This document shows, one piece after another, positions 1 through 42,074 of a stretch of 42,074 bases of DNA. The position numbers were made by a program, and so were the translations under genes. Origin of the DNA: Patescibacteria group bacterium (lineage in GTDB: Bacteria; Patescibacteriota; Saccharimonadia; CAILAD01; BJGX01); NCBI GenBank assembly GCA_009691555.1, contig SICB01000001.1, forward strand, positions 1-42,074. The letters run 5' to 3'. The notes beneath the pieces are model-generated. The model was given only the letters and a program-made list of their open reading frames with translations, had not been told where the DNA came from and made no database searches. How positions within the stretch are numbered: the stretch's first letter is position 1; each line of letters starts with the position of its first letter.

Positions 1-700
1 CCTAGTAGGCCGAACTCTAATGATTCGAATCTTAGATTTGGACCGCAAAGAGAGCAAGCTGATTGTTTCCGAAAAAGAAGCCCAGCGCGAATTTACCGAA
101 GGCAAGATTGCCGCTTTTAAGGTTGGTGATACCATCAAGGGCATCGTGACTGGTGTGGTTGATTTTGGGGTTTTTGTAAATATCGACGGCATCGAGGGCT
201 TGGTGCATATTTCTGAGATCGCCTGGGATCGAGTCGATAACCCTTCTAAATATGTTAAGGTCGGGCAAGAAGTTGAGGCAATTATTATTGCCATCGACCA
301 AGACAAGCTTTCGTTATCGATGAAACAACTCACCGACGACCCTTGGCAAAAAGAAATAGCAAGCTACAAGCTAGGCGACTTCATTGACGGCAAAGTAACT
401 CGCATTACACCGTTTGGTGCATTTGTAGAAATTACCCCAGTCATCGAGGCGCTGGTGCATATCTCGGAGCTATCGGACGACCACATTACCGACCCTAGCG
501 CTCTAGTAAAAGTTGGTGAAACTAAAAAGTTTCGGGTTATTGCAATCGACATTGACCAACACAAACTATCGTTGAGTCTCAAGACTGGCAGTAAAGAGCC
601 AGCCGCCAAGCCAGCCAAGCCAGCCGCCAAGCCAGCAGTAGAAACAGCCGAGGCAGAACCAAAAAAAGCCAAAGCCGATAAGAAAACCGAGAAAGAATAA
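1..700 (+). CDS. rpsA: S1 RNA-binding domain protein (30S ribosomal protein S1-like); 5' end lies outside the window
   Basis: The frame is open from the window edge, with no stop before the ATG at 20. Two tandem S1/OB motifs are present (GIVTGVVDFGVFVNIDGIEGLVHISE and GKVTRITPFGAFVEI..ALVHISEL). The C-terminal tail is Lys/Ala/Pro-rich (AAKPAKPAAKPA...KKAKADKK). Confidence 0.8.
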   Translation, partial: LVGRTLMIRILDLDRKESKLIVSEKEAQREFTEGKIAAFKVGDTIKGIVTGVVDFGVFVNIDGIEGLVHISEIAWDRVDNPSKYVKVGQEVEAIIIAIDQDKLSLSMKQLTDDPWQKEIASYKLGDFIDGKVTRITPFGAFVEITPVIEALVHISELSDDHITDPSALVKVGETKKFRVIAIDIDQHKLSLSLKTGSKEPAAKPAKPAAKPAVETAEAEPKKAKADKKTEKE

Positions 701-706
701 CCCCCA

Positions 707-955
707 ATGGTAACTGCGCAATCACATACTCCGATTCGCAGTCGCGAGGGGCGTCATACCCCAATCCGTAGTTGTAAGGGTTGTCGCAAAAAGCAGGCTA
801 AGGGCCAGCTTCAGCGCTGGGTTTTGCAAGACGGCCAGCCGGCCCTCGATGAAAAACAGAATATCTCGAGTCGTGGGGTCTATGTTTGCTCGGACAGTTG
901 CTATAATAGTATCAAAGGCCATTTGCCCCAAATAATTAATAGGAGACGCTCATGA
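707..955 (+). CDS. ylxR: YlxR/DUF448 family RNA-binding protein
   Basis: Shows the signature R-S-C-x-G-C-R-x-K...L-x-R-x-V...D......RGVYVC....C. It lies directly upstream of infB with an ATGA stop/start overlap, which is the classic nusA-ylxR-infB position, but here without nusA. Confidence 0.7.
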   Translation: MVTAQSHTPIRSREGRHTPIRSCKGCRKKQAKGQLQRWVLQDGQPALDEKQNISSRGVYVCSDSCYNSIKGHLPQIINRRRS

Positions 956-2706
956 GTGAAGACACAACCAAAGTAGAGGTAGCAGAGGTCATTAGCGTTG
1001 GCGAGTTTGCCGAACTTTTGGGCAAAGGCCCGGCCGCAGTGGTTGGCGAGCTCATGAAAAACGGCGTTATGGCCACCATCAACGAGCAGATCGATTTTGA
1101 CACCGCTCAAATTATTGGTGCTGAGCTTGGCTTTGAGGTTGTACCCAAAGCTGCTGGCAAGGAGCTTAGACCAAACGAAATCGACGAAACCAAGCAAGTA
1201 CCAAGGCCACCAGTCGTGGCGGTCATGGGCCACGTCGATCATGGCAAAACCAGCCTGCTCGACGCCATCCGTAATGCCGAAGTAGCAGCTGGCGAAGCCG
1301 GTGGTATTACTCAGCACATTGGTGCCTACCAAGTCACCAAAAATGATCGAGTGATTACATTTTTAGATACGCCAGGGCACGAAGCTTTTTCGGCCTTGCG
1401 CGAACATGGCGCCAAAATAGCCGACATCGCAATTATTGTAGTAGCCGCCGACGACGGCGTTAAGCCTCAAACTCGCGAGGCTATCGACCACGCCAAGCAA
1501 GCTGGTGTGGCCATCGTGGTGGCGATTAATAAAATCGACAAAGAAGGCGCCGATGTTAATAGAGTCAAGCAAGAGCTCTCGGATGTTGGTATTTTGCCAG
1601 ACGACTGGGGCGGCGATGTGCCGTGTGTCGAGGTCTCGGCCAAAACAGGCGACGGCATAACCAAGCTTCTGGAAGTTGTTTTGCTAGTTGCCGATATCGC
1701 CGAGTCGGTGGCTCGTGTCGATGGCTTTGGCCGGGGCGTAGTGATCGAATCGCACCTCGATACCGGCAAGGGGCCGATTGTTACTTTGCTCATCCAAGAA
1801 GGCATTATTAAACCAGGCGATTGGATTATCGCCGGAGTTAGCTATGGCAAAATCCGAACCATGGAAGACTTTAAGGGTAACAAAATCAAACAGGCCGAGC
1901 CATCTATGCCGGCCGTAGTTTCGGGCCTGAAGTCGCTTCCAGAATTCGGCAACTGGTTCGAGCAAGTCAACACCGAAAAAGAGGCCAAGGATTGGGTCGA
2001 TCGCCAAAGCCGCAAAAAAACCTACAAATCGGTGACATCTATTAAGAGTGTTACAGCCGAGGATATCGCCAACGCTGTAGTCGAGGGTGCCGTCAAGGAG
2101 TTGCCAATAGTCGTCAAGGCCGATGTACAGGGATCGCTCGAGTCGCTAATATCGGCGCTCGACCAAGTTGGTAATGACGAAGTCAGAGTCAAAATAGTGG
2201 CTTCTGGTATCGGTGATATTTCGGAAGGCGATGTGCAGGCTGCCACGGCTGGTAAGGCAATTATTTTGGGCTTTAATGTTAGTATTATCGCCGCCGTCAA
2301 TCAGCAGGCCAAACGCTCGGGCGTAGAATTCCAGCTTTATAAAGTTATCTACGAGCTACTCGACGATACCCGCGAGTGGCTATCTTCGATGCTCGAGCCA
2401 GAAATTATCGAAACCGAGCTAGCCAAGCTCAAAATACTAGGAGTCTTTAAAACCACCAAAGACAAGGTAATTTGTGGCGGTAAGGTTTTGAGCGGCAAGG
2501 TTACCACCGACACCGAAATCAAAATCACCAGAGCCGGCAAGGTTGTTGGTACTGGCAAGCTCAAGAGCCTCCAAAAAGACAAGCAAGAATCCAAAGAAGC
2601 CATCCAAAACGAAGAGTGCGGCCTAGAAGTTGCAACCAACAAGGCAATAGAACTCGGCGACGAGCTGGTGTTTTATACCACCACCTCGCGCGCCCGAAAG
2701 CTCTAA
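952..2706 (+). CDS. infB: Translation initiation factor IF-2, short form (584 aa)
   Basis: GTPase motifs are present: GHVDHGKTSLLD (G1), DTPGHEAF (G3) and NKID (G4). The C-terminal IF2 domains follow. Confidence 0.95.
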   Translation: MSEDTTKVEVAEVISVGEFAELLGKGPAAVVGELMKNGVMATINEQIDFDTAQIIGAELGFEVVPKAAGKELRPNEIDETKQVPRPPVVAVMGHVDHGKTSLLDAIRNAEVAAGEAGGITQHIGAYQVTKNDRVITFLDTPGHEAFSALREHGAKIADIAIIVVAADDGVKPQTREAIDHAKQAGVAIVVAINKIDKEGADVNRVKQELSDVGILPDDWGGDVPCVEVSAKTGDGITKLLEVVLLVADIAESVARVDGFGRGVVIESHLDTGKGPIVTLLIQEGIIKPGDWIIAGVSYGKIRTMEDFKGNKIKQAEPSMPAVVSGLKSLPEFGNWFEQVNTEKEAKDWVDRQSRKKTYKSVTSIKSVTAEDIANAVVEGAVKELPIVVKADVQGSLESLISALDQVGNDEVRVKIVASGIGDISEGDVQAATAGKAIILGFNVSIIAAVNQQAKRSGVEFQLYKVIYELLDDTREWLSSMLEPEIIETELAKLKILGVFKTTKDKVICGGKVLSGKVTTDTEIKITRAGKVVGTGKLKSLQKDKQESKEAIQNEECGLEVATNKAIELGDELVFYTTTSRARKL

Positions 2707-2712
2707 ACTGCC

Positions 2713-3030
2713 ATGAACCTGCGACTCGAAAAGTTCAGCTCGATGATCAAAAAACAACTTGCCCCAATACTGCTCGAGTACCAAATGCCTGGCAGTTCGG
2801 TTAGTGTTAATGGTGTCAAAATCAGCCCCGATTTAAAAATTGCCCATATATATATTTCGGTTTGGGGCAAAGATGCCGAAGCTGTTTTTGAGCTAATCCA
2901 AAAAAACCGCGGTGAAATATCTAAGGCCTTAGCCGGCAAGATCAAATCGAAGTTTTCGCCCAGTTTGAGCTTTCATCTGGATTCGGGCCAGGCCGATAGT
3001 GAGCTGATCGAAGATCTGCTGAAGAAATAA
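2713..3030 (+). CDS. rbfA: Ribosome-binding factor A
   Basis: A 105-aa protein immediately after infB. Size and infB-rbfA synteny fit, and the N-terminal R..K....I...L pattern is typical of RbfA. Confidence 0.75.
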   Translation: MNLRLEKFSSMIKKQLAPILLEYQMPGSSVSVNGVKISPDLKIAHIYISVWGKDAEAVFELIQKNRGEISKALAGKIKSKFSPSLSFHLDSGQADSELIEDLLKK

Positions 3031-3103
3031 TCCGCTCGGCGTGGTAGCCTAGATACTAAAGCTAAGAAAGCTTATTTTAATTATTTCCTAATTATTATCA
3101 ACC

Positions 3104-3149
3104 AATCTCATTAGTCATCACTTTTGCTGCCAAAAGTAATATAAAACCA
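3104..3149. repeat. Hairpin module (H) of the intergenic repeat family, locus A copy 1
   Basis: The sequence aatctcattagTCatcACTTTTGctgcCAAAAGTaatataaaacca has a 7-bp stem (3120-3126 with 3131-3137) and a 4-nt loop. It is near-identical to the modules at 32691-32758 and 33113-33180. Confidence 0.85.
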
Positions 3150-3303
3150 ACCGACTGTGGCTCGCCCCAATAAGCGCCCCAGCCTACCGAACAATCTTTA
3201 TCCAGAATAAACTTGCCCTGAATGTTAACACTTCAGGGCTTCAGACAATCCTGGATAATGATTAGTCCGTTAGCCTGTTGCTTTCTTGGAGCTCGATGTC
3301 GGT
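3150..3303. repeat. 154-nt conserved intergenic core element, copy A (candidate structured RNA or MITE-like element)
   Basis: Same length as 32918-33071, with 8 differences by eye (about 95% identity). Closing inverted repeat is accgac...gtcggt. An internal hairpin lies at 3215-3239 (gccctgaa..ttcagggc), flanked by the inverted pair ttatccag/ctggataa. Confidence 0.85.
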
Positions 3304-3376
3304 GAGGGAAGCGCACCTGCGGCAATAGTTGCTTTTTAATTATTATTAGCTAGTCTCACTAATTATCTCTATTCAG

Positions 3377-3404
3377 ATACCACTTTTGATACCAAAAGTG
3401 GTAT
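3377..3404. repeat. Perfect 12-bp palindromic hairpin, a variant H module (locus A copy 2)
   Basis: ATACCACTTTTG-atac-CAAAAGTGGTAT. It shares the CACTTTTG/CAAAAGTG core with the other H modules and lies about 30 nt upstream of the lnt-like start. Confidence 0.85.
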
Positions 3405-3434
3405 TAAATAAAAAATAATAAAACATAAAAGTGA

Positions 3435-5102
3435 GTGATGCTAGCTTGGTCGTCTAAAGACCACAAAAGAAATCTGGGAGGAGCGCGACTAGGTGCTATA
3501 ATTAAAGAAGCATTAGGAGATTTAATAATCAAACTCAAAGCCCTAGTAAGATTCAAGCACTTCGATTGGCACAGCCTAGCACTAATAATTGCTAGTGGAG
3601 TATTATTATCGCTGCCGTTTGTGCGCTACCAGCTCGGCTGGCTCAGCTTTTTTAGCCTGCTACCGCTACTAGCCCTATTGCAGCGCCTACGAGCGCAAAA
3701 GGCTTCCAGCAAGCGAATTGTGGCGAGTATTTTGCTGGCCGGAGCAATCGATATGTCGATAGTCCTCACCTGGATGTACCAGCTCAATACCGTAGATCTG
3801 CTACAAGACCCACTGACGCGCGCCGTATTTGTGCCTTTCACTCTGGGGCTGATGGTGCTGTTTTTTGCATCGGGGTTTTTGATTTTTGGCTGGCTGGTCG
3901 TAAGGCTCAAAATATCGCTCGACAACAAAAACTCTTTTTTGTTGCTGCCGGCCGCTTGGGTGTTCGGTGAGTTTGCCCGCAGTGTGTTTTTTTCGATTAT
4001 GATGCTAGGCGAGGGCGGAGCTGTCGGTATGCACTGGAACTTCGGTGCGCTGGGGCTGGCAGCTAGTGCCACACCGCTGGTGTATTTTTCAAGGCTTGGC
4101 GGCCTCTTTGGGCTGAGCTTCGTGGTGGTGCTAGCTAATATTGCAATTTTTCAGCTGTGGCGCAGAAAGTTCGTTAAAGTTTCGGTGCTCATCATCGCTA
4201 GCATCGTCATTGCGACTGCGCTAGCGTATTATTTGTACCGTGCGCCATCAAATCCTGCCATCGAGCGGATTGGGTTGGTTCATTTGGGCTCCAACGAAGA
4301 TACCGATTACCAGCAGCCGCTGATCCGATCTATAAAAGACAACGCCAGTGGCAGGCTCGCTACAGTGATATTCCCAGAGTATTCGCACTTGTTTGACGAA
4401 CCCAGATTGCTCGATGAAGATCGCCAAATAGCCCAGCTGCTACTCAAAAATGAAGGAAGCAGAATAATTACCTCCAGGACTATATCTGCAGTAAAGACCG
4501 AGACAAATGCTATTGTAGAACTCGATGTATCGGGCCGGCAAATCAGCGCTCAGGGCAAGACCTTTTTGATACCAGGCGGAGAGTACATACCGTACCTCTA
4601 TAAGGGCATCCTGATTGCCTCCGGCAACTATCGGCTGATAGCCTACCATGAAGGCGAAAAGACAGTCGCTCAGTCCAAAAAACCAATCGAGCCAATCACG
4701 ATTAATGGAGTCAGCTATGGCGTGCTGGCCTGTTCGGGCATTATTGCCCCCGAGTACTATCGGGAGCTCACCAACCGCGGTGCCGAGGTGCTAGTAAACG
4801 CCGCCTCGCTCTCGACGATGGGCATAGGAGCGCAGTTTTTTGACCAGGCCAAGCAAATGGCTCGTTTTCAGGCCGTCGCTAATGCCCGGACACTAGTTCA
4901 GTCGGCCAGAGGTAAGCAATCTTATATAATGAGCCAAAACGGCACCATCCAGATACAAAATGCGTCTGACAGCACTAGCTATATGCAGGGCTCCATACAG
5001 CCCAACAGTACCCGCACTATCTACACCCTGCTCGGCGAATGGACTGTGCTGGCGAGCTTCGTCGGGCTGGTTGTATTTGCTTACATCAATAAAAAAAGCT
5101 AA
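3435..5102 (+). CDS. lnt: Apolipoprotein N-acyltransferase-like protein (polytopic membrane domain plus CN-hydrolase domain)
   Basis: The N-terminal half is multi-TM. The C-terminal nitrilase-type domain shows an E-K-C triad context: VIFPEYS, GKTFLIPGGEYIPY (compare KHHLVPFGEFVP in E. coli Lnt) and VLACSGII. The start is either GTG 3435 or ATG 3438. Confidence 0.75.
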   Translation: MMLAWSSKDHKRNLGGARLGAIIKEALGDLIIKLKALVRFKHFDWHSLALIIASGVLLSLPFVRYQLGWLSFFSLLPLLALLQRLRAQKASSKRIVASILLAGAIDMSIVLTWMYQLNTVDLLQDPLTRAVFVPFTLGLMVLFFASGFLIFGWLVVRLKISLDNKNSFLLLPAAWVFGEFARSVFFSIMMLGEGGAVGMHWNFGALGLAASATPLVYFSRLGGLFGLSFVVVLANIAIFQLWRRKFVKVSVLIIASIVIATALAYYLYRAPSNPAIERIGLVHLGSNEDTDYQQPLIRSIKDNASGRLATVIFPEYSHLFDEPRLLDEDRQIAQLLLKNEGSRIITSRTISAVKTETNAIVELDVSGRQISAQGKTFLIPGGEYIPYLYKGILIASGNYRLIAYHEGEKTVAQSKKPIEPITINGVSYGVLACSGIIAPEYYRELTNRGAEVLVNAASLSTMGIGAQFFDQAKQMARFQAVANARTLVQSARGKQSYIMSQNGTIQIQNASDSTSYMQGSIQPNSTRTIYTLLGEWTVLASFVGLVVFAYINKKS

Positions 5103-5134
5103 CTATTTCGACTCAGGCACCAAAGCAAAAGCAT

Positions 5135-5164
5135 TTGACTTTTAACAAGCATAATAGGTATAGT
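5135..5164 (+). promoter_or_regulatory. Sigma70-like promoter TTGACT-18-TATAGT, 7 nt upstream of the ATG at 5171
   Basis: TTGACT at 5135-5140 and TATAGT at 5159-5164. There is no SD between the -10 box and the ATG, so the mRNA is probably leaderless. Confidence 0.5.
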
Positions 5165-5170
5165 ATAGAT

Positions 5171-5539
5171 ATGAAAAAAGTTTGCTTGCTTGTCGAAGAC
5201 AACGATTTTATCCGCAATATGTATAATCTGAAGCTATCAAAATCCAAGATTGATGTGGTAGAGGCTACCGACGGAGCTATGGCCCTAATAAAAATCAACG
5301 AGCATCAGCCGCAGGTTGTATTGCTAGATTTGATGATGCCAAATGTTAGTGGTATTGAAGTGCTCGAAGAGCTCAAGAAACACAATATAACTCCGGATTT
5401 GCCGGTGGTTGTTTTGACTAACATCATGGACCAAGCCACTATCGACCAAGCCAAGAGCCTTGGCGCGCGCGACTATATCGTAAAGACCGATCTAACCCCA
5501 AGTGAAGTGGTCGATAAGATTGCTCCGTTTTTGAGCTAA
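5171..5539 (+). CDS. Stand-alone response-regulator receiver domain (CheY-like)
   Basis: MKKVCLLVEDNDF has the acidic pair, VLLDLMMP carries the phospho-acceptor Asp, and LTN and DYIVK carry the conserved T and K. There is no output domain. I prefer the ATG at 5171 over the track start at 5135 because the promoter sits inside the extension. Confidence 0.85.
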   Translation: MKKVCLLVEDNDFIRNMYNLKLSKSKIDVVEATDGAMALIKINEHQPQVVLLDLMMPNVSGIEVLEELKKHNITPDLPVVVLTNIMDQATIDQAKSLGARDYIVKTDLTPSEVVDKIAPFLS

Positions 5540-6462
5540 GAACTGCCTAAATACCCATTGATGAAGCTTGCCGCATCCATTGGCGCTTTTCCGGCTGGTT
5601 GGATTGAGAGTATTTGTAGGCTTCCATCGGCGCAGCCGAAATAGAGTTTTTTGCCCTCGGCCTGGAGCTCACCCCGCGCAGCAGCCTGTTTTGAAGCTAG
5701 TGCGCGCAAAATGATGTAGGTGTTGTCTTTTGATACGATATAGCTCTTAGGCCAGCCGGCATAGGCGCGAACTTCGTTTGCCAGCTCGCTAGCTGGCTTA
5801 GCAGAGTCAATGAGCCCATCTTGCTTGGTAGTTTTTGTGGTGTAATTAACAGCCGCTTCGTCTTGCTCGACGGCATCGAGCTGACCCTGTAAGAGCATCT
5901 GAACAGTTTCTGGTAGTAAGGCGCAATTGAGCGCCGATAGCTTTTCGCGCAATTCGGTGGCGTTATAGTCTTTGCAATCGAGCTCGGCCCAAGTCAAGAT
6001 TGGCCCATCGTCTAGGCCGGGCGTAATTTTTATGATGGTTACTCCGGTCGTGACATCGCCGTTAATTAGCGCGGTTCTGATTGGGTCGGCCCCACGGTAT
6101 TTGGGCAGCAAGCTAAAGTGACTATTCAATATGCCATACTCAAAAGTTTCGATAACGTCTTTTGGTATGATCATTCCAAAATCGAGCACCACTGCAATAG
6201 GGCTTTTGATGTCGGTCGAGCCAACTAGCTTACTGATGTCGGCTTTTGAGCTAGGGTTAATAACGCCAATCGAGTTATTCTCGGCCCAGAGTTGGACGGC
6301 GTTTTTGAACATCTTGCCAGCCGAGTTGTGGGCTGGCGGTTTAGTAACAACTAGCTCGATATCAAAAACCTCGCTCAGGCACTGCAGAGCCTCGAGGCTG
6401 GTTTGGCCCGTGCCAAAAAAGACTATCGACACCCTTGGGTTATTTGCGTTTTTTGATATCAT
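5536..6462 (-). CDS. fmt: Methionyl-tRNA formyltransferase
   Basis: FFGTG is present at the N-terminus, along with NSHFSLLPKYRGADPI (compare HPSLLPRYRGAAPI). It sits in the def-fmt operon order. Confidence 0.9.
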   Translation of the reverse strand: MISKNANNPRVSIVFFGTGQTSLEALQCLSEVFDIELVVTKPPAHNSAGKMFKNAVQLWAENNSIGVINPSSKADISKLVGSTDIKSPIAVVLDFGMIIPKDVIETFEYGILNSHFSLLPKYRGADPIRTALINGDVTTGVTIIKITPGLDDGPILTWAELDCKDYNATELREKLSALNCALLPETVQMLLQGQLDAVEQDEAAVNYTTKTTKQDGLIDSAKPASELANEVRAYAGWPKSYIVSKDNTYIILRALASKQAAARGELQAEGKKLYFGCADGSLQILSIQPAGKAPMDAASFINGYLGSS

Positions 6463-6997
6463 CTTTTTTGGCTTGAGCTACTGGCATTAGAGATCCGTTT
6501 TTGTCGATACTAAATAACTGCGAGGAGTCTTTGATGTGGTCTAAGAATATGACGCCGTTCATATGATCGATTTCGTGTTGCAAAACTCTGGCCGGAAAAC
6601 CCTCAACGCTAAGTCGAATTGGTGCGCCGTTGGCGTCTTGGGCTTTGACCTTGACCTTTAGCGGGCGCTTGACCCGACCATAAATACCAGGCACACTCAG
6701 GCAGCCTTCGATGTCGCTAATCATTTCGGTACTAACTTTGACTATTTCGGGGTTCACTAGGGTCGTAAACTCTTTGCTTTTGGGGTCGTCGAAGTCGTTG
6801 CGAACAACGGTCAGCTTGAGAGGCTCACCAACCTGTATGGCCGCCAGGGCCGCACCAAACTCGCTGTCGTGGTCCCAATCTAAGGTGGTGGCGATCATAT
6901 CGTTAGCGAGATTTCGAATAGAGTCGTCGACATAGCCGATCCGTTTGGATTTGCTGCGAAGTATTTTATTGGGTATGGTGATTATTTTTTTTATCAT
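6440..6997 (-). CDS. def: Peptide deformylase
   Basis: All three PDF motifs are present: GAALAAIQVG, EGCLSVPG and QHEIDHMNG. Confidence 0.95.
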   Translation of the reverse strand: MIKKIITIPNKILRSKSKRIGYVDDSIRNLANDMIATTLDWDHDSEFGAALAAIQVGEPLKLTVVRNDFDDPKSKEFTTLVNPEIVKVSTEMISDIEGCLSVPGIYGRVKRPLKVKVKAQDANGAPIRLSVEGFPARVLQHEIDHMNGVIFLDHIKDSSQLFSIDKNGSLMPVAQAKKDDIKKRK

Positions 6998-8919
6998 GAT
7001 ATTCCGAAGGGGTCTAGATTGATTGTCCAGTACGGCTCAAGCTCTGAGGCGATATCAACTAGTATTTTACGGTTGCGGCTTTTTATTATCAAGCTCCAGA
7101 GGTGCTTCTTGCCGCGCATTGAGGGGTGCGACTTGACCGGCCCCAAAATAGTTATCGATTGTTTGCCTCTGAGTTGGGCAATTAAGGCCTGGGCTTTTTG
7201 CTGGCCGAGCTCGGGGCTTATAAAACCACACTCTAATTTTAACAGATACGAGTAAGGTGGGTAAGAGTATTTTTTGCGCAGGGCCAATTCGGATTGGTAG
7301 AAGCTCTCATAATCGTTACTAGTGATTAGCTCAAAAAATTTGTTGTCGGGGTTTTTGGTCTGGATGATCACCTCGCCACGGTCTTTGCGCCGTCCGGCTC
7401 TACCGGCCGTCTGGCTCAAAAGTTGAAAAGCTCGCTCCAGACTGTTGTAGTCGATATTGGCCAAATCGTAGTCGGCGTCGATCATACCGACCAAATGAAG
7501 GTTCTCGAGGTCCAGTCCGCGGCCAATAATTTGCGTACCGATTATGATATCGACTTTATTATTGTTGATGTCATCTAAAATCTTTTTAAATTCTTTTGGC
7601 TCGGCACTATCGCGGTCGATCCGTATAATTTTGGCTCCAGCAAACAGCTCTGAGGCTTTTTCGGCGACAGCCTTGGTACCGATACCAACCCCGCGCAAGT
7701 TGCTGCCCTCACAGCTCGGGCATTTTGCGGGAGGAGTTTGTTTGAACCCACAGACATGGCAAACCAAACGCATGCTGTCGGCGTGGAAGTGCAAATTGAC
7801 CCCGCAGTGGGGGCACTCGAAACTCTGCCCGCAGTCGTTACAAACAAATATCGGCGCCGTGCCGCGGCGGTTGAGGTAGAGCATCACGAGCTTGCGATTG
7901 GCCAAGGTTGCTTTGATGGCGGCATCTAGCTGGGGCGTGAATATCTCAGATTGTTTGTCTTTTTTAACAATCTTAATCTCTGGATGTGACGAAGTAATGG
8001 CCCGCTGCTTGAGGCTCAGCAACTGAAGCTTGCCGGCATCGGCCAAAAATCGTGTCGCAACTGAAGGCGTTGCACTTCCCAGCACCAGCTTGGCGCCCGT
8101 CAGGCTGGCGAGCTTGCCGGCCACCATCTCGGCATGGTAGCGCGGCGAGGAATCTTGTTTGTAACTCTGCTCGTGGCACTCATCGACAACTATTAGCCCC
8201 AGCTTGTGCAAGGGCATAAAGAGTGCCGAGCGCGGACCCAACACAACCATCGGCGTTTCGGCCGATTGGCTATTGCACTCCATCCAAACAGCCCGACGCT
8301 GGGCAGGGCTGAGCCCAGAGTGCGCCACAATCAGCTGATCGGCAAAATGTTTTTGAGCCCGCTCAATCATTTGATTAGTCAAAAATATCTCCGGCATTAG
8401 CATAATTGCCGACTTACCCTCGGCCAGCATTTTGGCTATCAAATGAAAGTATATTTCGGTTTTGCCCGAACCCATCACGCCCTCTAGCAGAGTTGGCCGT
8501 TCTGAGGATAAGATAGCTTGGTATATTTTTGCTTGCTCTGGCAAGAGCTCGACCAGCTTTTTGGTGGCCAGCTTGGGCTTATCAAAAACCTTGCGTGGTG
8601 TGGTGGTGGGGTTTTTGGGCAATATCAACTGCCAGGCGCTATGAGGTGCGGCGCAGTAATAATCTATTAGCCACTCGCAGAGCGCAATCAACTGCTTGGG
8701 CAAGGGAGCTATCGGCAAAACGGCATCGATGTTTTTTAGTTTGATGGCTTTTGGCGGCGCAGCCTGGCTGATGCTACTAACGATACCGACGGTCTGATTT
8801 TTGCCAAATTTAATACTCACCAAGTTTCCGGCTTGGGCCACAACCCCCTCGGCAACTCGGTAGGTGAAGGTTCGCTTCTTAGGCCCCTTATAACCAACCA
8901 CACTGACTTCGGCATACAT
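6994..8919 (-). CDS. priA: Primosomal protein N' (replication restart helicase PriA)
   Basis: Walker A GSGKTE, DECH box, and a Cys4-Cys4 zinc cluster (CNDCG..CPHCG...CHVCG..CPSCEG). The start is uncertain between ATG 8919 (MYAEVSVV) and the upstream TTG at 8943 used by the track. Confidence 0.9.
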   Translation of the reverse strand: MYAEVSVVGYKGPKKRTFTYRVAEGVVAQAGNLVSIKFGKNQTVGIVSSISQAAPPKAIKLKNIDAVLPIAPLPKQLIALCEWLIDYYCAAPHSAWQLILPKNPTTTPRKVFDKPKLATKKLVELLPEQAKIYQAILSSERPTLLEGVMGSGKTEIYFHLIAKMLAEGKSAIMLMPEIFLTNQMIERAQKHFADQLIVAHSGLSPAQRRAVWMECNSQSAETPMVVLGPRSALFMPLHKLGLIVVDECHEQSYKQDSSPRYHAEMVAGKLASLTGAKLVLGSATPSVATRFLADAGKLQLLSLKQRAITSSHPEIKIVKKDKQSEIFTPQLDAAIKATLANRKLVMLYLNRRGTAPIFVCNDCGQSFECPHCGVNLHFHADSMRLVCHVCGFKQTPPAKCPSCEGSNLRGVGIGTKAVAEKASELFAGAKIIRIDRDSAEPKEFKKILDDINNNKVDIIIGTQIIGRGLDLENLHLVGMIDADYDLANIDYNSLERAFQLLSQTAGRAGRRKDRGEVIIQTKNPDNKFFELITSNDYESFYQSELALRKKYSYPPYSYLLKLECGFISPELGQQKAQALIAQLRGKQSITILGPVKSHPSMRGKKHLWSLIIKSRNRKILVDIASELEPYWTINLDPFGIS

Positions 8920-8990
8920 ACCATCTATTGTACCCCAGCCCAAGATTATTTGCTTTACAATCAGTCTTATCTAATCAATAATGGTAGGTA

Positions 8991-10286
8991 ATGAAATTAA
9001 GCACAAAACTATATTTGATTGCCGCACTACTGGTCGTTCTTGTATTGCTGGCGCTACCCAGAGAAGACAAAATATTCTCGGCACTTGGCATCAAAGATAC
9101 CAGCCTCAAGCTGCGCCTCGGCCTGGACCTTCAGGGCGGTGCCAGCCTCACCTACCAGGCTGATTTGTCGAAGGTCTCGGCTCAAGACAAAGCCAAAGCC
9201 ATCGATGGGGTTATAAATGTCATCAACAAGCGTGTCAATTCCACCGGTACATCTGAGGTTGTGGTGCAAACATCCGGTATCGATCGAGTCAGCGTTCAGC
9301 TGCCTGGAGTAAAAGATGTCGATCAAGCAATCGGTCTCATCGGCAAGACCGCCCAACTGCAGTTTTTATCGGTTAGCCCCGAGGGCATTCCCGAAGACAC
9401 CGATATTAAGGCCGAAGACCTCGAGAGCGCCACAGCCGATATTAATATCGATAACGGCCAGCCTATCATATCTTTCCAGATGAAAGGTAGCGCCACCCAG
9501 AGATTCGCCGAGCTCACCAAGAATATCAACCGCCAGGGCGGTCGACTGCTGATAATTCTTGACAACGAACCGCTTTTTAACGGCACTGTCTCGACCCCTA
9601 TTACCGACGGCAAAGGGCAGATGTCGGGCTTTAAGGACTTAAAGGACGCCAAAGAAACTTCGCTGCTACTCAACGCCGGAGCTCTGCCAGTGCCTATTAG
9701 CCTAGTCGAGCAACGTGCGGTCGGAGCTAGCCTGGGGCAAGAATCCATTCAGCGCAGCTTATTTGCAGGCCTCATTGGCCTGGTTGCAGTACTAGTATTT
9801 ATGATTGCCTACTACCGCCTGGCAGGCCTGGTTGCTGCGGCAGCCCTGATCATCTACACTCTCATAACCATCGATATCTTTAAGCTTTCAGGCATCACCC
9901 AGTCGCCAATTGTTTTAACACTTGCGGGCATTGCCGGCTTCGTTTTGAGCATCGGAATGGCGGTCGATGCCAATATTCTAATATTTGAGCGTATGAAAGA
10001 AGAAATCCGTGCCGGCAGCTCGGTCGCTGTGGCGATGGACACTGGTTTCAAGCGGGCTTGGTCGAGCATTAGGGATTCAAATGTATCTACGCTAATTACC
10101 TGTACGATACTCTACATCTCTGGTATTCCGGTCATCAAAGGCTTCGCCATCACACTAGCAATTGGAGTGATAGTTAGCATGTTTACAGCCATCACGATAT
10201 CTAAGACCTTCATGCAAGCCGTGGTGCAAACCAAAATCGGCTCCAAGCCAAGCTCGTACCGTATCAAGGAGGAGACTATCCAATGA
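8991..10286 (+). CDS. secD: Protein translocase subunit SecD
   Basis: N-terminal TM segment, periplasmic-type P1 domain, and a C-terminal 5-TM SecD/F domain (GFVLSIGMAVDANILIFERMKEE). It overlaps secF by 4 nt. Confidence 0.9.
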   Translation: MKLSTKLYLIAALLVVLVLLALPREDKIFSALGIKDTSLKLRLGLDLQGGASLTYQADLSKVSAQDKAKAIDGVINVINKRVNSTGTSEVVVQTSGIDRVSVQLPGVKDVDQAIGLIGKTAQLQFLSVSPEGIPEDTDIKAEDLESATADINIDNGQPIISFQMKGSATQRFAELTKNINRQGGRLLIILDNEPLFNGTVSTPITDGKGQMSGFKDLKDAKETSLLLNAGALPVPISLVEQRAVGASLGQESIQRSLFAGLIGLVAVLVFMIAYYRLAGLVAAAALIIYTLITIDIFKLSGITQSPIVLTLAGIAGFVLSIGMAVDANILIFERMKEEIRAGSSVAVAMDTGFKRAWSSIRDSNVSTLITCTILYISGIPVIKGFAITLAIGVIVSMFTAITISKTFMQAVVQTKIGSKPSSYRIKEETIQ

Positions 10287-11194
10287 ACATCATCGGCAGG
10301 CGTAAACTATGGTTTATAATTTCGATACTATTGGTCTTGCCAGGAACAATCGCTCTAATTGTCTGGGGACTAAAGCCCGGCATAGACTTTACAGGCGGTC
10401 AAGAACTTGAAATCTCGGGGCAGGCCACGCAAACCCAGCTATATGATATAGTTGCAAAAGTCGGGGTCAAAGATATCACCGTAACAACCAGTGGTAGTGA
10501 CAGGCTAATTGTGCGCTACAGCGACCAAGGGCTCGATAAAGAGCTTGGCGACTCCCAGCAAATTAGACAAAACATCAAGGTCTTACTGGCCCAGCAAAAC
10601 CTCACCGAAACTTCATTTAGCTCAGTCGGGCCGGCCGTTAGTCGCGATATTACCAGAAGCGCAATTCTAGGAGTCGCAATGGCTTCGCTAGCGATATTAC
10701 TATATATTGCCTTCGCTTTTCGCAACACGCCGCCCCCCGTTAGCCCCTGGAGCTTCGGTGCTACGGCGCTTATTGCTCTTTTGCACGACGCCCTATTTGT
10801 GCTCGGCAGCTTCGCTATTTTAGGACACTTCTTTGGAGTCCAGGTTGATGCCTTGTTCGTGACGGCTCTCTTAACGACCATTGGCTTCTCGGTGCACGAT
10901 ACGATTGTGGTTTATGACAGAATCCGCGAAAACCTCCGACGCCTCAATAAGCCTTTCGAAGAGATCGTCAATATCTCTATTAACGAAACACTGGCTCGCT
11001 CACTCAATACCTCTATCACGGTAATTATAGTACTACTGGCATTTTACCTATTTGGTGGTGAGTCCATCAAACTCTTTATACTAGCCTTACTACTTGGTAT
11101 TGTGTCTGGTACTTTCTCTTCAATCTTTAATGCCTCACCACTCTTGGTGGTTTATAATAACTGGAAAATCAAAAAAGCCAAAGCTACTAAATAG
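10283..11194 (+). CDS. secF: Protein translocase subunit SecF
   Basis: SecF-type TM core (GFSVHDTIVVYDRIREN) and secDF synteny. Confidence 0.9.
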   Translation: MNIIGRRKLWFIISILLVLPGTIALIVWGLKPGIDFTGGQELEISGQATQTQLYDIVAKVGVKDITVTTSGSDRLIVRYSDQGLDKELGDSQQIRQNIKVLLAQQNLTETSFSSVGPAVSRDITRSAILGVAMASLAILLYIAFAFRNTPPPVSPWSFGATALIALLHDALFVLGSFAILGHFFGVQVDALFVTALLTTIGFSVHDTIVVYDRIRENLRRLNKPFEEIVNISINETLARSLNTSITVIIVLLAFYLFGGESIKLFILALLLGIVSGTFSSIFNASPLLVVYNNWKIKKAKATK

Positions 11195-11702
11195 TTACTG
11201 CGCCGACGGTGAGCATGTAGGCTATAAAGAAGGCTGCCAGCAGCACCATCACAATGAGGCCTACCAAAATCCAGGTCGATGAGTTGTTTTTGGCAATCAT
11301 CGGCGCAAGAATTACATCATCTGCCGGTGTCGGACTCTGGTTATTGGCAGGGCCACTAGAGTCTAGGATGCCACTGATACATTGGATACCATCAACCCCA
11401 GAGCTGGGCTCGTGGCTATGGGGTGGAGGCAATTCTGGTACCATCAGCCTTTTTAGGGTGGCCTGAAGCTTATTGTCGGGTAATACGCGACTACTAGCCT
11501 CGCTTGGTTGGCCGGGTAGGGGGTTAGCGATATGCACAGGCATCGGCGACGGATTAGAGAGATGCACGGGCATTGGCGACGGGTTAGCGGGCATCAGGCC
11601 GGTATCGGTGTAAAAGCGCTGTACGCCCCCGCAATTAGAGCACAAATAGCCCACCAAGCTTGGTGTCATAGTCGAATTGCATTCTGGGCAGTATCTATCC
11701 AT
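11187..11702 (-). CDS. Hypothetical zinc-ribbon protein with a Pro-rich linker and a C-terminal TM anchor
   Basis: N-terminal CPEC-x15-CSNC ribbon, the tandem peptide repeat NPSPMPVH(L/I), and a C-terminal hydrophobic helix WILVGLIVMVLLAAFFIAYMLTV. Its 3' end overlaps the convergent secF by 8 nt. Confidence 0.55.
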   Translation of the reverse strand: MDRYCPECNSTMTPSLVGYLCSNCGGVQRFYTDTGLMPANPSPMPVHLSNPSPMPVHIANPLPGQPSEASSRVLPDNKLQATLKRLMVPELPPPHSHEPSSGVDGIQCISGILDSSGPANNQSPTPADDVILAPMIAKNNSSTWILVGLIVMVLLAAFFIAYMLTVGAVTI

Positions 11703-11811
11703 TCATGTGTTTTTTATTATGCTAATAATTTTAACACAAAAGTTATGCTTCAAAAAGTGTTGTTATTTTTACCGAGTTGTTATAAACTAGTATCAACAGA
11801 GGTAAAAACAA

Positions 11812-12084
11812 ATGTTGCAGTATTTCATCACTTCCAAGACCAGACGCAAGATAGTTACGCTTTTTAGTAAGTATCCAGATTATCGCGTTCATATCCGGGG
11901 GTTAGCAAAAATTACCAGAGAAGATCCCGGCAACATCAGCCGAGAGCTAGCAAGGCTCGAAAAAATCGGCTACCTAAAGGCCTACAAAGATGCCAACACC
12001 AAGGTCTATGGAGTCAATCAAAACTTCATTTTATTTAAGGATTTGCAGAGCATGGTGCTAAAGACATCCAACAAGAGGTCGTGA
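11812..12084 (+). CDS. Small winged-helix (ArsR/MarR-like) DNA-binding protein
   Basis: 90 aa with the pattern R.KI...L......v.IRGLAK......GNISRELARLEKIGYL, typical of a wHTH recognition helix and wing. An SD (agaggt) lies 8 nt upstream. Confidence 0.55.
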   Translation: MLQYFITSKTRRKIVTLFSKYPDYRVHIRGLAKITREDPGNISRELARLEKIGYLKAYKDANTKVYGVNQNFILFKDLQSMVLKTSNKRS

Positions 12085-12150
12085 TGTAGGGTGCTTCCGA
12101 GGACAGAAAATAAAAACAAAAAATAAAAAACAAAAGAGAGGTAGAAAAAA

Positions 12151-12324
12151 ATGAAACAAATACAAAAAATAATTAAAACAGTCCGCTATCGAGACTTTAT
12201 ATTTGCCAAGCAATCCAAGCTCGACGACACCGAGCGATTTTTGCAAGAGGGTCGTAGGCAGTATGTTGCTAGTGTGCCCGCTGGCTTCAAGGCCAGATCT
12301 GGCTCAGACTTTTTTATGCAATAA
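12151..12324 (+). CDS. Candidate small protein (57 aa), below the ORF-track cutoff
   Basis: ATG is preceded by GAGAGG with 9-nt spacing. My translation is MKQIQKIIKTVRYRDFIFAKQSKLDDTERFLQEGRRQYVASVPAGFKARSGSDFFMQ. The composition is not low-complexity, unlike the antisense track ORF 12058-12246. Confidence 0.35.
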   Translation: MKQIQKIIKTVRYRDFIFAKQSKLDDTERFLQEGRRQYVASVPAGFKARSGSDFFMQ

Positions 12325-12377
12325 TTTTTTTGTAGGCTACTTTCGTATTTTAGACTGATATAGTTTAGACTAGGTTT

Positions 12378-14057
12378 ATGCAGAAAATACTTTGGGATAG
12401 CTCGTCGGCTATTGAGCTCTCTAGCGAGTCCAGCATCACAAACCAGCTTCTTAAAAAGCGCGGCCTAACCTCCGCTCAGGCCGAGACTTTTTTGAAACCA
12501 GATTACGACAAGGGCCTGACCGACCCATTTGTGCTATCGGGTATGACCAAGGCCGTGGCCAGAATCGTTCGGGCAGTCAACAAAAAAGAAAAAATTGTAA
12601 TCTATGGCGATTACGACATCGACGGCCTGAGCTCCTCGGCGCTTCTCTATGACGCCTTTATGGCGATGGGAGTAAAGGTATCGCTCTATATTCCAGATAG
12701 GTTCGAAGAAGGCTACGGACTCAACTCTAGTGCCATCGAAAAACTCAAGAAACAACAAAACGACTTAATTATTACGGTCGATTGTGGTACTACGGCTCAT
12801 CTTCAGGCTAAAACAGCCAAAGATGTCGGTATCGATTTGATTATTACCGACCACCACGAGCCAGACGGCGGCGCACCAAAGGGAATTGTAGCTTGTGTCA
12901 ATCCGAAACTCGACAAAGATAGCCCGCTGCGCGATTTGGCAGGTGTCGGAGTGGCATTTTATTTGGTGCGGGCGATTGCTATAAAAACCCAGCTAATCGA
13001 TGCCGGACAAGAGAAGTGGCTACTAGATTTGGTGGCTCTTGGTACAATTTGCGATGTCGTTCCGCTGACTAACGATAATAGAGTTTTGGCGAGCTACGGG
13101 CTTAAAGTGCTCAGGAAGACCCGCCGCCTAGGGCTGATAGCTTTGGCCGATAGCTGCGCGATGGATATTGAATCCGCCAGCGAGACAGATTTGGGTTTCA
13201 AGATTGGCCCTAGGCTCAATGCGGCCGGACGCCTAGCTCATGCCAAAAAGGCACTTGACTTGCTAACCAGCAGCGATGCCGTGCAGGCCAAGGCAATCGC
13301 TCTAGAGCTAGGAGAGCTCAACGCCACCAGGCAAGAGGACACCAAAAATATCTTGGCTGGCTGTATTGAGCAAGCCAAAGAGTATAAAAAAGAGCCAATT
13401 TTGGTGCTTTCGAGCCCCGACTGGTCACACGGGGTGGTCGGTATAGTAGCCAGTAAAATATCTGAAAAATGGCACAAGCCGACCATAATTTTGCAGGAAC
13501 TAGGCGAACTATCGAAAGGTTCGGCCCGGAGCTATGGCTCATTTGATATCATAGCAGCCATTCGTAGCTGCGAAGGGTTTTTAGAGAGCTGCGGTGGGCA
13601 CAGCTTTGCGGCTGGCCTAAAACTTCGGACCGATCGAATCCAAGAGCTGCGCTATCGGATCAATCAGTATGCCATAGCCAATATGGACGCCAAGAATAAT
13701 TTTAAAACAATCCAAATTGGTATCAACCTGACTGCTAGCGGCGCCAATATTGCCCTGTACGACGAAATCAATAAACTAGCTCCCTTTGGTAGCGCCAACA
13801 AAAAACCGCACTTACACTCAATATATGTCGTGGAGCAAGTCAGGCTGGTCGGTAGCGACGCCTCGCACCTCAGGCTGCAGCTGGTTGACTCAGCTGGAGG
13901 CAAGCACACTGCAATTGGCTTTAGTATGGCTAGCGCCTACCGCTGGCTAGAAACAGGCCAAACAATCGAACTAGTCTTTGCGCTCTCCGAAAATATTTGG
14001 CAAAACCGTCGCAACCACCAATTAGAGATAATTGATATTAAGCTTTACGAACACTAA
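12378..14057 (+). CDS. recJ: Single-stranded-DNA-specific exonuclease RecJ
   Basis: DHH-family motifs are present: YGDYDIDG, DCG and ITDHH. The DHHA1 region has GGHSFAAG. Confidence 0.9.
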   Translation: MQKILWDSSSAIELSSESSITNQLLKKRGLTSAQAETFLKPDYDKGLTDPFVLSGMTKAVARIVRAVNKKEKIVIYGDYDIDGLSSSALLYDAFMAMGVKVSLYIPDRFEEGYGLNSSAIEKLKKQQNDLIITVDCGTTAHLQAKTAKDVGIDLIITDHHEPDGGAPKGIVACVNPKLDKDSPLRDLAGVGVAFYLVRAIAIKTQLIDAGQEKWLLDLVALGTICDVVPLTNDNRVLASYGLKVLRKTRRLGLIALADSCAMDIESASETDLGFKIGPRLNAAGRLAHAKKALDLLTSSDAVQAKAIALELGELNATRQEDTKNILAGCIEQAKEYKKEPILVLSSPDWSHGVVGIVASKISEKWHKPTIILQELGELSKGSARSYGSFDIIAAIRSCEGFLESCGGHSFAAGLKLRTDRIQELRYRINQYAIANMDAKNNFKTIQIGINLTASGANIALYDEINKLAPFGSANKKPHLHSIYVVEQVRLVGSDASHLRLQLVDSAGGKHTAIGFSMASAYRWLETGQTIELVFALSENIWQNRRNHQLEIIDIKLYEH

Positions 14058-14229
14058 AATTGTTCTTTAGTGTTGAACAATGCAGTTGCAACATACATAA
14101 TCAATCTGATAATAGCGCGAACTGGTAGTCTGTATTAATACAATAAAGTACTCAAAAAAAATATTACAGATAGCAACTACATATTGTATCTGTTAATGTG
14201 ATATTAAATAAATTGTTCAGTTTGTTTAT

Positions 14230-14258
14230 TTGTTGAATTGCTTATTTGTCGCTAAAAT
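14230..14258 (+). promoter_or_regulatory. Promoter candidate TTGTTG-17-TAAAAT, 7 nt upstream of the hisS ATG
   Basis: Hexamers at 14230-14235 and 14253-14258. No SD is present in the 6 nt before the ATG at 14265. Confidence 0.4.
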
Positions 14259-14264
14259 ATAACT

Positions 14265-15533
14265 ATGTCAGAAATAAAGTACCAAAAGCCTCGTGGTATG
14301 CAAGATATCTTGCCGGCCGATCAACTGCTCTGGTCTCGTATCGTGGAGGCCTATGTCGATATCTGCCAATCTGCTGGGGTCGATAAGATATCAACTCCGA
14401 TCATCGAATCGACCGCGCTTTTCACGATGGCCGTCGGTGAAGAAACAGAAGTCGTCAGTAAAGAGATGTACAGCTTTAGCGATCGCTCCGACAACAGCCT
14501 AACGCTCAAGCCAGAGAGCACTGCCGGTGTTGTTCGGGCTTATATTGAAAACGGCATGAATAGCCTTCCAAAACCCGTCGAGCTGTATTATATTGAGCCA
14601 CACTTCAGGTACGAGAGGCCACAGGCCGGACGCTATCGTCAGCATCACCAGCTCGGTATCGAAATATTTGGCGACTCAACAGTTAGCAGTGATGTGCATG
14701 TCATTGGTCTGGGAGTTAGGCTTTTTAACCGTCTTGGAATCAATCAACAGGTAGCAATTAATAGCATCGGCTCGTCTGAGGACCGCCGGAAATACATCGA
14801 AGTCTTACAGGCGTACTTCAAGAAGTACCTGAATGATTTGCCAGAAATAAACAAGAGACAACTCAAAACCAATCCGCTACGTATTCTCGATAGCAAAGAG
14901 CCAGCCGTAATTCGGCTTATCGAAGACTCACCACATATCCTAGACTATCTGTCTCCAGAGTCTTCGGCTCGATTTGCCAAGATTTTGGAGCTACTAGAAA
15001 ATTGCGGAATACAATATCAGCTCAATAGCCGCCTGGTGAGGGGCCTGGATTACTACAATGACACCGTTTTTGAATTTGTTACCGAAAACGAATCTTCAGG
15101 CGATAGTATTGGTGGAGGTGGACGATACGACACCCTCGTGAAACGCATGGGTGGAGTCGAAACACCGGCTGTCGGTATGGGTATCGGTATCGAAAGAATC
15201 AAGCTCGAGCTGGAGCGCATGGGTACTATTCCAAGTGTAACGCCACCCGATATATTCGTTGTGGCGATTGGCAAAGATGCGTCTGACACGGCTCAGGTAG
15301 TGCGCGAGATGTTGCTCAATGAAGGCTTTAAGGTTAGGGCTAATTTCTCTAAAAAGTCGATGGCCGACCAGCTGGCCCTAGCTAACAAGTGCCAGGCCAA
15401 ATACGCCGTAGTTATCGGCGACCGCGAGGCCAAACTCAAAGAGGTAATCATTAAAGACCTGGCGAGCGGTAATCAGCAGGTCGATAAACAAGACAAACTT
15501 GTCGAAACCCTTAAGATGATGACTGGCTCTTGA
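14265..15533 (+). CDS. hisS: Histidyl-tRNA synthetase
   Basis: Class II motifs are present: FRYERPQAGRYRQHHQ (motif 2) and GGGRYD (motif 3). An anticodon-binding domain lies at the C-terminus. Confidence 0.95.
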   Translation: MSEIKYQKPRGMQDILPADQLLWSRIVEAYVDICQSAGVDKISTPIIESTALFTMAVGEETEVVSKEMYSFSDRSDNSLTLKPESTAGVVRAYIENGMNSLPKPVELYYIEPHFRYERPQAGRYRQHHQLGIEIFGDSTVSSDVHVIGLGVRLFNRLGINQQVAINSIGSSEDRRKYIEVLQAYFKKYLNDLPEINKRQLKTNPLRILDSKEPAVIRLIEDSPHILDYLSPESSARFAKILELLENCGIQYQLNSRLVRGLDYYNDTVFEFVTENESSGDSIGGGGRYDTLVKRMGGVETPAVGMGIGIERIKLELERMGTIPSVTPPDIFVVAIGKDASDTAQVVREMLLNEGFKVRANFSKKSMADQLALANKCQAKYAVVIGDREAKLKEVIIKDLASGNQQVDKQDKLVETLKMMTGS

Positions 15534-15615
15534 GTTTTTGGGCGTTTTCAGATATAATTATACGGATTTAAAAATATTTTAATAACTTACAATCAATAAT
15601 TTAAAGGAGCATCAA

Positions 15616-15825
15616 TTGTTACAAGTTACAAGAAAAGACGACGAATCGGTAGAGAACCTAGTAAGACGCTTTAATAAAAAGGTCATCCAATCTGGTATAT
15701 TGACCACTGCGCGCCAAAGAAAGTATTTTCAAAAGCCGATATCAAAGACCGAGGCACGAGTAGTTGCCATCCGAAAACGAGCTCGTAAAGAGCAGAAAAT
15801 GCGCGAACTAATCGGTACAAGATAG
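15616..15825 (+). CDS. rpsU: 30S ribosomal protein S21
   Basis: A 69-aa basic protein with the RRFNKKV...G....R.R..F.KP pattern. It has a TTG start with an AAAGGAG SD 7 nt upstream. Confidence 0.85.
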   Translation: MLQVTRKDDESVENLVRRFNKKVIQSGILTTARQRKYFQKPISKTEARVVAIRKRARKEQKMRELIGTR

Positions 15826-16268
15826 TGGACTTGATCACGCAGCTCGAATCTGACATTGGGGATGCTATGAAATTGCGCGACGAAGTCCGCACTACCACCC
15901 TGCGCTTGCTCAAAAGCTCACTCAAGAATTATCAGATAGAGCTGGGCCACGACCTGACAATGCAAGAGGCACTTGCGGTGTTACAAAAGGAAGCAAAAAA
16001 ATGTCAGGATTCGATCAACCAATTTGATAGCGCCGGTCGTCAAGACCTCGTCGATGAAGAGCGCAGCGAACTAGATATAATCAAAAAGTACTTGCCCGAG
16101 CAGATGAGCGAGGACGCCGTCGCAAAAGTCGTCACTGAGGCCATCGCCGAGCTCGGCGCTAGTTCCCCAGCCGATATGGGCAAAGTCATAGCGCTGGTTC
16201 GTCAAAAAACGGCTGGTCAGGCTGATGGCAGCCTAATCGCTGAGCTGACCAAGCAAAAGTTGTCTTAG
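15825..16268 (+). CDS. yqeY: GatB/YqeY domain-containing protein
   Basis: The L...L...MK.RD..R...LRLL.S..KN pattern is typical of YqeY. The GTG start overlaps the rpsU stop by 1 nt, which is the common rpsU-yqeY synteny. Confidence 0.8.
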   Translation: MDLITQLESDIGDAMKLRDEVRTTTLRLLKSSLKNYQIELGHDLTMQEALAVLQKEAKKCQDSINQFDSAGRQDLVDEERSELDIIKKYLPEQMSEDAVAKVVTEAIAELGASSPADMGKVIALVRQKTAGQADGSLIAELTKQKLS

Positions 16269-16273
16269 CCGCT

Positions 16274-16723
16274 ATGCCGCTTATCTACAATACCGAAGGC
16301 AAGTCGCTACTATCGCCCCCACAGCTAAAAAAAATAGCCCGTGCTATCGAGCAATTTATTGCAAAATCAAATACAGCCGAGGTTGGAGTTGCCTTTGTGA
16401 GCTCCGATCGTAGCCAGGAGCTCAATAAGCGCTACTCGGGGCGCGACTACCCAACCGATGTCTTGAGTTTTGAGTACCAACCGACGCCAGAGAATCCTAC
16501 GATTGGCGATATTGCAATCTGCGCTAGTCTTGCCAAATCGCAGGCGGCTAGGCACGAGATTGCCCTAGAGGCCGAGCTGGCCCTGCTTTTGGTGCATGGC
16601 ACACTGCACTTATTGGGCCATGATCACCAAGACCAAAGCCAAATAGCTAGCCTAGATAAGCTCCAAAGTGATATCATGGAATCATTAGATTATAAATATA
16701 GGGATTTCAAATGGTCACAGTAG
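16274..16723 (+). CDS. ybeY: Endoribonuclease YbeY (rRNA maturation factor)
   Basis: The metal-binding motif HGTLHLLGHDH is present, and the size (149 aa) fits. Confidence 0.9.
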   Translation: MPLIYNTEGKSLLSPPQLKKIARAIEQFIAKSNTAEVGVAFVSSDRSQELNKRYSGRDYPTDVLSFEYQPTPENPTIGDIAICASLAKSQAARHEIALEAELALLLVHGTLHLLGHDHQDQSQIASLDKLQSDIMESLDYKYRDFKWSQ

Positions 16724-17082
16724 CAAGTTTTAAATATGCCTTTAGGGGCCTGGGCGCAGTAATTAGCTCAGAGCGTAACGCCAAGATTCACCTTGGATTT
16801 GCGATATTGGCTATCTTTCTTTCTGTGGTGTTGAGAGTCAGCGCGCTGGAGTTTCTGTTTGTCTTTAGCTCAATCGTGATGGTCTTTTTTTCAGAAATCG
16901 TCAATACCTCTATCGAAAAATCACTAGATTTGATTAGCCAAGAAAATAACCACCTCGTACAACTGATTAAGGATATGATGGCTGCTGCGGTGCTAGTAAC
17001 GGCGCTCGGTGCGGTCGTGGTGGCTGGAGTGGTGTTTGGACCCAGGTTCTACCAGCTCTTAATCGGCCTGATAAACAAATGA
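16711..17082 (+). CDS. dgkA: Diacylglycerol/undecaprenol kinase (DgkA family)
   Basis: A 123-aa three-TM protein with ERNAKIH and EIVNTSIE motifs and ybeY-dgkA synteny. Confidence 0.8.
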   Translation: MVTVASFKYAFRGLGAVISSERNAKIHLGFAILAIFLSVVLRVSALEFLFVFSSIVMVFFSEIVNTSIEKSLDLISQENNHLVQLIKDMMAAAVLVTALGAVVVAGVVFGPRFYQLLIGLINK

Positions 17083-17624
17083 AGCAGCTGGTAGTTGTTA
17101 TTGGTTTGCCTGGGTCTGGCAAAGACACCCAGATAGGTCTATTGCAGAGGCTCCGTAAAGTCGAAGTTGTCCGGATAGGCGACTTGATCCGCGAGCAAGC
17201 CAAAACTAATACTTCGATAAGCCACGCCCTACGCAGTGGCAGCCTAGTCGATTACGACCTCGTAAATAAGATTGTCCAACAGGAGATCGAAAGTTTTGCA
17301 GATGATAGCATCATTATATCGGACGGTTTCCCAAGAGATACCGACCAAGCCGATTGGATGGAGACCTATGCTGGCACTCACAAGATAGCGATAATAAGCT
17401 ATATATTGCTCGACATCTCCGACCAAGAATCGCTTCAGCGTTTGCTAAAGAGAGGCCGAGCGGACGATACGGAGCCTATTATCAGGCGTCGTATTGAGGG
17501 TTTTCATAATCTCACCGACAAGGTCATTGAAGCCGCCAAGAGCCACGATAAATTTGCAAGAGTTGATGCCACTGGCAGTCCCGAAGTGGTCTTTGAGAGA
17601 CTTAGGAAAGCCCTAGGATGGTAG
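17079..17624 (+). CDS. adk: Adenylate kinase, short form
   Basis: P-loop GLPGSGKDTQ, DGFPR, and a short lid RGRADD without a zinc ribbon. Confidence 0.85.
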   Translation: MKQLVVVIGLPGSGKDTQIGLLQRLRKVEVVRIGDLIREQAKTNTSISHALRSGSLVDYDLVNKIVQQEIESFADDSIIISDGFPRDTDQADWMETYAGTHKIAIISYILLDISDQESLQRLLKRGRADDTEPIIRRRIEGFHNLTDKVIEAAKSHDKFARVDATGSPEVVFERLRKALGW

Positions 17625-17628
17625 CCTA

Positions 17629-18378
17629 GTGCTGAAAAATAAAATCAAATCAGCAAAAGAGCTTAAAAATATCCGTCTCAGTGGAGAGATATTGACATCG
17701 GTTCTGGACATTCTGGTTGCCTCTGCCAAAGCCGGTGTAACTAGCCTAGAGCTTGATGCTATCGCCGAAAAAGAAACCATTGCCCGAGGTGCTAAGCCAG
17801 CATTTTTGGGCTATCAGGGCTTTCCGGGCCGGGTTTGTGTATCGGTCAATAACGAAATCGTTCATGCCATACCCAACGACCGCAAATTACAAACCGGCGA
17901 CCTTGTCGGTATCGACTACGGTGTTAGCTATAATGGCATGATCACCGATGCAGCTCGCACCATTAGCCTCGGTAAGCCGTCGCGTGACGGGCTGATGCTA
18001 CTCGAGGGTTGCTACGAGGCTTTGCAAGACGCCCTAAAAGTTATCAAACCTGGAGCTCGGGTTGGCGATGTTAGCTCGGCTATTGAACACCAACTAAGAA
18101 AGCACAACTTGAAGCCAATCTATAGCCTTACTGGTCATGGCGTTGGTCACGAACTGCACGAAGACCCCGTGATACCCAATTACGGCAATGCTGGCAGCGG
18201 CGAGGTTCTAAAAGCTGGTATGACCATCGCTATTGAGCCAATCGCATCGACCGGAACCAACGATTTGTATCTGGCTGACGACGGCTGGACTTATATGACC
18301 CGAGACGGCTCATTGAGCGCTCAGTTCGAAAATACCATTCTCATTACAAAAGCTGGCTGCGAGGTAATTGCCAGCTAA
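17629..18378 (+). CDS. map: Methionine aminopeptidase type I
   Basis: Pita-bread fold ligand context is present (DYG...DAART, HGVGHELHE, IEP, FENT). The start is GTG. Confidence 0.9.
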   Translation: MLKNKIKSAKELKNIRLSGEILTSVLDILVASAKAGVTSLELDAIAEKETIARGAKPAFLGYQGFPGRVCVSVNNEIVHAIPNDRKLQTGDLVGIDYGVSYNGMITDAARTISLGKPSRDGLMLLEGCYEALQDALKVIKPGARVGDVSSAIEHQLRKHNLKPIYSLTGHGVGHELHEDPVIPNYGNAGSGEVLKAGMTIAIEPIASTGTNDLYLADDGWTYMTRDGSLSAQFENTILITKAGCEVIAS

Positions 18379-18381
18379 TAT

Positions 18382-18411
18382 TTGAATATTACACCTTACT
18401 TGAAGTATAAT
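18382..18411 (+). promoter_or_regulatory. Promoter candidate TTGAAT-18-TATAAT, 9 nt upstream of the ftsA ATG
   Basis: Hexamers at 18382-18387 and 18406-18411. There is no SD before the ATG at 18420. Confidence 0.45.
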
Positions 18412-18419
18412 AGCTGTAT

Positions 18420-19655
18420 ATGGCTGCAAAAAACGAGGAAACATACGTAGGAATCGACATCGGTACCAGCAAAGTGGTCTGTGTTGTTGGTTTGCACCAA
18501 GAAGACTCGGCGCTGCCTAGCATCATCGGTCTTGGTGTCTCGCCAACATCTGGATTGCGCCGTGGCGTGGTAGTGGATGTCGAGGAGACAGTCAGCTCTA
18601 TTACAGCTGCACTCGAAGAAGCCGAACGAATGAGTGGCATTGCCATCGAGCGAGCGACCATTTCGGTCGATGGAGCGCACATTCATAGCAAGAACTCTAA
18701 AGGCGTAATTGCGGTGTCTCGGGCCGACCACGAAATAACCAAAGAAGAGCTGTCGCGTGTAGAGGTAGCCTCAACTGCAATTCAGCTTGAGTCGAACAGA
18801 CAGATTTTACAGGTGATACCCAGAAATTATAGTGTCGATGGCCAGCCTGGTATTGCCGACCCCGTCGGAATGAATGGTATTCGGCTTGAAGTCGATACGC
18901 ACATCATCACTGGTTCCAGCCCAGCCCTCAAAAATCTAGAAAATGCCGTTTTTAGGTCTGGCATTCAAATTAACGGCCAGTTTATCGTACCAATCGCAGC
19001 TGCCAGGACAGTATTGACCAAAAAACAAATGGAACTCGGCGTAGCATTGGTGCATATCGGCTCCGAAACTACCGGAATTGCCATCTACAACGAAGGAAAG
19101 CTATCATATACCAACATCATCCCGCTCGGTTCAAATAACATCACCAAAGATTTAGTGTACGGTCTCAGGACTAATATCGAAATTGCAGACAAGATAAAAC
19201 TCAAATATGGCTCGGCTCAGCACCCCGGCCGATCTGACCACCAAAAAATAGACCTCTCGGAGTTTGGTGGCAAAGGTGTTGCTATGAAAGGCGACATCGA
19301 TAAGATTATCTTTGCCAGAGCCAGTGAAATATTTACACTTGTGGCACAAGAAATAGCCAAAGTCGACCAAAGACAGCAGCTTGCGGCAGGGGTAGTGCTT
19401 ACAGGTGGGGGATCGAACATGCCCGAAGTGGCCGAATTTGCCAAAAGCTTCGTAAAACTCCCGACCATCGTCGGATCGAGTCAAAAATACACTGGTGTTT
19501 CAGATAAAATCACCGATCCCTCCTACGCCACAGCAATTGGGCTGATGCTAGAAGATATGGATGTACCTAAAAGTAAAGCAAATAACGTTTTTGACGGCAT
19601 ATTGGGCAGAATAGTCCATAAAGCCAAAACTATCTTTAAGGGCCTGATGCCTTAG
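18420..19655 (+). CDS. ftsA: Cell division protein FtsA
   Basis: Actin-fold phosphate-1 motif GIDIGTSKV and a later VLTGGGS motif. It lies directly upstream of ftsZ. Confidence 0.9.
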   Translation: MAAKNEETYVGIDIGTSKVVCVVGLHQEDSALPSIIGLGVSPTSGLRRGVVVDVEETVSSITAALEEAERMSGIAIERATISVDGAHIHSKNSKGVIAVSRADHEITKEELSRVEVASTAIQLESNRQILQVIPRNYSVDGQPGIADPVGMNGIRLEVDTHIITGSSPALKNLENAVFRSGIQINGQFIVPIAAARTVLTKKQMELGVALVHIGSETTGIAIYNEGKLSYTNIIPLGSNNITKDLVYGLRTNIEIADKIKLKYGSAQHPGRSDHQKIDLSEFGGKGVAMKGDIDKIIFARASEIFTLVAQEIAKVDQRQQLAAGVVLTGGGSNMPEVAEFAKSFVKLPTIVGSSQKYTGVSDKITDPSYATAIGLMLEDMDVPKSKANNVFDGILGRIVHKAKTIFKGLMP

Positions 19656-19690
19656 CCAATGCTCTTAGAACGCCCAATCCGACCATAATT

Positions 19691-19724
19691 GAGCTGCTTT
19701 GTTAAAATAGGCAGCTTTTTGTAT
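19691..19724 (+). terminator. Rho-independent terminator candidate after ftsA
   Basis: gAGCTGC-13 nt loop-GCAGCTt followed by TTTTGTATTATT. Confidence 0.5.
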
Positions 19725-19819
19725 TATTAGAGCCCTTGATAATTAAAAGAACAAATAAATTATTAAATAGAACACATTTTTTATAGCTAATAAATATCAA
19801 ATAAACTTGAACAAATATG

Positions 19820-19848
19820 TTGCATATGGCGTTGTATACATATATAAT
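19820..19848 (+). promoter_or_regulatory. Near-consensus promoter TTGCAT-17-TATAAT for ftsZ
   Basis: Hexamers at 19820-19825 and 19843-19848. It predicts a 5' UTR of about 95 nt. That UTR contains a perfect 8-bp hairpin (19899-19919, TGGAAGGA-tggtt-TCCTTCCA) and the SD GTGAGGTG. Confidence 0.5.
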
Positions 19849-19950
19849 TACAAGTATCCTTTTACTATTAAAAGGTATGTGGTAAGGCAGTTTATATCTG
19901 GAAGGATGGTTTCCTTCCATAGCAATTATCAAACCAGTGAGGTGAAAATT

Positions 19951-21363
19951 ATGGCAGAGATACTCCCAGAAATCGAAACATTTGCACGCATCAAGGTTGT
20001 CGGTATCGGCGGCGGCGGCGGCAATGCCTTAAATAGGATGGTCCAATCCAAACTAAGAGGCATTGATTTTGTTGCCATCAATACCGACGCTCAGGCCCTA
20101 CATTGGTCTCAGGCCAATAATAAAGTTCATATTGGCAAGGAAGCCACCAGGGGGCTTGGTGCTGGGGCTGACCCTGATGTCGGACGCCAGGCAGCCGAGG
20201 AGAGTGAAGAAGATATCTATAATGCTCTCAAGCACTCCGAGATGGTTTTTATTACTGCCGGTTATGGTGGAGGCACCGGATCGGGCGCCGCCCCGATTGT
20301 TGCCAAGATAGCCAGAGATATTGGCGCACTGACGGTCGCTATTATTACCAAACCATTTGGTTTTGAGGGCGAAAGACGCCGTAAAATAGCCGAGGCTGGT
20401 ATTGCCGAGCTAAAAGATAAGGTCGATACCCTAATTATTATCCCAAACGACAGAATATTACAATTAGTTGACCGTAAAACACCGCTGGTCGATGCTTTCG
20501 GAACAGTCGATGATGTTTTGAAACAAGGAGTGCAGGGAATTGCCGACCTTATCACTATCAACGGCTTGGTTAATTTGGATTTTGCTGATGTCAAATCGAT
20601 TATGAGCAACGCCGGCTCGGCGCTGATGGGAATCGGTGAGGGCACTGGCGACACTCGAGCTATTGACGCCGTCAAATACGCTATGGATTCGCCACTATTG
20701 GAAGTTTCGATACAAGGCGCGAAGGGCGTTTTAATCAACTTCACAGGTGGTCGCGATATGGGAATGCACGAGATCGAAGAGGCCGCCAAGCTAATTCATG
20801 ATTCGGTCGATCCGGACGCTAACATTATATGGGGTACAGTGCTAGATGAAAACCTAACCGGCGCCATTAGAGTAACCTTGGTTGCAACTGGCTTTGATGG
20901 CGAAAGAAACCACAAGGGCAGCCTGAACAACGATGCCCGCACCGAGCACTCTAGTATTTATATGAGTACAGCAGATACCATGGACATCGAAGATACACCA
21001 TTTCTGAAGCCCAAAGACGCTCAGCCGATATTTGACGATATCGAAGACCACACACCACTCGTTACAGCTACACCAGAAATCCTGGACGACTTCGACGTCG
21101 AACCTTCGGTAGATACTGACAACCAGCCAGCGACAGAGAAACCAAGCGAGCCGGACGAGTTCGAATTTGACGAATCTATCTATGATGCTGAATCGACCAA
21201 TAGTGGTTTCACTGACGAACCTATAATAGATACAATGCCAACAGATTTTGATAAAGAAGAACCCAGATACATCCCAGCTTACGAAAGATTCGGAATCAAA
21301 ATTGGTCGGACTAAGTCAAAAAATGACGACGACATACCAAGCATCGTAAAGAAAAAGCTCTAG
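19951..21363 (+). CDS. ftsZ: Cell division protein FtsZ with a long acidic C-terminal linker
   Basis: MAEILPE...IKVVGIGGGGGNALNRM, the tubulin signature GGGTGSGAAP, and the C-terminal peptide DDDIPSIVKKKL. I prefer the ATG at 19951 (SD GAGGTG 7 nt upstream) to the track start at 19807, which lies inside the promoter region. Confidence 0.95.
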   Translation: MAEILPEIETFARIKVVGIGGGGGNALNRMVQSKLRGIDFVAINTDAQALHWSQANNKVHIGKEATRGLGAGADPDVGRQAAEESEEDIYNALKHSEMVFITAGYGGGTGSGAAPIVAKIARDIGALTVAIITKPFGFEGERRRKIAEAGIAELKDKVDTLIIIPNDRILQLVDRKTPLVDAFGTVDDVLKQGVQGIADLITINGLVNLDFADVKSIMSNAGSALMGIGEGTGDTRAIDAVKYAMDSPLLEVSIQGAKGVLINFTGGRDMGMHEIEEAAKLIHDSVDPDANIIWGTVLDENLTGAIRVTLVATGFDGERNHKGSLNNDARTEHSSIYMSTADTMDIEDTPFLKPKDAQPIFDDIEDHTPLVTATPEILDDFDVEPSVDTDNQPATEKPSEPDEFEFDESIYDAESTNSGFTDEPIIDTMPTDFDKEEPRYIPAYERFGIKIGRTKSKNDDDIPSIVKKKL

Positions 21364-21374
21364 GATAACGTGTC

Positions 21375-21833
21375 GTGAAGTGCCCAGTTTGTAGCTTGCG
21401 GGTCAGTAGGGTACTTGAGTCGCGTGATGTCGAGGAGGCTAGCTCAATTCGCCGTCGCCGCGAATGTCTTGACTGTAAACACCGTTTTACAACCTATGAG
21501 CGACCAGAAGTACCAAACCTAATGGTGGTCAAGAAGAACGGCGAGCGGGAGCTGTTTAATAGAGAAAAACTTTCAAGAGGTATTTATAGAGCTTTCGAAA
21601 AACGACCAATCGGAGCTGTCAAAATTGAAGAGATTATATCCGAAGTCGAACGCCTGGCGCGCGGCATGGATCAGCCCGAGCTCGACACCAATAAAATAGG
21701 GGCGATAGTTATGGACGAACTTTTGCAGACTGATGACGTCGCCTATGTCAGGTTCGCCAGCGTCTACCGAAGCTTCACCAGCCTATCAAGTTTCGAAAAA
21801 GAACTTACCAAAATCAAAAAACTCCATAATTAG
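21375..21833 (+). CDS. nrdR: Transcriptional repressor NrdR
   Basis: N-terminal zinc ribbon CPVC...CLDC, RFTTYE, and an ATP-cone domain. Confidence 0.9.
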   Translation: MKCPVCSLRVSRVLESRDVEEASSIRRRRECLDCKHRFTTYERPEVPNLMVVKKNGERELFNREKLSRGIYRAFEKRPIGAVKIEEIISEVERLARGMDQPELDTNKIGAIVMDELLQTDDVAYVRFASVYRSFTSLSSFEKELTKIKKLHN

Positions 21834-21859
21834 CAGCCTTGTGCTAAAATAATAAGCAA

Positions 21860-22126
21860 ATGAAAGCACTATTGTTTGATCGTAAATCAGATACTAACTC
21901 GCACAAGCTTGAGCTTAATGGTCTCAAAAAAAACCTTGCCATTAATAAGGTTAGAGTACAAGAGGTAGATGCCGATTCGCCCAGTGGTATAGGTATGGCC
22001 GAGAGCTACGATATTCTGAGTTTTCCGGCGGTACTTTTGATACGCGAAGATGGAGTTGTTCAAAAAGTCTGGCAAGGACATCTCCCTGCCAATAATGAAA
22101 TCCACGAGTCTATCGGCTACATCTAG
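21860..22126 (+). CDS. Small thioredoxin-fold-like protein lacking a CxxC motif (hypothetical)
   Basis: The C-terminal half resembles the Trx pattern V.EVDAD....g.A.sYdI.sfPavLLi..dG.v...w.G. The sequence contains no cysteine at all. Confidence 0.35.
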   Translation: MKALLFDRKSDTNSHKLELNGLKKNLAINKVRVQEVDADSPSGIGMAESYDILSFPAVLLIREDGVVQKVWQGHLPANNEIHESIGYI

Positions 22127-22159
22127 TAAAAAAGTGCAAATACTACTATAATAACTTCT

Positions 22160-22450
22160 AGTTAGGGCGTTAGTATAACGATTGGTTATTAGCGACTGGT
22201 TATCAGCCAGTAGTGCGTATTGCGCAGCGCCACGGGAAGAAATCCTTGCAAGCAAGCTTGCACCAGACAGTAGAACCCGTCGTCAAGGGCCGCGTTAGAG
22301 CCACAAATAAGTGTTGGGCTTCTGGTAGTCTCTGATAGCTTGGAGATTTAAAGAGGGGCTCAAAAGTCAGGTGGTACCGTTCGCCCTTATCATTAAGTAG
22401 CGAACCCTGACACCGCGCCGAGCAATTGGTTTTTAAAGCGGTGTTTTATT
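22160..22450 (+). promoter_or_regulatory. T-box leader (tRNA-sensing riboswitch) controlling ileS
   Basis: T-box sequence AGGTGGTACCGTTCG. The antiterminator is GTCAGG (22366-71), a 7-nt bulge TGGTACC (22372-78) and GTTCGC (22379-84), then a loop, GCGAAC (22400-05) and CCTGAC (22406-11). An F-box-like CGCGTTA is present. A downstream hairpin ACACCGC (22410-16) with GCGGTGT (22438-44) is followed by TTTTATTATTT. A TATAAT lies at 22147-22152. Confidence 0.8.
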
Positions 22451-22467
22451 ATTTAAGGGAGAAAACC

Positions 22468-25371
22468 ATGAAAAAGATACCACAGTACCGACCCAGAGAA
22501 GTCGAAGAAGAAATGCTCAAGGTTTGGAGCAAAGAAAAAACCTTTGAGGCCTCGCTAGATAAAACCAAAAATGGTCAGCCATTTAGTTTTTATGATGGCC
22601 CTCCATTTGCCAACGGCCTGCCACATTTTGGACACAGCCTAGTGACTAGCATTAAGGATTCGATTGGTCGATTCCAGACCATGCGCGGTAGGTACGTGGA
22701 CCGCCGTAATGGCTGGGATTGTCATGGCCTGCCGGTCGAGTTTGAAATTGAGAAAAAATTTAATGTCTCGGGCAAACAGCAAATCACGGAACTCGGTTTG
22801 GAAAAGTTCAACCAAGCCTGCCGGGATTCGGTTTTTACATATAAAAGTGATTGGGAAGATTTTTTTGATCGCATCGGTCGATGGACGGACAAAGACAAGG
22901 CCTACGCCACCATCGACAATACCTACATCGAGTCGGTTTGGTGGACTTTCGCGCAGATTTATAAAAAAGGCCTGATATATAAGGGCTTCAAGTGCATGCC
23001 ATACTGCCCGCGCTGCACCACACCGCTCAGCAATTTTGAGGTCAATGAAGGCTACAGAGATGATGTCTCGGACCCCAGCGTCATAGTAAAGTTCAAATTA
23101 GCTGATGATGATGCAAGCTTGTTGGCCTGGACAACCACACCCTGGAGCTTGCCAGGCAACAGCGCCCTAGCCGTGAAGCCAGATGCCCAATACTTAGTTA
23201 TAAATACCACTGCCGATGGATCAAACGAAAAGCTGATTGTAGCCAAAGATCGACTCGAAAGCCTAAAGCTGGAAAGCTACGAAATACTCGATACAATACT
23301 CGGAAGCGACTTGGTCGGAAAGAGCTATCAGCCATTATTCACTATCAAAGACTTTCAGCCTACCAACAATAGTTACAAGGTTTGGTCGGCCGATTTTGTA
23401 AGCGTTGAAGATGGTACCGGCATACTGCATGTGGCGCCGGCTTTTGGCGAAGATGACCTTGCCTTGAGTCAGGCTAACGATATACCACTAATTAATACCA
23501 TCGACCTCAACGGAAAAGTCAAAACTGCTATCGGGCTAGAATTTATCGAAGGCAAGTTCTTTAAATCGGCCGATAAGCTAGTGATAGAACATCTGACCGA
23601 GCAAGGTAATATTTACTCGGCCGAGACCTTTGCGCACACCTACCCATTTTGTTATCGCTGCGAAACCCCGCTACTATATTATGCTATCGATACCTGGTTT
23701 GTGGCAGTTTCGTCGATCAAAAAACAGCTAAAAGATACTGCCCAAGATATCAACTGGACGCCCGACAATATCAAAGAAGGCCGTTTTGGTAGGTGGCTAG
23801 ATGGCGCCCGCGACTGGGCCATATCGCGCAATCGCTACTGGGGTGCTCCCGTCCCTATTTGGGTCAATCAAGACGACGATAGTGATATCTTGGTGGTCGA
23901 GAGTATCGAAGAGCTCAACCAACTGACCGATTCTGGCTTCGACCTGAGCGACTTGCACCGGCCTTTTATCGATAAAGTTACTATTAAAAAAGACGGTAAA
24001 ACTTACAGGCGCGTCGAAGAAGTTATCGATTGTTGGTTTGAGTCGGGCTCAATGCCAATTGCCCAGCAGCATTATCCTTTCGAAAACAATGCTAAATTTG
24101 AGCAGAGCTTTCCGGCCGATTATATCGGAGAAGGTCTCGACCAAACTAGGCTTTGGTTTTATGTTTTGCATGTCATATCGACGATTGTTTTTGATAAGCC
24201 AGCCTATAAAAATGTTGTGGTCAATGGGCTAATTACCGCCAGTGACGGCCAGAAACTATCTAAGAGGTTAAAAAACTACCCACCCCTGCAAGAAGTATTT
24301 GACCTCGAGGGTGCCGACAGCCTGCGCTATTACTTACTATCTAGCGCACCGGCCTTGTCGGGCGAGTACATGCGCTTTGACAGGGATAGCCTCAAGGACA
24401 TCAACCGCAACTTATTTATGACACTCTACAATAGCGCGTCTTTTTTGAGCCTTTATACTGAAATCGACAAATGGAAGCCGACTAGCCTCGATAGACCGAT
24501 TGGGCTAGCCAACCCGCTCGATTTATGGCTAGTGGCTCGTGTCAGTGGCACGATAGCCGAAGTCACTGCTGCGGCTGACAATTTTGAAATAGCCAAAGCC
24601 AGCTGGCCCGTCTATAAGCTCGTCGATGATATGTCTAATTGGTATGTCCGAAGGAGCCGCCGCAGATTCTGGAAATCCGAAGACGATTCCGACAAACTCC
24701 AGGCCTACCAGACACTGCACTGGTCGCTGGTGACAATTTGTCAGTTGCTAGCTCCATGGGCGCCATTTATGAGTGATTGGCTGTACCGGCACCTGACCGA
24801 AGATATCGCCACCGCTCCTCGCTCGGTGCACCTCAGCGACTGGCCAAGCAGTGGCGAATCTGACCAGCAAATACTACAAGACATGGACATTGTTAGGCGC
24901 TACGTCAATGACGGCCTGGCCAAGCGGTCTGAAAATAAAATAAAGGTTCGTCAGCCATTGGCAACTGCCACCATAAAAGGGCCCGACAAAATAGCCCAAG
25001 ACTTAGTGGATATTATTTGTGAAGAGCTTAATGTCAAAAAGGTTCAATACCAAAAGAGCAATGACATTTCGGTGGATATCGATACGACTATCACGCCATC
25101 ACTCAAAAACGAAGGTATCGCCAGAGAGATAGTCCGAAACATCCAATCTTGCCGAAAGGAAGCTGGCCTGCAAATAGAAAACCGTATCAAGCTTTCCTTG
25201 CGCACCGACTCAGCAGAAATCGCCTCGGCTGTCGCTGAATTTGAAAAGCTAATAGCACTAGAGACCCTGACCCAGCAGTATTCGTCACGCTCAGAGGGGT
25301 ACCAATTCGTAAAGACAGTTTCCTTAGAAGGCCACGAGCTGACTATAGAGCTCGAAAAATATGAAGCGTAA
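22468..25371 (+). CDS. ileS: Isoleucyl-tRNA synthetase, type 2 (eukaryote-like) architecture
   Basis: FYDGPPFANGLPHFGH (HIGH region in the type-2 context), KLSKR (KMSKS), and an editing CP1 domain. I prefer the ATG at 22468 (SD AAGGGAG 7 nt upstream), because the track start at 22426 lies inside the terminator hairpin. Confidence 0.95.
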   Translation: MKKIPQYRPREVEEEMLKVWSKEKTFEASLDKTKNGQPFSFYDGPPFANGLPHFGHSLVTSIKDSIGRFQTMRGRYVDRRNGWDCHGLPVEFEIEKKFNVSGKQQITELGLEKFNQACRDSVFTYKSDWEDFFDRIGRWTDKDKAYATIDNTYIESVWWTFAQIYKKGLIYKGFKCMPYCPRCTTPLSNFEVNEGYRDDVSDPSVIVKFKLADDDASLLAWTTTPWSLPGNSALAVKPDAQYLVINTTADGSNEKLIVAKDRLESLKLESYEILDTILGSDLVGKSYQPLFTIKDFQPTNNSYKVWSADFVSVEDGTGILHVAPAFGEDDLALSQANDIPLINTIDLNGKVKTAIGLEFIEGKFFKSADKLVIEHLTEQGNIYSAETFAHTYPFCYRCETPLLYYAIDTWFVAVSSIKKQLKDTAQDINWTPDNIKEGRFGRWLDGARDWAISRNRYWGAPVPIWVNQDDDSDILVVESIEELNQLTDSGFDLSDLHRPFIDKVTIKKDGKTYRRVEEVIDCWFESGSMPIAQQHYPFENNAKFEQSFPADYIGEGLDQTRLWFYVLHVISTIVFDKPAYKNVVVNGLITASDGQKLSKRLKNYPPLQEVFDLEGADSLRYYLLSSAPALSGEYMRFDRDSLKDINRNLFMTLYNSASFLSLYTEIDKWKPTSLDRPIGLANPLDLWLVARVSGTIAEVTAAADNFEIAKASWPVYKLVDDMSNWYVRRSRRRFWKSEDDSDKLQAYQTLHWSLVTICQLLAPWAPFMSDWLYRHLTEDIATAPRSVHLSDWPSSGESDQQILQDMDIVRRYVNDGLAKRSENKIKVRQPLATATIKGPDKIAQDLVDIICEELNVKKVQYQKSNDISVDIDTTITPSLKNEGIAREIVRNIQSCRKEAGLQIENRIKLSLRTDSAEIASAVAEFEKLIALETLTQQYSSRSEGYQFVKTVSLEGHELTIELEKYEA

Positions 25372-26488
25372 AACAATTTGGCTGGCTGGTAATTTTGATA
25401 ATCTTTTGCTGGCCGCCACGGCGCTACTCGTAACCCTAGGCTTGATAGTGCTCTACTCGCTTGGTATTAAAGCCAAACAAGTTTCTAATCAGCTCGATAG
25501 TACCAGGCAAATAGTCTATGCCCTGATTGGCGTTTTTCTTTTGGTACTGGCCGCCAGAAACGACTACAAGATTCTCAAAAACTATAGCGGAATATTGTAC
25601 GTTTTTATGATTGTCTCACTCTTAGCGGTGGAGTTTTTTGGTGCTTCAAGGCTTGGAGCCACTCGTTGGATAGCACTGGGGCCATTTCAGTTTCAGCCAT
25701 CTGAGCTGGCAAAACTAATCCTAATAATTGTGCTGGCTAAGTTTTATGCCCAAAACTTCGACTTTACCGGCCAGCTGAGGTTTTTGGTTAGGTCGCTGGT
25801 GTACTGTCTGCCGGCGATATTTTTAGTGCTAGTTCAGCCAGACCTTGGAACAGCAATTGTGCTAGCATCGATATGGCTGGTCATGACACTAGCTACTAAA
25901 GTCAAAAAGAAATACCTGCTAGCGCTGTTTATGGTCTTATTATTATCGATGCCGATAGTCTATCCGATGCTCAAAGATTACCAGAGGCAGCGTATCGATA
26001 CATTCTTGCAGCCATCCAAGGACCCGAGCGGCACAGGCTATAATGTCAATCAGGCGATAATTGCAGTTGGCTCGGGAGGGTTATACGGCCAAGGATTGGG
26101 AGCCGGAAGTCAAAGCCAGGGCAATTTTTTGCCAAGTTCGCACACCGACTTTGTATTTGCAGTCTTGGCCGAGAAATTGGGATTTTTGGGGGCTTTGGTT
26201 TGTATACTGCTGTTCGTGGCTGTGATAGCTAGAATGATAGTCGATGCCACCCTCAGCCATGACCGTTTTGGAAGCCTGCTGTGCATTGGTATCGCCACAA
26301 TGTTTGTGGTGCATGTGATGGTTAATATTGGTATGAACCTCGGTATTATGCCAGTTACAGGTATACCGTTACCATTCATATCGTTCGGCGGAACTAGCCT
26401 AATGGTAAGCCTTTCTGCTATTGGCTTGGTCGAGAGTGTTTATTTTAGAAGGCGCGGTCGAGAGCTCAAGGACTCGGAGTTAGTATAA
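25361..26488 (+). CDS. ftsW: SEDS-family peptidoglycan glycosyltransferase (FtsW/RodA/SpoVE)
   Basis: A 10-TM pattern with QPSELAK, LVQPDLGT, HTDFVFA and PLPFISFGGTS motifs. It overlaps the ileS stop by 11 nt. I could not resolve FtsW from RodA. Confidence 0.85.
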   Translation: MKRKTIWLAGNFDNLLLAATALLVTLGLIVLYSLGIKAKQVSNQLDSTRQIVYALIGVFLLVLAARNDYKILKNYSGILYVFMIVSLLAVEFFGASRLGATRWIALGPFQFQPSELAKLILIIVLAKFYAQNFDFTGQLRFLVRSLVYCLPAIFLVLVQPDLGTAIVLASIWLVMTLATKVKKKYLLALFMVLLLSMPIVYPMLKDYQRQRIDTFLQPSKDPSGTGYNVNQAIIAVGSGGLYGQGLGAGSQSQGNFLPSSHTDFVFAVLAEKLGFLGALVCILLFVAVIARMIVDATLSHDRFGSLLCIGIATMFVVHVMVNIGMNLGIMPVTGIPLPFISFGGTSLMVSLSAIGLVESVYFRRRGRELKDSELV

Positions 26489-27019
26489 ATGCGAACCAAA
26501 AAAATACTAACTATCGGAGTAGTACTTGTTTTGGCTGGAGTAGCCGTATGGTTTAGCAAAACCAGCGCCACTCCAGTCAAAACCTCAAATCGCGAAACCT
26601 ATGAGGTCAAAAAAGTTGATGACGGCGATACGCTCCAGATATTTCGCTACGGACGCAGCGAAAAAGTTCGTTTTATAGGCATCGATACACCAGAAACTGT
26701 TGATCCTCGCAAGCCGGTGCAGTGTTTTGGCAAGGAGGCTTCAGCAAAAACCAAACAGCTACTGACTGGCAAAACAATACGAATCGAATTTGACCCGATT
26801 GTTGGAGAGCGCGATAAGTACGACCGTTTGCTAGCCTATGTCTGGCTGGACAGTGAGCTCATTAATTTGACTTTGCTGCGTGAGGGCTACGCCCACGAAT
26901 ACACCTACCGCTCCCAGGCCTACAAGTACCAAAGCGACTTCAAGCAAGCCGAGGCCGGGGCTCGACAAAGCGAAGTTGGGCTATGGTCGCCACAAACTTG
27001 CGCTGGGGTCACAAAGTAA
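26489..27019 (+). CDS. Membrane-anchored/secreted thermonuclease (staphylococcal nuclease, SNase fold)
   Basis: N-terminal signal/anchor helix ILTIGVVLVLAGVAVWF. SNase motifs are present: VDDGDTLQI, RFIGIDTPE, GKEAS and LLREGYAH. Its ATG abuts the SEDS gene stop. Confidence 0.85.
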   Translation: MRTKKILTIGVVLVLAGVAVWFSKTSATPVKTSNRETYEVKKVDDGDTLQIFRYGRSEKVRFIGIDTPETVDPRKPVQCFGKEASAKTKQLLTGKTIRIEFDPIVGERDKYDRLLAYVWLDSELINLTLLREGYAHEYTYRSQAYKYQSDFKQAEAGARQSEVGLWSPQTCAGVTK

Positions 27020-27024
27020 CTAAA

Positions 27025-27519
27025 ATGAAAAAAATTATGAAACAGCCTTTTGACCCAACCAAAAAACACCGCGAGCGAGAGCTAATTCAAGATTTCGTTA
27101 ATATCTGCCCAGATTTTGCTGGCTGGGAGTTTCAGGCTTATTCCGAAAACCCAGATATGGCCTACGTCAAAGACGGCAAGCAACTGGGTTTTGATAGCGT
27201 CATCATCTCAGACGACCAAGCCTCCGTGCAGTGTGTTTATAGCCCGCAGCTGTGCCGGCTATCTTTGCCTGCCAATCTGCCGCACGATCAGCGTCTTAAC
27301 CAAATTGAGGTATTTTTTGCTAATAAGCTCTTTACGCATCTTAGAAAATACAGCATACCGACGGTGCTGGTTTTTACGCTAGTAGACACTCGCAGCACTA
27401 GCTTTGCCGATATCGCCGCCATCGCCAAGCAGTTCGAGCTACCAAGGCTCGAGAGTTTTAATATACTGGCCTATTATATTTGCGATAACACCAATTATAT
27501 TAAGATTGCTTCGGCCTAG
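27025..27519 (+). CDS. Hypothetical cytoplasmic protein (164 aa) co-transcribed after the nuclease
   Basis: An open frame with ordinary composition, no TM segment or signal peptide, and no motif I recognise. An alternative upstream ATG at 26983 would overlap the nuclease gene by 37 nt. Confidence 0.5.
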   Translation: MKKIMKQPFDPTKKHRERELIQDFVNICPDFAGWEFQAYSENPDMAYVKDGKQLGFDSVIISDDQASVQCVYSPQLCRLSLPANLPHDQRLNQIEVFFANKLFTHLRKYSIPTVLVFTLVDTRSTSFADIAAIAKQFELPRLESFNILAYYICDNTNYIKIASA

Positions 27520-27534
27520 CTCTTCGTTTATAAT
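27506..27534 (+). promoter_or_regulatory. Promoter candidate TTGCTT-17-TATAAT for the heliorhodopsin gene
   Basis: Hexamers at 27506-27511 and 27529-27534. The SD GAAGGAG lies 6 nt before the ATG at 27590. Confidence 0.45.
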
Positions 27535-27589
27535 TATAAGCATAAGCTTTAATTAAATTAATTGCCTTTATCGGCAACGAAGGAGTCAA

Positions 27590-28369
27590 ATGGCTAAGAA
27601 AAAGATTACGATTGAGGGTCTTCGAAAATTCAATATATTTATGTTCGTGTTTTTTGCAATTCAAGTGGCGGTGATGTTTATGATTGCCAATGCCAAGGTT
27701 AAGTTTCCGATTAATGTCAGCTACCTGACATTTAATACCGACACCAAGAGCCTCGACTCCGCCACCAAGGCTATATACCAGCTCCCATTGGTTTGGCCGA
27801 TTCTAGCATTCTTGGTTATTTGTATGCTAGCCCACCTGATAATTTCTACTATCTACTACCGCCGTTACAAAAAAGACCTCAAGGTCGGCATGAACCGAGC
27901 TCGCTGGATAGAATACAGTTTTTCGGCTAGCACCATGATTGTGGCAATTGCACTACTGACGGGCATCTACGACTTAGTTAGTCTAATTTGTTTATTCGCA
28001 CTGGTGATGGTCATGAATCTCTGTGGCCTGATAATGGAAATCCACAACCAAACTACCGAAAAAACAAAGTGGATTAGTTATATCGTGGGCTGTATTGCAG
28101 GCATCGTGCCCTGGATATGTATTGCAATTTATTTTTGGGCCAGTGCTTCTAATTCGACCTCTGGAGCCAAGATACCAGCCTTCGTTTATTGGATATTTAT
28201 TACTATCTTTTTATTTTTCAATTGTTTTGCTATCAACATGTTCTTACAATACAAAAAGTGGGGACCCTGGAAAAACTACCTCTACGGCGAGCGCGTTTAT
28301 ATTATTTTGAGCTTGGTAGCCAAAACGGCCCTAGCCTGGCAGGTATTCGCCGGTACTCTTAGGCCCTAA
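27590..28369 (+). CDS. Heliorhodopsin (7-TM retinal protein, inverted topology)
   Basis: Collinear with the heliorhodopsin 48C12 sequence as I remember it. Matching blocks are NRARWIEYSFSASTMIV (counterion Glu108), GCIAGIVPWICIAIYF, PAFVYWIFITIFLFFNCFA, LQYKKWGPWKNYLYGERVYIILSLVAKTALAWQVFAGTL (Schiff-base Lys245, codon 28322-28324), and His82 in MLAHLIIS. Confidence 0.9.
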   Translation: MAKKKITIEGLRKFNIFMFVFFAIQVAVMFMIANAKVKFPINVSYLTFNTDTKSLDSATKAIYQLPLVWPILAFLVICMLAHLIISTIYYRRYKKDLKVGMNRARWIEYSFSASTMIVAIALLTGIYDLVSLICLFALVMVMNLCGLIMEIHNQTTEKTKWISYIVGCIAGIVPWICIAIYFWASASNSTSGAKIPAFVYWIFITIFLFFNCFAINMFLQYKKWGPWKNYLYGERVYIILSLVAKTALAWQVFAGTLRP

Positions 28370-28470
28370 AAATGGCCCGCCGACACAAGCTCAAGTGTCC
28401 ATTCGGTATATTCTAGGTAGCCATTTATGGCTTAGGCAACATCGTCAAATTTTTTAAGTAGGCAGAGGCA

Positions 28471-29649
28471 TCAGCTACCAACAATATATAGCTCTTGTTC
28501 GGCCCTGGTGACTGCGGTATATAGCCAGCGTTGCCATTCGTCTTGGCTCATTTTGGGAAAGCGTTCTTCAAAAACCAAGACTCGCTTGGCCTGTGAGCCT
28601 TGGGCCTTATGAACGGTCAGCCCATAGCCAAAATCAAATAGACCGACAACATCTTTTTTGGATCTCTTGGGCAATGTCTTGATGGTTGCGGCAGCTCCAA
28701 ATTGCTCCCGCGGAGCAAAGCCCTCAAAGCTCACGCCGTCGAAGTCGGCCGTGATATTCCACCATAGCAAATCGTTATCATTTGGCACCGATGCGATATT
28801 TGTGATAATGCCAATTTGCCCGTTGCTCAAACCCGTCTCGCGGCTATTGCGCAAACAAACGATAGTATCATTGCGCTGCGGGTCTGGGCCTTCGAAACCC
28901 TTGAGTTCGCGAACATGGCTATTGAGCTTTTGGCGGGTACTGTTGTAGCCACACAAAACCAAGGTGTCGGCATCGTGGCTTTCCAATATGGCTTGCACGG
29001 CGTCGCCGGTGACAGGATCGTTTCGGTCGAGCTTTTCAACACCCTCACCATAGGCTTTAATTGGTATCGCCTGCCCGCTACGAGCCATTGTCGATATCGC
29101 AATTATTGGGCTATCGGCCGCCTGGCGCCATATTTTGTCGAGCTTAATCTCGGGCTCTAGCATCAGGTTGAAGTTGTTGCCAATTGGTGGCAACTGACCG
29201 TGGTCGCCAACCGCCAGCACCGGCTTACCAAAACTCAAGAGGTCGTTCCATATATCCTCGCTCACCATGCTGGCTTCATCGACTATAATTATATCGACCT
29301 TTAGCGAGTCACGCTTGCGCCATTTCAGGACATCACCCTTGCCGGTTTCAGAATAGTACATCAGACTATGGAGGGTCGATATCGAATCGCCCGGCCGTAG
29401 TATCTTGTCTTCAACGAGTTTGCGTTTTAATACCAAAGCCGCCTTGCCTGTAAAGGCCGCAAAGCCCACTTTGGTGGTGGGCATATTGGCGGTTAATACC
29501 TGACGCAAGGTTGCAATCAGAGTAGTTTTGCCTGTGCCGGCATAGCCACCGAGAGTGATATATTGTGGGCCACCTTTATTGTAAGACTTGAGCCAGGCAC
29601 CAATCGCACTTAGCGCGGCAGCTTGTTGGTTTGTAAATTTTTGCATCAC
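28471..29649 (-). CDS. Compact SF1B RecD/Dda/Pif1-like ATP-dependent DNA helicase (392 aa)
   Basis: Walker A GGYAGTGKTT, Walker B IIIVDEASMV, VGDHGQLPPI and TVHKAQGSQA. It has no extra nuclease or N-terminal domains. Confidence 0.8.
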   Translation of the reverse strand: MMQKFTNQQAAALSAIGAWLKSYNKGGPQYITLGGYAGTGKTTLIATLRQVLTANMPTTKVGFAAFTGKAALVLKRKLVEDKILRPGDSISTLHSLMYYSETGKGDVLKWRKRDSLKVDIIIVDEASMVSEDIWNDLLSFGKPVLAVGDHGQLPPIGNNFNLMLEPEIKLDKIWRQAADSPIIAISTMARSGQAIPIKAYGEGVEKLDRNDPVTGDAVQAILESHDADTLVLCGYNSTRQKLNSHVRELKGFEGPDPQRNDTIVCLRNSRETGLSNGQIGIITNIASVPNDNDLLWWNITADFDGVSFEGFAPREQFGAAATIKTLPKRSKKDVVGLFDFGYGLTVHKAQGSQAKRVLVFEERFPKMSQDEWQRWLYTAVTRAEQELYIVGS

Positions 29650-29735
29650 AGGTATTGTACCAGCAATTTGTGCCTTACAAATAATCGCGCAGCTTATTAA
29701 ACTTCATAATATTTTAATGATAGGGCTATATAATT

Positions 29736-29744
29736 TGGTATAAT
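29736..29744 (+). promoter_or_regulatory. Extended -10 promoter element TGgTATAAT, 10 nt upstream of the trxB ATG
   Basis: TGGTATAAT at 29736-29744. A second TATAAT lies 11 nt further upstream. No SD is present before the ATG at 29754. Confidence 0.5.
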
Positions 29745-29753
29745 ATATCTATT

Positions 29754-30689
29754 ATGACCAACCAAACAACACCCCAAAAATACGATTTGATAATAGTAGG
29801 AGCCGGCCCAGCTGGCTACACGGCCGCTATTTATGCTGCCAGAGCAAACATAAAAGTACTAATGGTAGCCGGAACTATTCCTGGCGGACAGCTCCTACTA
29901 ACCACCGAAGTCGAAAACTTTCCGGGTTTTAGAGATGGAGTTATGGGTCCCGAGCTGATGGACGCAATGAAAGCCCAGGCCAAGCGCTTCGGCACCGAAA
30001 TAATCCAAGAGAACGCTACTAAAGTAGATGTCGGCGGCCAGCCAAAAAAAGTCACCATCGGCAAAAATGAATATATTTCGAAGGCACTCATCATATCGAC
30101 CGGTGCCAGCGCCAACTGGCTCGGTCTAGCTAGCGAAGAGCGACTAATGGGCAACGGAGTTTCGTCGTGCGCCACCTGTGATGGTTTCTTTTTTAAAGAC
30201 CAAGAGGTAGTTGTGGTTGGCGGCGGTGATAGCGCCATGGAAGAGGCCTTAACGCTGTCTAAGCTGGCCAGCAAGGTTACTATCGTACACCGCCGAGCCG
30301 AATTTAGGGCAAGCAAGATAATGCAAGACAGGGTGCTAAATAACGACAAAATCGAAGTGCTTTGGAACTCATCGGTCGTCGAGGTACTTGGAAAAGAAAA
30401 GGTCTCGGGCATCAAGACAAAAAACATCAAAACCGGAAAATCCAAGAAGCTAGAATGTAAAGGTCTCTTTATAGCCATTGGACACACCCCCGCCACCGAA
30501 TTATTTAAGGGTTCACTCGAAATGGACAAAGCCGGCTACTTGCGCGTCAAAGACAATGTCAAAACTGCCATCGACGGAGTTTTTGCAGCTGGCGATGTAG
30601 CCGACCCGCATTATCGCCAGGCAATCACTGCAGCTGGCGACGGCTGCCGAGCGGCGCTTGAGGTCGAGAGGTACCTAGAAGGCATCTAA
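29754..30689 (+). CDS. trxB: Thioredoxin-disulfide reductase
   Basis: FAD motif GAGPAGYTAA, redox centre CATCDG, NADPH motif GGGDSAMEEA, and C-terminal GDV.D. Confidence 0.95.
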   Translation: MTNQTTPQKYDLIIVGAGPAGYTAAIYAARANIKVLMVAGTIPGGQLLLTTEVENFPGFRDGVMGPELMDAMKAQAKRFGTEIIQENATKVDVGGQPKKVTIGKNEYISKALIISTGASANWLGLASEERLMGNGVSSCATCDGFFFKDQEVVVVGGGDSAMEEALTLSKLASKVTIVHRRAEFRASKIMQDRVLNNDKIEVLWNSSVVEVLGKEKVSGIKTKNIKTGKSKKLECKGLFIAIGHTPATELFKGSLEMDKAGYLRVKDNVKTAIDGVFAAGDVADPHYRQAITAAGDGCRAALEVERYLEGI

Positions 30690-30771
30690 AAAACCGATAT
30701 TGCCTCGCTCTGTACGGGCTCTTTGTCATAGTAAAGATAAAAAACCAATTAGTTAAAAAAAGATACTAATA

Positions 30772-32169
30772 ATGACCAAGCATCGCAAACCAATTACAAA
30801 ATACGATCTCAGACAAAGACTTATCAGTCGTTCGCTCTGGACTATTTTAATCGTTGAGGTTATTTTTGTATCTACACTTTTGGTGTATTTTTATGTGATA
30901 CTACCTCGACCCAAGCCAGCACCAGCTAGTGCAGTCACAAAAATACAGCAAAAAAAAGAAATTAAAACGGGCAAGATAATTTCCGAAGAGTCAGCAAGGG
31001 TTTTTTCTGCTAGCGAAGTGCAGAGAATAATATCCCAGACCAACAAGCGCTTTGATAGCCCCGTCAATGTCGAGGTCACGAAGCAGACTTTTGTATTTAC
31101 GACCTCTGACGGTACCAAAGATGATGTGCCTGTTTATGCTCGGGTTTATTTGCCATCTGGCAACAACAGAAAGCCAATTTTTGCCTTTGCACCAGGTACT
31201 TCGGGCGTTGCAGATAGTTGTTCGGCCTCGCTCGAAGATCCTGCCAAAAAGGACTGGGCAAATTACGATAGCCTACTTATGGCCTACGCCAGCCAGGGCT
31301 ATGCGGTGGTCACAATCGATTACGAGGGTATGCGCGACAGCTCCCGACAGCATCATTTTATGGTTGCCGAGTTGCAAGCCAAGGCACTACTTGATAGCGT
31401 CCGCGCCATTAGCGCCCTAGCCATAACAAAAGATCAGCTTGATGCCGACAAGGTCTTTAGTGCCGGCTATTCCGAGGGCGGGCAAGCCGCTTACTGGGCC
31501 GACCAAATCAAAGACGACTATGCACCAGAGCTAAACCTCAGTGGCGCAATTGGCTTCGCGCCAGTTACTAGTGTCGAAGAAACCCTCGACGATGCCACCA
31601 GAGGAGCAAACATCAACTGGTTCGGCCCGCTGGTACTGGCGAGCTACGGCGATTGGTACAAGGCCAGCTACCCGGTCGATAAAATCCTCACGAGCCAGTG
31701 GGCCAAAACCTACCTGCAAGATGTGCAGTCTAGCTGCATCGATGGCTTTAGCAAAACCTGGCCCAATAACACCGGCTCAAATAGGTCGGGCGAGATCTAT
31801 ACCAGCGAGTTCATTAAGGCCGCCAAGGATCTCAATATTGCCATCAACCCAATCTACGCCGGGTTTTCTGCTGATATGGCTAAAAACATTGTCGGTAGTA
31901 CCAATACCAGCCGCCCCAAGCTAATCAACCAAGGTATTAACGACAATGTTATTTTATTATCACAAAGCCAGCACGGCTTTGAGCGGATGTGTGTCCAGTC
32001 CAATATCGTGACATTCAAAAAATACGATACCAGCCCTTATGCCATTGCCAATACCAATCCCACCGGAAGCGTCGGTCATTACCAAACAATGAATGCTAGC
32101 TTCAAGGATACCTTGGCTTGGATGCAAAATATCATCTCGCAAAAGCCAGTGCCGAACAGTTGTAAATAG
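30772..32169 (+). CDS. Membrane-anchored/secreted alpha/beta hydrolase, secretory-lipase-like
   Basis: N-terminal TM helix. The nucleophile elbow GYSEGGQAA (GxSxG) sits in an alpha/beta context, and the 465-aa size fits LIP-type lipases. The family assignment is tentative. Confidence 0.5.
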   Translation: MTKHRKPITKYDLRQRLISRSLWTILIVEVIFVSTLLVYFYVILPRPKPAPASAVTKIQQKKEIKTGKIISEESARVFSASEVQRIISQTNKRFDSPVNVEVTKQTFVFTTSDGTKDDVPVYARVYLPSGNNRKPIFAFAPGTSGVADSCSASLEDPAKKDWANYDSLLMAYASQGYAVVTIDYEGMRDSSRQHHFMVAELQAKALLDSVRAISALAITKDQLDADKVFSAGYSEGGQAAYWADQIKDDYAPELNLSGAIGFAPVTSVEETLDDATRGANINWFGPLVLASYGDWYKASYPVDKILTSQWAKTYLQDVQSSCIDGFSKTWPNNTGSNRSGEIYTSEFIKAAKDLNIAINPIYAGFSADMAKNIVGSTNTSRPKLINQGINDNVILLSQSQHGFERMCVQSNIVTFKKYDTSPYAIANTNPTGSVGHYQTMNASFKDTLAWMQNIISQKPVPNSCK

Positions 32170-32192
32170 TTAGCTTGGGATTATTTTATAAT

Positions 32193-32226
32193 AAAAAAAA
32201 GCACCTCTTAATAAAGGGCGCTTTTA
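32193..32226 (-). terminator. Rho-independent terminator after rplU, possibly bidirectional with the lipase-like gene
   Basis: On the minus strand: AAAGCGCC-11 nt loop-GGTGCTTT followed by TTTTT. On the plus strand the stem has an A-C mismatch and is followed by TTTT. Confidence 0.5.
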
Positions 32227-32234
32227 GTAGGTTC

Positions 32235-32549
32235 TTACTTAGATCTTATCTCGGTAATTTCCAAAATAGCATGACGCTGCCGGTGACCTGTTAGGGTTTT
32301 TTGGCGCTTCTTAGCTTTGTACTTCAAAACCTTAACCTTGTCGGCCTTAACATCCGCTTCGATTATCTTTGCAACCACTACAGCTCCTTCGAGCTTTGGT
32401 TTGCCAATTTGTATTTTATCGCCGTCGATTACAATCAATGGTTTGAATTCGATTACATCTTTATCAGAGTGCAATAGCTCAGTCTCAATTTTGTGACCTT
32501 TTTCTACCATGTATTGTTTCGAGCCGGACTCTATTACTGCTATCACTTG
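32235..32549 (-). CDS. rplU: 50S ribosomal protein L21
   Basis: (M)IAVIESGSKQYMVEKG matches the L21 N-terminus. The GTG at 32549 gives 104 aa, with the SD AAGGAAAGGA upstream. The track start (GTG 32570) would add 7 aa. Confidence 0.85.
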   Translation of the reverse strand, partial: QVIAVIESGSKQYMVEKGHKIETELLHSDKDVIEFKPLIVIDGDKIQIGKPKLEGAVVVAKIIEADVKADKVKVLKYKAKKRQKTLTGHRQRHAILEITEIRSK

Positions 32550-32592
32550 TTGGTTTCCTTTCCTTGTCACTTACCTTAAAAGACAATTTATA

Positions 32593-32601
32593 ATTATAGC
32601 A
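32593..32601 (-). promoter_or_regulatory. Extended -10 element TGcTATAAT upstream of rplU
   Basis: The minus-strand reading of 32593-32601 is TGCTATAAT. It predicts a leader of about 40 nt carrying the SD. Confidence 0.45.
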
Positions 32602-32690
32602 CTAAAATAGGTGCGTTGTAAAGAACAAAATGCTCTGCGGTTGCTTGCTTGAGAGAGCGCTCAGAGTTTTTTCTTTGTAGTCTTTATAGA

Positions 32691-32758
32691 TTATTTTTTT
32701 AATTAATCTCATTAGCTATCACTTTTGATGGCAAAAGTAATATAAAACCAGCCGACTT
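32691..32758. repeat. Hairpin module H, locus B copy 1 (68 nt, identical to 33113-33180)
   Basis: ttatttttttaattaatctcattagctatcACTTTTGatggCAAAAGTaatataaaaccagccgactt is a perfect 68-nt direct repeat of the third copy. Confidence 0.9.
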
Positions 32759-32770
32759 CTAATTGATTAT

Positions 32771-32837
32771 AGCTCGCCCCAATAAGCGCCCCAGGCTACC
32801 GAACAATCTTGATCTAAGAATAAACTTGCCCTGAATG
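32771..32837. repeat. Truncated, degraded 5' half of the 154-nt core element
   Basis: agctcgccccaataagcgccccaggctaccgaacaatcttgatctaagaataaacttgccctgaatg matches the first ~65 nt of the core. It has one indel and a 14-nt replacement of the gtg junction, and it breaks inside the internal hairpin. Confidence 0.8.
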
Positions 32838-32885
32838 CTAATTGGCTATCAATAATAATTGTTTTTATATTAATATCATTAATTA

Positions 32886-32907
32886 CCACTTTTGGTATCA
32901 AAAGTGG
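32886..32907. repeat. Variant H palindrome, locus B copy 2
   Basis: CCACTTTTG-gtat-CAAAAGTGG forms a 9-bp stem. Confidence 0.85.
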
Positions 32908-32917
32908 AGCAAAAATA

Positions 32918-33071
32918 GCCGACTGTGGCTCGCCCCAATAAGCGCCCCAGGCTACCGCACAATCTTGATCCAGAATAAACTTGCCCTGAATATTAACATT
33001 TCAGGGCTTCAAACAATCCTGGATAATGATTAGTCCGTTAGCCTGTTGCTTTCTTGGAGCTCGATGTCGGC
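32918..33071. repeat. 154-nt conserved intergenic core element, copy B (candidate structured RNA or MITE-like element)
   Basis: The full-length counterpart of 3150-3303. Closing inverted repeat is gccgac...gtcggc, and the internal hairpin lies at 32983-33007. Confidence 0.85.
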
Positions 33072-33112
33072 AGAAACCAGCAGAGGACAGAGTACATTTA
33101 CAGCAATAATAA

Positions 33113-33180
33113 TTATTTTTTTAATTAATCTCATTAGCTATCACTTTTGATGGCAAAAGTAATATAAAACCAGCCGACTT
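33113..33180. repeat. Hairpin module H, locus B copy 3
   Basis: Identical over 68 nt to 32691-32758. It ends about 55 nt upstream of parA. Confidence 0.9.
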
Positions 33181-33235
33181 ATGGGTTAACACGACTATCA
33201 AATATCGGCGCCTAACCTGCTATAATTAGTAGCAT

Positions 33236-34000
33236 ATGGAAAGCTCAAAAAAAGTCATATCAATTGCTAATCAAAAAGGCGGAGTCGGTAAAACCACCAC
33301 CACTATTAGCGTCGCCTCCTACTTAGCTAGGTTTGGCCATAAGGTGCTTTTGGTCGATCTCGACCCTCAGGGCAACAGCACCAGCGGGCTGGCAATCAAT
33401 AAACAGGCGCTCAAGGCTAGTATTTATAACGTGCTGGTCGACAAGACCCCCGTCGCCGAAGTAATCATTAAAACCAAAATCAAGAATCTCGATATTATTC
33501 CTGCTAAGTCGGAGCTAGCCGCCGCCGAAGTCGAGGTTTCGTCTACCCCCGGCCGAGAAAAGATTTTAAAACTAGCGCTTCGGCATTTGCAGTACGATGT
33601 AATTATTATCGACTGCCCACCGTCGCTGGGATTGCTAACAATCAACGCCTTCGTGGCCAGCGATTCGGTCATTATACCCGTCCAGAGCGAGTACTATGCC
33701 CTAGAGGGCCTCTCGGAGCTACTCGATACCATCAAGCGCGTTCGGGTTGGGCTAAACCCAAGGCTCGATATCTTGGGTCTGGTGGTTACCATGCATAATC
33801 GCCGGACCAGCCTTGGCGAGCAGGTATTAGAGGAAATCAAGAAGCATTTTCCATCTAAAATATTTGACACCGTAATACCTCGCAATATACGATTAGCAGA
33901 AGCACCCAGCCATGGTAAGCCAATATACGAGTACGACAGGTTTTCCAAGGGCGCCCAGGCTTACAAGAAATTGACCAAAGAAATAGAAAAGAGGCTATAG
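33236..34000 (+). CDS. parA: Chromosome partitioning ATPase ParA/Soj
   Basis: Deviant Walker A NQKGGVGKTTT, DLDPQGN and IIIDCPPS. A TATAAT lies at 33221-33226, 10 nt before the ATG, and no SD is present. Confidence 0.9.
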   Translation: MESSKKVISIANQKGGVGKTTTTISVASYLARFGHKVLLVDLDPQGNSTSGLAINKQALKASIYNVLVDKTPVAEVIIKTKIKNLDIIPAKSELAAAEVEVSSTPGREKILKLALRHLQYDVIIIDCPPSLGLLTINAFVASDSVIIPVQSEYYALEGLSELLDTIKRVRVGLNPRLDILGLVVTMHNRRTSLGEQVLEEIKKHFPSKIFDTVIPRNIRLAEAPSHGKPIYEYDRFSKGAQAYKKLTKEIEKRL

Positions 34001-34004
34001 CATC

Positions 34005-34898
34005 ATGAGTTCAACCAACCGATTAGGCCGAGGCTTAGATGCCCTAATACCAAGCGATATCGACGATTTTGTGGCCGCTAGTCTGCCCCAGCAGCTCAAG
34101 ACCGACAAAAACAACATCCTGGAGCTCAACCCTGCCGATATTTTGCCGAATCCCCACCAACCCCGAACTGATTTTTCGAGAACCGACCTCGACGGCTTAG
34201 CGCAGAGTATTAAGCAACACGGTATATTGCAGCCGATAATCGTCATTGAAACCAACGCCGGAGTGTACCAGCTAATCGCTGGTGAGAGGCGCCTCAGAGC
34301 CGCCAAACAGCTGGGTCTAACAACAATACCATCGATTGTGCGGACTTTTTCCGAACAAGAGCAGCTAGAGCTAGCTGTTATCGAAAACATCCAACGATCC
34401 GAATTAAAGCCGCTCGAGCTTGCGATTGCGTATACTAAGCTTGTTGATCAGTTCAATATGACGCACGAAGCAATCGCCAAACGTGTCGGCAAAGGGTCCT
34501 CGACAGTTTCAAATTCTATTAGGCTCGTTAATTTGCCACACGCCGCCAAGTTGGCCCTGCAAAAGGATCAAATTACTGAAGGCCACGCCCGGGCCATATT
34601 GTCGCTCGACAATTCGACCGACCAGACCATACTACTAGAGGCAATCATCAAATCTAAGCTGACGGTTCGAGAGGCCGAGGAATTTACCCGCAAACTCAAG
34701 GCTGGCAATCAAATAGAATCGCCGACCAAGGCCAAGACCATCCGAAACCAACACAGTGCTCTCACTACTAGCCTAGGCAAACTGCTCGGTACCAAAGTCA
34801 ATGTGATGCCCACCGCCAGAGGTGGCAGGCTGGTAATTGAGTACTATTCAGATGAAGAGCTGGCGCGCATAGCCGGGCAAATACAAGGCCAAGACTAG
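34005..34898 (+). CDS. parB: Chromosome partitioning protein ParB/Spo0J
   Basis: GLDALIP, PNPHQPR, the ParB box LIAGERRLRAAK, and an HTH region. Confidence 0.9.
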   Translation: MSSTNRLGRGLDALIPSDIDDFVAASLPQQLKTDKNNILELNPADILPNPHQPRTDFSRTDLDGLAQSIKQHGILQPIIVIETNAGVYQLIAGERRLRAAKQLGLTTIPSIVRTFSEQEQLELAVIENIQRSELKPLELAIAYTKLVDQFNMTHEAIAKRVGKGSSTVSNSIRLVNLPHAAKLALQKDQITEGHARAILSLDNSTDQTILLEAIIKSKLTVREAEEFTRKLKAGNQIESPTKAKTIRNQHSALTTSLGKLLGTKVNVMPTARGGRLVIEYYSDEELARIAGQIQGQD

Positions 34899-34913
34899 CC
34901 ACCTGCAGCCTAG

Positions 34914-35732
34914 TTACTGAGCTGGTTCGTATTTGGGGAGGTTCAAAAAACCAGCGTCGTTGAGTGGTGTAACTCTAAAAAAAGCCGTTCCAATTACATT
35001 TTTCTGAGGTAGCTGCCCCCAGAAACGCGAATCATAGCTGCCGCCGGGCTTGCGATTGTCGCCTATTACAAACAAGTTGCCCGGTAGCACCACTGTATCT
35101 ACTTCGCCCTCCATTTTGGTGTTTTGGTCTATGTATTTTTCTTCGGGTATAAAGCCTTCGGGGTGCTGTTCGTTGTATATTTTAAGTACGCCGTCTTTGA
35201 GGGTTACTCTCTCGCCAGGCAACCCAATAACTCTTTTGATATAGAATATTTGCATATTCTCTGGTGGCCTAAATACCAGCACATCGCCGCGAGCGTATTT
35301 TATGTAGGCCTTATCGCCAAAGAAAGAAGTGATGTTTTTGAGAGAAGATTTAGCCCTGTCTACCAACAAATAATCGGCATTGACGAAGTCGGGGTTCATG
35401 CTATTGCCATCGACATAGTAGGCTTGAAATATAAAGTTATTAATAAATATCACTACCACAGCGGCTATGATTAGTGTCTTTGCTACTTCCCAAATAATGT
35501 GCAAGGGGCCCTTTTTGGGCTGCTCGTCCGCGGACTGCTCTTCGAGCGAAGTAGCGAAATTATTGAAGTCCTTGACATCCGATTCGAGATGCTGCTGCGC
35601 GCTAGCAGATCCGACAACGGGCGTAGTTGGTTCTGCTGGTGGTTGTGTTGGCTGAATATCGGTGCCTGGCTTCAGTAGGTCAGTTTCGTCTAGTCTAGCA
35701 CTTAGGTCTGCCGATTCTTTTTCGTCTTTCAT
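34914..35732 (-). CDS. lepB: Signal peptidase I with an extended acidic/Pro-rich N-terminal region
   Basis: DGNSMNP (catalytic Ser), YIKRVIGLPGE (Lys box) and GDNRKPGGSYDSRFWG (box E). An extended -10 element, TGTTATAAT on the minus strand (35741-35749), sits 8 nt upstream of the ATG with no SD. Confidence 0.9.
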   Translation of the reverse strand: MKDEKESADLSARLDETDLLKPGTDIQPTQPPAEPTTPVVGSASAQQHLESDVKDFNNFATSLEEQSADEQPKKGPLHIIWEVAKTLIIAAVVVIFINNFIFQAYYVDGNSMNPDFVNADYLLVDRAKSSLKNITSFFGDKAYIKYARGDVLVFRPPENMQIFYIKRVIGLPGERVTLKDGVLKIYNEQHPEGFIPEEKYIDQNTKMEGEVDTVVLPGNLFVIGDNRKPGGSYDSRFWGQLPQKNVIGTAFFRVTPLNDAGFLNLPKYEPAQ

Positions 35733-35821
35733 TAGGTCCTATTATAACATTTTAGAATCACTATTTCGATGTAGTTAAAAACTATTTATTAGTACTGCGA
35801 AATCGCCTATAATATAACCAT

Positions 35822-37216
35822 ATGAAATTACACAAAACATCAAGATCTAATAAGCTTGATGGTCGCGATGACATCTCGAATTTAGCTCGAGCCGGTCGCG
35901 AAAAACCAAAAAAACATCACATCTTACGGATATCACTGATAGTGCTCGCACTGCTGGTATTATCGGCGGGTGCTTTTGCCGCAAAAACTATCATTACTCT
36001 CAATAAGGTCATCAAGCACCAGGGCGGCATCAGCGCCGACGGGCTGAAGGGCGAATTGGATTTGAGTCGGCTGAAGGGCGAAGGCGAGGGGCGCATCAAT
36101 ATTTTGCTGCTCGGCGTCGGCGATGCCGGCCACGCAGGTGCCGGCCTGACCGATACAATACTAGTAGCCAGTATTGATCCAAAAACCTATAATGTCGTAA
36201 TGATTAGCATACCGCGCGATCTGTATGTCAAGATACCAGGCTACTGGTGGAGCAAAATCAACTCCGCCAACGCTTTTGCCGAACAAGACAAAGAAGGTTC
36301 TGGGCCCGAAGTCATCAAAAAAATAGTCAGCGATGTGCTCGATATCCCAATTCATTACTATCTGAAAGTCGACTTTACAGGCCTCAAAAAGTCGGTCGAC
36401 ACGCTAGGGGGTATTGATATCAATAACCCGACCAGCCTCAATGACCCAGACTATCCTTGTGATAAAAACGAAAGCTACTCCTGTGGCTTTAAGCTCAAGG
36501 CCGGTGTTTTGCATATGGACGGAGCCTTGGCATTAAAGTTTGCTCGCTGCCGCAAGGGTACTTGCGGGGACGACTACGGCCGGGCCATCAGGCAACAGGC
36601 GGTCTTGGTGGCGATGCGCGACCAAGCATTGCAGCTCAGTAATATTTTTAATCCTGGTAAGATCAACGACTTACTTGGTATTATCGGAGATCACCTGCAG
36701 ACCGATATCAGCCTCGATGAAATGCAGCGACTAATTGCGATTGCCCGTAAGATAAACTCCAATACCATCGTCAATAAAGTTCTCGAAAACGAAGCAGAGG
36801 GGCTGGTAAAAAATAGCAATGTCGGCGACGCCAGCGTGGTCATCCCGACAGCAGGAGTAGGCAACTATAGTGCGATACAGGCTTATGTAGACAGCCTTTT
36901 GATTGATGGCTACATTAGTACTGAAGCTGCTAAGGTTGAGATAATCAGCGATGGAGCCAAGCTCGGTAGAGCCTATGCTCTTTCGGTATTGTTGAAATCG
37001 TTGGGTTATAATGTTATAAAGACTACAGCGATTGCTGAGCCAGGTGACGGCAAAACCAAGCTGATTAATTTTGCTAACGACGGCACGCCATATACTATTC
37101 AGTATCTCGAGAACAGGCTCGGGGTTCCAGTCGAAAAGCAAACCAGAGCTTCAGATCAACGGGCCGATATTAAAATTATGCTAGGAGCAGATTATCAATT
37201 TAAAAACAGCCATTAA
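35822..37216 (+). CDS. LytR-CpsA-Psr (LCP) family cell-wall glycopolymer transferase
   Basis: N-terminal TM segment followed by INILLLGVGD....TDTILVASIDP...ISIPRD. A TATAAT at 35808-35813 ends 9 nt before the ATG. Confidence 0.85.
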   Translation: MKLHKTSRSNKLDGRDDISNLARAGREKPKKHHILRISLIVLALLVLSAGAFAAKTIITLNKVIKHQGGISADGLKGELDLSRLKGEGEGRINILLLGVGDAGHAGAGLTDTILVASIDPKTYNVVMISIPRDLYVKIPGYWWSKINSANAFAEQDKEGSGPEVIKKIVSDVLDIPIHYYLKVDFTGLKKSVDTLGGIDINNPTSLNDPDYPCDKNESYSCGFKLKAGVLHMDGALALKFARCRKGTCGDDYGRAIRQQAVLVAMRDQALQLSNIFNPGKINDLLGIIGDHLQTDISLDEMQRLIAIARKINSNTIVNKVLENEAEGLVKNSNVGDASVVIPTAGVGNYSAIQAYVDSLLIDGYISTEAAKVEIISDGAKLGRAYALSVLLKSLGYNVIKTTAIAEPGDGKTKLINFANDGTPYTIQYLENRLGVPVEKQTRASDQRADIKIMLGADYQFKNSH

Positions 37217-37271
37217 GAGAGCCAATCTATTTAGCCAGGGGCAGCGACTTATTGTAACGGTCAGTATTATA

Positions 37272-38003
37272 TTGTCGCTCTTTGCGATTGGTATTTTGTA
37301 TTACACCCCATTTCCACTAATGATGATCCCGGTTGCTCTGGGCCTAAATTACCTGCTCTTTAGGCGCCTGATAGTTACCAAAAAAATCAGAACAATCATT
37401 ACCAAGTCTTTACGCCCAATTATCTGGATCGGTATTAGCTTATTTTATTTTCAAAGCGTCTATTTGATTGGCAAAATGTCAATCCCAGTATTTATTATCT
37501 GCATTGCCTTCTCTGCACTGATTTATGGCGTTATCTGTTATTTCGAGACGCAAACCCAGCCCAACCTAATGGTCGATAATATATTGACCATACTCTTTAT
37601 TTTGTTTAGTACTTCGCTTGCCAGCCTGATGGTAGCGTATTGGCACTGGCCAGCAGCCTTGGTAATGCTAATCCTCTGGGTCGTGAACTTCTTGGTGGCG
37701 CTGTGGTGGCTCCTGGATTTTACCAACAATCCCCAAATACTGGCAGCTCTGTGGGGTTTTGTAACACTCGAGATGTTTTGGCTGTCTTCTCGCTGGACGG
37801 TCCTATATCAAATACCAAATGTTCCGTTTATATTGTCGCAATACAGCATTATAATAACATCTCTGGCCTATGGCTGGGGCGGTATATACTACCATTACAA
37901 GCAACGAACACTCAAAAAGACCGTCATCGTAGAGTACCTTGCCCTGATAGTCGTGGTATTTGTTGTTCTGATAGTTATGAACCGCTGGACCGGCACAGGT
38001 TAG
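37272..38003 (+). CDS. Hypothetical polytopic membrane protein (about 7 TM)
   Basis: Consistently hydrophobic with periodic basic loops. It has a TTG start and no recognisable motif. Confidence 0.5.
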   Translation: MSLFAIGILYYTPFPLMMIPVALGLNYLLFRRLIVTKKIRTIITKSLRPIIWIGISLFYFQSVYLIGKMSIPVFIICIAFSALIYGVICYFETQTQPNLMVDNILTILFILFSTSLASLMVAYWHWPAALVMLILWVVNFLVALWWLLDFTNNPQILAALWGFVTLEMFWLSSRWTVLYQIPNVPFILSQYSIIITSLAYGWGGIYYHYKQRTLKKTVIVEYLALIVVVFVVLIVMNRWTGTG

Positions 38004-38043
38004 GCCAGGCACCAATCGGGTGTTCGATTTTTTAGCCAAGTAG

Positions 38044-38874
38044 TTACTGCTTGGCTGGTTTTTCAAAACCGAGTATTAGGTAGCTTTCAGAAAACAGAGC
38101 TAGCCCGGCTTGGTTGGCGAGCAGTTTTAATTGATCATGTTGCCAGGGGTCAGATTCGTGTAATACGATCGAGTCGGCCGTGGTGTGAGTAGATAAATCA
38201 GCATAAAAACGCCGGTAGAGGTCTAGCCCATCACCTTCGCCACCAAAGAGAGCCACAGCAGGCTCTTTTTGAACCTCAGGCTTCATATTGGGCAAGTAGC
38301 TTTTAGATACATAGGGCAGGTTGGTGACGATTGTATCAAATTGTCCCACGACGCCAGCCCAGACATCAGCTTTAATGAATTTTATTTTATTACTCGCACC
38401 AAGTATTGAGCTGGCATTGCGCTTGGCGACTTGCATAGCCTCGCCAGACACTTCGGTAGCTGTAATCAATAAATCGGGGCGGTGCTTGACAATGGCAATC
38501 GCAATAGCGCCACTACCGGTGCCGAGGTCTATTAGCTTTGAGCCAGGCTTGGCAAGCTCAATGGCTTGCTCAACAATTAGCTCGGTCTCGACTCGTGGCG
38601 ACAAGACTCTATTGTCGACAAAAAAATCGATACCATAAAACTCCAGTTGGTTGGTAATATAGCAAACTGGTTCGCGGTCGAGCCTGCGCACTATGGCGAG
38701 CTCGTAGCGCTCAGCCTGAAGCTTGGTTAGTTCGTCTTGGTCGTGGGCTATTAGCCACTCTCGGTTTTGCTTTAGGCAGTGGGCGAGCAGTAGCTCGCTA
38801 TCGAGTCGGGCGCTACTAATACCAATGCCATCTAGCCGCCGCTCGGCTGCTACTAGCGACCGACGGATTGTCAT
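38044..38874 (-). CDS. prmC: Release-factor glutamine N5-methyltransferase PrmC
   Basis: SAM motif [12 protein letters not shown] and catalytic tetrapeptide region IVTNLPYV. It overlaps prfA by 4 nt. Confidence 0.85.
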
Positions 38875-39938
38875 GTCTGCTCGGAGAGTATTTTATCGAC
38901 CGAAGCATTTTTAAGGGCTGTCAGGATTTCGCCGATACCACCATCCATTACTTTGTTGAGGTTATGAGTCGTGTAGCCTATGCGGTGGTCTGTGACGCGG
39001 TCTTGCGGAAAGTTATAAGTGCGGATTTTTTCGCTTCTATCGCCAGTGCCGATTTGACCACGGCGTTCGTCGCCGAGTTTTTGGGCGTCGGCTTGGGCCT
39101 GAGCATCGAGTAGTCGCGAGCGCAGCACGCTCATCGCCTTAAGCTTATTTTTGAGTTGCGATTTTTCATCTTGGCAAGTTACTACAATACCACTTGGCAT
39201 GTGAGTAATCCGCACCGCGCTGTCGGTGGTATTAACACTCTGTCCGCCATTGCCGGAGCTGCGAAAAACATCAATCCGCAAATCGTTTTGGCTAATTTCA
39301 ATATCGTGTTCCTCGGCTTCTGGCAGTACGGCAACGGTAGCGGTGCTGGTATGAATACGCCCCGCGCTTTCGGTGGCCGGCACGCGCTGCACGCGGTGCA
39401 CGCCCGACTCGTATTTGAGCGTCCCGTAGGCATTGGCTCCGCCAATTTGGGCAATAACTTCTTTGTAGCCACCGACGGGGTTGGGGTTTTCGCTTAGCAG
39501 GCTCAGCTTTAGCCCATGATCCTCGCAGTAGCGGGCGTACATTCTGAGTAAGTCGCCAGCAAAAATACTGCTCTCGTCGCCACCAGCGCCAGCTCGGATT
39601 TCGACAATGGCGTCTTTTTGGTCGTTCGGGTCGGTCGGTACTAAGGCTAGCTTAACGCTGGCATCAAGCTCTTCTAATAGGGCTCCGAGCCGTGCTATCT
39701 CCTCAGTGGCAAAGGCCTTCATCTCAGGATCATTAAGCATCGCTGTGGCCGTCTGGAGGTCGTCTTGGGCGGCAATCACCTTTTCAAACAGCGATAGCTT
39801 TTCGAGCAGCTCGCGCTGTCTATTAATTAGCTGCCCAGACTTCGGGCTAGCGTATATTTTGGCATCCCCAAGCTGACTCTCTAGGGCAGATAGCTCGTTT
39901 TTGATATTTTCAGTAGTCTTGGTATCGATGATGTTCAT
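38871..39938 (-). CDS. prfA: Peptide chain release factor 1
   Basis: The RF1 tripeptide context RVPATES (PAT) and GGQ in [12 protein letters not shown]. Confidence 0.95.
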
Positions 39939-39941
39939 AAG

Positions 39942-39975
39942 TAAAATAAATAATACCCTTATATTATAGGGTATT
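39942..39975 (-). terminator. Rho-independent terminator after rpmE, 13 nt before the prfA start
   Basis: On the minus strand: AATACCCT-ataatata-AGGGTATT followed by ATTTATTTT. The loop contains TATAAT. Confidence 0.5.
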
Positions 39976-39994
39976 ATTGCGTGTTAGTATTAAT

Positions 39995-40390
39995 TTATTG
40001 GTCAGAAGATTCGGTTTTTGGTGCAGCTTCGGCTTCGGTTTGCGGCTTCGTTTCAGGGGTTTTGATGGCCTTAGCGGCTTTTTTGGCTGGCTTAGCGGCT
40101 TCAACTTTGTTTTGCGATTTAGCAATTTTAGCTTCTTGGCGCTTGGCGGCCTTCACAGCTTTTTTGCCCAAGGTCTGTTTTTTAGATTTGGCAGCCTCAG
40201 TACGAGCTCTAAACTGGTCAACCCGCCCAGCAGTATCTACAAGCTTTTGCTTGCCAGTATAAAACGGGTGGCACTGACTACAGACATCAACAGTTATTTC
40301 TGCGACTGTAGATGTGCTTTCAAAAGTGTCCCCGCAACCAAGGCAGGCGACTTTTGTAGGTATTAATTTGGGGTGGATTCCAGTTTTCAT
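39995..40390 (-). CDS. rpmE: 50S ribosomal protein L31 (Cys-containing type A) with a ~65-aa Lys/Ala-rich C-terminal extension
   Basis: MKTGIHPK...ACLGCGDTF...[13 protein letters not shown] forms the L31 core. It is followed by [45 protein letters not shown]... Confidence 0.9.
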
Positions 40391-40439
40391 AACCAGACAA
40401 TAGTATCAGATAATCGCCTCTAGGTCAAACCAAAAAAAC

Positions 40440-40820
40440 CTAGGCAGTGGCCTTGCCCAGCTTTGCCGATAGCAGTAGCTGCCTGGTTTCGCCGGTGTCG
40501 TCTGTGACCTCGGTTTTTTGGGTTTCATTATAGTAGCTTAGAAGGTAGTGGCTTAAGATTTCTTGGAGGTCTTTGCTTTTGAGCTTCTCGTCGTCGAGGT
40601 CGGCGTTGATTTTTTGAAAATCACGATCAGCCAACAGCAGTTTTTTGGCCTCAGCGCGCTTTCCCGATAGCTCCTTGATTTCTTCTTCAAGTTTTTTGTA
40701 CTCCTCGTTTTGCTCCATAGCATCCTTGAGCTGCTCGCGGATGGTTCTGATTTTTTCTTTCGACTGGGCTATTTCTGGCATTAGTCGGTGTATCGATTGT
40801 AGTGGTGTTTTGTCTTCCAT
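40440..40820 (-). CDS. Hypothetical coiled-coil protein (126 aa)
   Basis: A charged heptad-like region (EQLKDAMEQNEEYKKLEEEIKELSGKRAEAKK). An AAGGAG SD and a TATAAT lie upstream on the minus strand. Confidence 0.5.
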   Translation of the reverse strand: MEDKTPLQSIHRLMPEIAQSKEKIRTIREQLKDAMEQNEEYKKLEEEIKELSGKRAEAKKLLLADRDFQKINADLDDEKLKSKDLQEILSHYLLSYYNETQKTEVTDDTGETRQLLLSAKLGKATA

Positions 40821-40943
40821 TTTTCTCCTTGTTTGGGTATTTAAGTATTAACCATTATAGCGACTGTTTGGTATTTGGCTAGTGCTTAATTTAAATAAAT
40901 AATAAAAATAGTTGTCAGCAAACAACCAAACCAAACCAAAGCG

Positions 40944-41639
40944 CTATTTACGGGCTTGGGCGTTGCGGGCGATTTCCATAATCGTATCTTCGTCGTCGGT
41001 GATGGTATATAGGCTCATGTCGTTCTCGTCGATGGTACCGGCAGGCAGCATCAGGCCGTGGTGCATATGCCTATCGAGTGTTTCCCAAAAGTACGCTCCA
41101 ACACAGACAATCGGCACCCTGTGTATTTTACCGGTCTGAACCAGCGTTAAAATTTCATAAAACTCGTCCATGGTACCAAGGCCGCCCGGGAAATAAATAT
41201 ACATGCGGGAGGCAAAACTCAGCGTCACTTTGCGCGTAAAGAAGTACCGAAAGGGAATTAGCTGGGTAACATAGGGGTTAGTAATTTGCTCATTAGGGAG
41301 CTTAATATTGAGCCCCAGCGAATTGCCACCGGCCTCCTTGGCCCCACGGTTGGCGGCCTCCATGATGCCGCCGGCGCCACCTGTTACTATGGTATAGTCA
41401 AGCTCCTTGACGAGCCTGCCAGCCAAGCTCATGGCTTTTTTGTACTCCGGATGGCTGTCATCAAAACGTGCCGAACCAAAAAAGCTAACCTTTTTGGGGT
41501 AGTGGCTAATGAGCTCTAGACCCTGGGTTATTTCTTCGTTGATCCGGCAAACTCGTTCGCTATTTTCGTCAGTATTTTTTAGCTGGCAAGATTGTTGGAT
41601 TTCGTCTATCGTTAGCGGATCAAAGTCTCTATTGTGCAT
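40944..41639 (-). CDS. LOG family (TIGR00730-type) nucleotide 5'-monophosphate nucleosidase
   Basis: The family motifs GGAGGIMEA and PGGLGTMDEF are both present. Confidence 0.85.
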   Translation of the reverse strand: MHNRDFDPLTIDEIQQSCQLKNTDENSERVCRINEEITQGLELISHYPKKVSFFGSARFDDSHPEYKKAMSLAGRLVKELDYTIVTGGAGGIMEAANRGAKEAGGNSLGLNIKLPNEQITNPYVTQLIPFRYFFTRKVTLSFASRMYIYFPGGLGTMDEFYEILTLVQTGKIHRVPIVCVGAYFWETLDRHMHHGLMLPAGTIDENDMSLYTITDDEDTIMEIARNAQARK

Positions 41640-41863
41640 ATGCTATTTATTGTAACGCTTTTGCTTATAAAAGGGCAACTAGTATTGCCAAAAGTACCGC
41701 TAGTTATTGCCACCAATAGGCTAGTTTTGGGCTCTACATAAGCTGTTTTAGTTGTTTGTTTGTGCTTTGTTCGTCTTATAAGGTACAAACAGCGCCAGAC
41801 CTAGTGTTACCCTGATATTGTGCTACGCTACAGGTAGCGTCAAAAAAAGTATGCCAAACACTA

Positions 41864-41893
41864 TTTACAAACCAATTATGCCTATAGTATGAT
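41864..41893 (+). promoter_or_regulatory. Promoter candidate TTTACA-18-TATGAT for the small Cys-peptide ORF
   Basis: Hexamers at 41864-41869 and 41888-41893. Confidence 0.4.
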
Positions 41894-41935
41894 AGGTACA
41901 TACATCAAAAAATAAACAAGGAGGGTTAAGTACCG

Positions 41936-42046
41936 ATGCCAGAGAAGTCAAAAATATCAGGCTCCATTAAAGAAGATGATTGGGATAAGCCAATGACCTG
42001 CCCAATCGACCCAAGCGATCTCGCCGAGTGCGAGGCCTGCCAATAG
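41936..42046 (+). CDS. Candidate 36-aa Cys-containing peptide, below the ORF-track cutoff
   Basis: A strong SD (AAGGAGGG) lies 8 nt upstream of the ATG. My translation is MPEKSKISGSIKEDDWDKPMTCPIDPSDLAECEACQ. A promoter candidate lies about 40 nt upstream. Downstream context is cut by the window end. Confidence 0.4.
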   Translation: MPEKSKISGSIKEDDWDKPMTCPIDPSDLAECEACQ

Positions 42047-42074
42047 TTATCTAGTATTTAGCTAATAAAAAGCC

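Follow-up and report, generated by a model that had tools for sequence, protein, structure and literature searches.

The window analysed here, the whole stretch of 42,074 nucleotides, carries two near-identical segments, core A (3150–3303) and core B (32918–33071), and raises the question of what kind of element keeps its base pairs while its letters change. A preliminary description had suggested that selection acts either on a folded RNA or on a palindrome or terminal inverted repeat in the DNA. Judging from the sequence comparisons presented below, cores A and B are paralogues, each a copy of the long-hairpin module of an interspersed repeat that is mosaic, non-coding and specific to one lineage, and it is probable that this element, taken as a whole, is a non-autonomous, recombination-active palindromic repeat of a MITE/REP-BIME-like kind. 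The intergenic repeat family is undescribed so far and belongs to a lineage of ultra-small bacteria (Patescibacteria); full-text literature searches gave no description of such repeats in Patescibacteria.

The surroundings of both cores are plain chromosome with housekeeping genes, in the order S1, YlxR, IF2, RbfA, core A, Lnt, Fmt, Def, PriA, SecDF, RecJ and HisS, and later in the window thioredoxin-reductase-like and lipase-like genes, L21 (minus strand), a half core, core B, ParA, ParB and signal peptidase. A retron was discarded, because the 555-aa ORF located downstream encodes Lnt and not a reverse transcriptase.

Both cores are 154 nt long and differ at 8 positions, namely core positions 1, 34, 41, 50, 75, 82, 95 and 154 (3150/32918, 3183/32951, 3190/32958, 3199/32967, 3224/32992, 3231/32999, 3244/33012 and 3303/33071 in the window). 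Four of these changes make up two compensated pairs, in agreement with the preliminary description: the closing pair 1–154 is A-T in core A and G-C in core B, and pair 75–82 of the apical hairpin is G-C in core A and A-T in core B. Two further changes each break one pair. The inverted pair ttatccag/ctggataa noted earlier around the hairpin of copy A is present, and a T>G change at core position 50, which had been overlooked, disrupts one of its pairs in copy B; the caggcta/tagcctg helix is, as described, perfect in B and interrupted by a C-C mismatch in A. When 8 random substitutions were placed on copy A, two or more compensated pairs arose by chance with P = 8–9e-4; the compensation at the two A/B pairs is real and beyond chance. 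A 17-codon ORF starting with GTG takes three A/B changes, all non-synonymous (S>R, N>H, Y>D), which had already been held against coding, and carries indels in other family members; a coding role was rejected on these observations. A template/variable repeat pair of a diversity-generating retroelement (DGR) was likewise rejected, as the A/B differences are not adenine-specific and the copies lie outside genes.

Exact-word scans together with profile and covariance-model (CM) searches recovered at least 61 distinct full copies from related Patescibacteria MAGs and metagenome contigs, with about 77–97% identity to core A, and both cores of the window were retrieved as family members by the nhmmer and CM searches. 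Scanning one genome per species with 18-mers contributed 14 further full copies, all from four MAGs of a single clade that carry the labels "Patescibacteria group bacterium UBA4664", "ELA521" or "ELA453", and a 21-mer scan of metagenome contigs gave 41 contigs, 40 of them genuine; L071 was removed because its word match, which lies in GC-rich coding sequence, was due to chance. The full copies are intergenic, and none of those checked falls within a greedy ORF call beyond small overlaps. All copies share the core ends (A/G)CCGAC...GTCGG(T/C), and two unpaired stretches, CGCCCCAATAAGCGCCCC and AATAAACTT, are nearly invariant in the family. BLAST searches of phage and plasmid collections and a scan of viral contigs gave no family match, and a phage or plasmid origin was rejected on the basis of these searches and the plain chromosomal setting. 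Similarly, no match to Rfam 15 was obtained at the gathering score over the whole window, and lowering the threshold to E ≤ 10 over 3030–3440 yielded chance miRNA and snoRNA matches only; a described structured RNA family was rejected for lack of any meaningful match.

On either strand the cores fold as a long rod, with z scores of −5.8 to −7.6 relative to shuffled sequences. The folding energy of core A is −54.6 kcal/mol on the plus strand (z −5.8) and −71.6 kcal/mol on the minus strand (z −7.6), and the corresponding values for core B are −60.3 and −68.5 kcal/mol. RNAalifold returned a 41-pair rod for the bottom strand (−38.8 kcal/mol) and 21 pairs only for the top strand (−21.6 kcal/mol), because many pairs are A·C there. 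Across the family 97.7–97.9% of the rod cells are paired, with MAFFT and covariance-model alignments in agreement, and sliding the partner column lowers the pairing to 25–42%. Double changes are found at 8 of the 41 pairs, against a shuffle mean of 5.3–5.4 and with 2–4 of 500 shuffles reaching eight; compensated cells number 57–63 versus 20–24 in shuffles (63 versus 23.7 ± 4.8 for the 61 distinct copies), a count that none of 500 shuffles reached, although these shuffle tests overstate significance, the copies being related. The substitutions are not evenly spread: paired columns have a diversity of 0.083 versus 0.202 for unpaired columns (p = 3e-4) and are 2.4 times less variable. Covariation is strongest in the middle helix, which exists in two subfamilies, TCCAG/CTGGA and TTAAG/CTTAA, and a second signal lies in the apical stem, GCCC/GGGC versus GACC/GGTC. 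The pairing of the rod is kept family-wide by compensating changes, and in this respect the constraint proposed from two copies is supported by the family.

The two pairs that had been singled out earlier are nevertheless weak witnesses for this constraint. The A-T state of hairpin pair 75–82 occurs in copy B alone, and the closing pair is not of Watson-Crick type in 12 of 57 copies. Position 34/129, the site of the C-C mismatch in A, is paired in just 25/57, and in 5/57 the middle helix is disrupted, these copies being chimeras of the two subfamilies. The chimeras, the closing-pair mismatches and position 34/129 argue against a strict pairing requirement, and they would suit a neutral, decaying palindromic repeat in which the compensated pairs result from chance or from gene conversion between the arms, with no selection on pairing; the relatedness of the copies, which inflates the shuffle tests, points the same way. 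However, the A/B comparison (P = 9e-4), the number of compensated cells, at 2.7 times the shuffle mean with 0/500 shuffles reaching it, and the slower change of the paired columns make such neutrality highly improbable.

The two strands are not equivalent with regard to folding. The bottom strand is the more stable in 54/57 copies, with mean energies of −62.8 versus −54.1 kcal/mol, and changes that keep a G-U pair on this strand are in 2–3.6-fold excess. For the pair set taken from the minus-strand fold, G-U and A·C cells stand at 94:14 and parsimony events on a neighbour-joining tree at 40:11, while a strand-neutral pair set, obtained by aligning one arm to the complement of the other, gives 135:108 cells and 59:30 events, and the size of the asymmetry therefore depends on how the pairs are defined. 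The data hint, at moderate strength, that it is the bottom strand that folds, whether as RNA or as single-stranded DNA. As a proof of RNA, the asymmetry was set aside: with its fall to 135:108 on strand-neutral pairing it is suggestive and not decisive. The compensating changes and the G-U-keeping excess on the bottom strand would also suit an RNA function.

The core is one part of a larger unit. A 22-bp palindrome, P (CCACTTTTG-N4-CAAAAGTGG), stands upstream of 67/67 full copies with enough upstream sequence, at exactly 12 nt from the core in 66, and the core-linked P has CTGC, ATGG or GTAT as its loop in every case, whereas the complements do not occur. The order of a unit is arm (T1 or X), P, a linker of 10–12 nt, the 154-bp imperfect palindrome, a purine-rich spacer of GACAG/GACAACA heptamers and, often, an inverted T1 arm, which follows the core in 40/63 copies and begins with the right half of P. 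The T1 arm is AT-rich and contains 1–3 tandem TAATCTCATTA motifs. The outer part of the X arm resembles the reverse complement of the last 27 nt of the core, and the left arm of composite units is often X and not T1. Units occur singly, in tandem (locus 2 of the window, L002 and L068) or in pairs that face each other across a gene (L080, L085, L090 and L105).

Locus 1 begins with a T1 arm carrying the TCTCATTA motif (3072–3118, plus strand), which aligns with the arms of other copies (module BLAST match at 3105–3149). The arm is followed by P (CACTTTTG-CTGC-CAAAAGT; 3119–3137, located by pattern search), by a 12-nt linker (3138–3149, plus strand; aatataaaacca), the bottom strand of which is a U-rich tract directly after the rod, and by core A on the plus strand. 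Beyond the core, a short spacer and a second T1-like arm (3304–3379, plus strand) include a weak hairpin with a T-run at 3319–3342, and a P without a core precedes lnt (3380–3401; CCACTTTTG-ATAC-CAAAAGTGG), its loop inverted relative to the core-linked P. The locus closes with an inverted, AT-rich X arm (3402–3462, minus strand), which was compared with the arms of L106, L073 and L045, with an end that resembles the core 3' end (gatgctagcttggtcgtc); the X-arm module aligns at 90% to 3430–3380 on the minus strand.

Locus 2 is longer and lies entirely on the plus strand. A T1 arm, P (32720–32738) and a 12-nt linker (together 32690–32750) lead into the half core (32751–32842), a third copy that consists of the 5' arm only and ends at the apical loop (nhmmer model positions 4–80); it belongs to a subfamily with an 11-nt insertion after GCCGACTT. 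A short T1-like arm, P with loop GTAT (32886–32907) and the linker agcaaaaata (32843–32917 in all) then precede core B. Downstream of core B, the segment 33072–33180 contains a purine-rich GACAG-type spacer, a T1 arm, P (33142–33160), a linker and the first 8 core nucleotides (GCCGACTT) fused to the parA leader, and this module is absent before parA in L012. Five sites in the window match the pattern of P (10 matches when both strands are counted, versus 0.08 expected), and all five fall within the two core-bearing spacers. Those at 3380–3401 and 33142–33160 have no core, the others precede a core or the half core, and the loop of P is found in either orientation.

Comparison of related contigs revealed that the spacers are rearranged at strain level. 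Among contigs with an identical RbfA, the rbfA spacer of L109 and L111 is arranged like that of the window, the core is inverted in L108 and L110, and in L110, the longer of these two contigs, the T1-P module is preceded by an additional gene for a lysine-rich membrane-type protein of 196 aa. The rplU spacer adopts three configurations among contigs with an identical L21: half core then core B in the window, a full-length core in place of the half core in L114, and a core pointing toward rplU, with no T1-P module, in L117 and L123. The core is also inverted between the same two flanks in L068 versus L110. Units and adjoining small genes are gained or lost in L085 versus L090 and L078, the unit difference between L080 and L097 involves a 113-aa gene, and that of L076 from L067, L075 and L094 involves a 306-aa gene that has another palindrome, TTGCAAGGACTGTCCTTGCAA, on its flanks. 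The genes found between units are small and of unknown function, one of them pilin-like, and some are variably present.

The only clean empty site is the 89-nt spacer between divergent genes at 35733–35821, which holds no element in the window or in the same-species contig L112. The orthologous spacer contains 320–560 nt of arm, P and core in six related contigs (L012, L053, L092, L099, L104 and L106; flanks 79–84% identical), with the core in the same orientation in L012 and L099 and in the opposite one in L106. The empty site retains a T1-like remnant and may reflect a deletion as opposed to a site that was never occupied. A candidate target-site duplication, TTTATTAG, is present on both sides of the filled site, exactly in L106 and with 1–2 mismatches in L099 and L012, the filled sites counting as one event; since the motif coincides in part with the T1 arm at its conserved outer end, it does not establish a duplication. 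No target-site duplication was seen at the other borders.

The breakpoints cluster in or beside P and the arms, although not every junction lies within P. For L078 versus L090, with flanks 89–91% identical and the same inverted T1 arm, the P-linker-core units differ in subfamily and orientation, and the right junction falls exactly between the P loop and the right half-site. A simple inversion between half-sites does not account for this pair: the units differ in subfamily, arm and loop, as in a replacement and not a clean flip. Such boundaries are what would be expected if P and core formed the site of a dedicated site-specific recombination system, with P as the crossover and the rod as an accessory or hairpin arm in the manner of attC or cer/psi, that inverts or exchanges 0.2–1.2-kb segments, small accessory genes included. 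The fixed 12-nt spacing between P and core, the fixed loop orientation, the break of homology between relatives at P or at the boundary of loop and half-site, the coreless arm-P-inverted-arm modules, which resemble deletion products of convergent units, and the small, partly variable genes between units (the pilin-like one among them) are all consistent with this proposal. We nevertheless regard it as unlikely, as no recombinase is linked to the units among the 268 ORFs around copies, the L080/L097 junction is better explained by homologous recombination between arms than by an exchange within P, genes show no consistent orientation with respect to the units, and a 4-nt central region is atypical of tyrosine or serine recombinase sites. 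A broader version, in which P and rod are the site of hairpin-dependent recombination and generate diversity in the manner of an integron or shufflon but with no integrase linked to them, through inversion, deletion and exchange of 0.2–1.2-kb segments including small accessory genes (one pilin-like), is doubtful, and so is the alternative that the rod is a new multi-copy structured RNA.

The position of the copies relative to genes follows no orientation rule. Tandem-gene spacers hold 18 co-oriented and 14 opposed copies, and 11 copies lie in divergent versus 3 in convergent spacers. Genes of these genomes have a TGnTATAAT box just before the start codon (e.g. parA and rplU), and a search for TGnTAnAAT within 250 nt of 69 copies gave 21 occurrences, 19 directed away from the core and 2 into it. 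A consensus promoter scan of both strands detected no convincing promoter reading into the core. The repeat does not look like a stand-alone conserved RNA gene.

These data bear directly on two RNA-based explanations. According to the first, the copies are trans-acting structured sRNAs present in many versions, arm and P serving as promoter or operator and the core as a rod RNA of roughly 154 nt, which would end either at the weak hairpin with T-run that opens the next T1 arm or, on the bottom strand, at the U-tract. The covariation and the slower evolution of paired columns are compatible with this, as are the nearly invariant unpaired CGCCCCAATAAGCGCCCC and AATAAACTT, the greater stability of the bottom strand with its G-U-preserving excess, the TAATAT/TATAAA motif 6–7 nt before the core start in type-1 linkers and the weak terminator-like site at 3319–3342. 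However, about half of the copies have the linker agcaaaaata or agcaaaacca with no -10-like hexamer, the TGnTAnAAT box points into only 2/69, and the dozens of copies vary in presence and orientation between strains; together with the chimeras with a broken helix, the shrinking of the strand asymmetry to 135 versus 108 cells on strand-neutral pairing and the lack of an Rfam family match, this renders an sRNA decidedly unlikely.

The second explanation is a cis-acting RNA on the bottom strand, where the long hairpin, the U-rich linker (UAUUUUUGCU or UGGUUUUAUAUU) and the P hairpin would serve as a terminator or as a stabiliser of mRNA 3' ends, roles that REP/BIME and Correia elements can fulfil. 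All linker variants give a closing stem ACCGAC/GUCGGU followed by 4–5 U on this strand, which also folds better. Still, of the 61 copies with a scorable gene on the side that the U-tract requires, just 27 have a gene that reads into the rod from there, no better than chance, divergent spacers (11) are commoner than convergent ones (3), and the terminator scan did not call the rod with its U-rich linker on the bottom strand. A cis-acting RNA element is accordingly quite improbable. Taken together, the folded-RNA-gene half of the original suggestion found no support, in view of the missing Rfam match, the promoter box directed into 2/69 copies, the lack of an orientation rule and the strain variation, and the half that invoked a DNA palindrome or repeat fits better, with the exception that the core does not represent the terminal inverted repeat of an identified transposon.

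The preferred reading, a non-autonomous palindromic repeat, is best judged against known repeat systems. Correia/NEMIS elements of Neisseria and other MITEs (ERIC, RUP, Nezha) share with the Patescibacteria repeat a size of about 100–160 bp and many dispersed intergenic copies, which are imperfect palindromes folding as long hairpins, form subfamilies and chimeras, occur in either orientation relative to genes, show insertion polymorphism between strains and break short-read assemblies. MITEs typically carry terminal inverted repeats of 20–30 bp; the core lacks long ones and ends in a 6-bp terminal complement (ACCGAC/GTCGGT) within a continuous, full-length rod. No target-site duplication was established, no cognate IS was found, and no IS with matching ends was present in the loci around copies. 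Also in contrast to MITEs, the core is always joined to a separate 22-bp palindrome at 12 nt and is set among arms and heptamer spacers.

REP/BIME and REPIN-RAYT systems of Enterobacteria and Pseudomonas resemble the repeat in their short conserved palindrome with a free loop, present in both orientations and combined with other motifs in mosaic intergenic clusters, in the retention of hairpin pairing and in acting as rearrangement hot spots. These systems belong to other phyla, however, and have no similarity in sequence to the repeat; a 5' tetranucleotide of the GTAG type is missing from P, and REP doublets are much shorter than the 154-bp rod. Neither a RAYT/IS200-like gene nor a multi-copy gene resembling a transposase or recombinase was found among the 268 ORFs on 8–14-kb pieces around copies, and a multi-copy transposase near the copies was dismissed on this evidence. 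Because terminal repeats and a cognate IS were looked for and not found, the repeat is not filed as a member of the MITE or REP-BIME/REPIN classes.

The attC sites of chromosomal integrons, e.g. the Vibrio cholerae repeats, are likewise imperfect palindromes of about 120–150 bp that are highly similar within a lineage, have one strand favoured for folding and adjoin small, variably present genes. However, the RYYYAAC...GTTRRRY boxes of attC are absent from the Patescibacteria core, which ends in ACCGAC...GTCGGT, and its copies do not form a co-oriented array beside an integrase but are dispersed in both orientations among housekeeping genes (S1, IF2, RbfA, Lnt, L21, ParA/B); no integrase was found in the window. 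6S RNA and similar rods correspond in size (roughly 150–190 nt) and in their closing stem, internal loops and terminal hairpin, but 6S RNA occurs in one or two copies as opposed to dozens here, synteny is not conserved here, and the Rfam 6S model does not match.

As a working mechanism for the non-autonomous palindromic repeat, the element would be spread and reshuffled at the DNA level by recombination at its palindromes, either by a trans-acting recombinase or transposase that recognises hairpins or by host recombination. The rod would then be kept for a hairpin or cruciform role in a single-stranded intermediate, most likely formed by the bottom strand, and any effects on neighbouring transcripts, such as termination or stabilisation by the rod and U-tract on that strand, would be secondary.

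Patescibacteria (CPR) genomes measure about 1 Mb and are usually called streamlined and poor in mobile DNA. A structured mosaic repeat with many copies, which varies in number and orientation between strains with identical neighbouring housekeeping proteins and adjoins variably present small genes of unknown function, near pilin-like genes, would be a main source of strain-level plasticity in this lineage. To our knowledge almost nothing of the kind, whether a recombination or an RNA system, has been described in the phylum, and a dedicated recombinase or an RNA function underlying the repeat would, if true, represent a new system there. In practice, the repeat would also be one cause of MAG fragmentation. 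Many contigs, those of public assemblies included, start or end within the element, the usual effect of a multi-copy repeat on short-read assembly; all ten public contigs with an identical L21 stop 56–401 nt upstream of rplU.

The repeat, a mosaic intergenic unit composed of an AT-rich arm (T1 or X), a 22-bp palindrome (P), a linker, the 154-bp core and a purine-rich heptamer spacer, is a systematic break point in the public short-read assemblies of this species, as seen in contigs L108-L123, which encode an RbfA, L21 or signal peptidase identical to that of the window. All 10 contigs with the identical L21 terminate 56-401 nt upstream of rplU, and the end of contig L112 falls within the P module before parA. 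One subfamily of the core is defined by an 11-nt insertion (CTAGTTGATTA or CTAATTGATTA) directly after (A/G)CCGACTT. The half copy of the window belongs to this subfamily (window 32759-32770), with further members in the related contigs L068 (341-494), L070 (145-298) and L114 (56-210).

In the region 3435-3502 of the window, the start codon called for lnt, GTG 3435 or 3438, falls within the repeat's inverted X arm, and a TGCTATAAT box is located downstream of this codon, at 3494-3502. The Pfam LNT_N match to the gene product begins only at residue 54, and the lnt start has probably been mis-called. In several cases the extended -10 promoter box (TGnTATAAT) lies 7-12 nt before the start codon. 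Such close boxes are found at 33218-33238 (parA, TATAAT at 33221-33226 and ATG at 33236), 32571-32620 (rplU) and 35733-35821, and this short distance suggests that the mRNAs of this organism are leaderless or near-leaderless.

Tandem heptamers separate the TGnTATAAT box of pilin-like genes from the repeat element in L084 (3025-3065), at the same locus in L078 and in L105 (about 1650-1690), and a heptamer tract is also present at 33081-33096 in the window. One strand shows (CAGACAA)n units and the other (CCTCTGT)n or (CTGTTCA)n, and the number of units varies among relatives (5 in L084, 2 in L078); near the pilin-like genes, the tract could act as a phase-variation-type spacer. Several element copies are interspersed among the genes of an apparent type IV pilus-like cluster (L090 154-6845, L084 517-4302). 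As read from translations, its ORFs include one prepilin-peptidase-like candidate and several with apparent pilin-type N-termini, and in L090 a putative XerC/D-like ORF of 304 aa adjoins the cluster. A Pfam search with one pilin-like ORF of the cluster gave no match.

A second class of perfect palindrome, TTGCAAGGACTGTCCTTGCAA, occurs on both sides of a 306-aa gene in L076 (300-330 and 1345-1400). The gene product had no match in a Pfam search; by eye, it seems to carry a ParB-nuclease-like DGTHR motif. The gene is absent from L067, which has one TTGCAAGGACTGTCCTTGCAA palindrome (about 225-250), and likewise from L075 and L094, where the palindrome was not seen at the corresponding locus.

Finally, at 584 aa, IF2 (window 952-2706) is a short version of the protein, without the extended N-terminal part that it has in many bacteria, which is in keeping with a reduced genome.

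Follow-up and report, generated by a model that had tools for sequence, protein, structure and literature searches.

A probable lineage-restricted family of interspersed, hairpin-bearing mosaic repeats in freshwater Saccharibacteria

The REP and BIME elements and the REPINs of E. coli and Pseudomonas are extragenic, occur in many copies and in either orientation, and are mobilised by RAYT transposases. In REP and BIME elements a short palindrome forms mosaics with other conserved motifs, in REPINs two inverted halves form a longer hairpin, and elements of these kinds stay at orthologous sites with local rearrangement. The ERIC/IRU elements of enterobacteria and the Correia elements of Neisseria are imperfect palindromes of ~125–155 nt, found only in intergenic DNA, whose hairpins are stable on either strand, whose orientation is independent of the neighbouring genes, and which include truncated and internally interrupted variants; effects on transcripts have been documented for both. 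MITEs are small, non-coding and multi-copy, differ in presence and absence between related genomes and include nested copies, and integron attC sites are imperfect hairpins that alternate with single genes. The genomes of the Patescibacteria (CPR) are small, densely packed and generally regarded as repeat-poor, and a literature search yielded no account of an interspersed repeat family in Saccharibacteria or CPR.

The repeat described here, found in a 42,074-nt stretch of Patescibacteria DNA (the window), resembles each of these systems in the properties of structure and distribution just listed: its palindrome measures 20 bp, and its hairpin, of a length similar to that of attC sites, alternates with single genes in places such as a pilus cluster (contigs L033 and L039). 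Like REP-type elements, it consists of short extragenic palindromes in many copies and either orientation, often paired. We consider it probable that it represents a new family of mosaic repeats, of the MITE, REP-BIME or ERIC kind, that are interspersed, non-autonomous and restricted to one lineage.

The gap between rplU (L21; 32235–32570, minus strand) and parA (start at 33236, plus strand) measures 665 bp and is best read, with fair confidence, as two and a half units of this lineage-restricted, interspersed, non-coding mosaic repeat, all of whose parts here lie on the plus strand. H module 1 (32690–32750) comprises an AT-rich arm that contains an TAATCTCATTA motif (32704–32714), the palindrome CACTTTTGATGGCAAAAGTA (32720–32739) and an 11-nt spacer, ATATAAAACCA (32740–32750). 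It leads into a truncated core (32751–32842; profile match 32765–32842) that corresponds to the 5' half, profile positions 1–80, carries a 12-nt insertion (TCTAATTGATTA) after core position 7 (GCCGACT) and stops within the apical loop; the full-length form of this insert-bearing variant is present in conspecific strains (L061 and L063). The arm of a second unit follows (TTGGCTATCAATAATAATTGTTTTTATATTAATATCATTAATTAC, 32843–32886), through a junction found in identical form in L065, and is succeeded by palindrome 2 (CACTTTTGGTATCAAAAGTG, 32887–32906) and a type-2 spacer, GAGCAAAAATA, which together span 32887–32917. The full 154-nt core (32918–33071), a long imperfect hairpin with termini GCCGAC...GTCGGC, is followed by a purine-rich tail and outer arm (AGAAACCAGCAGAGGACAGAGTACATTTACAGCAATAATA, 33072–33111). 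H module 3 (33112–33180, palindrome at 33142–33161) is a perfect copy of H module 1 and ends in GCCGACT (33173–33179), the initial 7 nt of a core, beyond which the unique DNA upstream of parA begins. The repeat modules that the sequence-only reading had described in this gap were all recovered, at the same positions or 1–7 nt from them, and its first and last H copies, which it had called perfect, proved identical at 69/69 nt when a repeat finder compared 32690–32758 with 33112–33180; the variant H at 32857–32925 is 71% identical to the former. A small ORF at 32842–33033 was rejected as a gene, as it belongs to no Pfam family and suffers 1-nt indels between copies.

The second locus in the window lies between rbfA and an lnt-like gene, again with all parts on the plus strand. 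An H module (3089–3149; palindrome CACTTTTGCTGCCAAAAGTA at 3119–3138, spacer at 3139–3149) is joined to a full core (3150–3303), a tail and arm (3304–3380) that include a weak terminator-like hairpin with a T run (3319–3342), and a solo palindrome (3381–3400) continued by an AT-rich arm of another flavour (together 3381–3447). The H copy here (3089–3157) is 78% identical to that at 32690–32758, and the core is 96% identical to the core at 32918–33071, or 89% over 199 nt when H is included. The arrangement H-core-H, previously proposed for 3104–3404, holds for the H and the core, but the right end is the solo palindrome with its different arm and not a full H. The last stretch of that arm is related to the 3' end of a core, and the predicted GTG start of the lnt-like ORF (3435) falls within the arm; a start codon placed inside a repeat arm is an example of an annotation error. 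Across the window, CACTTTTGNNNNCAAAAGT with at most one mismatch gives 10 strand-matches at five sites, versus 0.00 expected (100 shuffles), and the same five sites carry the palindrome in the form CACTTTTG-N4-CAAAAGT.

Comparison of copies from related DNA defined the anatomy of one unit, which runs in the order AT-rich arm, 20-bp palindrome (CACTTTTG-N4-CAAAAGTG), A-rich spacer of 11–12 nt, core of 154–156 nt and purine-rich tail. The palindrome ends 11–12 nt before the first core base in every copy, showing that H and core form one unit. In the arm the small palindromic motif TAATCTCATTA is often present, one to four times, and other arm flavours exist, one of which ends in the ~25 last nucleotides of a core; the two arms of a unit frequently differ in flavour, and only in some units is one the inverted copy of the other. 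Two main spacer forms occur, ATATAAAACCA and GAGCAAAA(AT/CC)A, each associated with a matching extension of the palindrome (ATCAC...GTGAT versus CCAC...GTGG), and about half of the units carry the type-2 spacer. The core termini, ACCGAC/GTCGGT, are inverted over 6 bp, within a core that is imperfectly palindromic over its whole length.

Two recurrent junctions punctuate these units. The tail, which often contains (CAGACAA)n, ranges from exactly 9 nt (11 contexts) to ~120 nt. Among 59 distinct contexts, 46 have YAAAAGY after the tail, as a half-site leading into an arm in 32 and as a full palindrome in 14; the segment formed by spacer, core and tail is thus bracketed by direct CAAAAGTG octamers. 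The other junction falls after core position 7 (ACCGACT), where 56 contexts run on into the core and six, the truncated copy of the window among them, have a 12-nt insert (TCTAGTTGAYTA); the end of the array on the parA side breaks exactly after this position. Modules are combined here into mosaics in a manner resembling that of BIMEs.

The core folds with −60 kcal/mol on the plus strand and −68 kcal/mol on the minus strand (z about −6.7 on either), and none of 200 shuffles was as stable. With RNAalifold on a MAFFT alignment, no helices but the terminal and apical ones were recovered, the middle of the core being misaligned by indels, and pairs were therefore counted on a named structure, the minimum-energy structure of a typical copy applied to 56 copies. 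Among these copies, which are closely related, standard pairs filled 89.8% of cells versus 25–44% with the partners slid, changes on both sides were seen in 13 of 54 pairs versus 3–6 with the partners slid, and the covariation score was 0.100 versus 0.063 in shuffles, with none of 500 shuffles reaching 0.100. These counts indicate that compensatory changes maintain the hairpin; paired changes can also arise without selection, through templated correction of quasi-palindromes. The main helix, the most variable part of the core, exists in three co-varying versions (TCCAG/CTGGA, TTTAAGAAT/ATTCTTAAA and CCATAAT/ATTATGG), and the internal loops that flank the apical stem (AATAAACTT, CTTCAAACAAT) are almost invariant. 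Copies that combine the 5' arm of one version with the 3' arm of another (L025:98, L027:2756, L032:739, L039:6083 and L050:95) show that copies have recombined with each other. Near-invariant loops and a compensated helix fit a structured RNA or DNA used by the host as well as they fit a selfish element. Strict constraint on the core is disfavoured by the rplU–parA core of conspecific strains, in which the apical stem is disrupted (TGCGTGG instead of TCAGGG). Although the minus strand folds better by ~8.6 kcal/mol in 53 of 56 copies, assignment of a strand from the fold was rejected, as this advantage is due to stacking and loop terms and the two strands have equal counts of G-U pairs (3.0 versus 3.1 per copy) and of Watson-Crick pairs.

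Searches beyond the window revealed how widely the repeat is dispersed. A core profile produced 75 matches in the related DNA examined, almost all covering profile positions 1–155, which shows that the core has sharp ends; 56 distinct full-length copies have a mean column identity of 88%. Four related MAGs (two named 'Patescibacteria group bacterium UBA4664', ELA521 and ELA453) have an exact 20-mer of the core, in 12 contigs altogether, three further exact matches being obvious chance matches, and a core 21-mer is present in 41 contigs from lake metagenomes. The copies are carried by one group of freshwater Saccharibacteria, the wider group being Candidatus Saccharibacteria as judged by ParB homologues. 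No match to the repeat was found in viral contigs, phages or plasmids, and blastn against 5,426 E. coli genomes gave none at E <= 1e-3. Many copies sit at contig ends, as expected for repeats that break assemblies.

For 41 copies an ORF could be scored on either side, and every one of these copies lies between genes: tandem genes in 29 cases, divergent genes in 10 and convergent genes in two. In the tandem cases the core follows the orientation of the genes 16 times and opposes it 13 times. Units occur singly or in short arrays, up to four in 5 kb, and some arrays are situated within a type IV pilus cluster. The neighbouring genes are ordinary (IF-2/rbfA, lnt, rplU, parAB, signal peptidase, LytR, pilD, pilins, VKOR), and a search for a partner gene found that the ~245-aa ORFs flanked by cores are pilin-like and that pilD and the other neighbours are likewise ordinary.

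Turnover of occupied sites between genomes and strains provides what we regard as the decisive evidence. The site at 35733–35821 of the window, between genes for an S26 signal peptidase and a LytR-family protein, is empty, and relatives carry a ~310-bp unit there, in one orientation in L004, L041, L048 and L053 and in the other in L055 and L011. In L055 a newer unit is nested in the remains of an older one. A simple inversion, as of an inverton, was rejected for this site, where the sequences show nesting or replacement and no clean flip, and comparison of the empty with the filled site disclosed no site-specific target duplication. Outgroup Saccharibacteria, with ParB 69–71% identical and syntenic DNA 67–72% identical, keep the gene order lipase-rplU-parA-parB-S26-LytR with rplU–parA gaps of 106, 112 and 143 bp, and 15–21 kb of the outgroup DNA with rplU–parA synteny contains no core or palindrome-plus-core. 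One outgroup MAG, CALRDO01 (L064), carries the repeat on other contigs (L002, L007 and L009), indicating that the repeat family is shared but the occupied sites are not.

Rearrangement is also evident within the species. Four contigs that are 97.8% identical to the window (the same species; one is GCA_943353255.1) have an rplU–parA gap of 523 or 534 bp, composed of H, one core, tail and H; the two lengths, a net 11 bp apart, are distinguished by the variant with a 12-nt insert at core position 7. At the apical loop of its first core, the 665-bp allele of the window is joined to an additional arm, palindrome and half-core, a module difference of 131–142 bp. L065/L066 and L067 encode the same ParB protein, yet their rplU–parA cores point in opposite directions, the former having the double unit of the window type and the latter a single inverted core. 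Many copies are truncated, nested or chimeric. Mean identity between copies at the same position is 93.2%, versus 87.2% for flanks 300–1100 nt away, and the core is more conserved than the flank in 39 of 48 positional pairs (flank identity below 97%; flanks mostly coding), as in L004 versus L048, where the core is 96.8% and the flanks are 84–87% identical. In sliding windows the whole unit, including the tail, is highly similar, and some coding stretches are equally so. The higher conservation of the core fits either selection on the unit or recent exchange.

Against this description the differences from the known systems can be set out. Inspected by eye, the palindrome lacks the GTAG that lies 5' of REP palindromes (it is preceded, for example, by ...TTAGCTAT, ...TTAAATAC or ...TTAATTAC), the conserved non-palindromic partner, a 155-nt hairpin, greatly exceeds the linker motifs of BIMEs in size, and the host is a reduced Patescibacteria genome. 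The repeat is unrelated in sequence to ERIC/IRU and Correia elements and, as the search of 5,426 E. coli genomes showed, has no similarity to ERIC or BIME sequences. The terminal inverted repeats of Correia elements measure 26 bp and are accompanied by a TA duplication, whereas the termini here extend over 6 bp (ACCGAC/GTCGGT) and the unit is asymmetric, with H on one side and the purine-rich tail on the other. It departs from MITEs in that no variable target-site duplication is seen, the sole flanking direct repeat being the octamer CAAAAGTG (46 of 59 contexts), in that the arms on the two sides often differ in flavour and classical terminal inverted repeats combined with such a duplication are not seen, and in that no parent IS was found in the window or among the sampled neighbouring ORFs. 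Unlike attC sites, the core has no R''/R' consensus (RYYYAAC / GTTRRRY) at its termini, which by eye read ACCGAC...GTCGGY, its sequence is 88% conserved over the whole length, its orientation is mixed, and its neighbours are housekeeping genes, with no integrase in the window.

Signals of RNA families and mobility genes were sought as well. Rfam covariance models gave no match at the gathering threshold, in agreement with the sequence-only reading, which had recognised no named RNA family, and at permissive thresholds the best E-values, 1.8–7, belonged to unrelated miRNA and snoRNA models; a tRNA/tmRNA scan found nothing. The window consists of housekeeping DNA throughout and encodes no transposase, integrase, recombinase or reverse transcriptase, bearing out what had been read from its ORFs, and ten neighbouring ORFs in relatives include no transposase, recombinase or reverse transcriptase. 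A tblastn search with IS200 TnpA and RAYT (YafM) sequences returned nothing in 542 kb of incomplete genomes, which is a weak test. The segments between palindromes are homologous to each other and are not unique spacers, so that the array is not a CRISPR, as the sequence-only reading had concluded. Template and variable repeats of a DGR were rejected (the copies are intergenic, and a reverse transcriptase is absent), as was an origin of replication, given four DnaA boxes versus eight expected, no cluster of boxes and no turn of the GC skew.

Among the candidates offered by the sequence-only reading, dispersed intergenic copies, filled and empty sites, rearrangement between strains, no match in Rfam and no mobility gene favour the MITE/REP-BIME one. 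As we envisage it, units of such a repeat would be spread and reshuffled in trans by an enzyme encoded elsewhere, by recombination between copies, or by both, with two putative reaction junctions, the CAAAAGTG octamer that forms one half of the palindrome and the ACCGACT at the core terminus. What is preserved would be the ability of the core to form a hairpin, either as single-stranded DNA or in read-through RNA, and by analogy with other intergenic hairpin repeats this hairpin might act on the ends, processing or stability of transcripts. A more specific version can be offered only tentatively, as a possibility on the doubtful side: the palindrome and the breakpoints at CAAAAGTG and at ACCGACT, 18 nt 3' of the hairpin foot, may mark hairpin-guided transposition or recombination of single-stranded DNA, akin to that of REP/RAYT or IS200/IS605 systems but unrelated to them in sequence, which would move the 155-nt module between intergenic regions in reduced genomes of Patescibacteria, the module then being kept through co-option of its hairpin by the host as RNA or DNA.

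The units might instead be multi-copy, independently transcribed, structured small RNAs, with H as promoter and operator (the palindrome) and the core as the RNA, a proposal that had also been made from the sequence and that we now judge rather unlikely. The rigid spacing between palindrome and core, the purine as first core base and the presence of TGATATAAA or TAATAT 7–13 nt upstream in type-1 spacers agree with it, but a −10-like box is found only in these spacers and is missing from the type-2 spacer (GAGCAAAAATA) of about half the units, and a scan of both loci for sigma-70 promoters detected none aimed at the core. Likewise, on the opposite strand only, every copy has a U-rich stretch (UGGUUUUAUAU or UAUUUUUGCUC) after the hairpin, as in an intrinsic terminator, yet a terminator scan of both loci returned a single weak hairpin, that at 3319–3342 downstream of the rbfA–lnt core, and none in the rplU–parA array. 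The hairpin with its compensatory changes and nearly invariant internal loops, in cores conserved above their flanks in 39 of 48 positional pairs, also agrees with the proposal; the scans detected no consistent promoter or terminator, G-U pairs are equally frequent on both strands and favour neither, the unit is absent from the site in syntenic outgroups and occupied sites vary by lineage, truncated, nested and chimeric copies are common, and a conspecific strain has a disrupted apical stem. Substrates for site-specific recombination (an inverton, a shufflon or an integron cassette), in which the palindrome would be the crossover site for a recombinase encoded elsewhere and the spacer, core and tail the moved or inverted segment, are improbable. 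Module junctions at CAAAAGTG, units flanked by H in direct or inverted orientation, opposite core orientations at one site in close relatives and arrays in a type IV pilus cluster would all suit such a system. It is difficult to reconcile, however, with a tail side that mostly bears a half-site (32 of 46), an incomplete recombination site, with differences in orientation that show nesting or replacement, with core termini devoid of the attC consensus in a window devoid of a recombinase gene, and with the 4-nt centre of the palindrome, which is short for a site of a tyrosine recombinase such as lox, FRT or dif.

An array of protein-binding sites, centromere- or operator-like, serving parAB or the flanking promoters, had been suggested by the position next to the partition locus, and one array does abut parA in every clade member examined; moreover, no canonical parS (the 16-bp palindrome TGTTNCACGTGAAACA) is matched with three or fewer mismatches in the 42-kb window, and the arms offer iterated TAATCTCATTA motifs besides the 20-bp palindrome. 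This suggestion is weakened to the point of being very improbable by the fact that most copies adjoin unrelated genes such as pilD, pilins, VKOR and lnt, by relatives that have the same parAB with no unit in a gap of 106–143 bp, and by a palindrome whose half-sites, compared by eye with the parS consensus, are arranged differently and which is not accompanied by a cluster of DnaA boxes. The identity of the two H copies in the gap and the 96% identity of the two cores could in principle reflect a simple local duplication at two loci of one genome, and the sequence-only reading had allowed for repeats confined to these loci with no conservation in relatives. Copies in MAGs and lake metagenomes, with 75 core matches across other contigs and genomes, many in unrelated contexts, refute such a duplication and leave it a negligible probability.

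A family of interspersed mosaic repeats, the reading we prefer, bears on the biology of these organisms in several ways. The repeat fills whole intergenic regions of a minimal, densely packed genome and breaks metagenome assemblies at contig ends; its differences between strains make it a practical marker and also a source of errors in assembly and annotation. Since the hairpin appears compensated, its loops are near-invariant and copies at the same position are more conserved than the neighbouring genes, the family is a candidate domesticated structural element, and it offers a tractable case for how repeats persist in minimal genomes.

In a type IV pilus cluster, which comprises pilD and several pilin-like genes, a repeat unit occupies nearly every intergenic region, so that individual pilin genes have a core on either side. 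This arrangement was found on four of the contigs fetched from related Saccharibacteria MAGs and lake metagenomes (L033, 136-3023; L027; L039, 3621-6236; L034, 3796-5427). Within the purine-rich tails of some units, tandem heptamers of the form (CAGACAA)n or (GGCAGCAAACAACGGAGA)n were observed (L001, 1407-1455; L009, 7192-7240; L048, 144-230), and their repeat number varies from copy to copy, giving these arrays the look of slippage-prone microsatellite DNA. The arms contain a motif of their own, TAATCTCATTA(AC), which is iterated in tandem two to four times with a period of ~14 nt, the number of iterations differing from locus to locus (L021, 286-360; L045, 577-660; and 5' of the cores on L047 and L023).

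The outer arm 3' of the core holds, on the plus strand at window positions 3319-3342, a weak hairpin that resembles an intrinsic terminator (GCGGCAATAGTTGC, then TTTTTAATTA), and many arms carry similar GCAGCAATAATAATTG-TTTTT stretches. A further arm, at 3401-3447, contains the GTG (3435) predicted to start the lnt-like ORF and was found again at other loci, for example on L030 and L053. Either this start codon has probably been mis-called, or the gene draws its 5' end or its promoter from the repeat.

Promoter-like extended −10 boxes (TGCTATAAT) were observed 5' of several genes, at 33219-33238 and 32593-32601 in the window and at 5540-5560 on L004. Since only 9 nt separate the end of the predicted box from the parA ATG, the sequence suggests that the parA mRNA is leaderless or nearly so. 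The window holds a complete parA-parB operon (33236-34898), yet a search of all 42 kb (1-42074) for canonical parS (TGTTNCACGTGAAACA, allowing up to 3 mismatches) returned no site.

Elsewhere in the window, a heliorhodopsin gene was identified on the plus strand at 27590-28369 (Pfam PF18761, E 7e-91), and its position is kept in all of the relatives fetched (L057, L059, and L060-L064). The minus-strand gene at 28471-29649 encodes an SF1 helicase (AAA_30/UvrD_C_2/PIF1-like), which is flanked by the heliorhodopsin and thioredoxin-reductase-like genes both in the window and in its conspecifics, whereas the more distant L057, L059, and L064 carry an amino-acid permease at this position on the other strand. 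The presence of a helicase or a permease at one position is a gene replacement between lineages.
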